Below are positions 1 through 64,000 of a stretch of 64,000 nucleotides of DNA, piece by piece. The notes beneath the pieces were generated by a model. It made no database searches. It worked only from the letters and a program-made list of their open reading frames with translations, and had not been told where the DNA came from. Within the stretch, counting starts at the first letter, position 1, and every line of letters starts with the position of its first letter. A program made the translations under genes and the position numbers. Source of the stretch: Candidatus Marinacidobacterales bacterium (GTDB taxonomy: Bacteria; Acidobacteriota; Vicinamibacteria; Marinacidobacterales; SMYC01). The DNA lies in NCBI GenBank assembly GCA_965237955.1, contig OZ250169.1, positions 7,040,001 through 7,104,000 of the forward strand, written 5' to 3'.

Positions 1-944
1 GCTTCAACGGGACGCGGAGTCGCATCGGTGCCGGGATCTTTCTTGGCCGCCTCGTTCAAGAAGAAGAGGTGAACGAGGCTTTTGGAGACGTCCCCGGGAA
101 GAAGCTCCTTCGCGCGCTCGGCTTCGAGCTCGAGCGAGCGCTTGCGCGATCGCCGGCCTTCGCGCAACACGTCGATGATCGCGAGCGGCGCCGGATAGTG
201 TCCTTTTGTTTGAGCCAGAACCCACTTTTTCGCTTGGGAGAACAGGATAGCTCTGCCGATGGGGTTCGCGGTAAGCAGCCACTCCGAGATAGATGCTTTG
301 CGCCGTTTTGGTTTCTTGCCGTTTTGGAGATCTCGAAGGAGCTCGAGTGCGCGCCGCCCAAGCTCAGCGTGGGCCACGGCGCGATCGATGATCCCGAGAC
401 GCTCGGCACGCTCGGCGTCGATCCCTCGGCCGCGCAGGATGAAATCGAGCGCCTTTTTTAGCCCGATGAGCCGCGGCAGCTGCGTGGTACCTCCCCACGC
501 GGGGAGGATCCCGAGGTTGACCTCGGGGAGGCCAATCTGAAAACGCGGATGGTCCGAGCCCACGCGCGCGTCGCACGCGAGCGCTATCTCGGTTCCACCC
601 CCGAGACAAACGCCGCCGATTGCTGCAACCACTGGAAACGGCAGGGCTTCGACACGGTCCATGATCGCCTGCCCCGCGCGAACAGCCTCGGCAGCGATCT
701 CACCATCGGTGATGGTTTGAAACTCGGCCACATCAGCGCCGGCGAGGAACATCCCGTCCTGGTTGGACGTGATGATGGCCCCGCGCACCCCCGGGAGCGC
801 CTCGAGCTCCGAAAGAATCGTCTGCAAGCGCTCCATCACCGCCCGCGACAGCTTGTTCACCTTTTCGCCCGGTGAATCAAAGGTGATCCAGGCGATGTCG
901 TCGTCGAACTCCAGTCGGATCGGCGTCGAATCGGGCCCGCTCAT
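1..944 (-). CDS. fadJ: Fatty acid oxidation complex alpha subunit (enoyl-CoA hydratase/3-hydroxyacyl-CoA dehydrogenase), 5' part; runs off window
   Basis: Manual translation, absent from ORF track: MSGPDSTPIRLEFDDDIAWITFDSPGEKVNKLS...FLAGADV...GGVCLGGGTEIALAC...GLPEVNLGILPAWGGTTQLPRLIG...HYPAP; crotonase motifs of FadJ/FadB. Confidence 0.88.
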   Translation of the reverse strand, partial: MSGPDSTPIRLEFDDDIAWITFDSPGEKVNKLSRAVMERLQTILSELEALPGVRGAIITSNQDGMFLAGADVAEFQTITDGEIAAEAVRAGQAIMDRVEALPFPVVAAIGGVCLGGGTEIALACDARVGSDHPRFQIGLPEVNLGILPAWGGTTQLPRLIGLKKALDFILRGRGIDAERAERLGIIDRAVAHAELGRRALELLRDLQNGKKPKRRKASISEWLLTANPIGRAILFSQAKKWVLAQTKGHYPAPLAIIDVLREGRRSRKRSLELEAERAKELLPGDVSKSLVHLFFLNEAAKKDPGTDATPRPVE

Positions 945-1024
945 AGTCGGAAGCGGAGTCTATCAAACAGAGTGTGAACAAGCTCTCTTGCATCCCCGTC
1001 GCCGACAGAGGACAATTGGGATCG

Positions 1025-1918
1025 ATGAGTTTCTTCGCCTGGCTGAAGGATGTCCTGCGGAACGACGACATCGTCAGCGCGCTGACCGGCACCGAAGTCG
1101 AGCCTCCGTTTCTCGACAGGGAACGCAAGCGCCGAACGCAGATTTGGACGGTCGTCGGCTATTTTGCGTTCGCAATAGGCTTTCTCGTTCTCTCCACGCT
1201 CGTTGGTACGCCGCCTCCAGAGGAAAGCTGGAACCCTCCTGGGCTCATTTTTTTCATCGAGGCAGGTCCTGGGGGGGGGGGTGGCGGCGGTGACGGCTCG
1301 GACGACCCCCTCTCGGAGCAGGAAATCGCGGGTGAAGACGTAGCGACAGTCGCCGTCAACGTCGAGGTCCCTGAGGAAAAACTCGTCTTCGACGACCCTG
1401 ACAAGCCGGACGAGCCCGAGGAGGAAGAGGAGGAGCTGGAAGAGGAAGAAGAAGCACCCGAGATCAAAGCTCCCGTCGTCGCGCAGGCGCCGGATGCGGC
1501 GGACGCGCTCGGTGCCTTGGAAGGTCTCGACAACGTTGCCGCCAATGCCGGCCCCGGCACGGGTGGCGGCATCGGCGAAGGCGACGGCTCCGGCCTAGGT
1601 CATGGTAGGGGTGGCGGCTTCGGCGGCGGCGCCTACCGCTTGGGCTCCGGAATTAGCCCGCCTCAGCCGGTAAAAACGGTGCGACCGACGTACACCAAGG
1701 ATGCGCTCGCGAAGAAGGTCGAAGGCGAGGTCATCCTCGAAGTGATCATTTTGGCGGAAGGCAAGATCGGACGGGTTCACATTCTGCGGGGTCTCAGCGC
1801 GGGTCTGAACCAGAAAGCCATCGAATGCGTCCGCCAGTGGCGATTCGTGCCCGGGAAGTTCAAGGATCAGCCCGTCGACGTGATCGCCGAAATCGTCGTC
1901 GAGTTCTCTATACTGTAA
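1025..1918 (+). CDS. TonB family energy transducer
   Basis: One TM helix, acidic/Gly-rich linker, C-terminal TonB_C (PTYTKDALAKKVEGEVILEVII...GLNQKAIECVRQWRFVPG); start at ATG 1025 inferred. Confidence 0.88.
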   Translation: MSFFAWLKDVLRNDDIVSALTGTEVEPPFLDRERKRRTQIWTVVGYFAFAIGFLVLSTLVGTPPPEESWNPPGLIFFIEAGPGGGGGGGDGSDDPLSEQEIAGEDVATVAVNVEVPEEKLVFDDPDKPDEPEEEEEELEEEEEAPEIKAPVVAQAPDAADALGALEGLDNVAANAGPGTGGGIGEGDGSGLGHGRGGGFGGGAYRLGSGISPPQPVKTVRPTYTKDALAKKVEGEVILEVIILAEGKIGRVHILRGLSAGLNQKAIECVRQWRFVPGKFKDQPVDVIAEIVVEFSIL

Positions 1919-1921
1919 GGC

Positions 1922-3850
1922 TTAACTCAACAGTTCTTCAGCAATCGCTTCGTCCACTTTCTCCGTCGCATCGACTTCGTGTCGGATGTCCTGAAGCCTC
2001 GACGTCAACTCGGGGACACTCGCGCTCGAAGCGTCGGCGCGGGATAAATCCAGGCGCAGTTGCTTGATCTGATGCTTGGCGACGTCCTGGCGCACGGCGA
2101 GACGTTCGATGACGACGAGCGCTTTGCCGATCGCTTGGCCGCGCTGGCGCAGCACATCGAACTGTCGCTGAAAGAGCCTGCGATCCTCGGTGGTGGTGGC
2201 TTCGACGAGCTTGCGCTCGGCCTCCTCCAACGTCTTCGCGAGCCGCGCACGCTCTTCCGTCAACGTCTGCTCGGTGAGATCGCGGTGCTTCGTCGCGAGT
2301 GTGGTTATACGATCGACGATACCGTCGATTTCCTCGATGAGAGAATCCGCGTCGTCGCCGCCGCGCTTTTTCAACAGCGCTTTGACGCGATCAACTTCCT
2401 CGCGAAACGATTGTGAGAGCAACCCCTCGGGCAGTGCGTTTTGGACCTCGGGCATCACTTTCGCTTCCTTGGCGGCGAGCTCTCGATTGCGGCGCCACAG
2501 CGGGAGCGCGGCGGGGACGGTATTGATCGCGTGCACCGCGAGTCCGATACCCCAGAAACCCATCCAGAACGGAACCTCCCCTCGCCATACGAACCAAACG
2601 ATGCCCATTCCGACGAAGCTCGCCGCGTGGCAAAAGAAGTCCTGGAGCTTCCGTTTTCGCGCCCAATCGACCGGATCTCCGCGGTACGGAACTTCCTGAC
2701 GGAAGACGGCGCTCTCGTAGAGCGGAATCCACTCCGCTTCACCGTTTTGCCGGATGAGCTCCGTCCCGGAGTAACGGTTTCTGCGCAGCTTTCTGCGAAG
2801 ACGCTCCTCGGTGACCGACTTGGTTTTCCCGTCACTCGTTTGGATCTGAAACGTCACTTCGTTGAGGGCGCTAGCGATCTCTCGACGAACTCCTCCCAGA
2901 GCGTCGTTTAACTCGTTCCCCACGAGAGCGGCGATGCCTCTGCCAAGGGACGGCACATCGGGCTCGGGACTCTGCGGGACAGGAGGGATCGCCGGGACAG
3001 GCGAGACGGATTTGAGCTCGCGCAGAAGCTCGCTCGTGTCTTGGTAGCGCTCACCCGGTCTTTTCTCGAGACAGCGGCGCACCACCCGAGTCAAAACTTC
3101 GGGGCATTTGGAGTTGAGCTCAAAAATGGCGCGAGGCTCGTTCTCGATGATCGACGCCAGGGTCTGCGCCGCGGTCTCCCGGGAAAACGCCATCGAGCCC
3201 GTCGCCATCTCGTAGAGGATCAACCCGAGCGAGAATTGATCGGAGCGGTGGTCAACGGCCTTTCCCGAGGCTTGCTCGGGCGACATGTACTCCACGGTTC
3301 CAATCAGCATTCCATGCCGAGTGCCGAGTCGAGCCATCGTCGCCATCTCCGAGTGGGTCTCGAAGGGAATTTCCAGAAGCTTCGCGAGGCCGAAGTCGAG
3401 AATCTTCACGAAGCCGTCCGTGGTCACCATGATGTTCTCGGGCTTGATGTCGCGGTGCACGATGCCGGCTTCGTGAGCATTGGCGGGTCCCGCTGCGATT
3501 TGACGACTCAAATCCAAGAGTCGCTCGTTGTCGAACGGCGCATCAACGAGAAGCTGCCGCAGGTTCGACCCCTCGATGAGCTCCATCACAATGTAGTGGG
3601 TGTCGTCTTCCTGACCGATGTCGTAAATGTGGACGATGTTCGGATGGTTGAGCGCCGACGCCGCCCGCGCTTCCTGCTCGAAGCGGCGAAGCCTGTCCGG
3701 GTCCGAAGCAAACTCTTTGAGCAGAACCTTGAGCGCTACCTGACGCCCAAGCTTCAGATCCTTGGCGCGATAAACTTCCCCCATCGCGCCCGCACCAATA
3801 GGCCCTACAATCTCGTAAGAACCTAGACGAGTACCTGCCTCGAGGGACAC
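1922..3850 (-). CDS. Hanks-type Ser/Thr protein kinase with GYF-like, 2TM and coiled-coil regions
   Basis: GAGAMGEVY, VALK, HRDIKPEN, DFG, YMSPE motifs; 2TM-like hairpin (HAASFVG...FWGIGLAVH). Confidence 0.9.
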   Translation of the reverse strand: MSLEAGTRLGSYEIVGPIGAGAMGEVYRAKDLKLGRQVALKVLLKEFASDPDRLRRFEQEARAASALNHPNIVHIYDIGQEDDTHYIVMELIEGSNLRQLLVDAPFDNERLLDLSRQIAAGPANAHEAGIVHRDIKPENIMVTTDGFVKILDFGLAKLLEIPFETHSEMATMARLGTRHGMLIGTVEYMSPEQASGKAVDHRSDQFSLGLILYEMATGSMAFSRETAAQTLASIIENEPRAIFELNSKCPEVLTRVVRRCLEKRPGERYQDTSELLRELKSVSPVPAIPPVPQSPEPDVPSLGRGIAALVGNELNDALGGVRREIASALNEVTFQIQTSDGKTKSVTEERLRRKLRRNRYSGTELIRQNGEAEWIPLYESAVFRQEVPYRGDPVDWARKRKLQDFFCHAASFVGMGIVWFVWRGEVPFWMGFWGIGLAVHAINTVPAALPLWRRNRELAAKEAKVMPEVQNALPEGLLSQSFREEVDRVKALLKKRGGDDADSLIEEIDGIVDRITTLATKHRDLTEQTLTEERARLAKTLEEAERKLVEATTTEDRRLFQRQFDVLRQRGQAIGKALVVIERLAVRQDVAKHQIKQLRLDLSRADASSASVPELTSRLQDIRHEVDATEKVDEAIAEELLS

Positions 3851-3951
3851 TCCACACCCCGCGAGAGTGTAGCACTAACCTCTCCCCCGTGAGCGGGTGA
3901 GGGGGCTACTCATGCTTCCTGGCAGCTGGTGACTGGCGACTGGAAGCTGAC

Positions 3952-4467
3952 CTACTTGTTCTCATTCTGATACTGACCCGCATACGTCTTCGCCGCCGGC
4001 GCATCGAGCCCATAGAAAACGAGCTGCAGAACGCGCGCATCACGCTTCAGACGTAACCCAGCTGGGTTGTGCACCACAAGAACCGAGCCGCTCCGACCCG
4101 AGTATCCGGAATCCCACAAAGCCGTACCGATGTGGGCGCCGCTTCTGAGCAAGCTCGAGCGCGTGCGAGCCATTCCGAACATGTCGGGCGGGATGTTCAC
4201 CACTTCGTTGTACACGATCCAATACGGGCCCGGAGCCAGCGTCCACCAGCCCTCGCCGTCCGGCTCGATCGGAATCGTCTCCGGTGTCTTCCGCTCAGAG
4301 TTGTCGAAGTCGATGGTACCGGGCTCGTCTCCGAAGCGCGCGACCTCACGCAACGTGAAGTCCACACCGTTCATTTGAATCTGCGTTTCCGTATCGACCA
4401 GGTCTTCTACGAGCGGCGGATCCGCGGCGAGTCGTGTTCGAAGCGATTCGCCTTCGACGAGTTTCAT
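3952..4467 (-). CDS. dut: dUTP diphosphatase, archaeal-type (dCTP deaminase/dUTPase superfamily)
   Basis: [32 protein letters not shown] motifs; overlaps dcd stop. Confidence 0.8.
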
Positions 4468-5036
4468 GCGTCTTCCCCTTCGAGTTTCGGCAATGTGATG
4501 TGCTGTTGCCCCTGGTACTTGCCCTTCTTGTCTTTATAGGAAAGTTCGCACTCTTCGTCACTCTCGAAAAACAGAACTTGCGCGATTCCCTCGTTCGCGT
4601 AGATGCGGCATGGAAGCGGCGTCGTGTTCGAAATCTCGAGGGTCGCGTTCCCCTCCCACTCCGCGTCGAAACCAGTGACGTTGATGATGATGCCGCACCG
4701 CGCATACGTCGACTTGCCGATACACACCGCATAAACATTTCTCGGAATGCGGAAGTTCTCGACAGTATTCGAGAGCGCGAACGAGTTCGGCGGGATGGTG
4801 CACACCTCGCCTTTGTAATCGACGAAGCTTTTCGGGTCGAAGTTCTTGGGGTCGACGACGGCCGTGTTCACGTTCGTGAAGATCTTGAACTCGTCCGAGA
4901 CCCGGATGTCATAGCCGTACGAGGACAAGCCATAGGAGATGACGTTGTCGCGAACTTGATTTTCCACGAACGGGTCGATCATCCTGTGCTCGTGCGCCAT
5001 CCGTCGGATCCACTTGTCGGATTTGATGGATGGCAT
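4464..5036 (-). CDS. dcd: dCTP deaminase
   Basis: [38 protein letters not shown]. Confidence 0.95.
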
Positions 5037-5046
5037 GGACCCGCCT

Positions 5047-5466
5047 CTAGCCTTGAATCTGGAGCGAGGTAAAGAAGTACGGAATCTCGGTAGCCGCTGA
5101 CTCGGGCGAGTCCGAGCCATGGATCACGTTGGCCTCTACCGAGGTCCCAAACAACTTCCGAATCGTTCCCTCGTCGGCATCTTCAGGATCAGTGGCACCC
5201 ATGAGCGTGCGCAGATCGTCGATGGCGTTGTCTTTCTCCAGCACCAACACGATGCACGGCCCGGAGGACATAAACTGAGTCAAGCTCCCGAAAAAATGGA
5301 TCTTTTTGTGCACAGCGTAAAAGCCTTCCGCGTGGCGCTTCGTCATCTGGATCATGCGTAGCCCAAGAATCCTGAACCCGGCTTCCTCGATCATGGCGAG
5401 GATGTTCCCCGCATTCCCTTGGCGAACGCCATCCGGCTTGATGATGGAAAGTGTTTTTTGACTCAC
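5047..5466 (-). CDS. ndk: Nucleoside diphosphate kinase
   Basis: [10 protein letters not shown]...NVIHGSDS; GTG start. Confidence 0.96.
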
Positions 5467-5476
5467 GTCAACCTCT

Positions 5477-6346
5477 TTAGCTGATAATTCCCGCCATTGT
5501 CTCGCCCATTTCGGCGGGACTTTCGACAACGGTAACGCCAACGCTCTGGAGCGTGGCCATCTTGTCGGCGGCGGTGCCCTTGCCGCCCATGACGATGGCT
5601 CCGGCATGGCCCATGCGACGGCCCGGAGGCGCGGTCTGGCCGGCGATGAACGAGACGACGGGTTTGGTCACTTTTCTCTTGATGTAGTCGGCGGCAGCCT
5701 CCTCGGCACTTCCGCCAATCTCACCGATCATGATGATGGCATCGGTGTCGTCGTCTTCTTGGAAGAGCTCGAGCGCATCGACGAACGTCGTACCGATGAC
5801 GGGATCGCCGCCGATACCGATACAAGTCGACTGCCCGATGCCGCGCGTCGAAAGCTGATAGACGGCTTCGTACGTCAGTGTGCCGCTTCTCGACACGACG
5901 CCGACCCGACCTTCCTTGTGGATGTGACCGGGCATGATGCCGATTTTCGCCTTCCCGGGCGAGATGAGGCCAGGGCAATTTGGACCGAGGATACGGCTCT
6001 TGCCGTCGGGCGCAACGCGCATGACCTCGACCATATCGAACGCGGGAATACCTTCGGTAATGCACACCACGAGGGGAATCTCCGAAGCGACCGCCTCGAG
6101 AATGGCGTCGGCGGCGAACGACGGTGGAACGAAGATGACGGTCGCGTTCGCCCCCGTCTCTTGCACCGCGTCGGCGACGGTATTGAAGACCGGCACCCCT
6201 TCCACCGTCTGCCCCGCCTTGCCCGGGGTGACGCCGGCGACGACGTTCGTGCCATAGTCGATAGCGCCTTTGGTGTGGAACTGACCTTCCCGGCCGGTAA
6301 TGCCTTGAACGAGGAGGCGCGTGTCCTTGTCGATGAGAACACTCAT
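5477..6346 (-). CDS. sucD: Succinyl-CoA synthetase alpha subunit
   Basis: [21 protein letters not shown]. Confidence 0.97.
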
Positions 6347-7512
6347 GTGGCGCCTCCAGCCACCGCGGCGACGACTTTCTCCGCGGCCTCCTTCATGCTA
6401 TCGGCGGTGATGAAGTTCAGCCCCGATTCGGCGAGCATCTTCTTGCCGATCTCGACGTTCGTCCCCTCCGCGCGGATCACGATGGGAACATCGACGTCGA
6501 GCTCTTTCACCGCGGCAATCAAACCCTCGGCCAGTCGATCGACACGAAGAATCCCCCCGAAGATATTGATCAAAACGGCTTTGACTTGCTCGTCGGCCAT
6601 GAGGATGCGGAACCCGGCTTTGATTTGCTCCGGACTCGCGCCGCCACCCACGTCGAGGAAATTCGCGGCGGCGCCGCCGGAATGCTTGATGATGTCCATG
6701 GTCGCCATCGCCAGACCCGCGCCGTTGACCATGCAGCCGACGCTTCCGTCGAGCTTGATGTAGTTGAGAGAATGCTCCGAAGCTTCGACCTCGAGCGGCA
6801 ATTCTTCGTGGATGTCACGAAGCTCAGAGATATCGGGATGCCGGAACAGAGCGCTGTCGTCCACGGTGAGCTTGGCGTCGAGGGCGAGGACTTCGCCTTC
6901 CTTGGTGATGAGGCAGGGATTGATCTCGAGCATGGAGGCGTCAAGTTTTTTGAACGCGTCGTAGAGGCTCATCAAAAAGCGCACCTCTTTTTTGTGGACG
7001 TCTCCCGACAGGCCGAGATCGAACGCGAGGTCGCGAGCCTGGTAGCCCATCATCCCGACCGCAGGATCGATCTCGGCGCGGAAGATCTTCTCCGGAGTCT
7101 CCGCAGCGACCTTTTCGATCTCGACGCCGCCCGACGCGCTCGCGATGGCGATCGGCCACCCGATGACGCGGTCGATGAGGAAGCTGACGTAGAGCTCGCG
7201 ATCGATGTTCAGGCCTTCTTCGATGAGGAGCTTTCGTACTTCTTTACCTTCCGGACCGGTCTGAGCGGTCACCAGCGTTCTTCCAAGAATCTCGCCGGCA
7301 AACGTTTCCACCTCTCCTTGGGAGTGCACGAGCTTGACGCCTCCCGCTTTCCCGCGCCCGCCGGCGTGGATCTGAGCCTTGACGACAACAGGATAACCGA
7401 GCCCTTCGGCCGCGTTGACGGCGTCGGCCACCGATTCGACCATCTCGCCCCGTGGCACTTTGACGCCGCATTGCGAAAGGAGCGCTTTCGATTGGTATTC
7501 GTGTAGGTTCAT
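6343..7512 (-). CDS. sucC: Succinyl-CoA synthetase beta subunit
   Basis: [38 protein letters not shown]. Confidence 0.97.
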
Positions 7513-7518
7513 ACCGTG

Positions 7519-8457
7519 TTATCCCACACCAATGACGTCGACCAGCTCCTGGACCGAGGCCGCCGACTTCTGAAGCGCCGCGCGCTCGTCGCTCGTCAAA
7601 TGAATCTCGATGATCTCCTCGACGCCCTTCGAGCCGAGCTTACAGGGAACGCCCATGTAGAGGCCGTTGATGCCGTACTCATTTTCCAGATACGCAGCCG
7701 TCGGCAGGATCTTCTTCTTGTCCTTCAAAATCGCATCGACCATCTCCAAGATGGAGGCCGAAGGCGCGTAGTACGCCGAGCCCGTCTTCAAGTAGCTGAC
7801 GATCTCGCCGCCGCCTTTGCGGGTTCTGTCGACGATGGTTTCGATCCTCTCCTCCGAAAGAAGATCCGGGAGCGGGATGCCCGCAACGGTGGAGTAGCGC
7901 GGGAGCGGCACCATGTCGTCACCGTGGCCGCCGAGGACGAACGCGTGGATGTTATCGACGGAGACGTTGAGCTCCATGGCGATGAACGTGCGCATCCGCG
8001 ACGAATCCAAAACGCCCGCCATGCCCATGACCCGCTCTTTCGGAAAGCCGCTCACTTTGTAGGCCGTCTGCACCATCGCATCGAGAGGATTCGAGACCAC
8101 GATCAGGATCGAATCGGGTGAGTTCTTGACCGCCTGCTCGGTCACGGCCTTCACGATCTCGTAGTTCTTCTTCAGGAGCTCGTCACGGCTCATCCCGGCC
8201 TTCCGGGGAAGCCCTGCGGTGATCACGACGATGTCGGAGCCCGCGGTGTCTTTGTAGTCGTTCGTCCCGATGACGTTCACGTCGGAGCCGCTCACCGGGC
8301 ACGCTTCCATCATGTCGAGGCCCTTGCCCTGCGGGATGCCCTCGAGGATGTCGATCATCACGACGTCGGCGATCTCCGCATCGGCGAGGCGCTGGGCGGT
8401 GGTGGCGCCCACGTTGCCGGCGCCGACGACGGTAACTTTGTTTCGTCCAATACCCAT
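7519..8457 (-). CDS. mdh: Malate dehydrogenase (LDH-like)
   Basis: [32 protein letters not shown]. Confidence 0.96.
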
Positions 8458-8471
8458 TGGTTTTCTTTCTC

Positions 8472-9866
8472 CTACATGTTCTCGATCATCGCCGACGCGA
8501 ACTCCGACGTCTTGAGCTTGGTGGCGCCCTCCATCAGCCGTTCGAAGTCATAGGTGACGCGTTTTTGCGAGATCGTCTTCTCCAAGCTCGATTCGATGAG
8601 ATCGGCAACCTCGTTCCACTTCATGTACTGGAACATGAGGACGCCGGAAAGGATCACCGAGCCCGGATTCACTTTGTCCTGATCGGCATACTTGGGCGCG
8701 GTTCCGTGCGTCGCCTCGAAGATCGCGTGCCCGGTGACATAATTAATGTTGCCGCCGGGCGCAATGCCGATGCCGCCGATCTGAGCGGCGAGCGCGTCGG
8801 AGAGGTAGTCGCCGTTCAAGTTCATCGTGGCAATCACGTCGAAGGATTTGGCACGGGTGAGCATCTGTTGGAGGGTGATGTCGGCGATCGCATCCTTGAT
8901 GAGAAGCTTCTCTTTCCACTTGCCGTCACCGTGGCTGCCCCAGAGCGCCTTTATCGTCTGCTCGACCTCGTCGGTCACTTCCTTCTGACGATCTTCGGTC
9001 ATCAGATCGAAACCAGGCTCGACTTCGCGGGCATTGTCGACGATAGAGATATCGGGATTCGCCTCGCGGTTTCCGAGAATCCAGCTCTCGCGCTCGCTGA
9101 TGGTCTCGCCCCTAAACTCGCGGGCGGCGAGCGCATAGCCCCAGTCCCGGAAGGCTCCCTCGGTGAACTTCATGATGTTGCCTTTGTGCACCAGGGCGAG
9201 GCTCTTGCGCTTGTTCTCGAGCGCGTAGTTGATGGCGGCGCGCACGAGCCGCTCGGTCCCTTCGCGGCTGACAGGCTTGATGCCGATGCCGCTCGTGTCG
9301 GGAAACCGAATGTTTTTGACGTTCATCTCGTTCTGGAGAAACGCGATCAGTTTCTTCGCGTCGTCGGACTCGGCGAGGTACTCGATGCCGGCGTAGATGT
9401 CTTCCGTGTTCTCGCGGAAGATGACCATATTCACATCGCCCGGCTTTTTCACCGGAGACGGGACTCCCTCGTACCACTTGACCGGGCGAAGGCACACATA
9501 AAGGTCGAGCTTCTGACGAAGCGCCACGTTCAAAGAGCGGATGCCGCCGCCTATTGGAGTCGTGAGCGGGCCTTTGATGCCCACGAGATAGTCACGAAAC
9601 GCGGCCAGGGTTTCTTCGGGGAGCCAGCTATTCGTTGCGTTGAACGCTTTTTCGCCGGCAAGCACCTCGAACCACGAGATTTTCCGCTTGCCGCCGTGGG
9701 CTTTCTCGACCGCCGCGTCGAACACACGCTGGCTCGCGGGCCAGATGTCGCGGCCGGTGCCGTCGCCTTCGATGAAGGGGATGACGGGGTTGTCGGGAAC
9801 GTTCAAATGACCGGCTTGGATCGTGATGCGACCGCCTTCCGGCGGCGTGGTAGGGCTCGTACTCAT
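8472..9866 (-). CDS. icd: Isocitrate dehydrogenase (NADP)
   Basis: [41 protein letters not shown]. Confidence 0.97.
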
Positions 9867-9904
9867 GGATCTCCTGTTTTAATCCGCGTTCGGACGAAGC
9901 GCCG

Positions 9905-11271
9905 GGATGTGTCCCGAGGTCCGTGGAAAAAGAACGGCGCCCTCCACTCCGTCATCAGAGTATCATATCAGGCGGCAACCTCCGTGTGTTCGAGAACCTC
10001 GCTCAGACGTTGGTAGCCGTCGATGCGTCGTAGTTGAATCTGGCCAGAGGCGATAAGCCCAAACAGCAAAGCGACCGCGGACTCCTCGCTGGAGAACGAC
10101 GCTTGGGTTTTCGTCCGGCGTCGAAACTCGCGGTTGAGATTCTCCAGAGCATTGGTCGTTCGAATCGATTTCCACATGGCACGAGGGAATTCGTAGAAGG
10201 TCAGCAGCTGATTACCGGCCTCCTCTAGGCTTCGGACGACGGCTGGTGCGAGAGGCGTCCACTTGGCGACGAGCTCGTCATAGGCTTTGCGAGCATCGAT
10301 CCCGTTCTTGGCGTAGACGATCCGGTTGTAGTCACGCCGGAGCTCACGGCGTGCGTGCGCCGGGCAATGTTCGAGCAAGTTGGCGCGCTTGTGCTCGGTA
10401 CATCGCTGCAACCGGCACCCCGGCCACTTCTCGAGCGCCTTCGTCAGCCCCTTGTGGCCGTCGCTGATCACTAGCTTGGGAGCCCGGAGTCCTCGAGCCT
10501 GGAGTCCCTCCAGCACGGAGCCCCAATGCGTCGAGGCTTCGCTCACCGCCAGACGCAATGACAACAGACGTTTCTGCCCGTCTGGCGCGACCCCGAGCGC
10601 GACCAGTACGGGTACGCTGATCACACGTTTCGCCATCCGCACTTTCAGGTGGAAGCCGTCCAGGTAAACGATCGCGTAGACCTCCTCGCTGAGAGCACGG
10701 TTCTGCCATTCCTCGAAGCGCTCCTTCAGCCGGCTAACCACGCGAGACACCGCGCTCTTCGATAGGTGCTCCTCACCGAGCAGTGGTTTCAGCGCTTTGC
10801 GGATCCGGCGGCTATTCGCGCCCGAGAAGTACGTCCCCAAGATCGCCTCGTCGACCTCACGAGTCCGGCGCGCATACCGGGGCAACAGCTCGCTCCTGAA
10901 CTCTGTCGTTTCTCCCGTTTCCTCGTCTCGCACGCGGGCTCGTGGCACCCGGAGCTCGCGAGTTCCCACCGACGTCGTCACGCGACGGGTTTCGGCTCCG
11001 TTGCGATATCCACGGCGGTCTTCCGCACGCTCGTAGCTACCACACCCCAGCGCTTGGTTGACTTCTTCCTCGAGCACGACCTCGATTGCCTCCAGTACCC
11101 GCTTACGCAGCCGAAGTTGGACGAACTCCCGGTACTCGCTTACAGACTCCTTCGATATGGTGGTAGGCTTCTTCATGGCGTAATCCTCCTCCTCGCCTTT
11201 CCAGGCGCGGTTTCGTTTTGTTTAACCGGAGGTTACGCCATTCTTATTTCCACGGGAAGCGGGACGGATCC
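9905..11271 (-). mobile_element. IS256-family insertion sequence
   Basis: Imperfect terminal IRs (GGATGTGTCCCGAGGTCCGTGGAAAAAGAACGGCG vs revcomp GGATCCGTCCCGCTTCCCGTGGAAATAAGAATGGCG); 8-bp target duplication AAGCGCCG at 9897-9904 and 11272-11279. Confidence 0.93.
9968..11176 (-). CDS. IS256 (Mutator-family) transposase
   Basis: YRNG, YLDG, ISDGHKG, QRCTEHK, IRTTNALENLNREFRRR. Confidence 0.95.
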   Translation of the reverse strand: MKKPTTISKESVSEYREFVQLRLRKRVLEAIEVVLEEEVNQALGCGSYERAEDRRGYRNGAETRRVTTSVGTRELRVPRARVRDEETGETTEFRSELLPRYARRTREVDEAILGTYFSGANSRRIRKALKPLLGEEHLSKSAVSRVVSRLKERFEEWQNRALSEEVYAIVYLDGFHLKVRMAKRVISVPVLVALGVAPDGQKRLLSLRLAVSEASTHWGSVLEGLQARGLRAPKLVISDGHKGLTKALEKWPGCRLQRCTEHKRANLLEHCPAHARRELRRDYNRIVYAKNGIDARKAYDELVAKWTPLAPAVVRSLEEAGNQLLTFYEFPRAMWKSIRTTNALENLNREFRRRTKTQASFSSEESAVALLFGLIASGQIQLRRIDGYQRLSEVLEHTEVAA

Positions 11272-11326
11272 AAGCGCCGGCGCGGTGGGATGTGTGTTCG
11301 TGGGCGAGGCGCCTACAAAACGGTCT

Positions 11327-11356
11327 AGTTTACCATTCGAGCTGACGCTTCACCAA
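11327..11356 (-). promoter_or_regulatory. Putative extended -10 promoter of the icd operon
   Basis: TGgTAAACT on the minus strand with weak -35 TTGGTG, upstream of the IS insertion point. Confidence 0.45.
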
Positions 11357-11372
11357 GATATTGGGGTGTTCG

Positions 11373-11837
11373 TTAGCTCAGCTTCTCGTTCAAACCCTCG
11401 TCTGTAAGGCCCAAGATCTCGGCCGCGGCCGCCCGATCACCGCCACAATCCTCGAGAACTCGCTCGATGTAGTCCGCCTCGGCGTCTTCGAGACTCATCC
11501 AATCGCCCTGGACAGCACCCCCTGCCGGCAGTCCCGGCTCGAGGCCAAGGTAGGTCCAAACATCTTTTCCCACACGCTCTTTGAACAAATCCGCGAGCGA
11601 GCGAACGCTCCCTACCGACTCGTCCTGGTTGACGCGCTCAACGCGATGGATCGGCAGGAACATCGTCGACAGTCCCATCTCGCTATCGCCGCGGCCGACC
11701 GAGCGGCTCCAATCGTCGAAGGAGTTCAAGTCGATGCCCCGGACGTTGATCCCGCTCTCCTGGATCGAAAGCAGAATCCCCCACACCTTCTCACGAGGAT
11801 TCTGGAGGTTGACGAGAACGGCGGAAAACTTCTTCAC
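11373..11837 (-). CDS. Hypothetical protein with C-terminal Fis-type HTH
   Basis: GTG start overlapping upstream stop; C-term SLEDAEADYIERVLEDCGGDRAAAAEILGL matches the HTH_8 pattern. Confidence 0.75.
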   Translation of the reverse strand: MKKFSAVLVNLQNPREKVWGILLSIQESGINVRGIDLNSFDDWSRSVGRGDSEMGLSTMFLPIHRVERVNQDESVGSVRSLADLFKERVGKDVWTYLGLEPGLPAGGAVQGDWMSLEDAEADYIERVLEDCGGDRAAAAEILGLTDEGLNEKLS

Positions 11838-13033
11838 GAATCGGTACAATCTGTACGGGCCGCGAAGAATTGCTGCACGCGGCGAATGCCTTCCTCGATG
11901 ACCTCGCGCGAGCACGCGAAACTCACGCGCAGATGGCCGTCGCACCCAAAAGCGAGTCCCGGCACGACCGCGACCCGCACTTCGGATAAGAGCTCGGTGG
12001 CGAGCTCGGTCGTGTTCTCACCTGGGCGCAGGTAGTGCGACACGTTGGGAAACAGATAAAACCCGCCACCCGGAATCCCGCAACGAACGTTGGGAATTTC
12101 GAGCAACCCCTCGCGCAGTCGATGCGCACGCCACTTGTACTCCGCGATCATATCCGCGAGCACGCTCTGATCCGAGCTGAGCGCGGTCAGCGCCGCCTTT
12201 TGCGAGATCGAGCTCGCGTTCGACGTCATCTGACTCTGGAGCGAGCCGCACGCCTCGATGATCGCTTCGGGTCCCATCGCCCAACCGATGCGCCATCCCG
12301 TCATGGCGTACGCCTTCGAAGCGGTACCAGCGATCAAGAACCGATCACCCAACAACTGTTGAACGTGCCGGAGCGCGGCCGCGGGCGCCGGCTCGAACAT
12401 CAAGCGCGCGTAGGTGTCGTCCCACAGTAAGAACGTGTCGCGATCTTCGGTCAGATTTCCCAAAGCCCGGATCTCTCCCTCGCCGATCACGGCGCCGGTA
12501 GGATTGGCGGGAAAGTTGAGAAGCAACATCCGCGTCCGATCGGTGATGGCGGGCGCGATGACATCGGCGGTCATGCGAAACCCGTCATCCTCGGATGTCG
12601 CGGCGAACACCGGCTCACCGCCGGCAAGACGCACTTGCTCCGAAAACGTCCCCCAATACGGCGTCGGGATGACGACTTCATCGCCCGCATCGACGAGGGA
12701 GAGCATGAGATTCAAGAGCGCGTGCTTGCCACCGCTAGTAATAATGACGCCCGAGCTATCGAATTCGAGTCCGTAGTCCTCGCGATAGCGATCCGCCACC
12801 GCTTGGCGCAGCTCCGGTGTTCCCGGATTCGGCGTGTAGCGCGTGAAGTTGTCGGCGATGGCCTTTTCTCCGGAGAGCTTGATGTGCTCCGGGGTCGGAA
12901 AATCCGGCTGGCCGGCGGAGAAGTCGACGAGGTCCACACCCTTGGCCTTCAGGCGCATGGCTTCCGCCATCACCGCCATCGTGGGTGACGGTTGGATTTG
13001 GCTTATCCGCTGGGCGAGGCGTAACGATTTCAC
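11834..13033 (-). CDS. PLP-dependent aspartate aminotransferase (class I/II)
   Basis: GQPDFPTP, NFPANPTG, SKAYAMTGWRIG. Confidence 0.92.
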   Translation of the reverse strand: MKSLRLAQRISQIQPSPTMAVMAEAMRLKAKGVDLVDFSAGQPDFPTPEHIKLSGEKAIADNFTRYTPNPGTPELRQAVADRYREDYGLEFDSSGVIITSGGKHALLNLMLSLVDAGDEVVIPTPYWGTFSEQVRLAGGEPVFAATSEDDGFRMTADVIAPAITDRTRMLLLNFPANPTGAVIGEGEIRALGNLTEDRDTFLLWDDTYARLMFEPAPAAALRHVQQLLGDRFLIAGTASKAYAMTGWRIGWAMGPEAIIEACGSLQSQMTSNASSISQKAALTALSSDQSVLADMIAEYKWRAHRLREGLLEIPNVRCGIPGGGFYLFPNVSHYLRPGENTTELATELLSEVRVAVVPGLAFGCDGHLRVSFACSREVIEEGIRRVQQFFAARTDCTDS

Positions 13034-13034
13034 G

Positions 13035-13526
13035 TCATTTCTTGCGAGCTCTCTCGTAAAGACGCTTTTCGACACCTTTCGGGACGAGCCCGGTAATATT
13101 GCCTCCGAGAGTCGCGACTTCTTTGACGAGGCGCGAGCTCACGTAGGAGTACTCTTCGGCGGGCATCATGAACACGGTCTCGATCGAAGGTGCGAGGCGC
13201 CGATTCATCAAGGCCATTTGAAACTCGTACTCGAAGTCCGAGATCGCGCGGATGCCCCTGACGATGGTCGTCGCGTTGCGTTTGGCCGCATAGTCCACCA
13301 ACAGACCACTAAAGGAGTCCGCTTCCACGTTGTCGAGCTTTGCGAACGTCTCTCCGATCATCTCGAGACGTTCTTCCACGGTGAACATCGGCGTTTTCTC
13401 GATGTTCTCGAGCACTGCGACGATGATGATGTCGAACAACGAGCTCCCACGCTCGATGATGTCGACGTGACCCAACGTCAGCGGGTCGAACGACCCGGGG
13501 TACAAGGCAACGCGTAGGCCCGCCAT
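13035..13526 (-). CDS. coaD: Phosphopantetheine adenylyltransferase
   Basis: YPGSFDPLTLGH, RGIRAISDFEYE, SSRLVKEV. Confidence 0.97.
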   Translation of the reverse strand: MAGLRVALYPGSFDPLTLGHVDIIERGSSLFDIIIVAVLENIEKTPMFTVEERLEMIGETFAKLDNVEADSFSGLLVDYAAKRNATTIVRGIRAISDFEYEFQMALMNRRLAPSIETVFMMPAEEYSYVSSRLVKEVATLGGNITGLVPKGVEKRLYERARKK

Positions 13527-13535
13527 GAGCGCAGC

Positions 13536-14117
13536 CTAGCACACCCTCTGGTAGAGCGTGAAGCAGCTCTCGCCGGACTTGAGTCGCCGAAAACGCGTTA
13601 ACTCGCCGTAGCTTTCGAGAAGCTCTCGCTTGTGGTGGTGCTCGACGACGACCAGACCGTCGGAAACAACCAACTCCCCCGTCCCAAGGGCCGACAGCAG
13701 ACGACTGAGCTCGTCCTCGAGCTCGTCAGTCTCGTACGGCGGATCGGCAAACACCAAATCGAACGTCTCCCCATCGTGTTCGAGCTTCGCTAGCGCGGCC
13801 CGGACGTCCAGCGCCAAAAGCTCGCCGCGGCCGGCCACGCCGAGCTCTTCGATGTTCCGCCGGATGACATCGGCGGCTTTTCGGCCCCGCTCGACGAAGA
13901 CCGCCCGCGCCGCACCGCGCGACAACGACTCGAGCCCCAGAGCTCCCGCGCCCGCGAAAAGGTCGAGCACGCGGGCGCCCGCGAGCCCTGCTGATAACGA
14001 TGCGAGCACGTCGAACAGACTCTTTTTGAGTCGAGCACCCGTCGGCCGCGTCTTTGCGCCTTTGGGCGCGTGGAGCTTCCGGCCCGAGAACTCACCGCTT
14101 CCGATACGCATCATCAT
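13536..14117 (-). CDS. rsmD: 16S rRNA m2G966 methyltransferase
   Basis: TRPT, LDLFAGAGALGLESLSRGA, DPPY; next to coaD. Confidence 0.93.
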   Translation of the reverse strand: MMMRIGSGEFSGRKLHAPKGAKTRPTGARLKKSLFDVLASLSAGLAGARVLDLFAGAGALGLESLSRGAARAVFVERGRKAADVIRRNIEELGVAGRGELLALDVRAALAKLEHDGETFDLVFADPPYETDELEDELSRLLSALGTGELVVSDGLVVVEHHHKRELLESYGELTRFRRLKSGESCFTLYQRVC

Positions 14118-16216
14118 CCGGCCGCCGCGAGGCCGAACCGCTCGCCCCAGAGCTCAACGACGTGACCGAGCAGACGCTCGCGGAGATCACCCGTCGCTTG
14201 CCTGGAGGCGAAGAAGCGGTACGCGTCCTTTTTGGCTTTTTCGCGCAACGCTTCATCACGCACCATGTCGGCAATGCGGAAAAGCGGTACGCCCGATTGC
14301 CGTGTGCCGAAGTAATCGCCGGCCCCACGGATCTCGAGGTCGCGCTCGGCGATGACGAACCCATTGCTCGTTTCGGCCATCGCGTCGAGACGTTTTTCAG
14401 CCTCGGGCGTAGGCGAAGGGTACGTCAGCAAGACCGCGGTCGACGGCGCTTCCCCTCGGCCGACGCGTCCTCTCAACTGGTGTAGTTGCGAGAGACCGAA
14501 CCGCTCGGCGTGCTCGATGACCATGAGGGTCGCGTTGGGCACGTCGAGTCCGACTTCGATCACCGTCGTCGCGACCAGGATGTCGACGTCGCCTCGACCG
14601 AACGCCTCCATCGTCTTTTCTCTTTCGTCAGCGCTCATGCGCCCGTGCACGAGCGCGACGCGGCGTTCGGAAAATTCGCGCTGAGACAACGACTCGTACC
14701 GTGCGACCGCCGCTTTCAAGTCCATCTTCTCGGACTCTTCCACGAGCGGGCAGACGAAGTAGACTTGATGACCTTTGGCGATCTCAGCTTCCATGAGGCG
14801 GAATACGTCCTTCAGTTGGGTCGCTTCCCGCCTCAGCGTGGTAATCGGCTTTCGCCCCGGGGGGAGCTCCTTCAAGAGCGCAACGTCGAGATCACCGTAG
14901 ACCACCATCGCGAGACTTCGCGGAATCGGCGTCGCGGTCATGACGAGAAGATCACACCCGAGACCTTTGTTTCGCAGCTCCGCCCGTTGGAGCACGCCGA
15001 AGCGGTGCTGTTCGTCGATGATCGCAAGGCCCAGCTCGCTGAACGCTACCCCTTCCTGGATCAGCGCATGAGTGCCGACGACGAGGTCGACGTCACCGCT
15101 CGCAATCTCCTCGAGAAGTTTGTCGCGTTCAGACTTCTTCAACCGAGCGCTCAACAGAGCTACTCGGTAGCCGGCCGGCTCGAGGAGCTTTCTGATGCTG
15201 GCGAAATGCTGCTCGGCCAAGAGCTCGGTCGGCACCATGAACGCGACTTGCGCACCAGATTCCATGACGATCACGGACGCGAGCACACCGACGATAGTCT
15301 TGCCCGAGCCGACGTCGCCCTGCAAGAGACGTCTCATCGGAACCTCGCTCGCGAGCTCGCCGGCAATGGTCTTGGCCACGTCGCGTTGAGCCGAGGTCAA
15401 CCGGAACGGCAGCATCTTGCGCACGATCTCCCGGATGGCATCATCGACCGGAAAAACGCGCGCCTTCTTTATTCTTTTGTCCGCCGCCCTGAGGAGCGCG
15501 AGCGCGAGGAAGAACAAGAAGAACTCTTCGAAGATGAGACGCTTTTGCGCATCGGAGCGAAACGCGTTGTAGAGATCGATCGGGGCATTCTCCTCGGGAA
15601 AGTGGACCCGCGCGATCGCGTCCTCGCGCGTCGGAAGCTCGTATTGGCGGCATAGCTCTTCCGGTAGCAGCTCCGGAACCCCATGCGGCATCCCCATCAC
15701 CAGAAAATGCACCACCCGACGAAGAACTTTCGGGCTCATCGCACCGATGCGCTCGTAGACAGGCACGATACGGCCGGCGTGGGTGGTCTCGTCTTGACCT
15801 TCTTCGACGAGCTCGTATTGGGCGTTCTTCACCTCGGGGAACAGACTGAAGTCGGTTTGCTCGAACGTTCCGTAGATGAGAACCCGGCGTCCGGGCGTCA
15901 ACGTGTCTTTGAGATACTCCTGGTTGAACCACACCGCCTTCAGCTTTCCAGTCTCGTCCTTCGCGACGAGCTCGACGATCTCGAAGTTCTTCCGCCGGGT
16001 CGTGCGAACGTTCACCGACACGACTTCGACTTCGACCGTGCCGCTTTGCCCGGGCTCGATATCGGCGATGCGCAGGCGTCGGCTTCGATCTTCATAGCGG
16101 AACGGCAGATACAGGAGGAGGTCGTAGACGGTGTGGATCCCGACCTTGGCGAGAGCTTCGGCCTTTTTGGGACCTACGCCCTTGACGAATTGGATCGGTG
16201 TGTCGATGTTCAGCAT
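14114..16216 (-). CDS. recG: ATP-dependent DNA helicase RecG
   Basis: LQGDVGSGKT, DEQHRFG, MTATPIPR, QLHQLRGRVGRG. Confidence 0.97.
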   Translation of the reverse strand: MLNIDTPIQFVKGVGPKKAEALAKVGIHTVYDLLLYLPFRYEDRSRRLRIADIEPGQSGTVEVEVVSVNVRTTRRKNFEIVELVAKDETGKLKAVWFNQEYLKDTLTPGRRVLIYGTFEQTDFSLFPEVKNAQYELVEEGQDETTHAGRIVPVYERIGAMSPKVLRRVVHFLVMGMPHGVPELLPEELCRQYELPTREDAIARVHFPEENAPIDLYNAFRSDAQKRLIFEEFFLFFLALALLRAADKRIKKARVFPVDDAIREIVRKMLPFRLTSAQRDVAKTIAGELASEVPMRRLLQGDVGSGKTIVGVLASVIVMESGAQVAFMVPTELLAEQHFASIRKLLEPAGYRVALLSARLKKSERDKLLEEIASGDVDLVVGTHALIQEGVAFSELGLAIIDEQHRFGVLQRAELRNKGLGCDLLVMTATPIPRSLAMVVYGDLDVALLKELPPGRKPITTLRREATQLKDVFRLMEAEIAKGHQVYFVCPLVEESEKMDLKAAVARYESLSQREFSERRVALVHGRMSADEREKTMEAFGRGDVDILVATTVIEVGLDVPNATLMVIEHAERFGLSQLHQLRGRVGRGEAPSTAVLLTYPSPTPEAEKRLDAMAETSNGFVIAERDLEIRGAGDYFGTRQSGVPLFRIADMVRDEALREKAKKDAYRFFASRQATGDLRERLLGHVVELWGERFGLAAAG

Positions 16217-16239
16217 AGCCGCGGACTACCGCGGTAATG

Positions 16240-16818
16240 CTACTTGAGAGGAGCCGTGGCGCGCTGCACTACCTTGACCGTTCCCGGTTGGCACTGGATG
16301 CTCTCCAAATCGAACGGCAGGATGAACGCTTCGCCGAGGCGGAAACCGGGAGGAAGGAACTCGCTCGCGTCCTCGTTGCTGATGAACGCCGCCACCAGGT
16401 CCGGAGGAAGCTCGACACCGGCGAGCCTGACCCGCTCGAGCACGAGCTTCCCGACGCCCGCCGCTGCATTGATACGGGCCGTGACCTCGACGGGAACGCG
16501 ACCGGACAAAAGCTGAAAAAACATGGAGTCGGGAAGCTGCCCTTGGAGTTTATCGAGATCGAGCGTGGCACCGACGATGGCAAGGCTTTGTTCGAACTTC
16601 ACCCACGGGCTCTCGATTCCCTCGGGAAGCTCTTTCACGGTCCGCTCGCGGATGTACGCGTTGGCTTCTTCTTCCGGGATGTCGAACTCTTTGGGTGCGT
16701 CGGCGCCCTCTTGGTGGCGCGTAACCAGCTCGTCGAGCTTGGCTTCGAGGCCATCGCCAGCGTAGGCGGACGCAAGCGACATTGCGAGGGTGATACCCAG
16801 GGTGGTCAGGTACCTCAT
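16240..16818 (-). CDS. Exported hypothetical protein
   Basis: Signal-peptide-like N-terminus (MRYLTTLGITLAMSLASAYA); continuous ORF. Confidence 0.7.
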   Translation of the reverse strand: MRYLTTLGITLAMSLASAYAGDGLEAKLDELVTRHQEGADAPKEFDIPEEEANAYIRERTVKELPEGIESPWVKFEQSLAIVGATLDLDKLQGQLPDSMFFQLLSGRVPVEVTARINAAAGVGKLVLERVRLAGVELPPDLVAAFISNEDASEFLPPGFRLGEAFILPFDLESIQCQPGTVKVVQRATAPLK

Positions 16819-16856
16819 CACACCCCATCCTACTGCAACCGCAAAGTGTCGCAAAC

Positions 16857-18370
16857 CTATATCACTGGCGGTGTGAGCTCCGCGCGCAGCCGTCGAGCCT
16901 CATGGTGATTCGGTTCCAAGGAGAGCGCTTTCTCGACCTCGTCAAAAGCTTTCACCGGATCTTCGAGCTCCATGTACACCCGGGCGAGCTCCATGTGGGT
17001 CTCAACCGAGGCCTCGGTCCATAGCAGCATCGAGAGCTCCCGAACGGCCTGATCGAGCTCACCGGACTCGCGGAGGAGGTCCACGAGCTCACGGCGAACC
17101 TCCATCGCACCGGGCTCGCGGTACAGGCTTTTCTGTAACAACTGGATCGCGTCATCGACACGCCCCCGTTCACGCAGCGCGCGGGCGTCGAGAAGCTCGA
17201 CGAGGGCAACGACATCCTCACCTTCCGCGATGTCGACTTCGCGCGGCGTGAGAGCCTCCGCGGGGCGAGCCCAACCGGTGACCACCGCCGGGTCGACGTC
17301 CGCAAGATCCGGCGCGAGGGTGAGCGCGGTAGCGCGGGCAACCTCGGCCTCATGGGTCTCGGCCTGCGACGACGCCGCCGCAAAGAGCAGGAGATGAACT
17401 TCGCCGTCCCACGGCATGAGCGCGCTCGCTTCTTCGAACTGCTCGAGAGCGAGCGCACCCTTCCCTGAGCGCCACAGGCTCCATCCAAGGTTGAAATGGT
17501 ACGTCGCGTTCGACTCGTCCGCGTTTTTGACCGCAAGCTGGAACGCTTCGGTCGCGGGCAAGAACCGTTCGAGTCGCATGAGAGCCACGCCCTGATTGTT
17601 GTAGCTCGCACTCTCTAAGCCATCCACCGACGACAGGCTCGCGAACACTTGAAGCGCCGACTCCCACGATTCGACGCCGAGGTAGGCCATGCCCAAATCG
17701 AAATAAGCTTTGCGGTCGCGGGCGCCTTCATCGCCAGCGGCAACGAGGACATCGATGGCTCGTCTAGGCTCACCCGCGTCCAGCAGTAGACGACCCAGCA
17801 TCAGACGCGCTTCGAGATACTCCGGCTCGTGCTCGAGCGCTTTCTCGAGGCGGCGGCGCTGCTCCTCGGGGTCGGCGCTCACCCGCGCCAGCGCACTTTC
17901 CTCGAGGGCAGCAAGCGATAGCTTCGCCCGCCGTTTGGCGCGATCCTCGAAACCCGACGGTGCCGAATGTGCCTCGAGCCGGAACAGGTTCTTGGCTACT
18001 TGGTTCGAAAGTGGGGCGAGCTCATCGCTCGGAGCGTAATCCTCGACAATCCCCACGGTCGCACCCCTTACGAGGTCGACGACGCGGGCTTCGACGTCGA
18101 GCCGCTCTCCTCCGTCGTGCGAAAAGCCCCAACGACGAGGCGCTGAGCGTCCAGTTCCTTCCCGAGAATGATTGCGGTCGCACGGCTGACCGGCTCTCCG
18201 GGCACGAAGCCGAGCTCGATCAGCGTGCGATTGCGTGTTCGAAGATCCACGACCTCGTGCCCCGCCGACTGGAAGTGGGTACTGATGGCTTCTTCGAACG
18301 CACTTCCCTTCCAATCCTGGGCGGGATCGGTGCCGACGTTCTCGAACGGCAGAGTTTGAAAGCGCACCAA
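16857..18370 (-). pseudogene. TolB-N/CsgG-like + TPR protein, frameshifted near 18105
   Basis: LPFENVG...LVVGAF in ORF 18068-18370 continues as RLDVEARVVDL plus TPR repeats in ORF 16857-18314. Confidence 0.75.
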
Positions 18371-18413
18371 TTATACACCCAGCCCGCGTGCTTTATAATG
18401 TTAGAAAGCGCCG

Positions 18414-18854
18414 ATGTCCAACCAGCCGAGCTCCGAACGACCGATGGGTGTCTACCTGGTTGCTCTTTATTTCGTTCTCGCGGGTTTCCTCGAATCGATC
18501 CAGAAATACCACGAATGGAACACTCCCCTGTCGTTCAAACCCTGGGCCGAACATTCTGTCTGGGAGCTCGCCGCCCACACCCTGATATACCTCGCGCTTG
18601 CCCTACTCGTGTGGAACTTCGCCTCGCTCGGCCGTATCGGTGCTCTGGTGTTCGGCTACGCGCACTTGGGGATGTACGTGGTCATTTACGTGTTGTATGA
18701 GGGCGAGACGTCGCTCACGATCACGCCGCTCTTCTTGAGCATCGCGATTTATCACGTTACCGCCCTCATCCCCGTCGTCGCCTACCTACAGCCGAAACGA
18801 CAGAAAAAGCTCTTCAACGTCAGCCTGCTCGATATGCTCCTCTCGAGCGACTAG
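18414..18854 (+). CDS. Small four-TM membrane protein
   Basis: Four hydrophobic segments; TATAAT upstream. Confidence 0.7.
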   Translation: MSNQPSSERPMGVYLVALYFVLAGFLESIQKYHEWNTPLSFKPWAEHSVWELAAHTLIYLALALLVWNFASLGRIGALVFGYAHLGMYVVIYVLYEGETSLTITPLFLSIAIYHVTALIPVVAYLQPKRQKKLFNVSLLDMLLSSD

Positions 18855-18988
18855 CGTTTGCTGCCGGGACCGCGCTTTGCTACGATCCATGGGTCTGGCA
18901 TCGACCTTGGTTCGGTCGATTGGTCTGACCCCCCAACCTATTGAATCTATAGATCTTATAATTTACTACGCTTGGTTTGGAGGCGCCT

Positions 18989-20215
18989 ATGTCATCGCTG
19001 CCGACACGGGGGGAGTCCCGGCAGCAGTTAATCCGGCTTTTGAAAGAAGCCACCGCAGGCAAGACCGATGCCCTTCAGAAGCTTCTGAAAAACGCCCCCG
19101 ACGCCTACGCTCCGCTGCTCCGCCTGTTGACCCAGCTCGACTACACCGAAACCGAAGCGCACGAGCACTGGGACGCGATCCTGAGTCACCGCGACGAGCT
19201 TTCCAAAAAGCTCGGACGCACAAGCTCGCTCCAGGTCGCCGCGCTCGACTACTTTCAGAACTTGAAGGGCGCGATCCGAATTCCCAAGATCCTCGAGATG
19301 TCGACTTTTCTCGCGACGGAGCGGAGCGCCATCACCGATGGCCTGACCGGTCTCTACAACCGTCAATTCTTCGACGCCAGTCTGCGACGCGAGCTCAAGC
19401 GCGCCCGTCGCTACGGGCTTTCGTTCTCGTTGGTCATGCTCGACGTCGACGACTTCAAGTCCGTTAACGATATCCATGGGCACGTCGCCGGCGACGAGGC
19501 GCTGAACCTCACCAGTAACGTCATCCGCGCGAGCGTTCGCGAGATCGACGTCGCGTGCCGCTACGGCGGCGAAGAGTTCGCGCTCATCCTGCCCGAGACG
19601 AGCCGCACCGGCGCATACATCGTGTCCGAGCGGATCCGATTGGATGTGAAAGAGATGTTCAGCCACCAGCTCGTCGCCACGTCGCACATCGATCTCTCGG
19701 TGAGCGGCGGCATCGCCATCTACCCCACGGATTCCAATTCGGCCGAGGGACTTTTGCGGATGGCCGACAAGGCGCTCTACCGCTCGAAGCACGACGGCAA
19801 GGACCAGATCACGCTCCACGCCGACGAGAAGCGACGCTCCCCTAGGCTCTAGGCGCGAACGCTCCTCGTCTTCCGCGAGCGTGAGGAAAATGGCCGACAA
19901 GAGCTCAGAAGCGAAACCCGCAACCTGTCGCGAAACGGTGCGCTTCTCGAGAGCCGTATCCCGTTCGAGATCGGAACCGAGCTCGAGATCGATATCCATC
20001 TGCCGCAAAACAATTCCAGCTTGCTTCTGAAGGGCCGCGTCGTGCGGCTCGAAGAGACCTCGGAAGAAACCGGAGATCATGCGCGGTACCACGTGGGCGT
20101 GGCCTTCCTCGCGGACACCGACGAAGACGCCCGGACGCTAGAAGGGCTCGCCTCGGAAATCTACCGGCCCGAGCACCACGACGACACACCTGGCGGCGTG
20201 GATAACCTCGGCTAA
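18989..20215 (+). pseudogene. Diguanylate cyclase (GGEEF) with C-terminal PilZ domain, interrupted by in-frame TAG at 19850-19852
   Basis: TDGLTGLYNR, REID I-site, RYGGEEF; EKRRSPRL*ARTLLV...TRNLSRNGA stays in frame to TAA 20215. Confidence 0.85.
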
Positions 20216-20238
20216 AAACCGTACACTTTGAGGCGAGG

Positions 20239-21492
20239 ATGAAAGACTGGGATTTCTCGCCGCCGCCCCGCTCCGAGCTGGGTGACCACGACGTGCGCTC
20301 GTTCGGCAAACACCTCGAGGGCAAGCGCGTCGCCCTCATGGTCTCCGGCGGGATTGCCGCGATCACAGCACCCTTCATCGCACGGGCTCTGAGAAAACAA
20401 GGCGCAACCGTCGTCGCGTATGCCTCCAAAGAAGGGCTCCGCTACACCACGGAAGATTCTCTCGAGTGGTCGACGACGAATCCGGTCATCACCCGGCTGA
20501 GCCCCTCGGCGGAACACCTCCACGACGCCGAGCGGTTCGACGGCTATCTCGTTGCACCAGCCACCTACAACACTATTAATAAGGTTGCACTCGGTATCGC
20601 CGATGGCGTCCTGACCGCGACGCTAGCGGCGGCCCTCGGCCGCATGGTGCGAGGCGACACGAAAGTGCTCATCGCCCCGACCATGCACGGCGATATGCAC
20701 TCGCCCATCCTCATCGACTCGATGAAAAAGCTCAGCGACATGGGCGTCCGCATCATCCCGCCGCGAGAGGACTACGGGAAGCACAACATTCCCGACACCG
20801 AAACGCTCGTGGCCGAAGTCTGCGCCGAGCTCGCCACATCGCCCTTGAAGGGACGCCGCATCCTCGTCACCGGCGGATCCACGCCGGTCCCGATCGATAG
20901 CGTCCGTCTCATCACCAATCGCTTCACCGGCAAACTCGGCACCGCCATCGCGGACGAACTCACCCTCCGAGGCGCCAAAGTCCAATTCGTCCTCGGAAAG
21001 ACGGGCCTCGTCCCGCCGTCCTATATCGAGTGCACCCACGCCCGAGACTACGACGAGTATCGCGACGCGGTCCTCGAAGCCCTGGGTGAAGGCGACTACG
21101 CCTGTGGCATCTTCTCGGCCGCCGTCGCCGACTACAAGCCCCGCGAAGTTGCCGAGGGCAAAATCCCTTCCGGCGGGGCACTCGAAAGCCTCGAGCTCGT
21201 GCCGACCGAGAACGTGATCAACCTCGTGCGCGAGCGCTTCCCCGATGTCCCCATGGTGTCGTTCAAGTACCAGGAGAACATCGACCACGAAGAGCTCATG
21301 CAGATCGCCCAAAGCCGCGTCGACAAAGGCCACCTGGCCGTCGTCGCCAACCGAGGCGAAGAAACAGGCGAAAACGGTGAGCAAATCGCCTACATCGTCA
21401 CCGCCGGCGCTGAGCCCGCGCGGTTCACCGACAAGCCCGAGATCGCCGGCGGCATCGCCGATTTCCTCGAGCAAAGCCTAGAATCACGTTAA
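20239..21492 (+). CDS. coaBC: Phosphopantothenoylcysteine decarboxylase/ligase
   Basis: SGGIAA, VAPATYNTINK, PTMH, VTGGSTPVPIDSVRLITNRFTGKLG, SAAVADY. Confidence 0.9.
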   Translation: MKDWDFSPPPRSELGDHDVRSFGKHLEGKRVALMVSGGIAAITAPFIARALRKQGATVVAYASKEGLRYTTEDSLEWSTTNPVITRLSPSAEHLHDAERFDGYLVAPATYNTINKVALGIADGVLTATLAAALGRMVRGDTKVLIAPTMHGDMHSPILIDSMKKLSDMGVRIIPPREDYGKHNIPDTETLVAEVCAELATSPLKGRRILVTGGSTPVPIDSVRLITNRFTGKLGTAIADELTLRGAKVQFVLGKTGLVPPSYIECTHARDYDEYRDAVLEALGEGDYACGIFSAAVADYKPREVAEGKIPSGGALESLELVPTENVINLVRERFPDVPMVSFKYQENIDHEELMQIAQSRVDKGHLAVVANRGEETGENGEQIAYIVTAGAEPARFTDKPEIAGGIADFLEQSLESR

Positions 21493-21493
21493 C

Positions 21494-21522
21494 TTGACAT
21501 TCACATTGGGAGTGCGGATAAT
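21494..21522 (+). promoter_or_regulatory. Sigma70 promoter of tRNA-Met
   Basis: TTGACA-N17-GATAAT. Confidence 0.8.
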
Positions 21523-21539
21523 ACTTGCCCCTACGTTGA

Positions 21540-21616
21540 CGCGGGGTGGAGCAGTCCGGTAGCTCGTTGGGCTCATAACCCAAAGGCCGCGGGTTCAAAT
21601 CCCGCCCCCGCCACCA
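21540..21616 (+). tRNA. tRNA-fMet (CAT)
   Basis: CGCGGGGTGGAGCAG...TTGGGCTCATAACCCAA...GGTTCAAATCC...ACCA; unpaired C1 and three G-C pairs in the anticodon stem. Confidence 0.96.
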
Positions 21617-21627
21617 TCTAAGTCCTT

Positions 21628-22005
21628 TCACTCCATCGAGTTCCCTTTTCCTACCAAGCCCGTCTCCACAATGTCTCCAAAACGAGAGACGGTTTTTGGT
21701 TGCTCCAAGATTCTGATCGCTTCTTCAACCGCTGCCGGACTCAGGTGCATGTACCGCTGGGTGGTCGTCAGGTCCTTGTGTCCAGCGAGTTCCTGGATCG
21801 ATCTTGCAGGCACTCCTTTCATCGCCAAATGACTACAAAAGGTGTGCCGCAAGATGTGAACTCCGCCGTTCGCAAGATTCGCCCGTCGCGCGGCCCGTGA
21901 CACAAAGCCCTGAACGCGCTTCTGAGTGAGGGGCTTGCCGTCCAATTCGCACACGACGCGTTCTCCCTTGAGATGCCGGTGGGCCTGAAGGGCTTCGGCA
22001 AGACG
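21628..22005 (-). pseudogene. Tyrosine recombinase/integrase, C-terminal remnant
   Basis: HILRHTF...LAGHKDLTTTQRY catalytic motifs; N-terminus missing; abuts the tRNA 3' end. Confidence 0.85.
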
Positions 22006-22129
22006 GGGTCGCCGGAGGAGCAACCGGCGCTGCTGAGTTGCCCGCCTCGATGCCGTAGGCCCCTCCAGCGTGACTGGATGAGCACACAGCTTTTTGTTAG
22101 ACTGGAAGCTGTACCGCTGTCAGACAATC

Positions 22130-22477
22130 ATGCCCCGCGTGACCCTCCGCCACCTCGAGACGCGTCGTGAGAAACTCATAGCGGAACTGGCTCAAATCGG
22201 GGAAATGCGGCCCGGGTCTCTCGTCGAGCGATTCCGCAAATGCGGCAAGCCCAATTGCCACTGCGCCGAACCTGGGGCCCTAGGCCACGGCCCGAGTTGG
22301 TCGCTCACACGCGAGGTCAAGGGTAAGACGGTAACGAAGATTATCCCGTCTGGCCCGCCGCTCGAACGCACGAAGGCACAGGTAGCCGAGTATCGACGTT
22401 TTCGACGCCTAAGCCGACAGCTCGTGGAGCTCAGCGAACGAATCGGCGAGCTGCGCCTGAGCACGATTAAACGGTGA
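22130..22477 (+). CDS. DUF6788-like IS-associated Cys/His protein
   Basis: MRPGSLVERFRKCGKPNCHC...GHGP motif; cognate transposase not seen. Confidence 0.75.
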   Translation: MPRVTLRHLETRREKLIAELAQIGEMRPGSLVERFRKCGKPNCHCAEPGALGHGPSWSLTREVKGKTVTKIIPSGPPLERTKAQVAEYRRFRRLSRQLVELSERIGELRLSTIKR

Positions 22478-22692
22478 AGCTGACCATTACGCTGCTCCTC
22501 GCCTGGCCTTCCTCCCTCTAACGTCCGCGTCGTGTCACGAAATAACACGGAGTCTGCCCCCAGATTCCCGAAGATTCGCACCGAACACCACTTGGGCGCC
22601 TAACCCCGCGTCAATAAAGACACGGCCTCCAGAGACCCCCGGAATAGGCCACGAAGCTTGTGACGAAAAAGGGCCTTCAGAGGCGATTTTTG

Positions 22693-23783
22693 GTTGCCTT
22701 GGTGCACAACTCGCGATCTCGGTCCACAATTGTCCTTTACTCACGGATTCGAGGTTCCCCATGAGCATTTTCAAACGCACTCAGCGGAAGTATGTGAAGA
22801 AGGCCTATCGCGTGAGGAATTGGCGTGAATATGAGGCGGGTCTACGCAACCGTGGGAGCCTGACCGTCTGGATCTCGCTCACCGCCGGCAAGCTTGTGAA
22901 CTGGGACGCGCCCCGGCCGAGGAGGAGGAAACCGGGCCGTCAACGCAAGTACTCGAACCACGCCATCGAGACGGCTGTCACCCTGGGCATGGTGTTTCAT
23001 CTGTCATCTAGGCAGAGCGAGGGATTGCTGCGATCGTTGTTCGCTCTGATGAAGCTAGACAATGATGTGCCCGATCACACCACGATCTCGAGGCGCAAGG
23101 CGAAGCTGGGTAAGGTCCCCTTCTACCAAGACAAGCAGAAGACGCCGTTGCACATCTTGATCGACAGCAGCGGTCTCGCTGTCCACGCCGGCCAGCTGCG
23201 CAGAGCACCAAAGAGCAGGGACTATCGCAAGCTCCATCTGTGTGTCGACGAGCAGAGTGGCGAAGTCGTCGCCGGCGAGCTGACGAGCAAAAGAGCCCGC
23301 GATTCATCGCGGGTTGCATCGCTTGTCGGACAGATCGACAGTCCCATCTCATCGGCCAGAGCTGACACCGCATACGACGCCGGCGGCGTCTATGAGGCAA
23401 TCGAGAATCACAGCGCTCATTGCTCGCCGAGGGTGCTGATACCGCCGCGCAAGGGCGCCCAGCTCGCATCGGGGCCGGCGAGCAGCCGACAGCGCAATCG
23501 CAACATTGCAGCACAAGCTCGGCTCGGCAAACGAAAGTGGCACACAGAATCGGGCTACAGCAAACGGAGCAAAGTCGAGACAACGTTCCATCGCTACAAG
23601 GCTATCGTGGGCTCAGCGATGCGAGCGAGAGGGTTGGCGGCACAGAGAGTCGAGGCAAGGATCGGGTGCAAGATTCTGAACACCATGACGGCGCTCGGGA
23701 TGCCTGATAGCGAGATGATCGGATGATGGGAGTCGGGGCCAAGCGAGCTCTCGGCCTCTATCGGAGTTGTGCACCAAGGCAAC
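22693..23783 (+). mobile_element. IS5-family (IS903-like) insertion sequence
   Basis: Perfect 20-bp IR GTTGCCTTGGTGCACAACTC at 22693-22712 and 23764-23783; no target duplication seen. Confidence 0.88.
22761..23726 (+). CDS. IS5-family transposase
   Basis: YRVRNWREYEAGLRNRGSLTVW, PDHTTISRR, IDSSG, ADTAYD, YSKRSKVET. Confidence 0.93.
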   Translation: MSIFKRTQRKYVKKAYRVRNWREYEAGLRNRGSLTVWISLTAGKLVNWDAPRPRRRKPGRQRKYSNHAIETAVTLGMVFHLSSRQSEGLLRSLFALMKLDNDVPDHTTISRRKAKLGKVPFYQDKQKTPLHILIDSSGLAVHAGQLRRAPKSRDYRKLHLCVDEQSGEVVAGELTSKRARDSSRVASLVGQIDSPISSARADTAYDAGGVYEAIENHSAHCSPRVLIPPRKGAQLASGPASSRQRNRNIAAQARLGKRKWHTESGYSKRSKVETTFHRYKAIVGSAMRARGLAAQRVEARIGCKILNTMTALGMPDSEMIG

Positions 23784-24052
23784 GGCTCACGGCGATCTTC
23801 GTCCTCCACGCAGCCCTGGCTGCGAGCGAGGTTCGGAAGAACGTTCCGATACCGATGCGCGACGGCGTGAAACTCACCGCCGACATTTATTTGCCCGACG
23901 GGCCTGGCCCGTTTCCGGTCCTTCTCAGCCGGACGCCCTACGACAAAACCCGGCGCGTCATACGCGCGGAGAAGTTCACGCGGAACGGGTACGCAGTCGC
24001 TATCTCAAATGTGTTCTTTCCTCATGACGACGACCAAAGCGATGGGAGCTAG
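23784..24052 (+). pseudogene. CocE/NonD family hydrolase fragment
   Basis: IPMRDGVKLTADIYLP...LSRTPYDK...GYAV; truncated at both ends. Confidence 0.8.
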
Positions 24053-24143
24053 GCCTCACCTTGTGAGAGGAGACAAAAGTAGTTTCGGAGCGACAAAATA
24101 CTACCGGGAGCGTTCCGGCTGCAAACGCTTCACTGTGGAGGCG

Positions 24144-27100
24144 TTAGAGGCCGATGCTTTTTCTCAAGTCGGCGACGGCGACGGCGGGGTCGTCCCCTCC
24201 CCCGTTGAGAGCGTCGTGAGTCGCGGACTCGAGCACGCGTTCGAGCTCGAGGAGGGCCTGTTGGGTTTCGTCCGCCGCTCGTCCCCGGGCGTGGATGTCT
24301 CGTCGGAGTGACGCCGCGCCAGCCTTTTGCGAGCATGTGAGATACGTCTTCAGAACGTCGCCGATTCCGACGCCGGTTGACTTCGGCTTCGAGTTCGACT
24401 TCATCATTCTTGCGAAAAAGTCGACGCCGGCGTGATTCACGACGTGATTCACCGCAGCCGTGGCGATGATCTCGCGTCTCAGCGGATGCTCGACAAAGAA
24501 CTCCGCAAACGACTCGCGCAGCCGATCCGGGAAGTAACCGTCGAGGAAGGGCGCCCCCTCCTCGCTATCGGGAACGTCGGTCTCGAGAACCTGGGACAAA
24601 GCCCAGATTTTGACGTGGCCGAGAAGGAGTGCTAAGAGCGGTCGCATCAGCCCCCGCTCTTGACCGGTCACGCCTTCTCCGACCCCATCCCCATCCCCGG
24701 GTTGCAGCGCGGCTGGCTCTCGTAGCTCGCTCCACGGCGGGACGGCATCGTCCTCGCGGTTCATGATGCCTTCGCGCATGAGCTCTCTGAGTAACTCCAG
24801 GAAGTCCTCGCGGCGCTCAGCGCTCCGTTTCCCATCCAACGTGAGGGCGAGAGCTTGAGCGGCGTTGTCCGCCAGCGCGAGGGTGGCCACGTCTTCGGTC
24901 ATGTCCCTGAAGATGCGGTTGCGCTCGTCGCGGCTCGGAAGCGCGCCTCGCTTCACCAGCATGTCCATGAGGATCTTGATGTTGACCTCGTGGTCGGACA
25001 TGTCGACGCCACCCGAGTTGTCCACGGCATCGGTGTTGATGATGCCTCCGTTGGCCCAATACTCGAGACGTGCCTTCTGCGTGAAGCCAAGGTTACCCCC
25101 TTCACCGACGACGCGCGCCCGCACATCGATAGCGTCGACGCGCACGCGGTCGTTCGCCCGGTCCCCGGCATCGAGATGCTCCTCGCTCGTCGCCTTGACG
25201 TATGTCCCGATGCCGCCGTTGTAGAGCAAGTCCACGGGCGCTTTGAGAATGCACCGGATCATCTCCTCGCCACTGACACTGAGATTGTCGCGATCCTTGT
25301 CGATCCGCAAAATCTCCTTCATCTCTGGCGTCACCGAATTTTTTTTTGCAGACCGGTCGAAGACTCCACCGCCGTCGCTGATGGCCGACGCGTCGTAGTC
25401 GCGCCAGCTCGATCGTGGTAGCCGGAACAGTCGCTCTCGTTCTTCGAAGCTCTTTTCCGGGTCGGGATTCGGATCGACGAAGATGTGCACGTGGTTGAAT
25501 GCCGCCACGAGCTTGATGGTGCGCGATCGGAGCATCCCGTTGCCGAAAACGTCCCCGCCCATATCACCGATACCAACAATGGTGAAGTGGTCCTGGTTGA
25601 CGTCGATGCCGAGGTTGTGAAAGTGATGTTTGATGCACTCCCACGCCCCCCGGGCGGTGATCCCGACTTTCTTGTGGTCGTAGCCGACGCTGCCTCCGGA
25701 AGCGAATGCATCACCAAGCCAAAAGCCGTAGTGCTTGGCTACCGAGTTGGCGGTATCGGACAGGTGTGCCGTCCCCTTGTCGGCAGCCACCACGAGGTAC
25801 GGATCGTCGTCGTCATGGCGAACGACCTCGGGCGGATGGACGACATCTCCGTTGACCATGTTGTCGGTGACATCGAGAAGGCCTGAGATGAACTCCCGGT
25901 AGCGGTCGATGAGGTATCCATCGAGCGCCGGCCGCGGGGGAAGCTCGCCTTTCAAGACGAAGCCGCCTTTCGAGCCCACTGGGACGATGATAGAGTTTTT
26001 GACCATCTGCGTTTTCTGCAGGTCGAGGATCTCGGTTCGGAAGTCGTCGTGCCGGTCGCTCCACCGGATACCGCCTCGGGCCACGCGTCCGCCGCGCACG
26101 TGGATACCTTCCAGGCGGCGGGAGTGGACGTAGATCTCGAACATCGGGTTCGGCGAGGGCATGCCTTCGACCTGGTTGCTCTCGACTTTCATCGAGAACA
26201 CCGGCCGCTCCGGCCGCTGGTAGAAATTCGTGCGCACCGTCGACGCGATGAGGTTCGAGAACGCCCGCAATACTTCGTCATCGACGAGGTTTCCGACATC
26301 GTCGAGAGCACCCTGCAAATCGGCCTCGACCTGACGCTCGACTTCGGGCCGCTCTTTGTCGAGAGCTGGATCGAAGCGCGCCTCGAACGCTCGATAGAGC
26401 GCCCTCGCCGCATCCGAGTTCGAAAGCAAAACGCCGTCGACCGTCTCGAGATTGTAGTGCGGGCGAATCTGCTGGAGGTGCGCGCGAAACGTCCGTAACA
26501 CCTCGACGTGACGCCAGTCGAGACCGGCTGTCAATATCAGAGAATTGAGAGACCCATCCGTGGCGCGCTCCTCGTCGAGTGCTCGAAGAGCTTCTGCGAG
26601 CCGATCGGCGCCATCGACGACAGCGGCGATACGCTCCGCGGTGTCTTCGATCTCGTAGCGGTGCATATGCGCCGTCCGGCGCGACGGCAGTCGGATCTCG
26701 ATGTGCAGTTCCCCGGTGACTCCGAGACCGAGATTGCGGAGCGTTGTCAGCGTCTCGATGAAGCTCAACGGACGTGTCGCGTATATCTTGAGCGTCGCGT
26801 GCTCGGGCGAGCGCGGCACCACGGCCACTTGAAGCCGGGCATCGAGAAGCTCCAGCCGCTCGACGTCAAAAGGCACCTCCTCGGGAGGTGTCGCCTCGCG
26901 ATAGATTCCACTGCGGGTGTCGTGAGTAATCCAGCGCGCGAACAGCCGTCGACCCTCTCGCTCCCCGAAGGCTTCCGTCAGCGCACGTGAGACGGTATCC
27001 ATCCACGTGGTGATGATGTCTTCCGTTACCCGGAGTGCCAGGTCCTCGTCGATGGGATGTTCCAATCGATCGAGATCAAAATAGAAAATGAGAACTTGCG

Positions 27101-28502
27101 CCGGCCCCGCATCTTCAGAAGCGGTGAAACCGATCGGGCCGAATCGCTCCGAAAAGGCTCGACGCAACGCGGTCTCGGCTTCGTACGAGTAGCGAAGCTT
27201 CGAAAACGCGAGATACAAAGCAGCGTAGCCCGGGCCGATACGATGGTGCACCGCGATCTCATCGTCTCCAGTGATGTGAACGATGCGATCGAAAAACGGC
27301 TTCAGCTCTTCTGCCGGAGCGTAGAACAGCTCTCTTCGCGGGAAGCGGTTGAACAGGGCGCGGACTTGGCGGAAGGCATGGGACATCGATGCCGCGCCGC
27401 TCCGGTCGATGAGCCACTGACGCTTCTCACGTAGCAATGGCACGTCGGCGGCCCGTTGAGCGAAGGCCCCCTGAGAGAAGCGACCGAGCAGAAACGTCGC
27501 CCGCTCGAGCTTGCCATCTTCTCCCCAGTGTCGGATCACGATGTCGTCGATCGGCTCCAGATGGTAGATCGCGAACGCGTCGCTGCAGTAGTCGATCTCT
27601 ACGATCCGCTTGTCTTCCGACGCCGGCGCCAACTGGCTCTCGACCTTGTCGACGAGCCCGGGAAAGACGATCGGCAGCAACGCCGGATCCCGAAACGCAC
27701 CCAGGGCGCTCTCGGGGATACGATCCGCCGAGCCGTCGGCGCCCATGCGGTAGCTCATGATGCCCATGAGGATGAAGTTCTCGTCGGCAAGCCACTTCAA
27801 GAACGCGCGCGCAGGTTCGAGGTCTTCGGCTTCGTCGAGTCGGGATCGGAGCTCGGCGGTCACGCCCACGACCGTACTCGTCATCTCCTCGAAGTCTTCG
27901 AGAGCGAGGAACAGACACTTCAACACCGAGAAAATCTCGTGCTGCACGCGCCGCAAGTGCTCCTTCGACTCGATGTGCTCGATACGGAACCGGCACAAGA
28001 GCTCCTTGTCCCCTTCGGCGTACGCGTCGCCGATCCACTCGACTCGCTCCCATTGACGACGCACCGTGAGAATCGGGTGGATCGCCGAGAACACGCGCAA
28101 GCCTGCCTTGCGGAAGTAGTTCATCAGGCTGTCGAAGATGAACGGGGCGTCTGGCGTATGCGTCTCGACGATGGTCGTCGCAATCGGCATCGCCTTCCCG
28201 CCGACGGGGTGGAGCGATTCCTCGTCACGGGAGTGGCGCGCCACGACGTGCAAGCCGGGCAGGCCGCGATAGAGCTGGGTCGGCGGGGGAAGCTCCTTGA
28301 CGAAGAATCTGAAATTGTCCCAGAGCCGCTCGGCCAGATCCGCGGCGCTGATACCCTTGCCCATCCACTCGGGAAGCCCGCTGTAGACGACTCTAGCGAA
28401 CGACTCGAGAAGCTCCCAGTTCTCGTCGGGCCTCGTCTTCTCGAGATGCTCCAGGATCTCGTCCAGCCTGCGGGCTTTTTCTTCTGCGCTGACGCTCAAC
28501 AT
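24144..28502 (-). CDS. gdhB: NAD-specific glutamate dehydrogenase, large type
   Basis: VARGGIRWSDR, VKNSIIVPVGSKGGF, VVAADKGTA, GIGDMGGDVFGNG, DNSGGVDMSDHEVNIK. Confidence 0.94.
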   Translation of the reverse strand: MLSVSAEEKARRLDEILEHLEKTRPDENWELLESFARVVYSGLPEWMGKGISAADLAERLWDNFRFFVKELPPPTQLYRGLPGLHVVARHSRDEESLHPVGGKAMPIATTIVETHTPDAPFIFDSLMNYFRKAGLRVFSAIHPILTVRRQWERVEWIGDAYAEGDKELLCRFRIEHIESKEHLRRVQHEIFSVLKCLFLALEDFEEMTSTVVGVTAELRSRLDEAEDLEPARAFLKWLADENFILMGIMSYRMGADGSADRIPESALGAFRDPALLPIVFPGLVDKVESQLAPASEDKRIVEIDYCSDAFAIYHLEPIDDIVIRHWGEDGKLERATFLLGRFSQGAFAQRAADVPLLREKRQWLIDRSGAASMSHAFRQVRALFNRFPRRELFYAPAEELKPFFDRIVHITGDDEIAVHHRIGPGYAALYLAFSKLRYSYEAETALRRAFSERFGPIGFTASEDAGPAQVLIFYFDLDRLEHPIDEDLALRVTEDIITTWMDTVSRALTEAFGEREGRRLFARWITHDTRSGIYREATPPEEVPFDVERLELLDARLQVAVVPRSPEHATLKIYATRPLSFIETLTTLRNLGLGVTGELHIEIRLPSRRTAHMHRYEIEDTAERIAAVVDGADRLAEALRALDEERATDGSLNSLILTAGLDWRHVEVLRTFRAHLQQIRPHYNLETVDGVLLSNSDAARALYRAFEARFDPALDKERPEVERQVEADLQGALDDVGNLVDDEVLRAFSNLIASTVRTNFYQRPERPVFSMKVESNQVEGMPSPNPMFEIYVHSRRLEGIHVRGGRVARGGIRWSDRHDDFRTEILDLQKTQMVKNSIIVPVGSKGGFVLKGELPPRPALDGYLIDRYREFISGLLDVTDNMVNGDVVHPPEVVRHDDDDPYLVVAADKGTAHLSDTANSVAKHYGFWLGDAFASGGSVGYDHKKVGITARGAWECIKHHFHNLGIDVNQDHFTIVGIGDMGGDVFGNGMLRSRTIKLVAAFNHVHIFVDPNPDPEKSFEERERLFRLPRSSWRDYDASAISDGGGVFDRSAKKNSVTPEMKEILRIDKDRDNLSVSGEEMIRCILKAPVDLLYNGGIGTYVKATSEEHLDAGDRANDRVRVDAIDVRARVVGEGGNLGFTQKARLEYWANGGIINTDAVDNSGGVDMSDHEVNIKILMDMLVKRGALPSRDERNRIFRDMTEDVATLALADNAAQALALTLDGKRSAERREDFLELLRELMREGIMNREDDAVPPWSELREPAALQPGDGDGVGEGVTGQERGLMRPLLALLLGHVKIWALSQVLETDVPDSEEGAPFLDGYFPDRLRESFAEFFVEHPLRREIIATAAVNHVVNHAGVDFFARMMKSNSKPKSTGVGIGDVLKTYLTCSQKAGAASLRRDIHARGRAADETQQALLELERVLESATHDALNGGGDDPAVAVADLRKSIGL

Positions 28503-28795
28503 GTCGTTTTGAAGTCTCCCCGACCACGGCGGAATGCAATCTATTAGTGTAATCCGGACTTGCGCATGATGCCATTTAGATGCGCGGCAACTGTACTTGG
28601 CGGACGCCGCCATGTGGCCATCGGCCGTCAGCTTGTGGGAGGGCTGCTAATAATGATGGGTAGAGCGGATGTGGAGGTAGGCGGGGACGATGGCGAGGTG
28701 TCTGACGAACAGGCACCACTCAAAGGCGACACCGGCAAGCATCACCCGCCGCGCCCCCCGACGGAAATCGATCCGGACGCCTGCCGAATGAGAGT

Positions 28796-28829
28796 CGGGG
28801 CGGGAGGGAGCCGTCTCCCCCCCGCCCCG
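28796..28829 (-). terminator. GC-rich hairpin, probable terminator
   Basis: CGGGGCGGGAGGGAG-ccgt-CTCCCCCCCGCCCCG just downstream of the lipoprotein gene. Confidence 0.5.
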
Positions 28830-28852
28830 CGTGTCATTTTTCAATCCCAATC

Positions 28853-29603
28853 TCAATCGATGACTTCAATTTCGACCGCTAGGTATGGTGACACGAGGTC
28901 GGCAGGGACTATGCCTTCGACCCGGACCGTCCTCCCCATCGCCGGTGCACTCAGTCCCGACAGGTCGAAGCACAGCGGGGGGAACGTCGGGCGAAACGAG
29001 CAGGCCCATATCGCCGAGGCAACCCATGGCCGGCGCGACGACCTCTCCCGTGGCCCGAATCTCGTCGTCGATACGAAACCTCAAGGCGACGAGACGATCG
29101 CCACTCCTCACACCGCGAGCGCGAAGCGGGAGGCCGAAACGGTCCGCGAGGAGCTCAGCGAGCTCCGCCGGCGGCAAGCGTTCCATGAGCGCCGGCTCGT
29201 TGTCGACCCGCGTCTCGTCGGCGACGATCACCACGGTATCTTTGATTAATACCTCCACCACGCAGCCGGAGCCGTCTGAGCAGATTTCGATGCCGAAGAA
29301 GAGTCCCCGAACACGATCGCCGTCGCCGTCATCACCGGAGGCTCCGCTGCTGTCGTCGTCGCTGTTGTCATCGTCACTGCTGTCGTCATCACTGCTGCTG
29401 TCGTCGTCGCTGGGATCATCACTATCGTCATCCCCGTCACCTTGCGACCGAGCGCTCGCGAGCCCGGTGACCTGCGCGTCCCCGCTTGCAACCGATGGTG
29501 CCGTCGTGCTGGTCGCATCGTCGCCGCAAGCCACGAATAAGCCGGCAACCATCAGCGCAAAAACCAACATGGCAATCCATTTCATCTCTTGATTCATTCT
29601 CAA
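28853..29603 (-). pseudogene. Lipoprotein with Ser/Asp-rich linker and DUF5666-like beta domains; frameshift in a 6-bp homopolymer near 28980
   Basis: Lipobox LFVAC; SDDD repeats; alternative frame gives ...TVRVEGIVPADLVSPYLAVEIEVID* ending at 28853. Confidence 0.65.
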
Positions 29604-29822
29604 CTCCAGGGTTCAGTGCAACTGCGAAATCCGGTGGTCGTGCGAACCCGAGCCACATCCACCGGCGACGCGCATTACGAAAAACCTTCCTGTACGGTAG
29701 AGGCATTGTCTTCCGACGAGGTTGGCGACGCGATGATCCGGCACACGCTTTTTTCGTGATGCTCTTCACTCACCCACAGTGACCACCGTCACACCGGGAG
29801 ACGAATTGTTAGACTATGCCCC

Positions 29823-32800
29823 ATGGATTTCTTTCGCTCGTCGGTGCGGGAGTGGTTCGACGCGAGCTTCGAAGCCCCGACCCGTGTGCAGCGGGAAGGC
29901 TGGCCGGTGCTCGCGCGCGGGGAGCACGCTCTGTTGCTTGCTCCCACCGGGAGCGGCAAGACGCTGGCGGCGTTTCTGTGGGCTATCGACCAAGTCACGC
30001 GCCTCGAGCCCGACGCCACGCCGGGCATCCGCATTCTCTACGTGTCGCCGCTCAAAGCGCTCGTATATGACATCGAGCGGAACCTGCGAGCACCTCTTGC
30101 GGGAATCCGACGCCGGTCCGAGCGCGAGGACCAAGAGCTTCGCAGCGTCCGCGTCGACGTTCGCACCGGTGACACGTCCCCTAAAGAGCGTCGACAACAG
30201 CTTCGCGATCCCGCCGACATCTTGGTGACGACGCCGGAATCGCTGTTCCTGATTCTCGGCTCACAAGCTGCCGCGAACCTAACCCAGGTACATACCGTTA
30301 TCGTCGATGAGATCCACTCGCTCGCGCCGACGAAACGCGGGGTTCACTTGGCATTGTCGCTCGAGCGCCTCGACGAGCTGACACCGAGCGAACCGCAGCG
30401 GATCGGGCTCTCGGCGACAGTGCGACCCCCGCGCGACGTGGCGCGCTTTCTTGGCGGCGACCGCGATGTTCACATCGTCGACGCGAGCGAGCCGGCACAC
30501 ATCGAGCTCTCGATCTGCGTTCCGATTCCGAACATGGAACAAGTTCCGCCACCCAAACCGGTTCCTGCCACCGACGACGGCGGCGCCGTTGCCGGGAAGC
30601 TCGCACGCACAGAAATGCCTCCGGCACGCGAACCGGGCTCGCTCTGGTCCGAGATCTATCCGAAGCTACTCGAGCTCGTCCAAAAACACCGCTCGACCAT
30701 CGTGTTCGTGAACAGCCGAGCGCTCGCCGAGCGACTCGCGCAACGACTGAACGAGCTCGCCGACACGCCGCTCGTGCGCGCGCACCACGGGAGCGTGTCC
30801 CACGCGAAGCGCAACGAGATCGAAGAGGCGCTGAAGAGCGGCGCCCTCAAAGGGCTAGTGGCGACGAGCTCGCTCGAGCTCGGGATCGATATGGGCGCGG
30901 TCGATCTCGTCGTGCTCGTGGAATCTCCGGGCTCGGTCGCGCGCGGGCTCCAGCGCGTGGGGCGCGCCGGGCACGGCGTCGGCGAAACGAGCTTGGGAAT
31001 GATCTTCCCGAAGTTTCGCGGCGACTTGCTGGAGTCGACGGTCGTCGCCCAACGCATGCTCGCCGGTGAAATCGAATCTCTCAAGGTGCCGGAAAACCCC
31101 CTCGACGTTCTCGCGCAACAAGTGGTGGCACTTTGCGCTGACAAACCGCGCCACGTCGACGAGCTACAGGCGCTCGTTCGTCGCGCCGCCCCTTATCGGA
31201 ATCTTTCGCGCGACGCGCTGCTCGCCGTCATCGAGATGCTCTCGGGTCAATACCCGTCGCAGGATTTCGCCGACCTCAGGCCACGGCTCGCATGGGATCG
31301 CGCCCAAGACATCCTTACGCCGCGCAAAGGCGCCAAGATGATCTCGCTTCTGAACGCCGGCACCATCCCGGACCGCGGGCTCTACAGCGTCCACATCGGA
31401 GAAGGAGGCCCGCGCGTCGGCGAGCTCGACGAAGAAATGGTCTACGAGTCTCGGAAAGGTGAGGTCTTCTATCTCGGCGCGTCGTCGTGGAGAGTCGAGG
31501 CCATTACCCGCGATCGCGTGATCGTCTCTCCGGCCCCCGGTGAGCCGGGGAAGATGCCTTTTTGGCGAGGCGACGGCCCGGGCCGGCCGATCGAGCTCGG
31601 ACGCGCCATCGGTGCCTTTCTCCGGAAAATCGACGGCATGAGCACAGACGCCGCACGGCAGTGGCTCGAAGAGCACACGCCGCTCGACACACATTCGGCC
31701 ACGAATCTCGTCACCTACATCGAAGAGCAGAAAGAGCACACCGGCGCGCTCCCGACCGACCGCCACATCGCCGTCGAGCGCTTCCGCGACGAGCTCGGCG
31801 ACTGGCGGGTTTGTATCCTCACGCCGTTCGGATCACGGGTCCACGCACCGTGGGCGCTCGCGATCCAAAACCTTCTCAGCACCCGGACGGGCTACGAAGT
31901 CGAAACCATGTACACCGATGACGGGATCGTACTGCGATTCGCGGACGTCGAGGAGCTTCCCGATCTCGAGTGGCTTTTTCCCGATCCGGAAGAAGTCGAA
32001 GATCGCGTCGTCGAAGAGCTCGCTAACTCGGCCCTGTTCGCGAGCAACTTCCGCGAGAACGCCGCCCGGGCCCTGTTGCTTCCGAGGCGTAGTCCCGACC
32101 GGCGCACGCCGCTGTGGCAGCAACGCCTGCGCGCAAAGAATCTCCTCGCGAACGTCACCAAGTACCCATCGTTCCCCATCGTGCTCGAGACCTATCGGCA
32201 GTGTCTGAAGGACGTGTTCGACGTTCCCGCGCTAAAAGATGTGTTGCGGTCGGTAGCGAGCCGCGCAGTTCGAGTCAGTGACGTCGAGACCGCGACGGCC
32301 TCTCCGTTCGCTCGCTCGCTGACGTTCGCGTACGTCGCGAACTACCTCTACGAGCAGGACGCACCACTCGCCGAGCGCAAAGCACAAGCGCTCACGCTCG
32401 ATCGAAATCTCCTGCGGGAGCTTCTCGGCCAAGCCGAGCTCCGCGAGCTCATCGACGCCGAAGTGCTCGACGACGTCGAAGCGGAGCTCGCGGGACTCGC
32501 CGACGGCTGGAAAGCACGAAGCGCCGACGAGCTCGAGGATCTGTTGCGGCGAATAGGTGAGCTGAGCCGAGCGGAAATAGACGCGCGCACCACCGAGGAT
32601 CCGAGAGCTTGGATAGACAAGCTAGAGAACGAGCGCCGTTGTGTGCGCGTGCGCGTCGCCCACGAGAACCGCTACATGGCGGTGACCGATGCCGCCCGCT
32701 ATCGTGACGCTCTCGGCGTCGTGCCGCCGGCGGGTCTTCCTTCAAACCTGCTCGAGCCGACGGAGTCATCGCTAGAGGGCATCGTGCGCCGGTTCGCGCG

Positions 32801-34329
32801 TACTCACGGACCGTTTTTGACGGAGGCGCTCGCCGAGCGCTGGGCTCTGCTTCCGTCTCAACTCGAGGCGGTACTGGAGCTTCTCGAGGGCGAAGGCCAT
32901 CTCGTGCGCGGAGAGATTCGGCCTCTCGGAGTCCGTCCGGAGTGGTGCGACCCCGAAGTGCTTCGCCGTTTGAAACGCCGGACGCTCGCGAAGTTGCGAA
33001 AAGAAGTTGCTCCTGTCGAAGCGAGTGTTCTCGGTCGTTTTCTGCCCGAGTGGCACGGTGTGCGAAAACAAATGAGCGGCAGGTTGCGGCTCGAAGAGAC
33101 GCTCTCGCAGCTCGAAGGACTTCCTCTGCCGTGGTCGTCTCTGCTCGATGTGATCCTGCCTCAGCGCGTCAAAGACTTTCGACCCGAGATGCTGGACATG
33201 CTCTCCGCCTCGGGGACGATCGTTTGGGTCGGCGTCGGAGCCCTCGGTACTCTCGGTAATCGCGACGGCCGCGTGGCTCTCTATCGCCGCGATCGAGCTC
33301 CGATATTGTTGCCACCCCGGCACGCCTACGAGCCGCAGTCCGAACTCGAGGCGAAGATCCTCACCCACCTCGCCGAGCGAGGCGCCTCTTTCACGCTCGA
33401 GTTCGCGCGCAAGACGGAAGAGTTTTCCGTCTCCGAGCTGGAAGGATCGTTGTTGAACTTAGTGTGGGCGGGACAGATCACCAACGACACCTTCTCCCCG
33501 CTCCGCGGTCTAAAAAAGCGCACGCGCCGGGGTGAGCACGGGTCGTACGCGGACGGTCGGTGGTCTCTCGTGGCCGGGCTCATCGACGAGGGCGTGATCG
33601 ACACCGAACGCGCTCACGCGCGGGTCACCATGCTTCTCGAGCGCTACGGGCTCGTCAGTCGAACCGTCGCGCTGTTCGAAGATTTGCCCGGCGGCTACAA
33701 GGTGCTCTATCCGTTGTTACGCGAAATGGAAGAGCGCGGGCGTCTACGTCGCGGCCACTTCGTCGAAGGACTGTCCGGCTCGCAGTTCGCCCTCCCGGCG
33801 GCGATCGAGCGGCTCCGTGCGGTTCGAGACCAGCTTACCAACGCAAAGAGTCCAGACGAGGAAGTAGAGGCTTATCTCGCCGTGGATCCGGCGAACCCGT
33901 ACGGCTCGATTCTTCCCTGGCCTCAGCCCGCGACCGAGCGGCGGGCACGCCCGCGCCGCGTTCCAGGCGCATGGGTGGTCCTATATAAAGGGGATTATAT
34001 ACAATAGTCACGACCGCTCCGTGACTATTGTATATAATTCCCTATATAAAGGTAGGCTCGTGCTCTACATGGAAAAAGGCGGCCGGACTCTGCTGACGTT
34101 CGGCGAGCTCACCGAGCCGGGCGTGGCGAGGGCAGCGTTCCGAAAGCTCACGACACTCCCTAGACGCCGGCCGAACCGACTCCGCATCGAGGCGATCGAC
34201 AACGATGTGCCGACGAAGAGCCCCCACGAGACGCTTCTGAGCGAGCTCGGTTTCTTCCCGGACGTCACTTCGATGGTTTATGCTGAGACGCCCACCGCTG
34301 ACAGTCAGGCCGCCGATCGGATACATTAG
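29823..34329 (+). pseudogene. lhr: Lhr-family large helicase, split near the 3' end by a MITE
   Basis: APTGSGKT, YVSPLKAL, DEIH, SAT, QRVGRAGH, RRGHFVEGL, DPANPYG; VVLYKG/RLVLYME is interrupted at 33990. Confidence 0.92.
33990..34042. mobile_element. 53-bp MITE, IS1595-family (ISNwi1-like ends)
   Basis: 23-bp TIRs GGG(G/A)ATTATATACAATAGTCACG around a 7-bp spacer; 8-bp duplication TATATAAA at 33982-33989 and 34043-34050. Confidence 0.88.
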
Positions 34330-34361
34330 GTGCAGCCAAGGAGCCAAGGAGAAAAGACCCG

Positions 34362-34685
34362 ATGGAACATACGTATGACTCACTGAAACAGAAGACCGTC
34401 GCGGAGCTCCGGGAAATCGCGGACGCCATGGACCACGAGAAAGTCCACGGTTACAAGTCGCTCCACAAAGAGGATCTCGTCAAGCTCCTGTGCGGGGCTT
34501 TGGGGATCGAGGCTCAAGAGCACCACGCGGTGGTCGGCATCGACAAGGCCAAGATCAAGGCGCAGATCCACGTTCTCAAGCAAAAACGGGCAGCCGCGAT
34601 CGAAGCACACGACGCGAAACAGCTCAAGTGGACACGCCTCAACATCAAACGCCTCAAGCACAAGATCAGACGGGCGACCGTCTGA
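34362..34685 (+). CDS. Small basic protein with Rho-N-like helix-extension-helix domain
   Basis: LKQKTVAELREIA...GYKSLHKEDLV; AGGAG RBS. Confidence 0.75.
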   Translation: MEHTYDSLKQKTVAELREIADAMDHEKVHGYKSLHKEDLVKLLCGALGIEAQEHHAVVGIDKAKIKAQIHVLKQKRAAAIEAHDAKQLKWTRLNIKRLKHKIRRATV

Positions 34686-34995
34686 GCCATCGCCCGTCTA
34701 ATCTTGTCCGCGCACCTCGAGAGGGGGTGCGGTTCTGGCAGTTCATGACTTACCCTCCATTTCTTTCGAATGACACGTCAGTGCAACACGCGTTCCGGAT
34801 CCGACAAATCCACATAACTCTTTATTATCACGTGTTTGTACGGACGAACCTCGACCGTCGCGCGGCGGAGTACGTTATTTCACCCAGTGAGAGTTGGGGG
34901 TTCTGACACACATTCGGCGCCCGACACGACGCGAAGTAAAGCTGGTACTCGTACTCCGGTACGCTTAAACTTCCGTGCCAAAGGATGCCTTCACG

Positions 34996-36585
34996 ATGAT
35001 ACGACCCCGTTTTGTGGTTCACACTCTCGCCACGGTTTTCACGATCACCACCCTCGCCCGAGCCGAAACGTTCGAGCTGACGACGGCTACCATCGCTGAA
35101 ATCAACGCTGCCTTCGACGCCGGTGCTCTGACATCGGAGCGGCTCGTCGAGCTCTGCCTCGCTCGCATCAAGACCTACGACAAGTCCGGTCCCAAGCTCA
35201 ACGCCGTCATTACCGTCAATCCGAACGCGCTCGAGCGCGCCCGTGAGCTCGACGCCGAGCGCAAACGCCAAGGCCCGCGATCCGCCATGCACGGCATCCC
35301 TGTCGTGGTGAAGGACAACTACGACACCGCCGAGCTCCCCACGACCGCCGGCTCGTTCATGCTCCAAGGCTCGCTCCCACCCGATGACGCGTTCGTGGTG
35401 AACAAACTCCGTCAGGCCGGCGCCATCATTCTCGCGAAGCTCAACATGAGCGAGTTCGCATCGGGTGGCCCGCTAAGCTCTATCGGTGGGCCCACCCGTA
35501 ACCCCCATAACCCGGCGCGATCGCCTTCCGGCTCTTCCGGCGGAACCGGCGTGGCCGTCGCCGCCGCGTACGCCCCTCTCGGGTTGGGAACCGACACCGG
35601 CGGATCGGTGCGCGGCCCCTCCGCCGCGAACGGGATCGTCGGACTCAAGACGACGCACGGCCTTCTCAGCCGGAATGGCATCGTACCGCTCGGTCTGTCG
35701 TTCGACACCGCCGGTCCGATGGCACGGAACGTTTCCGACGTCGCCACAGCACTCGGCGTCATGACCGGCATCGATCCAGCCGATGCATCGACATTCAAGA
35801 GCGCCGGCAAGTTCGATACCGATTACACCCAGTTTCTCGATAAGAACGCGCTCCGGGGCGCACGCATCGGCATCGCCCGCGACTTCCTCGAACACGATCC
35901 CGACGTCGACTGGGTCGTGGAAGCGTCCCTCGAGGCGATGCGCGCCGCGGGCGCGACCATTGTCGACGTGAGCTTTCCCGAATGGCTCCTCGAGTCCGAA
36001 AGAAAGTTCTACACCGCCATCCGCCATCGCGAGTTCCGCGCCCAGATCGAAGAATACCTGGCGACCCTCGACGAGGGTTACCCGAAAACGCTCGCCGAGC
36101 TCGTCGAGCGCTCGAACACCTTGACCTCTCCAAGCGAGCAGGGGTTCGTCCCTAACCCTTCGCGATGGAGCTTGATGAAGCGCGAAGAGGAGAGCGGCTC
36201 GCTCGAAGACTATGAATACCTCGCGATACGCGAGCACGGCCTGGCGCTCGTCCGCGCGATCGTCGACGGCATTATGAACGCCGAGAAGCTCGATGCGATC
36301 GTGTACCCAACCGCGACCCGCCGCCCGAGCCGCCGGGACGCTGATCCAGGAACGACGACGCGCGGAGCGTCCGCCGTACGGATCGCCAACATGACCGGAT
36401 ATCCCGATCTCATCGTACCCGCCGGGTTCACCGGTACGGGTCTTCCCGTGTGCCTGTCGTTTCTGGGACCAGCGTTTTCCGAGCCACACCTGCTCGCGCT
36501 CGGATACGCGTTTGAGCAAGCGACGAAAGCGCGCCGTATCCCGGTATACACTCCTCCATTGCCGGGAGAAACATTCGATTACTGA
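34996..36585 (+). CDS. Exported amidase-signature family enzyme
   Basis: HGIPVVVKDN, SGSSGG, GTDTGGSVRGP; signal peptide. Confidence 0.92.
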   Translation: MIRPRFVVHTLATVFTITTLARAETFELTTATIAEINAAFDAGALTSERLVELCLARIKTYDKSGPKLNAVITVNPNALERARELDAERKRQGPRSAMHGIPVVVKDNYDTAELPTTAGSFMLQGSLPPDDAFVVNKLRQAGAIILAKLNMSEFASGGPLSSIGGPTRNPHNPARSPSGSSGGTGVAVAAAYAPLGLGTDTGGSVRGPSAANGIVGLKTTHGLLSRNGIVPLGLSFDTAGPMARNVSDVATALGVMTGIDPADASTFKSAGKFDTDYTQFLDKNALRGARIGIARDFLEHDPDVDWVVEASLEAMRAAGATIVDVSFPEWLLESERKFYTAIRHREFRAQIEEYLATLDEGYPKTLAELVERSNTLTSPSEQGFVPNPSRWSLMKREEESGSLEDYEYLAIREHGLALVRAIVDGIMNAEKLDAIVYPTATRRPSRRDADPGTTTRGASAVRIANMTGYPDLIVPAGFTGTGLPVCLSFLGPAFSEPHLLALGYAFEQATKARRIPVYTPPLPGETFDY

Positions 36586-37175
36586 TTGACGTTAGCGGCG
36601 CGCGCGCATGTTTTATAGCGGAAACAGCTCACCACGTGGTCGTTCACCATGCCTATTGCCTGCATGTGGGCGTAGATGATGGTGCTGCCGACGAAATTGA
36701 ACCCGCGCTGTTTGAGATCTTTGCTGAGAGCGTCGGAGTGTTGGGTCTTCGCTGGAATATCTGACATTCCCCGGCGGCGGTTCACTTTGGGCTTCCCGCC
36801 GACGAACGGCCACACGTAGGCGTCGAAGCTTCCGAACTCTTTTTGGACTTCGAGGAACGCGCGCGCGTTTCTCACCGCGCTTTGGACTTTGAGCCGGTTG
36901 CGAACAATGCCGGGGTTCTCCAGAAGCTTGGTGATCTTCTTGTCGGTGAAGCGAGCCACCTTCTTGGGGTCGAAGCCGGCGAACGCCTTCCGGTACGCCT
37001 CGCGTTTGTTGAGGATCGTCGACCACGATAGCCCTGCCTGAGCGCCCTCGAGAATCAGGAACTCGAAGTGAGTGCGGTCGTCGTGAACGGGAACGCCCCA
37101 CTCTTTGTCGTGGTAGTCGATGTAGAGCTCGGAGCTACCCTTCTCCGACCACGCGCAGCGTTTGCGCGCAGGCAT
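36579..37175 (-). CDS. tag: DNA-3-methyladenine glycosylase I
   Basis: YHDKEWG, LEGAQAGLSW, GIVRNRLK, GMVNDHVVSC. Confidence 0.96.
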   Translation of the reverse strand: MPARKRCAWSEKGSSELYIDYHDKEWGVPVHDDRTHFEFLILEGAQAGLSWSTILNKREAYRKAFAGFDPKKVARFTDKKITKLLENPGIVRNRLKVQSAVRNARAFLEVQKEFGSFDAYVWPFVGGKPKVNRRRGMSDIPAKTQHSDALSKDLKQRGFNFVGSTIIYAHMQAIGMVNDHVVSCFRYKTCARAANVNQ

Positions 37176-37330
37176 CAGCTCACGTCCCGGGCGACGCGAA
37201 TCCCCATGAACTGCCAGCGCGCATCCGGGTAGTAGAAGTTCCGGTAGCTCGCGCGGATGTGATCACGCGGCGTCACGAACGAGCCACCACGCAGCACCAT
37301 CTGGTTGCACATGAACTTCCCGTTGTACTG
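37175..37330 (-). pseudogene. egtB: Ergothioneine sulfoxide synthase, C-terminal remnant
   Basis: [16 protein letters not shown]...[22 protein letters not shown]; rest of the gene absent. Confidence 0.85.
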
Positions 37331-37447
37331 AAGTAGAGATCCCCGCAGCGGCGCTGCAACCGATTGCTCGGACAATAGAAGCCTCCCCCGACTTTTATTT
37401 AATTTCCGCCTAAGGGCGCAGACGATAACGGGGTTTGCGGCGAGGTG

Positions 37448-38005
37448 TCAAGTCGACGCAGATTCGAAGCGCGCGATGGCGTCTTGTTGCTGCAACAGGA
37501 AGTCGATCTGATCGATTCCGTTCAAAAGACAGTGCCTCGCGAAACCATCCATGGGAAAGCCCGCGCTCGACCCATCCGGCAACGTAATCGCGAGCGCTTC
37601 GAGATCGACGGTCACGGAAGCGCCCGGATTGTCGAGAAGCACACGATGAGATGCTTCGTCGATCTCGACCGGCACGAGTCCGTTCTTGACGGCGTTTCCC
37701 TTGAAGATGTCAGCAATCGAGGTGCTGACGACGGCGCGGAATCCGTAATCCGTCAGCGCCCATGGTGCGTGCTCGCGCGACGATCCGGAGCCGAAATTTT
37801 CTCCGGCGACGAGGATCCGCGCACCTTCGGCTTCGGGCTGGTTGAGCACGAAATTCGGATCGTTGCGCCAATCGGCGAACAGGTTCTCACCCAGCCCTTC
37901 CTTGGTCGTGATCGTCAAGAAACGGGCGGGGATGATCTGATCGGTGTCGACGTTGTCGACGGGAAGGACGACGGTCTTCGACGTGAGCTGGCGAATAGGT
38001 TTCAT
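37448..38005 (-). CDS. leuD: 3-isopropylmalate dehydratase small subunit
   Basis: [28 protein letters not shown]. Confidence 0.96.
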
Positions 38006-38009
38006 GGCG

Positions 38010-39404
38010 TTAGCCCAAAAGCTCTCGCACGTCGGCGATCGTTCCACAGATGGCCGCCGCTGCCGCCGTCAAAGGACTAGCGAGAATGGTGCGCGCGCCT
38101 TTCCCCTGCCGTCCTTCGAAATTTCGATTGCTGGTGCTGACGGCGAGCTCGCCGGGGGCGACCAAGTCGCCGTTCATCGCGATGCACATCGAACAGCCCG
38201 GCTCGCGCCATTCGGCTCCGGCGTCTTTGAAGACGCGATCGAGCCCCTCGTCGATCGCCAGTTGTTTCACCTCTTCGGAGCCGGGTACGACGAGCACGCG
38301 GACGCCAGGAGCTACTTTACGCCCTTTCATGACCGAGGCGGCGAGCCGAAGGTCGTCGAGGCGCGCGTTCGTGCAGCTTCCGATGAACACGACATCGATG
38401 GACTTGCCTATTAGGCTCTCGCCACGTTCCATCTTCATGTAGCCGAGCGCGTGGTCGGTCGCCGCATCCGGAATCGCTTCATCGATCGAGACGGACATCC
38501 CCGGGTTCGTCCCGTAGGTCACCATGGGCTTGATAATAGAAGCATCGATGCTGACGCTCTTGTCGTACACCGCGCCCGCGTCCGTCGGGAGCGTCCGCCA
38601 ATCGGCAAGCGCCCGGTCCCACGCTTCGTCTTTCGGTGCGTACTCACGTCCCTCGACGTAGTCGAGGGTCGTGTCGTCGGGCGCAATCAGTCCCGCGCGC
38701 GCTCCCGCTTCGATGGACATGTTGCAGATGGTCATCCGCTCGTCCATCGACAGCGACCGAATGCACGAGCCGGTGTATTCGATCACGTGACCGATCCCAC
38801 CACCGACACCGATCTCGCGAATGACGGCGAGAATCACATCCTTCGCGGTCACCCCGGGAGCGAGCTTGCCGTCGAGCCGTACTTCGAATGTCTTCGGCTG
38901 CCGCTGCAACAAACTCTGCGTCGCCATGACATGCCCGACTTCCGTGGTCCCGATCCCGAACGCCCACGCGCCAAAAGCGCCATGGGTACTCGTATGACTG
39001 TCCCCGCACACGATAGTGCGGCCGGGCTGCGTCAGGCCGAGCTCGGGCCCGATCACATGAACGATGCCCTGCCCCTTTTCGCCCATGGCGTAGAGACGAA
39101 CACCGTACTCGTCGCAGTTCTTCCGAAGCGTATCCACTTGCGTACGTGTTTTGTCGTCGGAGTAGAGCGGTACGTTACCGTCGAACAACGTGGGTATCGA
39201 ATGGTCCATCGTTGCGATGGTGCGATCGGGCCGTCGAAGCGGGATCTTACGGCGCCTCAGCTCGTCGAAAGCCTGGGGCGAGGTGACCTCGTGGATCAAA
39301 TGAAGATCGATGTAGACGACCGCGGGATGTTCCTCGGTCGCCGGCTGAACGAGATGTCGCTGCCAGAGTTTTTCGAAGAGCGTGCGAGGTTTCTGCTCGC
39401 TCAT
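38010..39404 (-). CDS. leuC: 3-isopropylmalate dehydratase large subunit
   Basis: [42 protein letters not shown]. Confidence 0.97.
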
Positions 39405-40960
39405 TGACCGTAGACGTCGACGAGCTCTTTCTGCCCCTCGCGCTCGGCGACCACGCGGTTGATCACGCGCAAGAACGCTTCGGCGCTCGCCCGCATAATG
39501 TCGCCGCCCACGGCTCGCCCACGGTGGCGATTTCCCAACTCTTCGATCTCAACGCTGACTTCGCCTCGGCCGTCGAGCCCACCACTGAGCCCGCGGACCT
39601 GGTAGTCGGTGAGCGAAAGCTCGGTGCCGCTCGCCCGACCCATGGCGCGGAAAATCGCTTCCACCGGACCGTCGCCGCACGCCGCTTCTTTGACGGTGCG
39701 GCGCGCGCGATCGCGCAAGCACACGGTCGCCGTCGAACCGGACTCCGATCCCGAGCTTAGGTGCAGATCGACGAGCTCCCAGATGTCAATCTCAGCGACT
39801 TTCGCCTGCGCGCCGCTCATGAGAGCGTGGAGGTCGTCATCGAGAACTTCTTTCTTGGTATCAGCGAGGGCTTTGAACTCGACGAACATCTCGCGGAGCT
39901 GGTCATCACTGAGATCATAGCCGAGCTCTTCGAGACGTTTTCTCAGCGCGTGCCGGCCGCTGTGCTTTCCGAGAACGAGCGCGTTGGAACCGAGACCGAT
40001 GTCTTCGGGCTTCATGATCTCGTACGTCGCCCGGTGTTGGATGACACCGTGTTGGTGGATGCCGGCTTCGTGAGCGAAAGCGTTCTTACCGACGATGGCT
40101 TTGTTGCGCTGCACGGCGAGCCCGCTCACCTGGCACAAGAGCTGACTCGTCGGATAGATCCGCGTGGTGTCGATTCCGGTCGAAACACAGTGGAAGTCGG
40201 CGCGCGTCTTCATCGACATCACTACTTCCTCGAGCGAGGCATTGCCCGCGCGCTCGCCGATGCCGTTGATGGTGCATTCGATCTGTCGCGCCCCGGCGCC
40301 GACCGCGGCGAGAGAGTTCGCGACCGCGAGACCGAGATCGTTGTGGCAGTGCACGCTGATCACCGAGTCGTCGATATTGCTCACGTGCTTTTTGAGGTAG
40401 GCGATGAGCTCGGCGAACTCGGTGGGCATCGCGTAGCCCACGGTGTCCGGAATATTGACCGTTCCCGCACCGGCTTCGATCGCTTTCTCGACGACCTCGG
40501 CGAGAAAGTCGGGCTCGGTGCGCGCAGCATCCTCGGGCGAGAACTCGACGTCGTCACAAAGCTCCCGCGCCATCGATACGCTCTCGACCGCGCGCCGCAC
40601 GATCTCCTCTTTCGCCATCGCGAGCTTGAACTCACGGTGGATCGCGCTCGTCGCCAGGAACACATGAAGCCTCGCCTTGGGCGCATCCTTCAACGCATCC
40701 CAGGCGCGGTTGATGTCGAGCTCGTGGCAGCGCGCGAGCCCTGCGATGACGGGACCTTCGATTTGTCGGCCGACTTCCTGAACGGCTTCGAAGTCTCCGT
40801 TGGAGGCGATCGGGAACCCAGCCTCGAGAATATCCACACCGAGCTCGGCAAGCGCCCGCGCCATCTTGAGCTTGCCCTCCAAATCCATACTCGCGCCGGG
40901 AGATTGTTCGCCGTCGCGCAGCGTGGTATCGAATATGAAGACTCGTTGCGGTTGTGTCAT
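39401..40960 (-). CDS. leuA: 2-isopropylmalate synthase
   Basis: [34 protein letters not shown]. Confidence 0.96.
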
Positions 40961-41130
40961 CGCTTGCTCTCCTCTGCAATGAGGCCGGGGTTGGGCCGGG
41001 AGGATAACTGATTCAGAATCAGCCCCTTAGTCGAACTTACCGACCGATAAGTAAATTAACCCAACCACCGGGCATTGTCAAGAGCGGAAGACGCACCCCC
41101 GAAAAAGCTTCTTTTTTGGAAAAGAAAAAC

Positions 41131-41290
41131 TCACCGCAGAAGCGCAAAGGACGCAGAGTTTCGCAGAGAAAAACAACGCTAGGGCCAAGCTCAAAAAAAT
41201 CGGTACGAAGTGCTCTTCCGCGACGCGGCTCTCCACGTTTACCTTTTTTTCCCTCTGCGTGCCTTTGCGTCCTCTGCGCCTCTGCGATGA
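41131..41290. repeat. REP-like palindromic element with 9-nt CGCA(G/A)AG units, copy 1
   Basis: TCACCGCAGAAGCGCAAAGGACGCAGAG ... CTTTGCGTCCTCTGCGCCTCTGCGATGA; related inverted copy at 57269-57391. Confidence 0.85.
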
Positions 41291-41309
41291 TCTTTTCTTT
41301 TCCACTGAT

Positions 41310-41338
41310 TTGACAACAATTGCCACCCTCGATAGCTT
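41310..41338 (+). promoter_or_regulatory. Sigma70 promoter, probably giving a leaderless transcript
   Basis: TTGACA-N17-TAGCTT, 6 nt before ATG 41345. Confidence 0.7.
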
Positions 41339-41344
41339 TATCAG

Positions 41345-42252
41345 ATGCGGGTGTTGGGTATCGATGCGGGAGCGACGAAGACGGAATGCCTCCTCGCGGA
41401 CGGCAAGGGAGTCGTTCTCGGGAAGGCCCGCGGCCCGGGCGGGAACTTCCAGCTGTATGACGAAGACGAGGTGGAGTTCGTGCTCGAGGACCTCACCACC
41501 CAAGTTCTTGCCGGCTATCGCGGTCCCGTGGACACGCTTTGTGTCGGGATGGCAGGCGCGGGGCGAGAACGCGACTTCCGCGCGATGCAACGCATTCTTC
41601 GCCGGATCGGGCGTGCGCGCGAAAACCTCGTCACCCATGACGCTCTCATCGCTCTCGTGGCGGGCGCCGGCGAGCAATACGGCGTCGTGCTCATCGTCGG
41701 CACCGGTGCAACTGCGTACGGTGTCAATCGCAAGGGCGTCACCGCGCGCGCGGGAGGCTGGGGCCCGCTTCTCGGGGACGAAGGCAGCGGCTACTGGATG
41801 GGGCTCCGTGCGCTTCGCGCCATCGTGCGGGCGCATGATGGCCGAGCCAAGCCGACGCTACTGAAAGAGTCCGTCCTCGGTCGCCTCGGCATCGACGACA
41901 CCGAGTCGCTCGTCCACCGCATCTATCGCGAGTTTGCCCGCGGAGAAATCGCCGCGCTCGCGCCCCTCGTCCAGCAGGCGGCTGACGTTGGTGACGAAGC
42001 AGCGCAAGCCATCGTCGATGATGCCATCCGGGAGTTCATGCGCTCGGTCGAGTCGGTCATCGGACAGCTCGAGATCGCGGGCGAGAACTTCCGCCTCGTT
42101 CTCTCCGGAGGCCTTTGGAAAGGAGTACCGGTGCTGCGCCAGGATTTCGAGCGAGTCGCGAAAAAATCGCTCCCTGGGTCACGGTGCATCTGCTCGACGT
42201 CGAGCCCGCCAGGGGCGCCGTCCAACTCGCGCTCGAGCACGGGCGGGCCTGA
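41345..42252 (+). CDS. BadF/BadG-family N-acetylglucosamine/MurNAc kinase; frameshift in A6 run at 42161-42166
   Basis: GIDAGATKT, THDALIAL, GTGA, RAGGWGPLLGDEGSG; adding one A restores ...EPARGAVQLALEHGRA*. Confidence 0.85.
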
Positions 42253-42287
42253 CGCCCCCCACGGGGGATGCCTCAGCGCAACAACTT

Positions 42288-42770
42288 CTAGTGGCCGTCT
42301 TCCAGAACCCGCCGGAGATCTCTATCGGCGGTGTCGAGGCGACGCTTCGCCTCGGCTAGCGAAACATCGAGACGGCCCATGACCACGGCAGTCTTCACGT
42401 CGTCCCTTGCAATCGAGAGCAGTTTCTCGGCGGCGTTACGATCGACGTGCGCAAGCGATTGGACCATACGCACGCCGCGATCCCGAAGCTTCGCGGACGT
42501 CGCCTTCAAGTCCACCATGTAGGGCCCGAACACTTTCTTGAGACGGATCATCGCGAGAAGCGTCATCTGGTTGAGAACGAGCTTGGTTGCCGTTCCCGCC
42601 TTCATGCGCGTGGATCCCGCGAGCACTTCGGGTCCGACTTCCGGCGCGATGACGACGTCAGCGACGCCGCGCACACGCGGACCGCAGGTGATGAGGACCG
42701 TCGCCGCGCGGTGCTCGCGCGCCACCGTGAGCGCACCGCGAACGAACGGTGTCACGCTACTCGCCGAGAT
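42288..42770 (-). pseudogene. murQ: N-acetylmuramic acid 6-phosphate etherase, C-terminal half only
   Basis: ISASSVTPFVRGAL, VGPEVLAGSTRMKAGTATKLVLN, MVDLKATSAKL. Confidence 0.9.
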
Positions 42771-42774
42771 CCGA

Positions 42775-43088
42775 GCGGACTTTTTGGATGGACGAGCGAG
42801 GAGTCCGACATAGGCCACATGGGGACCTATACGAGGTACAAAAACGGCGCTCGTCTTGCGGCCGGAATGTTCAAGATCTCCGAACAGATGGGTGACGTGC
42901 CCCCGAACTGGATGGTTTACTTCGCCGTCGATGATTGCGACGGCGCCGTCGAAAAAGCCCAACGAGCCGGAGCCAACGTCGTCGTGCCGCCTTCCGACAT
43001 CCCTGACGTGGGACGGTTCACGGTGCTCACGGATCCCCAGGGTGCGGCCTTCGCGATGATCCAGCTCAACGCGGCGGAGGAGAACTAG
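42775..43088 (+). pseudogene. VOC/glyoxalase family protein, C-terminal fragment
   Basis: LFGW...PPNWMVYFAVDDCD...PDVGRFTVLTDPQGAAF; no 5' part. Confidence 0.85.
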
Positions 43089-43094
43089 CAACGC

Positions 43095-43616
43095 ATGCGG
43101 GCGGTCGTGCTCAGCCTCGCGCTTGTGCACGGCTGCTCACCAGGACCGCCGCCAGCCGATCTCGTCTTCGTCGGCGGCCCCGTCTACACCCAGGACGAAT
43201 CGTTACCCTGGGCCGAGGCTCTAGCGGTTCGAGGGGAGACCATCGTCTCGGTGGGAGCCCGCGTCGACGTCGAGGTGTTTATCGGTGAGTCCACCCAGGT
43301 CATCGATCTCGACGGCCGGCTCCTTATTCCGAGGCTCGAAGACGATGCACTCGTCGCGATCCACAAGGCCGTGACCGGTCGAACGCTTCGGGGGACCACG
43401 ATCGCAAGGAAGCTCGAGCGCATCGAAGACGCCATCGTCGAACACACTTCGAGCCCGCTCGTCGTGGGATCGCCCGCCGATCTCACCGTCCTCCAGGAGA
43501 ACATTCTGAAAATCGCCCCCGAGCGCATTGCAGAGGCCAAAGTGGAGATGTCCGTGGTTGGTGGCAACGTCACCTACGTTGCAACGACCTTCGACCACGC
43601 TTCTCGACGACGTTAG
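43095..43616 (+). CDS. Amidohydrolase_3 (YtcJ-like) derivative lacking the catalytic barrel
   Basis: Lipobox-like leader; N-term AEALAVRG...IDLDGRLLIP joined directly to C-term ADLTVL...VEMSVVGGNVTY. Confidence 0.65.
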   Translation: MRAVVLSLALVHGCSPGPPPADLVFVGGPVYTQDESLPWAEALAVRGETIVSVGARVDVEVFIGESTQVIDLDGRLLIPRLEDDALVAIHKAVTGRTLRGTTIARKLERIEDAIVEHTSSPLVVGSPADLTVLQENILKIAPERIAEAKVEMSVVGGNVTYVATTFDHASRRR

Positions 43617-43831
43617 AGTAGGCACTCCCACGAGAGGTATGACATGAAAACGTTGCACGGGGCCGGACAGGGGCAGGGGCAGGGGTCATTTGATCGGCTG
43701 CACCCAAGTTGCGGCGGCTGGTATAGTCCATTAGAGTACGGCTCCAAAGTCTAGAGCGCCGGACCACCGATAGCGGAGATATCTGGTATCTCCAGCTGTT
43801 TGAGTGACTTAACTTCAACAGGAGGTGCGCT

Positions 43832-45175
43832 ATCCCTGAGCCCGAGCGTTTCTGGGAACAGGTCCTTCAACTCATCGAAGACGAGACCGTCATTCCCATT
43901 GTGGGACAAGACCTTCTCGAGGTGGACCATGACGGCCAGCAAACGCTCCTCTACCCGTTGCTCGCGGCCGAGTTCGCGCAACGCTTTGCGATCTCGTACT
44001 CCGATTTACCGCGTGGCGACGAGCTTCAGGAAGTCGCGCGGCGGTACCTGGCGACGTCGCACGACGTCCAAGATATCTATCGCGAGCTCAGGGTCATCTT
44101 GCGGGAGCTCGAGCCGATCGCCATTCCGAAGCCACTGGCTCAACTGGCCAACATTCCGAAGCTCAAGCTCTACGTCACAACCACGTTCGACTTCATGATG
44201 GAGCGCGCGATCAACGCCGCACGGTTCGAGGGGCAGCGACAGACGCTCGCGTTCTCCTATGCTCCCAATGACAAACAGGATCTTCCCCGAGAGTTCGACC
44301 GGCTGAATCGGCCGACGGTGTACCAGCTCATGGGGCGCTTTTCGGGCACGCCGCATAGCTACGCCGTCACCCACGAGGACACGCTCCGGTTCGTTCAATC
44401 CCTGCAGGCAAAGACGGAAGACTCGCCGAATATATTGTTCGACAAGCTCAAGAGCGGAAACCTTCTCATCCTCGGTAGCCACTTCGCTGACTGGATCGCG
44501 AGCTTCTTCATTCGTGGCGCGAGCGGAGGCCGGCAGATCGAGATCCCGATCGACTTCGCCGTCGAAAGCGATGCTCGCGGTCGAGTGCTCTTCCTTCAGC
44601 GTTTCAGCGGAGGCACCCGAGTCTTCCGCGGCGAAGGCGCGACCGGGTTCGTGGACGAGCTATCCCGCCGGTGGACCGAGTTGCAGCCGGAGGACGAGCC
44701 GGAGTCCCCGCCGTCGATAGGCGAATTGCAGTCCGGCGCGGTGTTTTTGAGCTACGCGCGCGGGGACCTGAGCGTGGCCGAGTCGATTCGGGACGCTCTC
44801 GATCGCGGCGGCGTCGATGTCGTCTTCGCGAGCGATGATTCAGCTGTCGGGGACAAGCGGGAGAAGAAGCTGAGAAGCTTCCTCGGCGAGTGTTCGCTGT
44901 TCATGCCCGTGGTCTCGAAACGTTCGATGACTGCCGAAAGGCGCTTTTTTCGCGCCGAGTGGGTAGAGGCTATATTAGAGGCGAGAAAAGCCATTCCATC
45001 GGGGCGGTTTGTCCTCCCGGTGGTCGTCGACGATACGTCACCGGCGGAGTCCGCAATTCCGGAGGAATTCGGTAAGCTAGATTGGAAGAGATGGACGAGC
45101 GGCAAACCCAACTCCAAGTTCGTGGAGACAGTCGTGCAGCTTCAGCGAAGCTACCGGAGCGCGAGTTTCGCATGA
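43832..45175 (+). CDS. SIR2-like + TIR domain protein
   Basis: VIPIVG, YVTTTFD, VYQLMG, LLILG (SIR2_2-like); VFLSYARGD, FFRAEW, VLPVVVD (TIR_2). Frame is open from ATC 43832, 6 nt after AGGAGG. Confidence 0.85.
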   Translation: MPEPERFWEQVLQLIEDETVIPIVGQDLLEVDHDGQQTLLYPLLAAEFAQRFAISYSDLPRGDELQEVARRYLATSHDVQDIYRELRVILRELEPIAIPKPLAQLANIPKLKLYVTTTFDFMMERAINAARFEGQRQTLAFSYAPNDKQDLPREFDRLNRPTVYQLMGRFSGTPHSYAVTHEDTLRFVQSLQAKTEDSPNILFDKLKSGNLLILGSHFADWIASFFIRGASGGRQIEIPIDFAVESDARGRVLFLQRFSGGTRVFRGEGATGFVDELSRRWTELQPEDEPESPPSIGELQSGAVFLSYARGDLSVAESIRDALDRGGVDVVFASDDSAVGDKREKKLRSFLGECSLFMPVVSKRSMTAERRFFRAEWVEAILEARKAIPSGRFVLPVVVDDTSPAESAIPEEFGKLDWKRWTSGKPNSKFVETVVQLQRSYRSASFA

Positions 45176-47898
45176 ACACCGAGGTCTCCTCGTTCCCGTC
45201 CAGTGTCGGTGTCGGTGTCGGACTCAATGACGATAATCCGTGGCCTGGGCTCCTGCCCTTCGAAGAAGCGGATTGGAAGTACTTCCACGGGCGGGAATTC
45301 GAGTCGGAAATGTTGTACCGCCGTGTCGAGCGCGAGCGGCTGACCATCCTGTTCGCGCCTTCCGGCCTGGGAAAATCTTCGATCTTGCAAGCGGGTCTGT
45401 TCCCGCTCTCGCGTCGGGAGAACGTCTTACCCGTCTACATCCGCCTCGACTTCTCGCAAGACAAGCCCGAGCTGTGCGGCCAAGTGAAGACTGCGATCGT
45501 CCGCGAGGCAGAGCGCGCTAACGTCGAAGCTCCCAAGCCCGAGCCCAAGGAAACATTGTGGGAGTTCCTGCATCGCAAAGATGCCGGATTCTGGAGCGTC
45601 CGCCATCAAGTTTTGAAACCGCTTCTGATCTTCGATCAGTTCGAGGAAGTGTTCACCTTGGGACAGCGCGACCGATCGCGCGCGCACGCGACCAACCTGT
45701 TCCTCACCGAGCTTTCCGATCTCGTCGAAGCGCGACCGCCAGTCCAGCTGAAGTCCAGACTGGAAATGGAGCCGCCCAACAAAAAGGAAAGTGAAGCCGA
45801 ACGTTTCGCCTTCGATCGTCACCGTTACAAGATTCTCATGAGCCTCAGGGAAGATTTCCTTCCCGACCTCGAAGGGCTTGGAGAGCGTATGGGCTCGGTC
45901 GCGCACAACCGCTTCCGCCTCGGACGCATGAACGGCGTCGCCGCGCTTCAAGTGGTCACCCAGGCGCCTCACATCATCGCCCCCGACGTGGCCGAAAAAG
46001 TGGTGCGCTTCGTCGCTGCCTCGGAGAAAGATGAATCGCTCGTCGATCTGGAAGTAGAACCGGCCCTTCTCAGCGTCGTATGCCAGGAGCTCAACAGCCA
46101 ACGCCAGGAGCGCCGCGAGGCACGCATCACCGAACAGACTCTCGAGGGATCTCAGAAACAAGTTCTCGCCGACTTCTACGAACGCAGCATTGCCGATCTC
46201 AGCGAACCGGTGTGTACCTTCGTAGAAGAGAAGCTCTTGACGCGCAGTGGTTTCCGCAATCTCGTCGTCTACGAGGAAGCCATCAGCGCGCCCGGCGTGA
46301 CCGAGGACGACATCGAAGAGCTCGTCAAACGCCGCTTGGTACGGATCGAGGAGCGCGGTCACCTGCGTCTTCTCGAGCTGACCCACGATCTCCTCACCGG
46401 AGTGGTGACCGCAAGTCGTGACGAGCGGCGCCGGCGCATCCGCGAAGCGGAAGCGGTGCGTAAAGTGGAGGAACAGCACCGGAAGAGCCTGAAAAGGGCA
46501 GCCATCTTGCTCGCCGGATTCCTGCTCGCCGTAGGCGCGCTCGGAGGTTTGGCGTGGGCTTACTTCGCGCAACGCCAAGCGACGGAGCTGGCACAGGCGA
46601 AAGAAGCAGCGGAGATGGCCGCGGACGAAGCGTCCCAACAGCGAGCGATCGCCGAATCGCAACGACAACAAGCGGAACGACTGCAGCGCGACGCCGAAAG
46701 AGCGCGTGAGCTCGCCGAGTCGGCCGCGGCTGAAGCATCGCTCCAGCATTCGATCGCGGACACACAGCGCGAAGAGGCAGTGCGACAAGAACAAGAGGCT
46801 TCGAACGCGCGCGCGGAGGCGGAGATGGCCGCCGACGACGCGTTGCTCCAAAAAAACTTGGCGGACCGACAGCGAAGCATAGCGGAACAGCGACAACAAG
46901 AGATCGAAGACAGTCAGAAACAGGCTCAGGAGACGAACGACGCCTTGGTCGAAGCGCTCAGGGAACGACTTTCCAGTCCGGACCCTGGTGAGGTCGTCGG
47001 CGCGCTCGATATGCTCGTTCGCGGTAGTCAAGACACGGAAGTCATCCTCGCCCGAGTGGACGACGAGTGGTTCGCATCCACTCGTGAGTTCGTCCCTCTC
47101 CTCGTGGCCTTGGACGCGCTGGCACCCAACCGGCCGAGCGAGAGGTCGAGCGCGCTCCGGGCCATGCTCGTGACCCGTTTCAGTCAACAACCAGGCTACA
47201 ATCCGCCGCCACCGACGCTGTACGGAGTGCAGCGCATCAAGCTCGCCGGCGGGGAGTTCCAAATGGGAACCGCTGAGCCATCGGGCAATCGCGACAATGG
47301 CGACGACCACGGTGGGCACCGGGTGCGCGTCTCACCGTTTTATATTCAGCAGCACGAAGTGACCAGCGCTGAGTACCGCCGGTTCGATCTAAACCACAAC
47401 CCCGGCGCGCCGGACGGCCATCCGGTGACGAACGTCAGCTGGTACGACGCGATGGCCTACGCCGCGTGGCTCGGTGGAAGCCTTCCCACAGAGGCACAAT
47501 GGGAGCTTGCGGCACGTGGTCAGGCGGGACGATCCTACCCCTGGGGGGATGAAGCACCTACGCCGACTCACGCAAACTACAATCGAGTCGGCACGACGCC
47601 GACAGGAGAGTTTCCCGATGGAGCAACGCCCGAGGGCGTGCACGATCTGGCGGGGAACGTTTGGGAGTGGTGTCGCGACGGCTCGTCGCCATCAACAGCA
47701 CGAGCACTCCAGCCGAACGTGATCCTCGTCGATCCTGTTGGCTCGCAGAGGACCAACACTCGAGTGTTGAAGGGCGGTTCTTATTTCAACGACGAACGGT
47801 TTCTCGTCGCCGCACAGCGCAATGTCCTTCATCCGGACGCGAGCGAAAGCGTCGTGGGTTTTCGCGTGGCGTGGCCGGCATCGCGTCCGACGCCGTGA
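45172..47898 (+). CDS. nSTAND1 NTPase-TM-coiled coil-FGE/SUMF1 domain protein
   Basis: NPWPGLLPFEE, APSGLGKSS, LIFDQFEE, LSLRED-like motif, ELTHD; TM; EVTSAEY, HPVTNVSWYDA, LPTEAQWE, DLAGNVWEW, GFR; ATGA overlap with upstream gene. Confidence 0.9.
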   Translation: MNTEVSSFPSSVGVGVGLNDDNPWPGLLPFEEADWKYFHGREFESEMLYRRVERERLTILFAPSGLGKSSILQAGLFPLSRRENVLPVYIRLDFSQDKPELCGQVKTAIVREAERANVEAPKPEPKETLWEFLHRKDAGFWSVRHQVLKPLLIFDQFEEVFTLGQRDRSRAHATNLFLTELSDLVEARPPVQLKSRLEMEPPNKKESEAERFAFDRHRYKILMSLREDFLPDLEGLGERMGSVAHNRFRLGRMNGVAALQVVTQAPHIIAPDVAEKVVRFVAASEKDESLVDLEVEPALLSVVCQELNSQRQERREARITEQTLEGSQKQVLADFYERSIADLSEPVCTFVEEKLLTRSGFRNLVVYEEAISAPGVTEDDIEELVKRRLVRIEERGHLRLLELTHDLLTGVVTASRDERRRRIREAEAVRKVEEQHRKSLKRAAILLAGFLLAVGALGGLAWAYFAQRQATELAQAKEAAEMAADEASQQRAIAESQRQQAERLQRDAERARELAESAAAEASLQHSIADTQREEAVRQEQEASNARAEAEMAADDALLQKNLADRQRSIAEQRQQEIEDSQKQAQETNDALVEALRERLSSPDPGEVVGALDMLVRGSQDTEVILARVDDEWFASTREFVPLLVALDALAPNRPSERSSALRAMLVTRFSQQPGYNPPPPTLYGVQRIKLAGGEFQMGTAEPSGNRDNGDDHGGHRVRVSPFYIQQHEVTSAEYRRFDLNHNPGAPDGHPVTNVSWYDAMAYAAWLGGSLPTEAQWELAARGQAGRSYPWGDEAPTPTHANYNRVGTTPTGEFPDGATPEGVHDLAGNVWEWCRDGSSPSTARALQPNVILVDPVGSQRTNTRVLKGGSYFNDERFLVAAQRNVLHPDASESVVGFRVAWPASRPTP

Positions 47899-47929
47899 GT
47901 GCATATCCGCATACACCTCGGGAGCAAAC

Positions 47930-49480
47930 ATGATCCGCGGCGTGGCGCTCGGCTTTGCCTTCACATTTGTTGGTACTTGTCTAGGTTCTGGCTCAATCGG
48001 TCTCTCGCAAGAGACGACGTCGACGGCACGGGAGCTCGGCGAGATCGAGCATACGCCCGCACCGTGTATGGACACCGAAGCGTTCCCGCTGATCGAAGCT
48101 CACGCTTCGAGCACGGCGGTCGCACGACGTTTGACGAGGCTGACCATTCGCTTCAAAGCCGAAGATGACGCCGCCGGTTGGTACGAGACGTCGTTTCGCT
48201 CGACGGCAGGCACCACGTTTCAGGGAGCACTTCCCAAACCGCTTCCCGATGCCGGCCGGGTTACGTATTACTTCACGTCCGCCGGGCGCCGGACCCCCGA
48301 CTACCTGGTGCCGGTTTTGATGGGCGGTTGCCCGGGAGCACGCACCGCATCATCCGACCTCGCCGATAACATTCGCGTGCGCCGGACGTCGGACGATCAA
48401 AGCCCAATCCCGACGGGGTTCAGCGCCGATGGAATCCGTACCGGTGGTTCGATATCTGGAATGACCCTCGGGATCGTGGCCGCCGCAGCCGGCGGAGCCG
48501 GTGTCGCGGCTCTGGTGATCTCCGGCGACGAGACTCCCCCCGAAAACGGAGGCGGCGGTCCCCCCAACCCGGAAGCGGTCCGTGCCTGTTTCACCCCGGA
48601 TCCGATCCCGAACATCAATTCGGGAGAAACGATCCTGTTCGACGCGTCGTGCACCACTCCGGCGACGGTGACGACGTATCAATGGGACTTCGGTGACGGG
48701 ATGACCGCGCAGGGCTCGAGCGTAGAGCATTTGTTCACGCCGGGAGCCATCTACTCGGTGACTCTCACCGCTACCGACGGGCCGCGCTCCGACAGCACGT
48801 CCCGGCTCGTCCGCGTGATCGCCACACCCAGTGCGTGCTTCATCACCAACCCCGACCCTCCCCGCATCGCCGCCAACGATACGGCCAATTTCAATGCCGA
48901 ATGCTCGGTCGGCGACCGCGATGGTGGTGCCGCCGAGATTACGAGATACGAGTGGGACTTCGGCGATGGCCGCCCTGGAGCGGAAGGTGTCTTCGTGTCG
49001 CGCCGGTTCCCGAATCCGGACGTGTTCGGTGTTCGACTGACGGTCACGAACGGGGACGAAATTCAGGACACGAACACGCAATTCGTCGTTGTCGAGAGCG
49101 AAGCGACAGCGAGTCGTGAGCCCACGCTTCGAGCGACGGACGTCACCTTCACCAGCGAGCTCGAGCTCCCTGAAGGAGACGAAGGCGTGCGCGCTCGAGT
49201 CTCCATCAACAACACGGGTCTCGTCACCACGACGGCCCCCTCCCGCCAGCAACATCGACTGCGAGGTCGACCGGGCGAAAACGTGATCGAAGCCCGGCTT
49301 TTAACAGAGGCGAGCGGTCCCGGCCGATGGCGATTCGATTTCAGCGGTGCCGCGAACTTCGTAGCCGGAAGCCTCCGCGTCGACTCCGGCCAGGCACTCG
49401 CGGTGGACAGTCACAGCGTCGTGTTCCGCCTGACGGGAAAACCGGGCCCGTTCGTTCGCTTCCGCTTCCGCCTCGAGTAG
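47930..49480 (+). CDS. Exported protein with two PKD domains
   Basis: Signal peptide; two Y.WDFGDG motifs; internal hydrophobic Gly/Ala segment. Confidence 0.82.
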   Translation: MIRGVALGFAFTFVGTCLGSGSIGLSQETTSTARELGEIEHTPAPCMDTEAFPLIEAHASSTAVARRLTRLTIRFKAEDDAAGWYETSFRSTAGTTFQGALPKPLPDAGRVTYYFTSAGRRTPDYLVPVLMGGCPGARTASSDLADNIRVRRTSDDQSPIPTGFSADGIRTGGSISGMTLGIVAAAAGGAGVAALVISGDETPPENGGGGPPNPEAVRACFTPDPIPNINSGETILFDASCTTPATVTTYQWDFGDGMTAQGSSVEHLFTPGAIYSVTLTATDGPRSDSTSRLVRVIATPSACFITNPDPPRIAANDTANFNAECSVGDRDGGAAEITRYEWDFGDGRPGAEGVFVSRRFPNPDVFGVRLTVTNGDEIQDTNTQFVVVESEATASREPTLRATDVTFTSELELPEGDEGVRARVSINNTGLVTTTAPSRQQHRLRGRPGENVIEARLLTEASGPGRWRFDFSGAANFVAGSLRVDSGQALAVDSHSVVFRLTGKPGPFVRFRFRLE

Positions 49481-49536
49481 TGCTCGAACCCGCCGCCTTA
49501 GAAGGGCGTTGCAGGCTCGAGCCTTTCTTAGCAAGT

Positions 49537-49609
49537 CCCTCTCTATCTGCTTCGGCGGGTCCGCCGTAGCCTTTGGCGGAGGCGGAGGGGGAGAGGACAG
49601 GTGAGGGGG
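49537..49609. repeat. Nested REP-like palindromes
   Basis: CCCTCTC...GGGGAGAGG..GGTGAGGGG encloses TCCGCCGTAGCCTTTGGCGGAGGCGGA; similar outer motif at 3878-3905. Confidence 0.55.
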
Positions 49610-49802
49610 ATCTCCCGGCCCCCCCGTGACGACGAACGCGTAACGCGTTACCGTCCGTAACAGTGTCCTGTGGAAATCTTGGACCACGTGAGTCAACACG
49701 TCGACGGCCCCACGTATTTAACATAATCGGCGCACACGTGTCCGCGCGAGGCAAGCAAGAGCGACGATGCTAGACCCCACCGAACCAAGCGTGCCATCAC
49801 TT

Positions 49803-51730
49803 AGGGCCGCCGACAAAATAACTGTCTAGTTTTGAGCACACTCTTCCTGTTTCAGGTCGTGATCGCGATGTCGCCTGGCATCACGAGAGCCTGGCAAGCT
49901 CCCTAGAAACGGAACATTTGTAGATCTTCAGCAACCAGCGCGTGTTTGACAAACGGTCCTCATTTTAGGTAGGATTACACCTATCAAGGAGCACTTCTCC
50001 TATTATAAGACCTACGAGCTATCAGTCTGAAGATCTCGACCGCCTGTTGAGGAAGCACAAAATAGCTACCCTCGATGATTTGAAGGCAGTGTTGGGTACC
50101 GATGTGGACTCGACCGTCTTCCGAAAGCTCAATGAGTTGGCGTATCGGACAAGCTACTCCCACCGTGGTAGCTACTACACGTTGGACGAGATCGCCCAGT
50201 TCGATCGAAAAGGTCTTTGGTCGTTGCGCTCAGTGTGGTTCTCGAAGTACGGGACGTTGCTTGCGACGGTAAAAGCGTTGGTCGCGGCCTGTGAGGCAGG
50301 CTACTACGTCGACGAGCTCGAGGACGAGGTGCAGGTTGACGTCAAGGCTCCTCTGTTGAAACTGGTCCGAGAGAAAAGATTGGCGCGCGAGCAGGTGTTC
50401 GGCCGATATCTGTATCTGGCCACCGATGTGAGCACGCGCAAGCAACAGCTCTCGGCCCGCCAGGTACATGAGGCGTCACCTTCCACGTTGGGCTGGGTCG
50501 GGGGAGTCCGCGTGCTCCCCGTGGAGTTGAAGGCTGCGATCGTTCTTTTCTACAGCCTGCTCGATGAAAAGCAGCGCCGTCTCTACGCGGGAGTCGAGGC
50601 CATGAAGCTCGGTCACGGTGGCGACCAACAGATTGCCGAACTGCTCGGGATGGATCCGAGCACGGTAGCCAGAGGTCGTAGGGAATTACTAATGAGAGAT
50701 GTTGCGCTCGACGGAGTTCGGCGAAAGGGTGGCGGACGGCGCGCCGTGCAAAAAAAACGCCAGAAGTCATCGCCAAGATCGAAGAACTCATGAAGCACGA
50801 CACCGCGGGCGATCCGATGACGGGAGTGAAATGGACGCGGCGGACCACCGACAAGATTGCTTGCGAGCTAAGAAGCCTCGGTGTGAACGTCAGCAGCAAA
50901 ACCGTCGGTCGACTGCTCAAACAGCTCGGCTTCTCGTTGCGGGTGAACCACAAGAAGCTGTGCGGTGCCACGTCCGAAGATCGCGATACCCAATTCGCGT
51001 GTATTGCCGAACTGCGCGAGCGTTTTGCCGCAGCTGGTCATCCCATCATCAGCGTAGACACGAAGAAACGGGAGCTGGTGGGATTATTCAAAAACGGCGG
51101 GTAGGCCTGGAACCGCGAGCCGACTCTCGTCAAAGACCATGACTTCCGTTCCGAATCGAACGGCATCGCAATCCCCTACGGCGTCTACGATCTGCTCGCG
51201 AACCGCGGGACAGTGTTCATTGGTACCTCGTACAACACCCCGGACTTCGCCGTGAATGCCATCGAGAAGTGGTGGCGAACGGAAGGACGGCGACGCTATC
51301 CTGCAGCCCGTGACCTCGCGATATTGGCAGACGCCGGGGGCAGCAATGGCTATCGGTGTCGGGGTTGGAAGCACGGGCTTCAAACGCGGATTTGCAATCG
51401 CCACGACATCGCTATCACCATAGCCCACTATCCGTCCGGTACATCCAAGTGGAATCCAGTGGAGCACCGTCTGTTCAGCGAGATCAGCAAGAACTGGGCG
51501 GGCAGGCCTCTCGACAGCTACGAAACCATCCTCAAATACATCCGCACGACCACCACCTCTTCCGGTTTGCGAGTACGCGCACACCTTATCCGGCGTCGTT
51601 ATCCGAAGGGCGTCAAAATCACTGACGAGCGGATGCAGGCGCTTTCCGTTACAAAGGACCAGACTCTACCCAAATGGAACTACACCATCCGACCGTCTTG
51701 AAAACGGGAACTTATTTTGTCGCCGGCCCT
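49803..51730 (+). mobile_element. ISAzo13-family insertion sequence
   Basis: IRs AGGGCCG(C/G)CGACAAAATAA at 49803-49821 and 51712-51730. Confidence 0.88.
50047..51701 (+). pseudogene. ISAzo13 transposase; -1 frameshift at A8 (50750-50757) and in-frame TAG at 51102-51104
   Basis: LDEKQRRLYAG, TAGDPM..KWT, ISVDTKKRELVG.FKNGG*, DHDF, DAGGSNG, GTSKWNPVEHRLFS, WNYTI. Confidence 0.9.
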
Positions 51731-52800
51731 TAGTGGACGCGCCACTCCACGATGGCGACGTCGCTCAGAGAAAGCGAGCCGCCGGGCTCGAGGCGGGTCA
51801 CCCGTTCGCCGGCCTCGTCGTCGAAGACGCCGTTCGAGCTCGCGGTGTCGATGGCGTACAGGACGCCCGCGATCTCGATGATGAGGAGGTGCACGCGCGA
51901 CACCGCCCGGTCGGAGAGAACTTTTCCGACATCGCAGCGGCGAGAGCGGCCGAGTAGAATTCCCGCTTGTACGGCGCGCCGACCCAGGATGACCGTCGAT
52001 GAACCACGCGATGAAGTGATGAGCAACTCTCCAAACGGCGTCTCGTTCTCGTCGACGAGCTCGTGGACCGCCATCTCGGGACCGGCGATATTGTGAACGA
52101 GGGTTGGAGACGAGGAGAGGTCGGGCAGATCATCGACCTCCCATGCTTTGTCGCTGTTGGCTTCCCACTCCCGCGATTTCTCTTCCGTCTCGACCTCGTC
52201 GAGGTAGAGGCGGGCCGGAATCCGAGCCCAGCCCGCTTCGGGATCTTCCGGCCACGGCTCGTCCGCGCCGCCCGTGGCCCCCATGGAGAAGACCAGCAGG
52301 TCATAGTGGCCCACGCGAATAAACGCAGGTCCGTCCGCTTCGAGGGCTCGGAGCCTCTTTCTTCGCTCGTCGAGAAACGCGCTCGCGGAGCGCAAGTCCA
52401 GCAGCCGATAGCGGCACGCGCGGCCTGCCGCCTGGCTCGGATACAAAAGCACCGCCACGTGGCGCAGCGACAGGCTTCGGTCGTCTTTGAGGCGGAGGTC
52501 CGCCTTGGAATGTCGACCGATGATGGCGGTGCTCACCAGATCCGGCTTCGCTGCTAGAAACGCCGCTCCATGCACGGCGTCCGGGCTCATCGCGAGCAGG
52601 GTAACACCAGCGCGATCCGCGTGGGCCATCAGCCACTCGCGGATCTGCGGGTAGTGCTTGGTGAACTGCTCCTCGAGCGGCATGCGAGTCGTCGACGGCA
52701 AGTCGTCGACGGACAGCCCAAGGATGGTTTTTTCGTCTTTAGACGCAGGGCCGGGGTCAGAGTCGTTGTTGACCCAAAAAATGCGTGACTCGTCGCTCAC
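51730..52800 (-). CDS. Tandem FHA-domain protein
   Basis: IIGRHSKADL...LSLRH and LLGRSRRCD...VSRVH...DTASSNG. Confidence 0.85.
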   Translation of the reverse strand: MSDESRIFWVNNDSDPGPASKDEKTILGLSVDDLPSTTRMPLEEQFTKHYPQIREWLMAHADRAGVTLLAMSPDAVHGAAFLAAKPDLVSTAIIGRHSKADLRLKDDRSLSLRHVAVLLYPSQAAGRACRYRLLDLRSASAFLDERRKRLRALEADGPAFIRVGHYDLLVFSMGATGGADEPWPEDPEAGWARIPARLYLDEVETEEKSREWEANSDKAWEVDDLPDLSSSPTLVHNIAGPEMAVHELVDENETPFGELLITSSRGSSTVILGRRAVQAGILLGRSRRCDVGKVLSDRAVSRVHLLIIEIAGVLYAIDTASSNGVFDDEAGERVTRLEPGGSLSLSDVAIVEWRVH

Positions 52801-52953
52801 AGGGACCCCGGCGCCTATTATGTGCGACGAGGCACCCCGCGCTCAACAGACGCCGGGTCACGGCTTGGAGCAGAGAGGCGGCTTACTGTCTGGTTCAGCG
52901 ATAAACGCCGCGCATACCCCCGCCTTCCAAAACGAGAGAACGTTGGCCGCCGG

Positions 52954-53199
52954 TCAGCTCGGATCGCTTTCCAAATCGTCCTCGGTGGCGGTCGATTCGT
53001 CGTCGTCGTCGTCGTCGTCATCGTCGCCCTCGTCTTCGAGGAACTCTTCGCCGATGGTGCGATCCTCGTCGAACTCGTTCTCGTCTTCGTCGTCGGCATC
53101 TTCTTCAATGTCTTCGGTGGAATCGGAGTGTTCAGAGGAATCGGACGACTGGTCGTCGTCTCGAGGCTCGGGCGATGCCAGCCAACTGCGGTGGGCCAT
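52954..53199 (-). CDS. Small, very acidic disordered protein
   Basis: 81-aa D/E-rich ORF; TGgTATAAT 8 nt before ATG. Confidence 0.55.
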   Translation of the reverse strand: MAHRSWLASPEPRDDDQSSDSSEHSDSTEDIEEDADDEDENEFDEDRTIGEEFLEDEGDDDDDDDDDESTATEDDLESDPS

Positions 53200-53222
53200 G
53201 GCGAGGGATTATACCAACAGTG

Positions 53223-54452
53223 TTAGTAGAGAAGATGCTCGGCGCGAACCCTCAAGAACCGCTCGAGCGCCGGCCGCTCACTCTCGAGGATGTCCTCGAC
53301 CGACATGCCTTCCTCGATCGCGCGGCGAGGACGGTCTGTACCGAGCAAGCGATCGATCCAGTAGCGCCCGTCATTGTGGATCCATTCAAAATCGTCCGGA
53401 TGAAGTGTCCGGATCGCAACGATCACTTCGAGCCCGGTTCGCACGGCGTCGAGCTCGTGAGGCGAGGTCATCGTCAGCTCGACGCCTGAACAACGCTCGT
53501 TCTCGTACTTGGGCCGCGGCGCAGCGTCGGTCTTTCGGGGGACGAAGCTGGTCGGACGAAACGACGCGCCCGCTAGATCGAGCCTGTTGAGGACCGAGCT
53601 CAACCGCCCGCCGTCGATCCACGGCGCGCCGATCCTCTCGAACGTCTCGTCGATACCTCGCCCTTCGGACACGTTGATTCCCTCGAGTAACCCGAGGGCC
53701 GGATAAGCGAGCGCCGCACGCGGCGAACGAATATTCGGCGAGGGCGCGATCCACGGGAGTCCGGTCTCTTCCCAGATCAGATCGCGTGTCCACCCGCGAG
53801 CGAGCACAACGTCGAGCTCGAGATCGTCGTCTTTGAACAACTGCGCGAACTCCCCAACCGTCATACCGTGCACGAGCGGGATGGGCGCAACACCAACGAA
53901 CGAGGTGAACTCCGAGTCGAGCACGGGACCTTCGACGCGGGTACCGCCGTTCGGATTGGGCCGGTCGAGCACGACGAACGCGACACCGGCTTCGGCCGCC
54001 GCGTCCATCGCAAGCTTCATCGTGCTGATGTAAGTGTAAAAGCGGACCCCGATGTCTTGAATGTCGAACACGAGAGCGTCGATGCGTGCGAGCATCTCAC
54101 GAGTCGGAGCACGAATGTCTCCGTAGAGACTGAAGACAGGAATCACACCCGACTCGTCCGACGACACCTCATCCCCCGCCACCGCATCACCGGCAAACCC
54201 ATGCTCCGGCGAAAAAAGCGCTACGACATCGAGCCCCAACTCCCCCCGAAACACCTGGAGCGTCGGCGTCCCATCGATCGCCCGCCCCGTGTGATTGGTA
54301 ATGAGCCCAAGACGCTTCCCCCGAAGATGCGAAAGTCGCTCGCCCTCGAGGCGAACAACATCAACACCAGGCCTAACGACCGTTGCCGACGTCTGGAGAA
54401 GAGAAAGGTGTAAAGCGCTAGCAAAGACGACGCTAAGAAGCTTCACCGCCAA
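53223..54452 (-). CDS. namZ: Exo-beta-N-acetylmuramidase NamZ family (DUF1343)
   Basis: GLITNHTG, LFSPEHG, FDIQDIGVRFYTY, LDRPNP, PSPNI, SEGRG. Confidence 0.92.
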   Translation of the reverse strand: MAVKLLSVVFASALHLSLLQTSATVVRPGVDVVRLEGERLSHLRGKRLGLITNHTGRAIDGTPTLQVFRGELGLDVVALFSPEHGFAGDAVAGDEVSSDESGVIPVFSLYGDIRAPTREMLARIDALVFDIQDIGVRFYTYISTMKLAMDAAAEAGVAFVVLDRPNPNGGTRVEGPVLDSEFTSFVGVAPIPLVHGMTVGEFAQLFKDDDLELDVVLARGWTRDLIWEETGLPWIAPSPNIRSPRAALAYPALGLLEGINVSEGRGIDETFERIGAPWIDGGRLSSVLNRLDLAGASFRPTSFVPRKTDAAPRPKYENERCSGVELTMTSPHELDAVRTGLEVIVAIRTLHPDDFEWIHNDGRYWIDRLLGTDRPRRAIEEGMSVEDILESERPALERFLRVRAEHLLY

Positions 54453-54488
54453 GGTGAACCGTATGCCGTATGCCGTATACCGACAACC

Positions 54489-55553
54489 CTACACAGCCTC
54501 GACCCAACCGTGCGTATCTTCCGCAAGCCCCCGCCGAATGTCGGTGAGCTTCTTCAACAGCTGAGGTCCGACCTTCCTCTGATCATCGGGTGGGAGGTGC
54601 ATGACGCTCTCTTGGCCGCCGATCTCGATCACCGGTGAGACGGTGGCGGCTGTTCCCGCTCCTAACGCCTCGTCCAACTTCCCGGCGTCGTGCGCCTCGT
54701 GGATCTCCTCGATCGACACCCGACGCTCCTGAACTTCGACGTTCATGTCGCCGAGCAACGTGATCACACTGTCGCGCGTCACACCGCGAAGAATCGTGCC
54801 CGAGAGCTCAGGCGTCACCGCCACACCATCGATGACGAAGAAAATATTCATGGTGCCGCATTCTTCGATGTAGCGATGTTCTTTGCCGTCGAGCCAAAGG
54901 ACGTTGTGGTAGCCGTTGTCCTGCGCCTGTTTCGCGGCGTAGTAGCTCGCAGCGTAGTTGCCGGCCGTCTTCGCTTCTCCGGTGCCACCGGGTGCGGCGC
55001 GAATGAACTCGCGTGTCACCCAGAGCTTGACCGGCTCCGAGTAGTACTTTCCAACCGGGCACGTGAAGATGACGAACTTGTACGCATCGGACGGTTTCAC
55101 ACCGATGAAGTCGTCGTTCGCGAACATCAACGGCCGAATGTACAGGGAGCTGTCGTCTTGGGTCGGAATCCAGTCACTGTCGACCTTTACCAGCTCTTTC
55201 AGGCCGTCGAGGAACAGTGCCTCGGGAATCGGCGGCATGACCATGCGCGCGGCCGAACGGTTCATGCGCTCGAAGTTGGCGCGTGGGCGGAACAAAACGG
55301 GCTTACCCTCCGCGTTTCGATACGCTTTCATGCCTTCGAAAATGGACTGACCATAGTGCAGCGCGGTCGTCGCCGGCGCGAGACGGAACGTTCCGTACGG
55401 CACGATCTCGGGCGATTGCCATTCGCCGTCCCGGTAGTCCGCGACGAGCATGTGGTCGCTGAACACTTTACCGAACGCGATGTTGTCGAAGTCCACCTCG
55501 GACAGGCGAGATGCCGCCGCCCGAGTCACTTTGATGTCGCCAACCGTGGTCAT
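54489..55553 (-). CDS. ilvE: Branched-chain amino acid aminotransferase
   Basis: LHYGQSIFEGMK, LYIRP, AKTAGNYA, EECGTMN, ILRGVTR, GTAA. Confidence 0.95.
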   Translation of the reverse strand: MTTVGDIKVTRAAASRLSEVDFDNIAFGKVFSDHMLVADYRDGEWQSPEIVPYGTFRLAPATTALHYGQSIFEGMKAYRNAEGKPVLFRPRANFERMNRSAARMVMPPIPEALFLDGLKELVKVDSDWIPTQDDSSLYIRPLMFANDDFIGVKPSDAYKFVIFTCPVGKYYSEPVKLWVTREFIRAAPGGTGEAKTAGNYAASYYAAKQAQDNGYHNVLWLDGKEHRYIEECGTMNIFFVIDGVAVTPELSGTILRGVTRDSVITLLGDMNVEVQERRVSIEEIHEAHDAGKLDEALGAGTAATVSPVIEIGGQESVMHLPPDDQRKVGPQLLKKLTDIRRGLAEDTHGWVEAV

Positions 55554-55783
55554 GATCCCTCGTCTTTTCCTAGTTTGGTCTAAATTTTTTGCTTACAATG
55601 TCTTCGGTCCGTTGTCACACCTCGAGTTATTGTACTCCGATTCCGCTCCCATGGCATCGGGCATCGGGCATCGCTCGATGATTTGCGGAGCGTTCGGTAA
55701 GTCTCGCGTTGAATCACCTCACGATTCCGTATATAAATGTGCGATTTTTCGAGCTTTACCTGAACTTACCCAATGAGGACCCG

Positions 55784-57262
55784 ATGGCAGACAAAGACGA
55801 CGTTCTAGAGACACTGCGGCTCCCGGAGATGAGCCCACTCGGTCTCGCACGGCAGTTCGGCCCTGGTCTCATCCTGATGATGACCGGCATCGGCACGAGC
55901 CACCTGGTCACGGCGCCGGTCGCGGGCGGACGCTTCGAGTTCGCGCTCTTGTGGGCGATCCCCGTCGCTTACATCTTCAAGTACTACGGTTTCGAGATGG
56001 CGTTCCGATTCACGAACGCGACCGGCCGCAGCATGCTCGACGCCTACTCCACCGCGGCGTGGAAGTGGCCACTCTGGTACGTGCTGGTAACGACCATCTT
56101 GCAAGCCGCGATCGGGCAGGCTGGACGGCTCACCGCGGCTGCCGCCGTCCTTTACTACTTCGCTCTGCACTACTTTGGCGTCGACGTCCCCGCCTACTGG
56201 TTCGCGATGTTCATAGGCGTTTTCTCCGTCGTCATCATCCTTAGCGGCCGATACCACATGGTGGAGCTCGTCACGAAGATCTGCGCCGGGATTCTTCTCG
56301 TTTCCACCGTCGGCGTGTACTTGCGCGAGCCCGCACCGCTGTCCGGCATGGCGCACTTTTTCATATTCGAGGTTCCTCAGGGCTCGTGGCTCATCCTCGC
56401 CGCCTTCCTTGGACTTCTGCCGACCGGGATCGACGTTTCGCTTCAAGCCTCTGAGTGGGGCAAAGCGAAGAAGGCGGGGATGGGAAGAATCCGCGACCAC
56501 CTCGAATCGGTTGGGCTGGCACCGAAGTTCAGCGCATGGGGCTCCACCAAGGAAGACCTCTCGGTGGACACGTCGAAGCTTTCCCCGCACGCGCTCGAGT
56601 ACTGCCGCCGTTGGTTTCGCATCGGACTCTGGGATTTTCGCTTCGGCCACGTCATCTCGTTCGTCATCGCCGTCATCTTTCTGCTGCTCGCGGCCGTATG
56701 GATCTATCCGAGCGAAGTCGAGGGACGAGCCGTCATCGGCCAGATCGCCGAGATCTTTACCGGGAGCGTCGGACCGGGGATGATGAGTGTTTTTCTCCTG
56801 GGTGCCCTCGCCGCAACGTTCTCGACGGCGTTCAACTACTTCGACGGCTGGCCGCGAGTCGTCGCCGCGTGCTGCCGGAACCTGTTCCACGGCACGGCGA
56901 AATTGAGCGGTACGGCGCGCGAAGACCTCACCGATGAGCATCGCAAGACATGGTTCTCCGAGTACAACATCTACCGCATCACGATGTTCTATTCGCTGAT
57001 CGCTTCGGTCGCGATCATCGCGGGCGTCCCGCGCCCGGTATGGCTCGTGCTGGTCGCATCGGCGCTCGCCTTTTTCGTGGCGCCCGTGATTTACGCGCTC
57101 AATCTCTATTACTGCTTCACCGTGATCCCAAAAGAAGACACCCATTTCTACCCGAAGCCGTTCGACGCCTGGTTCGGGTGGGCAAGCCTCGTGGTCTTCA
57201 CGGGCCTGACGGCGATCCTGATCGCGGCGAGGGTGTTTGGAATCCAACTCTTCGGCGGCTGA
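55784..57262 (+). CDS. NRAMP-related (APC-fold) transporter
   Basis: GPGLILMMTGIGTSHLV...FALLW; about 11 TM segments; no DPGN motif. Confidence 0.8.
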   Translation: MADKDDVLETLRLPEMSPLGLARQFGPGLILMMTGIGTSHLVTAPVAGGRFEFALLWAIPVAYIFKYYGFEMAFRFTNATGRSMLDAYSTAAWKWPLWYVLVTTILQAAIGQAGRLTAAAAVLYYFALHYFGVDVPAYWFAMFIGVFSVVIILSGRYHMVELVTKICAGILLVSTVGVYLREPAPLSGMAHFFIFEVPQGSWLILAAFLGLLPTGIDVSLQASEWGKAKKAGMGRIRDHLESVGLAPKFSAWGSTKEDLSVDTSKLSPHALEYCRRWFRIGLWDFRFGHVISFVIAVIFLLLAAVWIYPSEVEGRAVIGQIAEIFTGSVGPGMMSVFLLGALAATFSTAFNYFDGWPRVVAACCRNLFHGTAKLSGTAREDLTDEHRKTWFSEYNIYRITMFYSLIASVAIIAGVPRPVWLVLVASALAFFVAPVIYALNLYYCFTVIPKEDTHFYPKPFDAWFGWASLVVFTGLTAILIAARVFGIQLFGG

Positions 57263-57268
57263 TCTTTT

Positions 57269-57391
57269 CCGCCACCGAGGCACAGCGCAGCAAAGCCGTA
57301 ACCAAGAATCACCGGTAGAGTTTCTTCGAGATTGGCCCCTAGCGTTGTTTTTCTCCGCGAAACCTCTGCGTCCTTTGCGCCTCTGCGGTGA
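57269..57391. repeat. REP-like element, copy 2 (inverted relative to copy 1)
   Basis: Revcomp TCACCGCAGAGGCGCAAAGGACGCAGAGGTTTCGCGGAGAAAAACAACGCTAGGGGCCAA closely matches 41131-41188. Confidence 0.85.
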
Positions 57392-57396
57392 AAAAA

Positions 57397-58584
57397 CTAT
57401 CCAACGCCGAGAGGCTCTTTTTCCAGGCTCCCCATTGCCGCGGCGAGGCCTGCTTTCAAGTCAGTGGAGTGACCCTCGGTCGCGAGGGCGTCGCTCAGAC
57501 ACGACATGAAGAACAGAATTTTCTCCGGTGACGACGAGTAGCCCATCAGCCCGACGCGCCACACCTTGCCCGCGATGGCGCCGAGCCCGCCGCCGATCTC
57601 GAGATTGAACGTCTCGAGAAGGTAGCCGCGCACTTTGGCGTCGTCGATGCCGTCGGGAATGCGCACCGTGTTGAGCGACGGCAGACGGTACTCGGGCGCG
57701 ACGAACATCTCGAGCCCCATCGCTTCGACGCCGGCCACGAGCGCTTTGTGGTTTCGCAAGTGACGCGCGAGACGATTGCCAAGGCCCTCTTCTTCGATCA
57801 GCATCAACGCCTCGAGAATCCCGTAGTTCAGCGGACTCGAGCTCGTATGGTGGTATTTCCGCCCAGTCCAATAGCCGTCGAGAAGCTGCGCGTCGAGATA
57901 CCAACTGCGAACCGGATGCGTGCGTTGCTTCATCGCCTCGACCGCGCGTGGGCTGAAGGTCACCGGCGCCAGTCCTGGTGGTGATCCGATGCATTTCTGC
58001 GAGCAACTGTACGCGGCGTCGACTCCCCACTCGTCGATCCTGACGTCCACGCCACCCAACGAGGTGACGGTGTCGAGAAGAAGCATGACTCCGTGCGATT
58101 TGGCCAGGCGAACCACGTCGTCCATCGGCTGAAGCACGCCCGTCGACGTTTCGGCATGAACGAGGGTCAGTACTTTGTAATCACCGCTCTCGAGCTCGGC
58201 CTCGATCCGTTCTGGATCGTCGGGTTGTCCCCACGCGCCTTCGATCACCGTGACTTCGGCACCCTGCCGCTCCGCCATTTGTCGAATGCGGTCACCGAAG
58301 TAGCCGTGCACGCAGCACAGCACCTTGTCGCCCGGCTCAGTCAGATTCGCCACCGAGCACTCCATGCCGGACGTGCCCGTGCCTGGAGTTACTTGCGTCA
58401 GTGCGTTCTCGGCCTGGAAGACCATCTGGAGACGCTCGTGAATTTGATCGAGGACTTCGACGTATGCGGGGTCGAGGTGTCCGATAACCGGCGAGGCAAG
58501 AGCGCGATAGACTTGCGGGTGAATGTCGAAAGGGCCTGGTCCCATCAGCGTTCTCATGGGAGCCTCGGGCCGTTTCGCTGTCAT
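57397..58584 (-). CDS. Alanine-glyoxylate/serine-pyruvate aminotransferase (class V)
   Basis: LMGPGP, GTGTSGME, HAETSTG, SQKCIGSPPG, WRVGLMG. Confidence 0.93.
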   Translation of the reverse strand: MTAKRPEAPMRTLMGPGPFDIHPQVYRALASPVIGHLDPAYVEVLDQIHERLQMVFQAENALTQVTPGTGTSGMECSVANLTEPGDKVLCCVHGYFGDRIRQMAERQGAEVTVIEGAWGQPDDPERIEAELESGDYKVLTLVHAETSTGVLQPMDDVVRLAKSHGVMLLLDTVTSLGGVDVRIDEWGVDAAYSCSQKCIGSPPGLAPVTFSPRAVEAMKQRTHPVRSWYLDAQLLDGYWTGRKYHHTSSSPLNYGILEALMLIEEEGLGNRLARHLRNHKALVAGVEAMGLEMFVAPEYRLPSLNTVRIPDGIDDAKVRGYLLETFNLEIGGGLGAIAGKVWRVGLMGYSSSPEKILFFMSCLSDALATEGHSTDLKAGLAAAMGSLEKEPLGVG

Positions 58585-58904
58585 CGAATGTGCTCCGTCC
58601 GCGCGCCTTATCTTCACAGCGCTTGCATTTGAACAGACTTTACACTAAATTACACATGCCTAACACGGTTGCCGTTCCGTCTCACACTAAAACTTAATAT
58701 TTTCGATAGACGTAACCAAGCGGTTCGTCGTTCGTCCGGTGCCGGGGCGAGGGTCCCCGCTAGTCCCCTGTATCAGAACAAACTAGATAAAGCAGAGCTT
58801 GCCGAAACCCTTCTAAGTGCATGAATCTTATGAATCTTATGGGCTGGCGAAAAGCCCAACTTTGTATAGTAATCAAAGATCCAGGGGACTAGAGGCATTG
58901 CAAC

Positions 58905-59276
58905 GTGGACCGCGATTACGCGCCCAGGCGCATCGGACGCGCTGTTCCCAGCACATCAGTCACCATAGCCCTTCTCTAAGACAACGTTCCCGTTGCCTAC
59001 GGAGTCGTGCGCGACCTTTCCGAAATTGGCGCGTGCATCATGACCGACGCCGTGCTCAAACCGGGCACGAGCTTTCAGTTTCGTATGAGTTTCTTCGGCG
59101 GCGAAGTTCTCGAAGCCACGGCGCGTATCGTCTGGAGCGAGACTCCCCGACCCGGCGCCGCTCCCGAGACGGAGATCCCGCACGGCCTCGAGTTCACCGA
59201 AATGGGCGAGACGCATCTCACCAACCTCAGGCACATCCTCGACACAGGAGCCTTCGGCGTCAAGAACTCCTACTAG
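58905..59276 (+). pseudogene. Stand-alone PilZ protein with in-frame TAA at 58977-58979
   Basis: MDRDYAPRRIGR...ALL*DNVPVAYGVVRDLSEIG...ARIVW...HGLEF. Confidence 0.78.
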
Positions 59277-60577
59277 GGGTTCACAGCTCGCACGTGGTTC
59301 ACCCACCAACGCCACACGATCGCGCTGACAACCGTGGCCAACACCAGCCACGGCAGAAGCGCCCGGGCTCCAACGAGGGCCGCTTCGGGAAAACCCGTCT
59401 GCACGAGAACGCTCCCGCGCCCGACCAGCCAATGCCATGCGGTGTGACCGATCAACATCGATAAGATGATGCGCCCGGGACGTTCGCGCACGCCTTCCAA
59501 CAGCCAGGCGATCGCGGGAAGTGCGAGAGCGAGGACGAGAAGCTGGCCGAGCTCGACCCCGACGTTGAACGACGCGAGCGCGAGCGGCACGTGCGCGCCC
59601 GCGAACGGCAGCAACTCGGAGAGCGCGAACGAAAACCCGAACCCGTGAATGAGCCCGAAGCCGAAGGTCAACGCTGCCCGGCGCTTCGGACTCACGTTGA
59701 CGGCATTCTCGATCGCCATGACGAGAATCGAGAGCGCAATCAGCGTTTCGACGAGAGGGGGAAACCAGGTTGCACTCGGAGACATCCCCAACGCCGCCGC
59801 CGCAAGCGTTACCGAGTGCGCGAGGGTAAACGCGGTGATCACGAGAACGAGGTGGCGTAGACGCCGAGCTGGAATCATCAAACACATCAGAAACAGCAAG
59901 TGATCCAGTCCACCGAGGATGTGAAAGAACCCGGATTCCAAAAAAACGAGCCCGGCTCGATACCACCGCGGATCGAACCACACCCGACCACAGCGGTCTC
60001 CCAAAACGAACGTCCGAGCGCCACCGCCTGGAATCTCGAAGCTGGTCGTGACCGTCAATCGATCGGCGAGGCCCGCACCGATGAAGCTCTCCATCGAGAA
60101 GCCCGACTGCTCCGATCGGATGGCGTATTCGAGATGGGCGTCGAAGAAACCCTGATTCCAGAAAAGATCTGTCGACGTGTCGAGTGGTTCAACCCGAATG
60201 TGCGCGGCCGCCTCTTCGAAACTGGCGAACGATCGATCGGATGGCAACGAGATGCGAGCGGCGCCAGCGACCAGTCGAAGGCGCTCGTCCTCTTCATAGA
60301 AGAAAAGCTCCTCGGTGATCGCTTCGATCGCGTCTCTCAGCCGCGCTTCACCCCCAAGGGCATCGAGATCAAGATAACCCGGGCCCCGTTTCGGGAGATC
60401 GAGATTGAGCAACAGGGTGAGGGGCACGCGGGTGAGCACGTGAAGCCGTTCACCCGACGGCTTGACGTACATCTGAACCGGTATCGATTCGGGGATATCG
60501 TGGCCGAACGCGCAGAGCGCGACCGCCAGGACGACACCTGCTCCTGATACGATCCGAGAACGCCTCGACGTGCTCAC
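59273..60577 (-). CDS. HupE/UreJ-family membrane protein
   Basis: GFFHILGGLDHLLF, TAFTLAHS, FGLIHGFGF, FNVGVELGQ. Confidence 0.9.
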   Translation of the reverse strand: MSTSRRSRIVSGAGVVLAVALCAFGHDIPESIPVQMYVKPSGERLHVLTRVPLTLLLNLDLPKRGPGYLDLDALGGEARLRDAIEAITEELFFYEEDERLRLVAGAARISLPSDRSFASFEEAAAHIRVEPLDTSTDLFWNQGFFDAHLEYAIRSEQSGFSMESFIGAGLADRLTVTTSFEIPGGGARTFVLGDRCGRVWFDPRWYRAGLVFLESGFFHILGGLDHLLFLMCLMIPARRLRHLVLVITAFTLAHSVTLAAAALGMSPSATWFPPLVETLIALSILVMAIENAVNVSPKRRAALTFGFGLIHGFGFSFALSELLPFAGAHVPLALASFNVGVELGQLLVLALALPAIAWLLEGVRERPGRIILSMLIGHTAWHWLVGRGSVLVQTGFPEAALVGARALLPWLVLATVVSAIVWRWWVNHVRAVNP

Positions 60578-60583
60578 ACCGCC

Positions 60584-61708
60584 CTACTGAAGGACGAACT
60601 TCTGGGTCCTGCGTCCCTGATTCACTTCCGCGGTGTAGAGATTGCCGTTCCAATCGGCAGCGACGTTGTGCACCCAGTGGAACTGTCTGGCGTAGCGTCC
60701 GCGGCGACCGACGGAGCCCAGAATCGATAGCTGGTTGCGCGACAGGAACCAAATCTTCTGGTTGACGCCATCCGGCGAATAGAGAATCGATTGCGCGCGG
60801 TCCCGAGAAAGCTCGACGTCCCAGACCGAACCGGCCCCGAGCGTATTCTTCGCGATGAACACTTCCCTGACGAACTTTCCGCTCTTCAGGAAAACCTGGA
60901 TCCGATTGTTCAAGCGGTCGGCGACGTAGACGTTGTCGTCGTTCGCGATGCGCACCGCGTGAACCGGGTTACGAAACTGCCTCGCCACCGGTGCTTTAGG
61001 ATCGTACGCACCGAGGTCTTCGTCCGACGGCTTCTCCCCGTACGCACCCCAATGACGCTTGTACTCTCCCGAGTCGGCGTCGAACACGATCACGCGCTTG
61101 TTGCGATACCCGTCCGCGATATAAACTTCGTCGGTCTCGGGGTCCACTTCCATGTCGGCGGGACGGCCGAGGTGAGAGGTGTGATTGCTGCCGCTGGTCT
61201 TGCCTGCTTCCCCGATTTGCAAGAGTAATTTACCATCGCGGGTGAACTTCAGCACTTGATGATCGTCTGGACCGTTACCAGCGATCCACACGTTGTCTTT
61301 GTAGTCTACGAAGATGCCGTGCTCGTTCTGGGGCCAGTCGCAGTCGGGACTCCCCCCGCCCCAGTGCTTGACGATATTCCCCTCGGTGTCGAACGCGATC
61401 ACCGGTGGCGCAGGGCGACAACACTCCGAGATCGGCGGATTTTGTATGAGACCGGTCTCGTCTTCGTTCAACGAGCGCGGCCGGTTGATGATCCAGATCG
61501 CATCGTGAGAGTCGACGGCGATACCCGAGACCTCCCCCATTAGCCAATCATTCGGGAGGGGCTTCGGCCAAAACGGATCGACTTTGAACTGGGGGGCGTC
61601 GACCGCCACCGCCGGGGTGAGCGACTCCGAGGGCGAGTTGGCGTAAGCGAACGCAACCGCGAGTCCGACGAAAACTGCAACGGAATAGAGGCCTTTCACG
61701 AAGTTCAT
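60584..61708 (-). CDS. Exported NHL-repeat beta-propeller (PAL-like)
   Basis: DPFWPKPLP, EHGIFVD, YIADGY.N.RV, YVADRLNNRIQVF. Confidence 0.88.
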   Translation of the reverse strand: MNFVKGLYSVAVFVGLAVAFAYANSPSESLTPAVAVDAPQFKVDPFWPKPLPNDWLMGEVSGIAVDSHDAIWIINRPRSLNEDETGLIQNPPISECCRPAPPVIAFDTEGNIVKHWGGGSPDCDWPQNEHGIFVDYKDNVWIAGNGPDDHQVLKFTRDGKLLLQIGEAGKTSGSNHTSHLGRPADMEVDPETDEVYIADGYRNKRVIVFDADSGEYKRHWGAYGEKPSDEDLGAYDPKAPVARQFRNPVHAVRIANDDNVYVADRLNNRIQVFLKSGKFVREVFIAKNTLGAGSVWDVELSRDRAQSILYSPDGVNQKIWFLSRNQLSILGSVGRRGRYARQFHWVHNVAADWNGNLYTAEVNQGRRTQKFVLQ

Positions 61709-61851
61709 GGCGGGCTCCTATATGAAGGGAAACTCGTTTGCGGCTGCACCCTAATGGAGAAGCCGCTCCTTCGGCAAGTGGTGACCAGCTAACGCGGTGG
61801 CGTCTTTCGAGACCGCGGTAGCTGCCATCGGCCATCGGCCATCAGCCGGCG

Positions 61852-64000
61852 TCAATCCTGTCTTTGTGCGGCGGAATACCACTCCCAGAAACCGGGAAGC
61901 CCGCTCCCTGCCGGTGCTCGAATGCGGAGTGCGTCGGCGCCTTCCGCTGCACGCTCCTCGTCGCGATCCATCATCAAAGCAAGAATGCGGTACTGCGCGA
62001 GCTCGATCGCGCCGGGATCGAGGCTGAGCGCTCGCTCGAGATCGACTACGGCTTCTCGGTATCGGCGGTGCGAAAAACCGCGCGCCGCTCGGAAGTAGTG
62101 GATGCCCGGGTCTTGCACGCCCGCCGCCGCGGCCCGTTCCGCAATCGCGAGGTCATGGTCGTTCAGGTTGAGCAATATCAGCGGTAGCGCGCGAAGCCTG
62201 GAAGTCGTGAGCGCGTCGTCGAGCTCGGCAAGTGTCGTCGCCTCGCCTTCGAAGTGCCGGTTGAGTACACCCTGAAAGCGGAAGTACTCGCGGCGCGCGG
62301 CGCGAGCGCCTTCCGGCCAGTAGCGCTCGATCCATTCGCTTTCGTAAAAGCGCGTCTCGGCACCGTCGATCGCCATCACCCGCTGGTACTCCTCCATCGC
62401 GGGGTAGAAATCGGTGCCGTGATATTGGATGCGCGACGAGATGCGGTGCGGGTAGTTGTCTTCCAGAACCGCGACGTCGCCGATCCAATCCTCGAGAAAC
62501 GCGGCGTCGCCTAGAAAGAGCGTGCCGAGCTGCCCGGGATGCTCGACACCGATGACCGCGAGTCCCCCGCTGATTCCGGGACGAGACCAGATACTGTCGA
62601 ACTGACCATCGCTCACCGGCTTGGGCTCGTCGCGGCTTCCGACGAGCATCCATTCGGTCCCTGCCCCGCTCCACAGCGAGCAGTCGGCAAAGGCAGCGCA
62701 AAAAGCTTTGCTGATCGCCTTCGCCTCGTCCAGTCCCAATTGATAGACGGGAAACCAGTAGGTCGCGAGCCCGCCGGGTGCCAAACGGTCATGGAGCAGC
62801 TGAAAGTATTCCCTCGTGTAGAGATTGACGATACCGGCGTTTTTTGGCGGAGGCGGCTCCGCAGTAATAATGTCGTAGCGGGTCCCGCTCGTCTGCAGGA
62901 AGAAGCGACCGTCTTCGATATGCACCTTGACGCGCGGATTATCGAGCGGGTGCGCTTCAGGAAACATTCCGACTTCTTTGTTCAGCTCGAGAACGCTCTC
63001 CGATATGTCAACGACGTCGATGGTCTCGAGGGCATCGATGTGAGTAAGCGCTTTCGCGGTGATGCCGACACCGTAGCTGATGAGGAGCGCTTTTTTCGGC
63101 TCCGGATGCATCGCGGCGGGCCAGTACGCGAACAGACTCATGTAGCGCTCGGAGCGCAGGATGCTGGCCGACATCGCAAAGCCGTTCGTGATCAACCTGA
63201 AATGGCGCGGCACGTCCCACAGATCGCTCCTCAAATAGATCGCTGTCTCGGTGCGGCCTTCGCGCATAGCCACGCGATGGGAGCCATCCATCATGTGAAG
63301 TCTCGTGCTCATGGGGATGTAGTGGTTCTGCATCAAGCCGAACGGGAATAAGAGGAAGAGGATGAACGTGCCCACCCCGACGAGCCTCGAGACAATCGTC
63401 TCTTCGCGGGAGCGCGCTTTCGCCCCGCTTACGGATGTCACAGATGTTCCAGCCCCGAAGCTCGCGACCGCCACGCCACAATAGGCGAAGCCCAGTAGAA
63501 AAATCGTCCACTCGACGCCCACAATAGGTATGAGCAAGAAGCCGGCGAGGAGTGACCCGAGCATCGCTCCCATCGTGTTGGCGAACGTGATCTCGGCGGT
63601 CGCCTTCGTCGCATCACCGAGCTCGTCTCCGAGAGCGCGACCGAAGAACGTGAACAGGATTCCCGAGAGAAAGCTCACGGGACCGCAGAGGCCGAGGGTG
63701 ATGAAAAATGCCGTGCGCGGGTCGGGCACGGGCTTGATCGGAAACGGCCCGTACAGACCGAAACCATCATCGAAGAGGATGTAGGTGAACGCGGTGTAGA
63801 TCGCCGAACCCAGCGCGACGATTGGGGCATGTCGGTAGTCGCCGGGGCGCGTCCCGAGCCAGAGAGACGCCACGATCCCGCCCGCGGCAATCCCGAGCAG
63901 AACCACCGAGAGCATCACGGCAAAAATGAGGCTGCTCCCGAGGACGAACAGCTGGAGGAATCGGAACCACACGACTTCGAGGCCGAGAAGGAGCGCGCCG
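61852..64000 (-). CDS. Fused membrane/spermidine synthase-like methyltransferase with C-terminal TPR; 5' end outside window
   Basis: ALLGLEVVWFRFL, ANTMGAMLGS, ISYGVGIT, EDGRFFL, YDIITAEPPPP, NLYTREYF. Confidence 0.85.
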   Translation of the reverse strand, partial: GALLLGLEVVWFRFLQLFVLGSSLIFAVMLSVVLLGIAAGGIVASLWLGTRPGDYRHAPIVALGSAIYTAFTYILFDDGFGLYGPFPIKPVPDPRTAFFITLGLCGPVSFLSGILFTFFGRALGDELGDATKATAEITFANTMGAMLGSLLAGFLLIPIVGVEWTIFLLGFAYCGVAVASFGAGTSVTSVSGAKARSREETIVSRLVGVGTFILFLLFPFGLMQNHYIPMSTRLHMMDGSHRVAMREGRTETAIYLRSDLWDVPRHFRLITNGFAMSASILRSERYMSLFAYWPAAMHPEPKKALLISYGVGITAKALTHIDALETIDVVDISESVLELNKEVGMFPEAHPLDNPRVKVHIEDGRFFLQTSGTRYDIITAEPPPPKNAGIVNLYTREYFQLLHDRLAPGGLATYWFPVYQLGLDEAKAISKAFCAAFADCSLWSGAGTEWMLVGSRDEPKPVSDGQFDSIWSRPGISGGLAVIGVEHPGQLGTLFLGDAAFLEDWIGDVAVLEDNYPHRISSRIQYHGTDFYPAMEEYQRVMAIDGAETRFYESEWIERYWPEGARAARREYFRFQGVLNRHFEGEATTLAELDDALTTSRLRALPLILLNLNDHDLAIAERAAAAGVQDPGIHYFRAARGFSHRRYREAVVDLERALSLDPGAIELAQYRILALMMDRDEERAAEGADALRIRAPAGSGLPGFWEWYSAAQRQD

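Follow-up and report, generated by a model that had tools for sequence, protein, structure and literature searches.

A 53-bp insert made almost entirely of two terminal inverted repeats splits lhr in the 64,000-nucleotide stretch of a Candidatus Marinacidobacterales genome analysed here (the window). Such a piece could be a very small mobile element that entered the gene as it now stands, or it could be what is left of a longer element that has since gone. Which of the two is it, and by what route would it have come to be there?

The insert consists of 23 + 7 + 23 bp, and its repeats are identical at 22 of 23 positions, the sole mismatch lying at position 4. The two repeats, the 7 bp between them and the copies of TATATAAA on either side, all described in a sequence-only reading of the window, were re-derived at the same coordinates (Table 1), and removal of 61 bp restored the peptide given in that reading. 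The 53 bp contain no ORF of their own, no transposase and no interior; the piece is a remnant and not an autonomous member of the IS1595 family. A search of the 8.1-Mb genome for hairpins with 20-bp arms returned 210 matches (about 46 loci). Because only two of the 210 have an exact 8-bp flanking repeat, the structure is not attributed to chance, and the second of these hairpins is an IS end-only relic too. When folded as RNA the insert scored z = -9.7, with none of 200 shuffles equally good, and the lhr transcript is predicted to contain a strong hairpin at this point. No promoter- or terminator-like sites overlapping the insert were found.

Table 1. Features of the insert and of lhr (window positions), and the IS1-like relics, 32-41 bp long, of the same genome (G000, positions on C1)
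Feature	Position	Strand	Description
Truncated lhr ORF	29823..34007	+	1394 aa: 1389 native residues plus GDYIQ from the insert; stop at 34005-34007
Left target-site duplication copy	33982..33989	.	8 bp, TATATAAA; single copy at the empty site in L010 and L013
Left terminal inverted repeat stub	33990..34012	+	23 bp, IS1595 type; 21/23 with the repeats of transposase-bearing L058/L059; supplies the premature lhr stop
Spacer between repeats	34013..34019	.	7 bp
Right terminal inverted repeat stub	34020..34042	-	23 bp; identical to one IS end of G015 (L029:8021)
Possible restart ORF	34021..34329	+	102 aa; would start at a GTG in the right repeat and shares the frame of the orphaned end
Right target-site duplication copy	34043..34050	.	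8 bp, TATATAAA
Orphaned lhr 3' end	34051..34329	+	92 codons; NF007284 positions 1461-1529
IS1-like relic	C1:923384-923415		
IS1-like relic	C1:3869587-3869620		
IS1-like relic	C1:4136606-4136643		
IS1-like relic	C1:6433933-6433965		
IS1-like relic	C1:6537149-6537185		
IS1-like relic	C1:6628767-6628802		
IS1-like relic	C1:7181155-7181195		
IS1-like relic	C1:7926530-7926562		

The insertion is real and varies between close strains. Six of the 24 sequencing runs listed were compared, as assembled contigs and not as raw reads; two RNA runs, with no more than small shares, were left aside. The sequence-only reading had suggested looking for empty-site reads, and named as refutations a lack of reads spanning both repeats and the presence of the insert in orthologues. 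Single contigs cross both repeats with no differences in two of the six runs, X1 (depth 23.5) and X2 (depth 4.35), so that the insert is not a collapsed assembly; X1 may be the source run of the assembly, and X2, whose sample code is also that of X4, a run with the empty site, may not be independent. The empty site, with the 61 bases skipped, was found in the other four (X3, X6, X4 and X7), and the left flank in X3 and X6 differs by one base in about 260-300. No allele with a full-length element at the lhr site was seen in the six runs compared. Among 19 loci examined in relatives, three gave no match and the insert is missing from all 16 with an alignable site. Other contigs of runs X2, X4 and X7, matching at window positions 34020-34055, have a related IS end, and the flank next to it agrees with the lhr target over 13 bases (in X2 and X4, with one difference over 32). 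This likeness may reflect a target preference extending beyond 8 bp or a selection effect of the contig matching.

Judged by sequence, the ends of the insert are of the IS1595 type, as had been proposed. The matching repeats of L058/L059 (Table 1) bound two 3751-bp elements in G018, which have 8-bp duplications, as the insert does, an IS1595 transposase (a 316-aa ORF exceeding the cut-offs of NF033547 and PF12762) and a methyltransferase passenger. Both ends of the insert also fit the motif that the sequence-only reading gave for the ISNwi1 group of IS1595, a candidate subgroup for the insert. The genome itself has eight IS1595 transposase-domain matches and four complete IS1595 elements with 8-bp duplications. 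The further copies and the autonomous partner that the sequence-only reading had proposed to look for in the genome did not appear: there is no second copy of the 53-bp piece at up to five mismatches and no resident partner with the same ends, the best resident IS1595 end agreeing at 17 of 23 bases. In other GTDB genomes the 23-mer is found unchanged once, at a lone IS end in G015, a member of the same family; JGI metagenomes gave no exact match. Read from its right end, the insert agrees with this orphan end over 26 straight bases (28 of 30). The G015 end was rejected as a parent, since it stands alone next to a methyltransferase passenger and no transposase was found within 16 kb. DNA-methyltransferase passengers are carried by the IS1595 elements at L058/L059:535-2894 and L029:8068-10550; in both, a short ORF (about 60 aa) without an NCBIfam match lies next to one end.

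The sequence-only reading had not recognised that the insert is one of a recurring class across two IS families: about forty end-only relics came to light in G000 and in genomes related to it, and almost every one has a sequence of its own. A search of 401 genomes for two neighbouring ends of this type yielded a single match besides G000, a 48-bp perfect palindrome in G247. Other IS1595-type relics are those of G458 (44 bp), G405 (91 bp) and one viral contig (46 bp), together with 12 loci from metagenomes. These 12 represent 11 distinct loci of 40-70 bp, nine of them at 40-53 bp, with an exact duplication in six, 7/8 in one and none in four. In all, 15 IS1595-type relics were found elsewhere (40-91 bp), and among the 16 that include the lhr insert no two are identical. 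An exact 8-bp duplication flanks nine of the 16, all of 40-53 bp; one other has 7/8, one is offset by a base and five have no duplication. The exceptions in size are relics of 67 and 70 bp, without duplication, and the 91-bp one, which has perfect 40-bp arms. Length clustering gave P values of 0.015 and 0.004 for windows chosen after the data were seen. Mis-cutting at inner ends, considered because the repeats are partly palindromic (4-6 of 9 matches across eight repeats), was set aside.

The G247 relic is the most informative of these with regard to parentage, since nine full 2105-bp copies in that genome share its 23-bp repeat and the relic itself is single. It reads 23 + 2 + 23 and interrupts a 453-codon frame. 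Its two extra bases are absent from the parents' sub-terminal bases and interior; an interior template was considered and dropped, the longest match being 5 bp, below most shuffles. No parent with the relic's ends was found in G405 or in G458, the latter a 60-contig draft. A class-wide IS1595 search of 301 genomes returned the lhr insert and L085 only, of which L085 was discarded, and viral scans for other IS1595 variants returned none. Also set aside as chance or ordinary matches, with no exact duplication and poor arms, were L107, L109, L117-L122 and L084, as was L085; L108 proved to be an ordinary 257-bp MITE-like element. L077/L083, the G054 pair and L163/L165 looked like elements present at two places; each proved to be a single locus and was counted once.

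The 91-bp relic of G405 (L123, C3:2070681-2070771) has a TTGACA motif in both of its arms and has the look of a single end copied back upon itself. At L073:501-540 a 40-bp relic and its 8-bp duplication make up 48 bp, the frame is open over the whole locus, and the relic may add 16 codons to an intact protein. In G247 (L086-L103, L110-L114) the flanks of several of the nine full 2105-bp copies do not match, and an additional end lies about 830 bp upstream of two copies; these signs point to rearrangement among them.

The second family was encountered in G000. An unbiased scan of this genome for repeats of at least 12 bp with 7-10-bp direct repeats, at 28-100 bp, gave eight loci: the lhr insert, six IS1-like relics and one unassigned 83-bp match. 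Later searches added two more IS1-like relics, one with a 7/8 duplication and one with none. The 8-bp duplication is exact at six of these eight relics, several of which interrupt long frames, and removal of the relic restores a long frame at five of the eight loci tested. The gene split by the 41-bp relic (L128, C1:7180486-7181792), judged by eye to be presumably of the PilT-type ATPase kind, keeps a second frame break after removal of the relic. A size spectrum of end pairs in G000 up to 9 kb, with a duplication of at least 7/8, fell into two groups in each family: 53 bp (n=1) versus 1.4-7.2 kb (n=4) for IS1595-like pairs, and 32-41 bp (n=7) versus 2.2-2.9 kb (n=3) for IS1-like pairs.

Similar relics are present across the order. 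There are 24 IS1-like matches of 30-41 bp in eight of 55 genomes, corresponding to 23 loci and 22 sequences, with an exact duplication in 16 and 7/8 in four. When the same 55 genomes were searched at 32-432 bp, all 11 matches measured 33-41 bp, about twice the shared repeat, and no IS1-like end pairs were found at 42-432 bp. G000 and G015 have one 32-bp relic in common, with the same sequence at different sites; a junction that recurs could explain this, and so could mobility. Two G000 relics have the same parent repeat with different junctions and are therefore taken as separate events. The IS1-like transposase of the full copies, one of them at G000 C1:6448193-6451084, scored 28 bits against PF03400 (cut-off 24.1) and 61 bits against NF033558, below its cut-off of 100, and its plasmid homologues are annotated as IS1 family; a six-frame PF03400 search of G000 gave nothing, and the IS1-like label rests on the protein scan and the plasmid annotations.

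In the wider phylum, 18 of 401 genomes matched. Among the matches listed, seven places measure 33-38 bp (exact duplication at five of the six checked) and the others measure 82-407 bp, multicopy MITEs included. MITEs with IS1-like ends do occur in the phylum and look unlike the relics: among the matches listed they are at least 82 bp long, with up to 28 matches in one genome. Six viral IS1-like matches represent five loci, of 35, 36, 39, 42 and 54 bp, with an exact duplication in one; the 54-bp locus exceeds the size ceiling and has no duplication. The genome with 28 matches (G194, L167) holds a MITE family of about 99 bp with IS1-like ends and internal repeated motifs, and a related set of about 120 bp, also with internal repeated motifs, occurs in G316, G236, G391 and G192 (L175, L177-L179).

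The junctions within the relics were read by comparison with resident parent-like ends, which was possible for five of seven IS1-like relics, the other two having no parent-like end for one or both arms. They read 19+15 (with a 2-bp overlap), 19+1+14, 16+1+16, 20+17 (blunt) and 19+2+20. With G247 included there are six readable kin junctions, one with an overlap, one blunt and four with one or two extra bases, though these extra bases may derive from parent variants outside those compared. The junction of the lhr insert itself cannot be read, as its parent is not in the genome. Blunt, overlap and extra-base junction types are described for end joining in flies and mammals in the part of PMC2895639 consulted, and by analogy they would apply to joining by LigD. 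Ku and the LigD polymerase domain both exceed their cut-offs in G000; since 51 of 55 genomes of the order have Ku, finding it in G000 carries no discriminating weight. The relics as a class are size-limited stubs of both repeats between duplications, and the kin that exceed the size limit lack an exact duplication.

Because end-only relics recur and nearly all differ, because their junctions resemble those of end joining and because Ku and LigD are present, the 53 bp are best read as the end-joined donor-site scar of a full-length IS1595-type element in lhr, a reading to which we give a probability of roughly 0.55. A full-length element would have inserted into lhr and made the 8-bp duplication, and everything between its repeats would later have been lost. 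The break would have been made or bounded by transposase, which may have cut about one repeat-length inward from each end during excision; alternatively, an internal break may have been trimmed back to the transposase-bound repeats. The two stubs would then have been rejoined by host Ku/LigD end joining. The 7-bp spacer probably combines sub-terminal leftovers of the parent with the junction, and 53 bp may, for instance, have been reached with 26 bases of one end and 27 of its counterpart.

A more specific and more doubtful version of this reading takes the Drosophila P element as its model. Footprints of the P element keep short stubs of both repeats; the element differs in being eukaryotic and in having an unrelated transposase. 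The part of PMC7776569 consulted gives it an 8-bp duplication, as seen at the insert, and a second-strand cut 17 bp inside the repeats, after which the break left in the donor is closed by homologous recombination or end joining. On this model, IS1595 and IS1-like transposases would act by cut-and-paste with a second-strand cut about one repeat-length inside the ends, and Ku/LigD would heal the donor to a palindrome of 30-55 bp, a proposal we regard as tentative. The depth of the cut, which is equally speculative, would be about 20-21 nt in the IS1-like group and about 23-27 nt in the IS1595 group of the insert. No deep second-strand cut for IS1 or IS1595 was found in the literature searched. 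IEE-assisted excision offers another likeness, in that it is a transposase-dependent loss of IS, IS1 included, with joining of the microhomology type. IEE deletions, as far as the part of bioRxiv 10.1101/2023.06.07.543989 consulted goes, remove about the whole IS and extend into the flanks, whereas both ends and both duplications are retained here.

The sequence-only reading had left the choice between a non-autonomous mobile element and the scar of an internally deleted IS. The scar is favoured over the mobile element because the piece is a single copy, no resident end exceeds 17/23 and its kin are nearly all unique singletons with variable junctions. A minimal MITE, formed elsewhere and inserted into lhr by an IS1595 transposase acting in trans, would fit the clean 8-bp duplication and intact ends, the transposase-domain matches in the genome, an insertion that looks recent though it has no exact parent here and the one 32-bp IS1-like relic that recurs in two genomes. 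We nonetheless hold it unlikely in view of the missing copies and poorly matching resident ends, the near absence of repeated sequences (22 among the 23 IS1-like loci, and 16 of 16 different in the IS1595 set) and the lone relic beside nine full copies in G247; a 53-bp piece may also be too short and stiff for its ends to pair. The insert resembles a MITE in being short and non-coding, with terminal repeats and a target duplication, and differs in being present only once and in having no autonomous partner in the genome whose ends match its own. IS1595-derived MITEs share with it the IS1595 ends, the non-coding sequence and the 8-bp duplication, but they are longer, multicopy and partnered: one paired with ISHwa6 has 165 bp, seven copies and an 8-bp duplication (PMC3852290, Table 4). 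MITEs in that table measure 89-570 bp, and those in the part of Table 1 of PMC3184786 consulted 104-435 bp. The de novo step of PMC3852290 discards sequences occurring fewer than two times, and end-only relics would therefore be missed by it. Compared with the IS1595-family IS of G018 (3751 bp, passenger-carrying) and G247 (2105 bp), the insert shares the 8-bp AT-rich duplication and has neither transposase nor interior.

Loss of the interior could also have proceeded without transposase, by replication slippage: while the DNA is single-stranded the two repeats would pair, and the polymerase would pass from one short direct repeat to the next and leave the loop uncopied. Tn10, in its nearly precise excision, likewise leaves a tiny inverted-repeat relic between target duplications, reportedly one of about 50 bp. 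Slippage of this kind would keep both ends and the duplication, would place the end points at the inner edge of the stem and agrees with those junctions that are short palindromes or overlaps. The Tn10 remnant, however, arises by copy choice between short direct repeats, as described in the part of PMC12524634 consulted, whereas five of the six readable kin junctions have no overlap. Slippage should also strike any IS with long repeats, and the unbiased scan of G000 gave IS1-like and IS1595-like loci plus the one unassigned match, a result that tells against slippage to the extent that G000 holds other IS families; slippage too appears an improbable source, if anything slightly more so than the MITE. 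One-step delivery, in which two transposase-bound stubs of a degraded incoming element were inserted together and joined by the host with no full element ever at the site, would give the same end product and junction types, and an exact parent is missing from G000, G458 and G405, three of the four GTDB genomes in which an IS1595-type relic was found. The relic of G247 and several of the IS1-like ones do have resident parents, however, and the draft state of G458 means that an absent parent proves little there; although by sequence alone it would look the same as an end-joined scar, we consider one-step delivery very unlikely. Least credible of all is an assembly artefact in which a full IS collapsed between its repeats. 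The doubts over the independence of X1 and X2, and the use of contigs in place of raw reads, speak for it; against it, independently assembled contigs span both repeats identically in two runs, G000 and G247 are single-contig assemblies with full elements alongside relics, and the junctions vary by single bases. Taken with these alternatives, the end-joined scar remains the preferred reading, and it would mean that a full-length element once stood in lhr, that the break was made or bounded by transposase and that end joining sealed it.

Taken alone, the insert amounts to one broken helicase gene, and its weight lies in the class to which it belongs and in a mechanism that can be tested. Tools that depend on a transposase or on repeated copies pass over end-only relics, although these disrupt genes, and in G000 the IS1-like relics outnumber the intact copies by seven to three. 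Their size limit and junctions offer a cheap and direct test of second-strand processing and donor-site fate in IS1595 and IS1-like elements, of which no description was found in the literature searched. If the scar reading is true, these transposons have a little-known way of leaving a site, and bacterial end joining may rescue chromosomes after IS excision. If the P-element-like reading is true, earlier jumps are recorded genome-wide in these relics, and two large IS families have an undescribed cleavage chemistry. No description of end-only IS1 or IS1595 relics was found in the literature searched; subscription journals, ISfinder and supplements lay outside the search, and an earlier account may exist.

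The gene that received the insert is the only lhr of the genome. The ORF encodes DEAD, Helicase_C, DEAD_assoc and Lhr winged-helix domains; it continues into the insert for five codons and then stops. The loss of the Lhr C-terminal region, as announced in the sequence-only reading, is confirmed in that the last 92 codons are cut off. A restart at the internal GTG of the right repeat was considered and is unsupported, the start sitting in the predicted stem. In an alignment with the Lhr of M. smegmatis (7LHL, 1507 residues), the break falls at about residue 1423-1425. The C-terminal domain of Lhr comprises five winged-helix modules followed by a beta-barrel at the end, according to the part of PMC8053096 consulted, and by this alignment most of the beta-barrel would be lost. 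Crosslink repair requires the C-terminal domain, as stated in the part of PMC9841417 consulted; the interface residues mutated there (915-1366) fall upstream of the break. In E. coli a glycosylase residue lies at 1536 of 1538 in the part of PMC10953399 consulted. The helicase core is retained and the last 92 residues are gone, which probably impairs the C-terminal repair function; the repair function of Lhr is likely to be lost in part. A 107-aa gene, on which the insert may have a polar effect, lies 32 bp past the end of lhr (window 34362-34685) and has a weak, sub-cut-off match to Rho_N.
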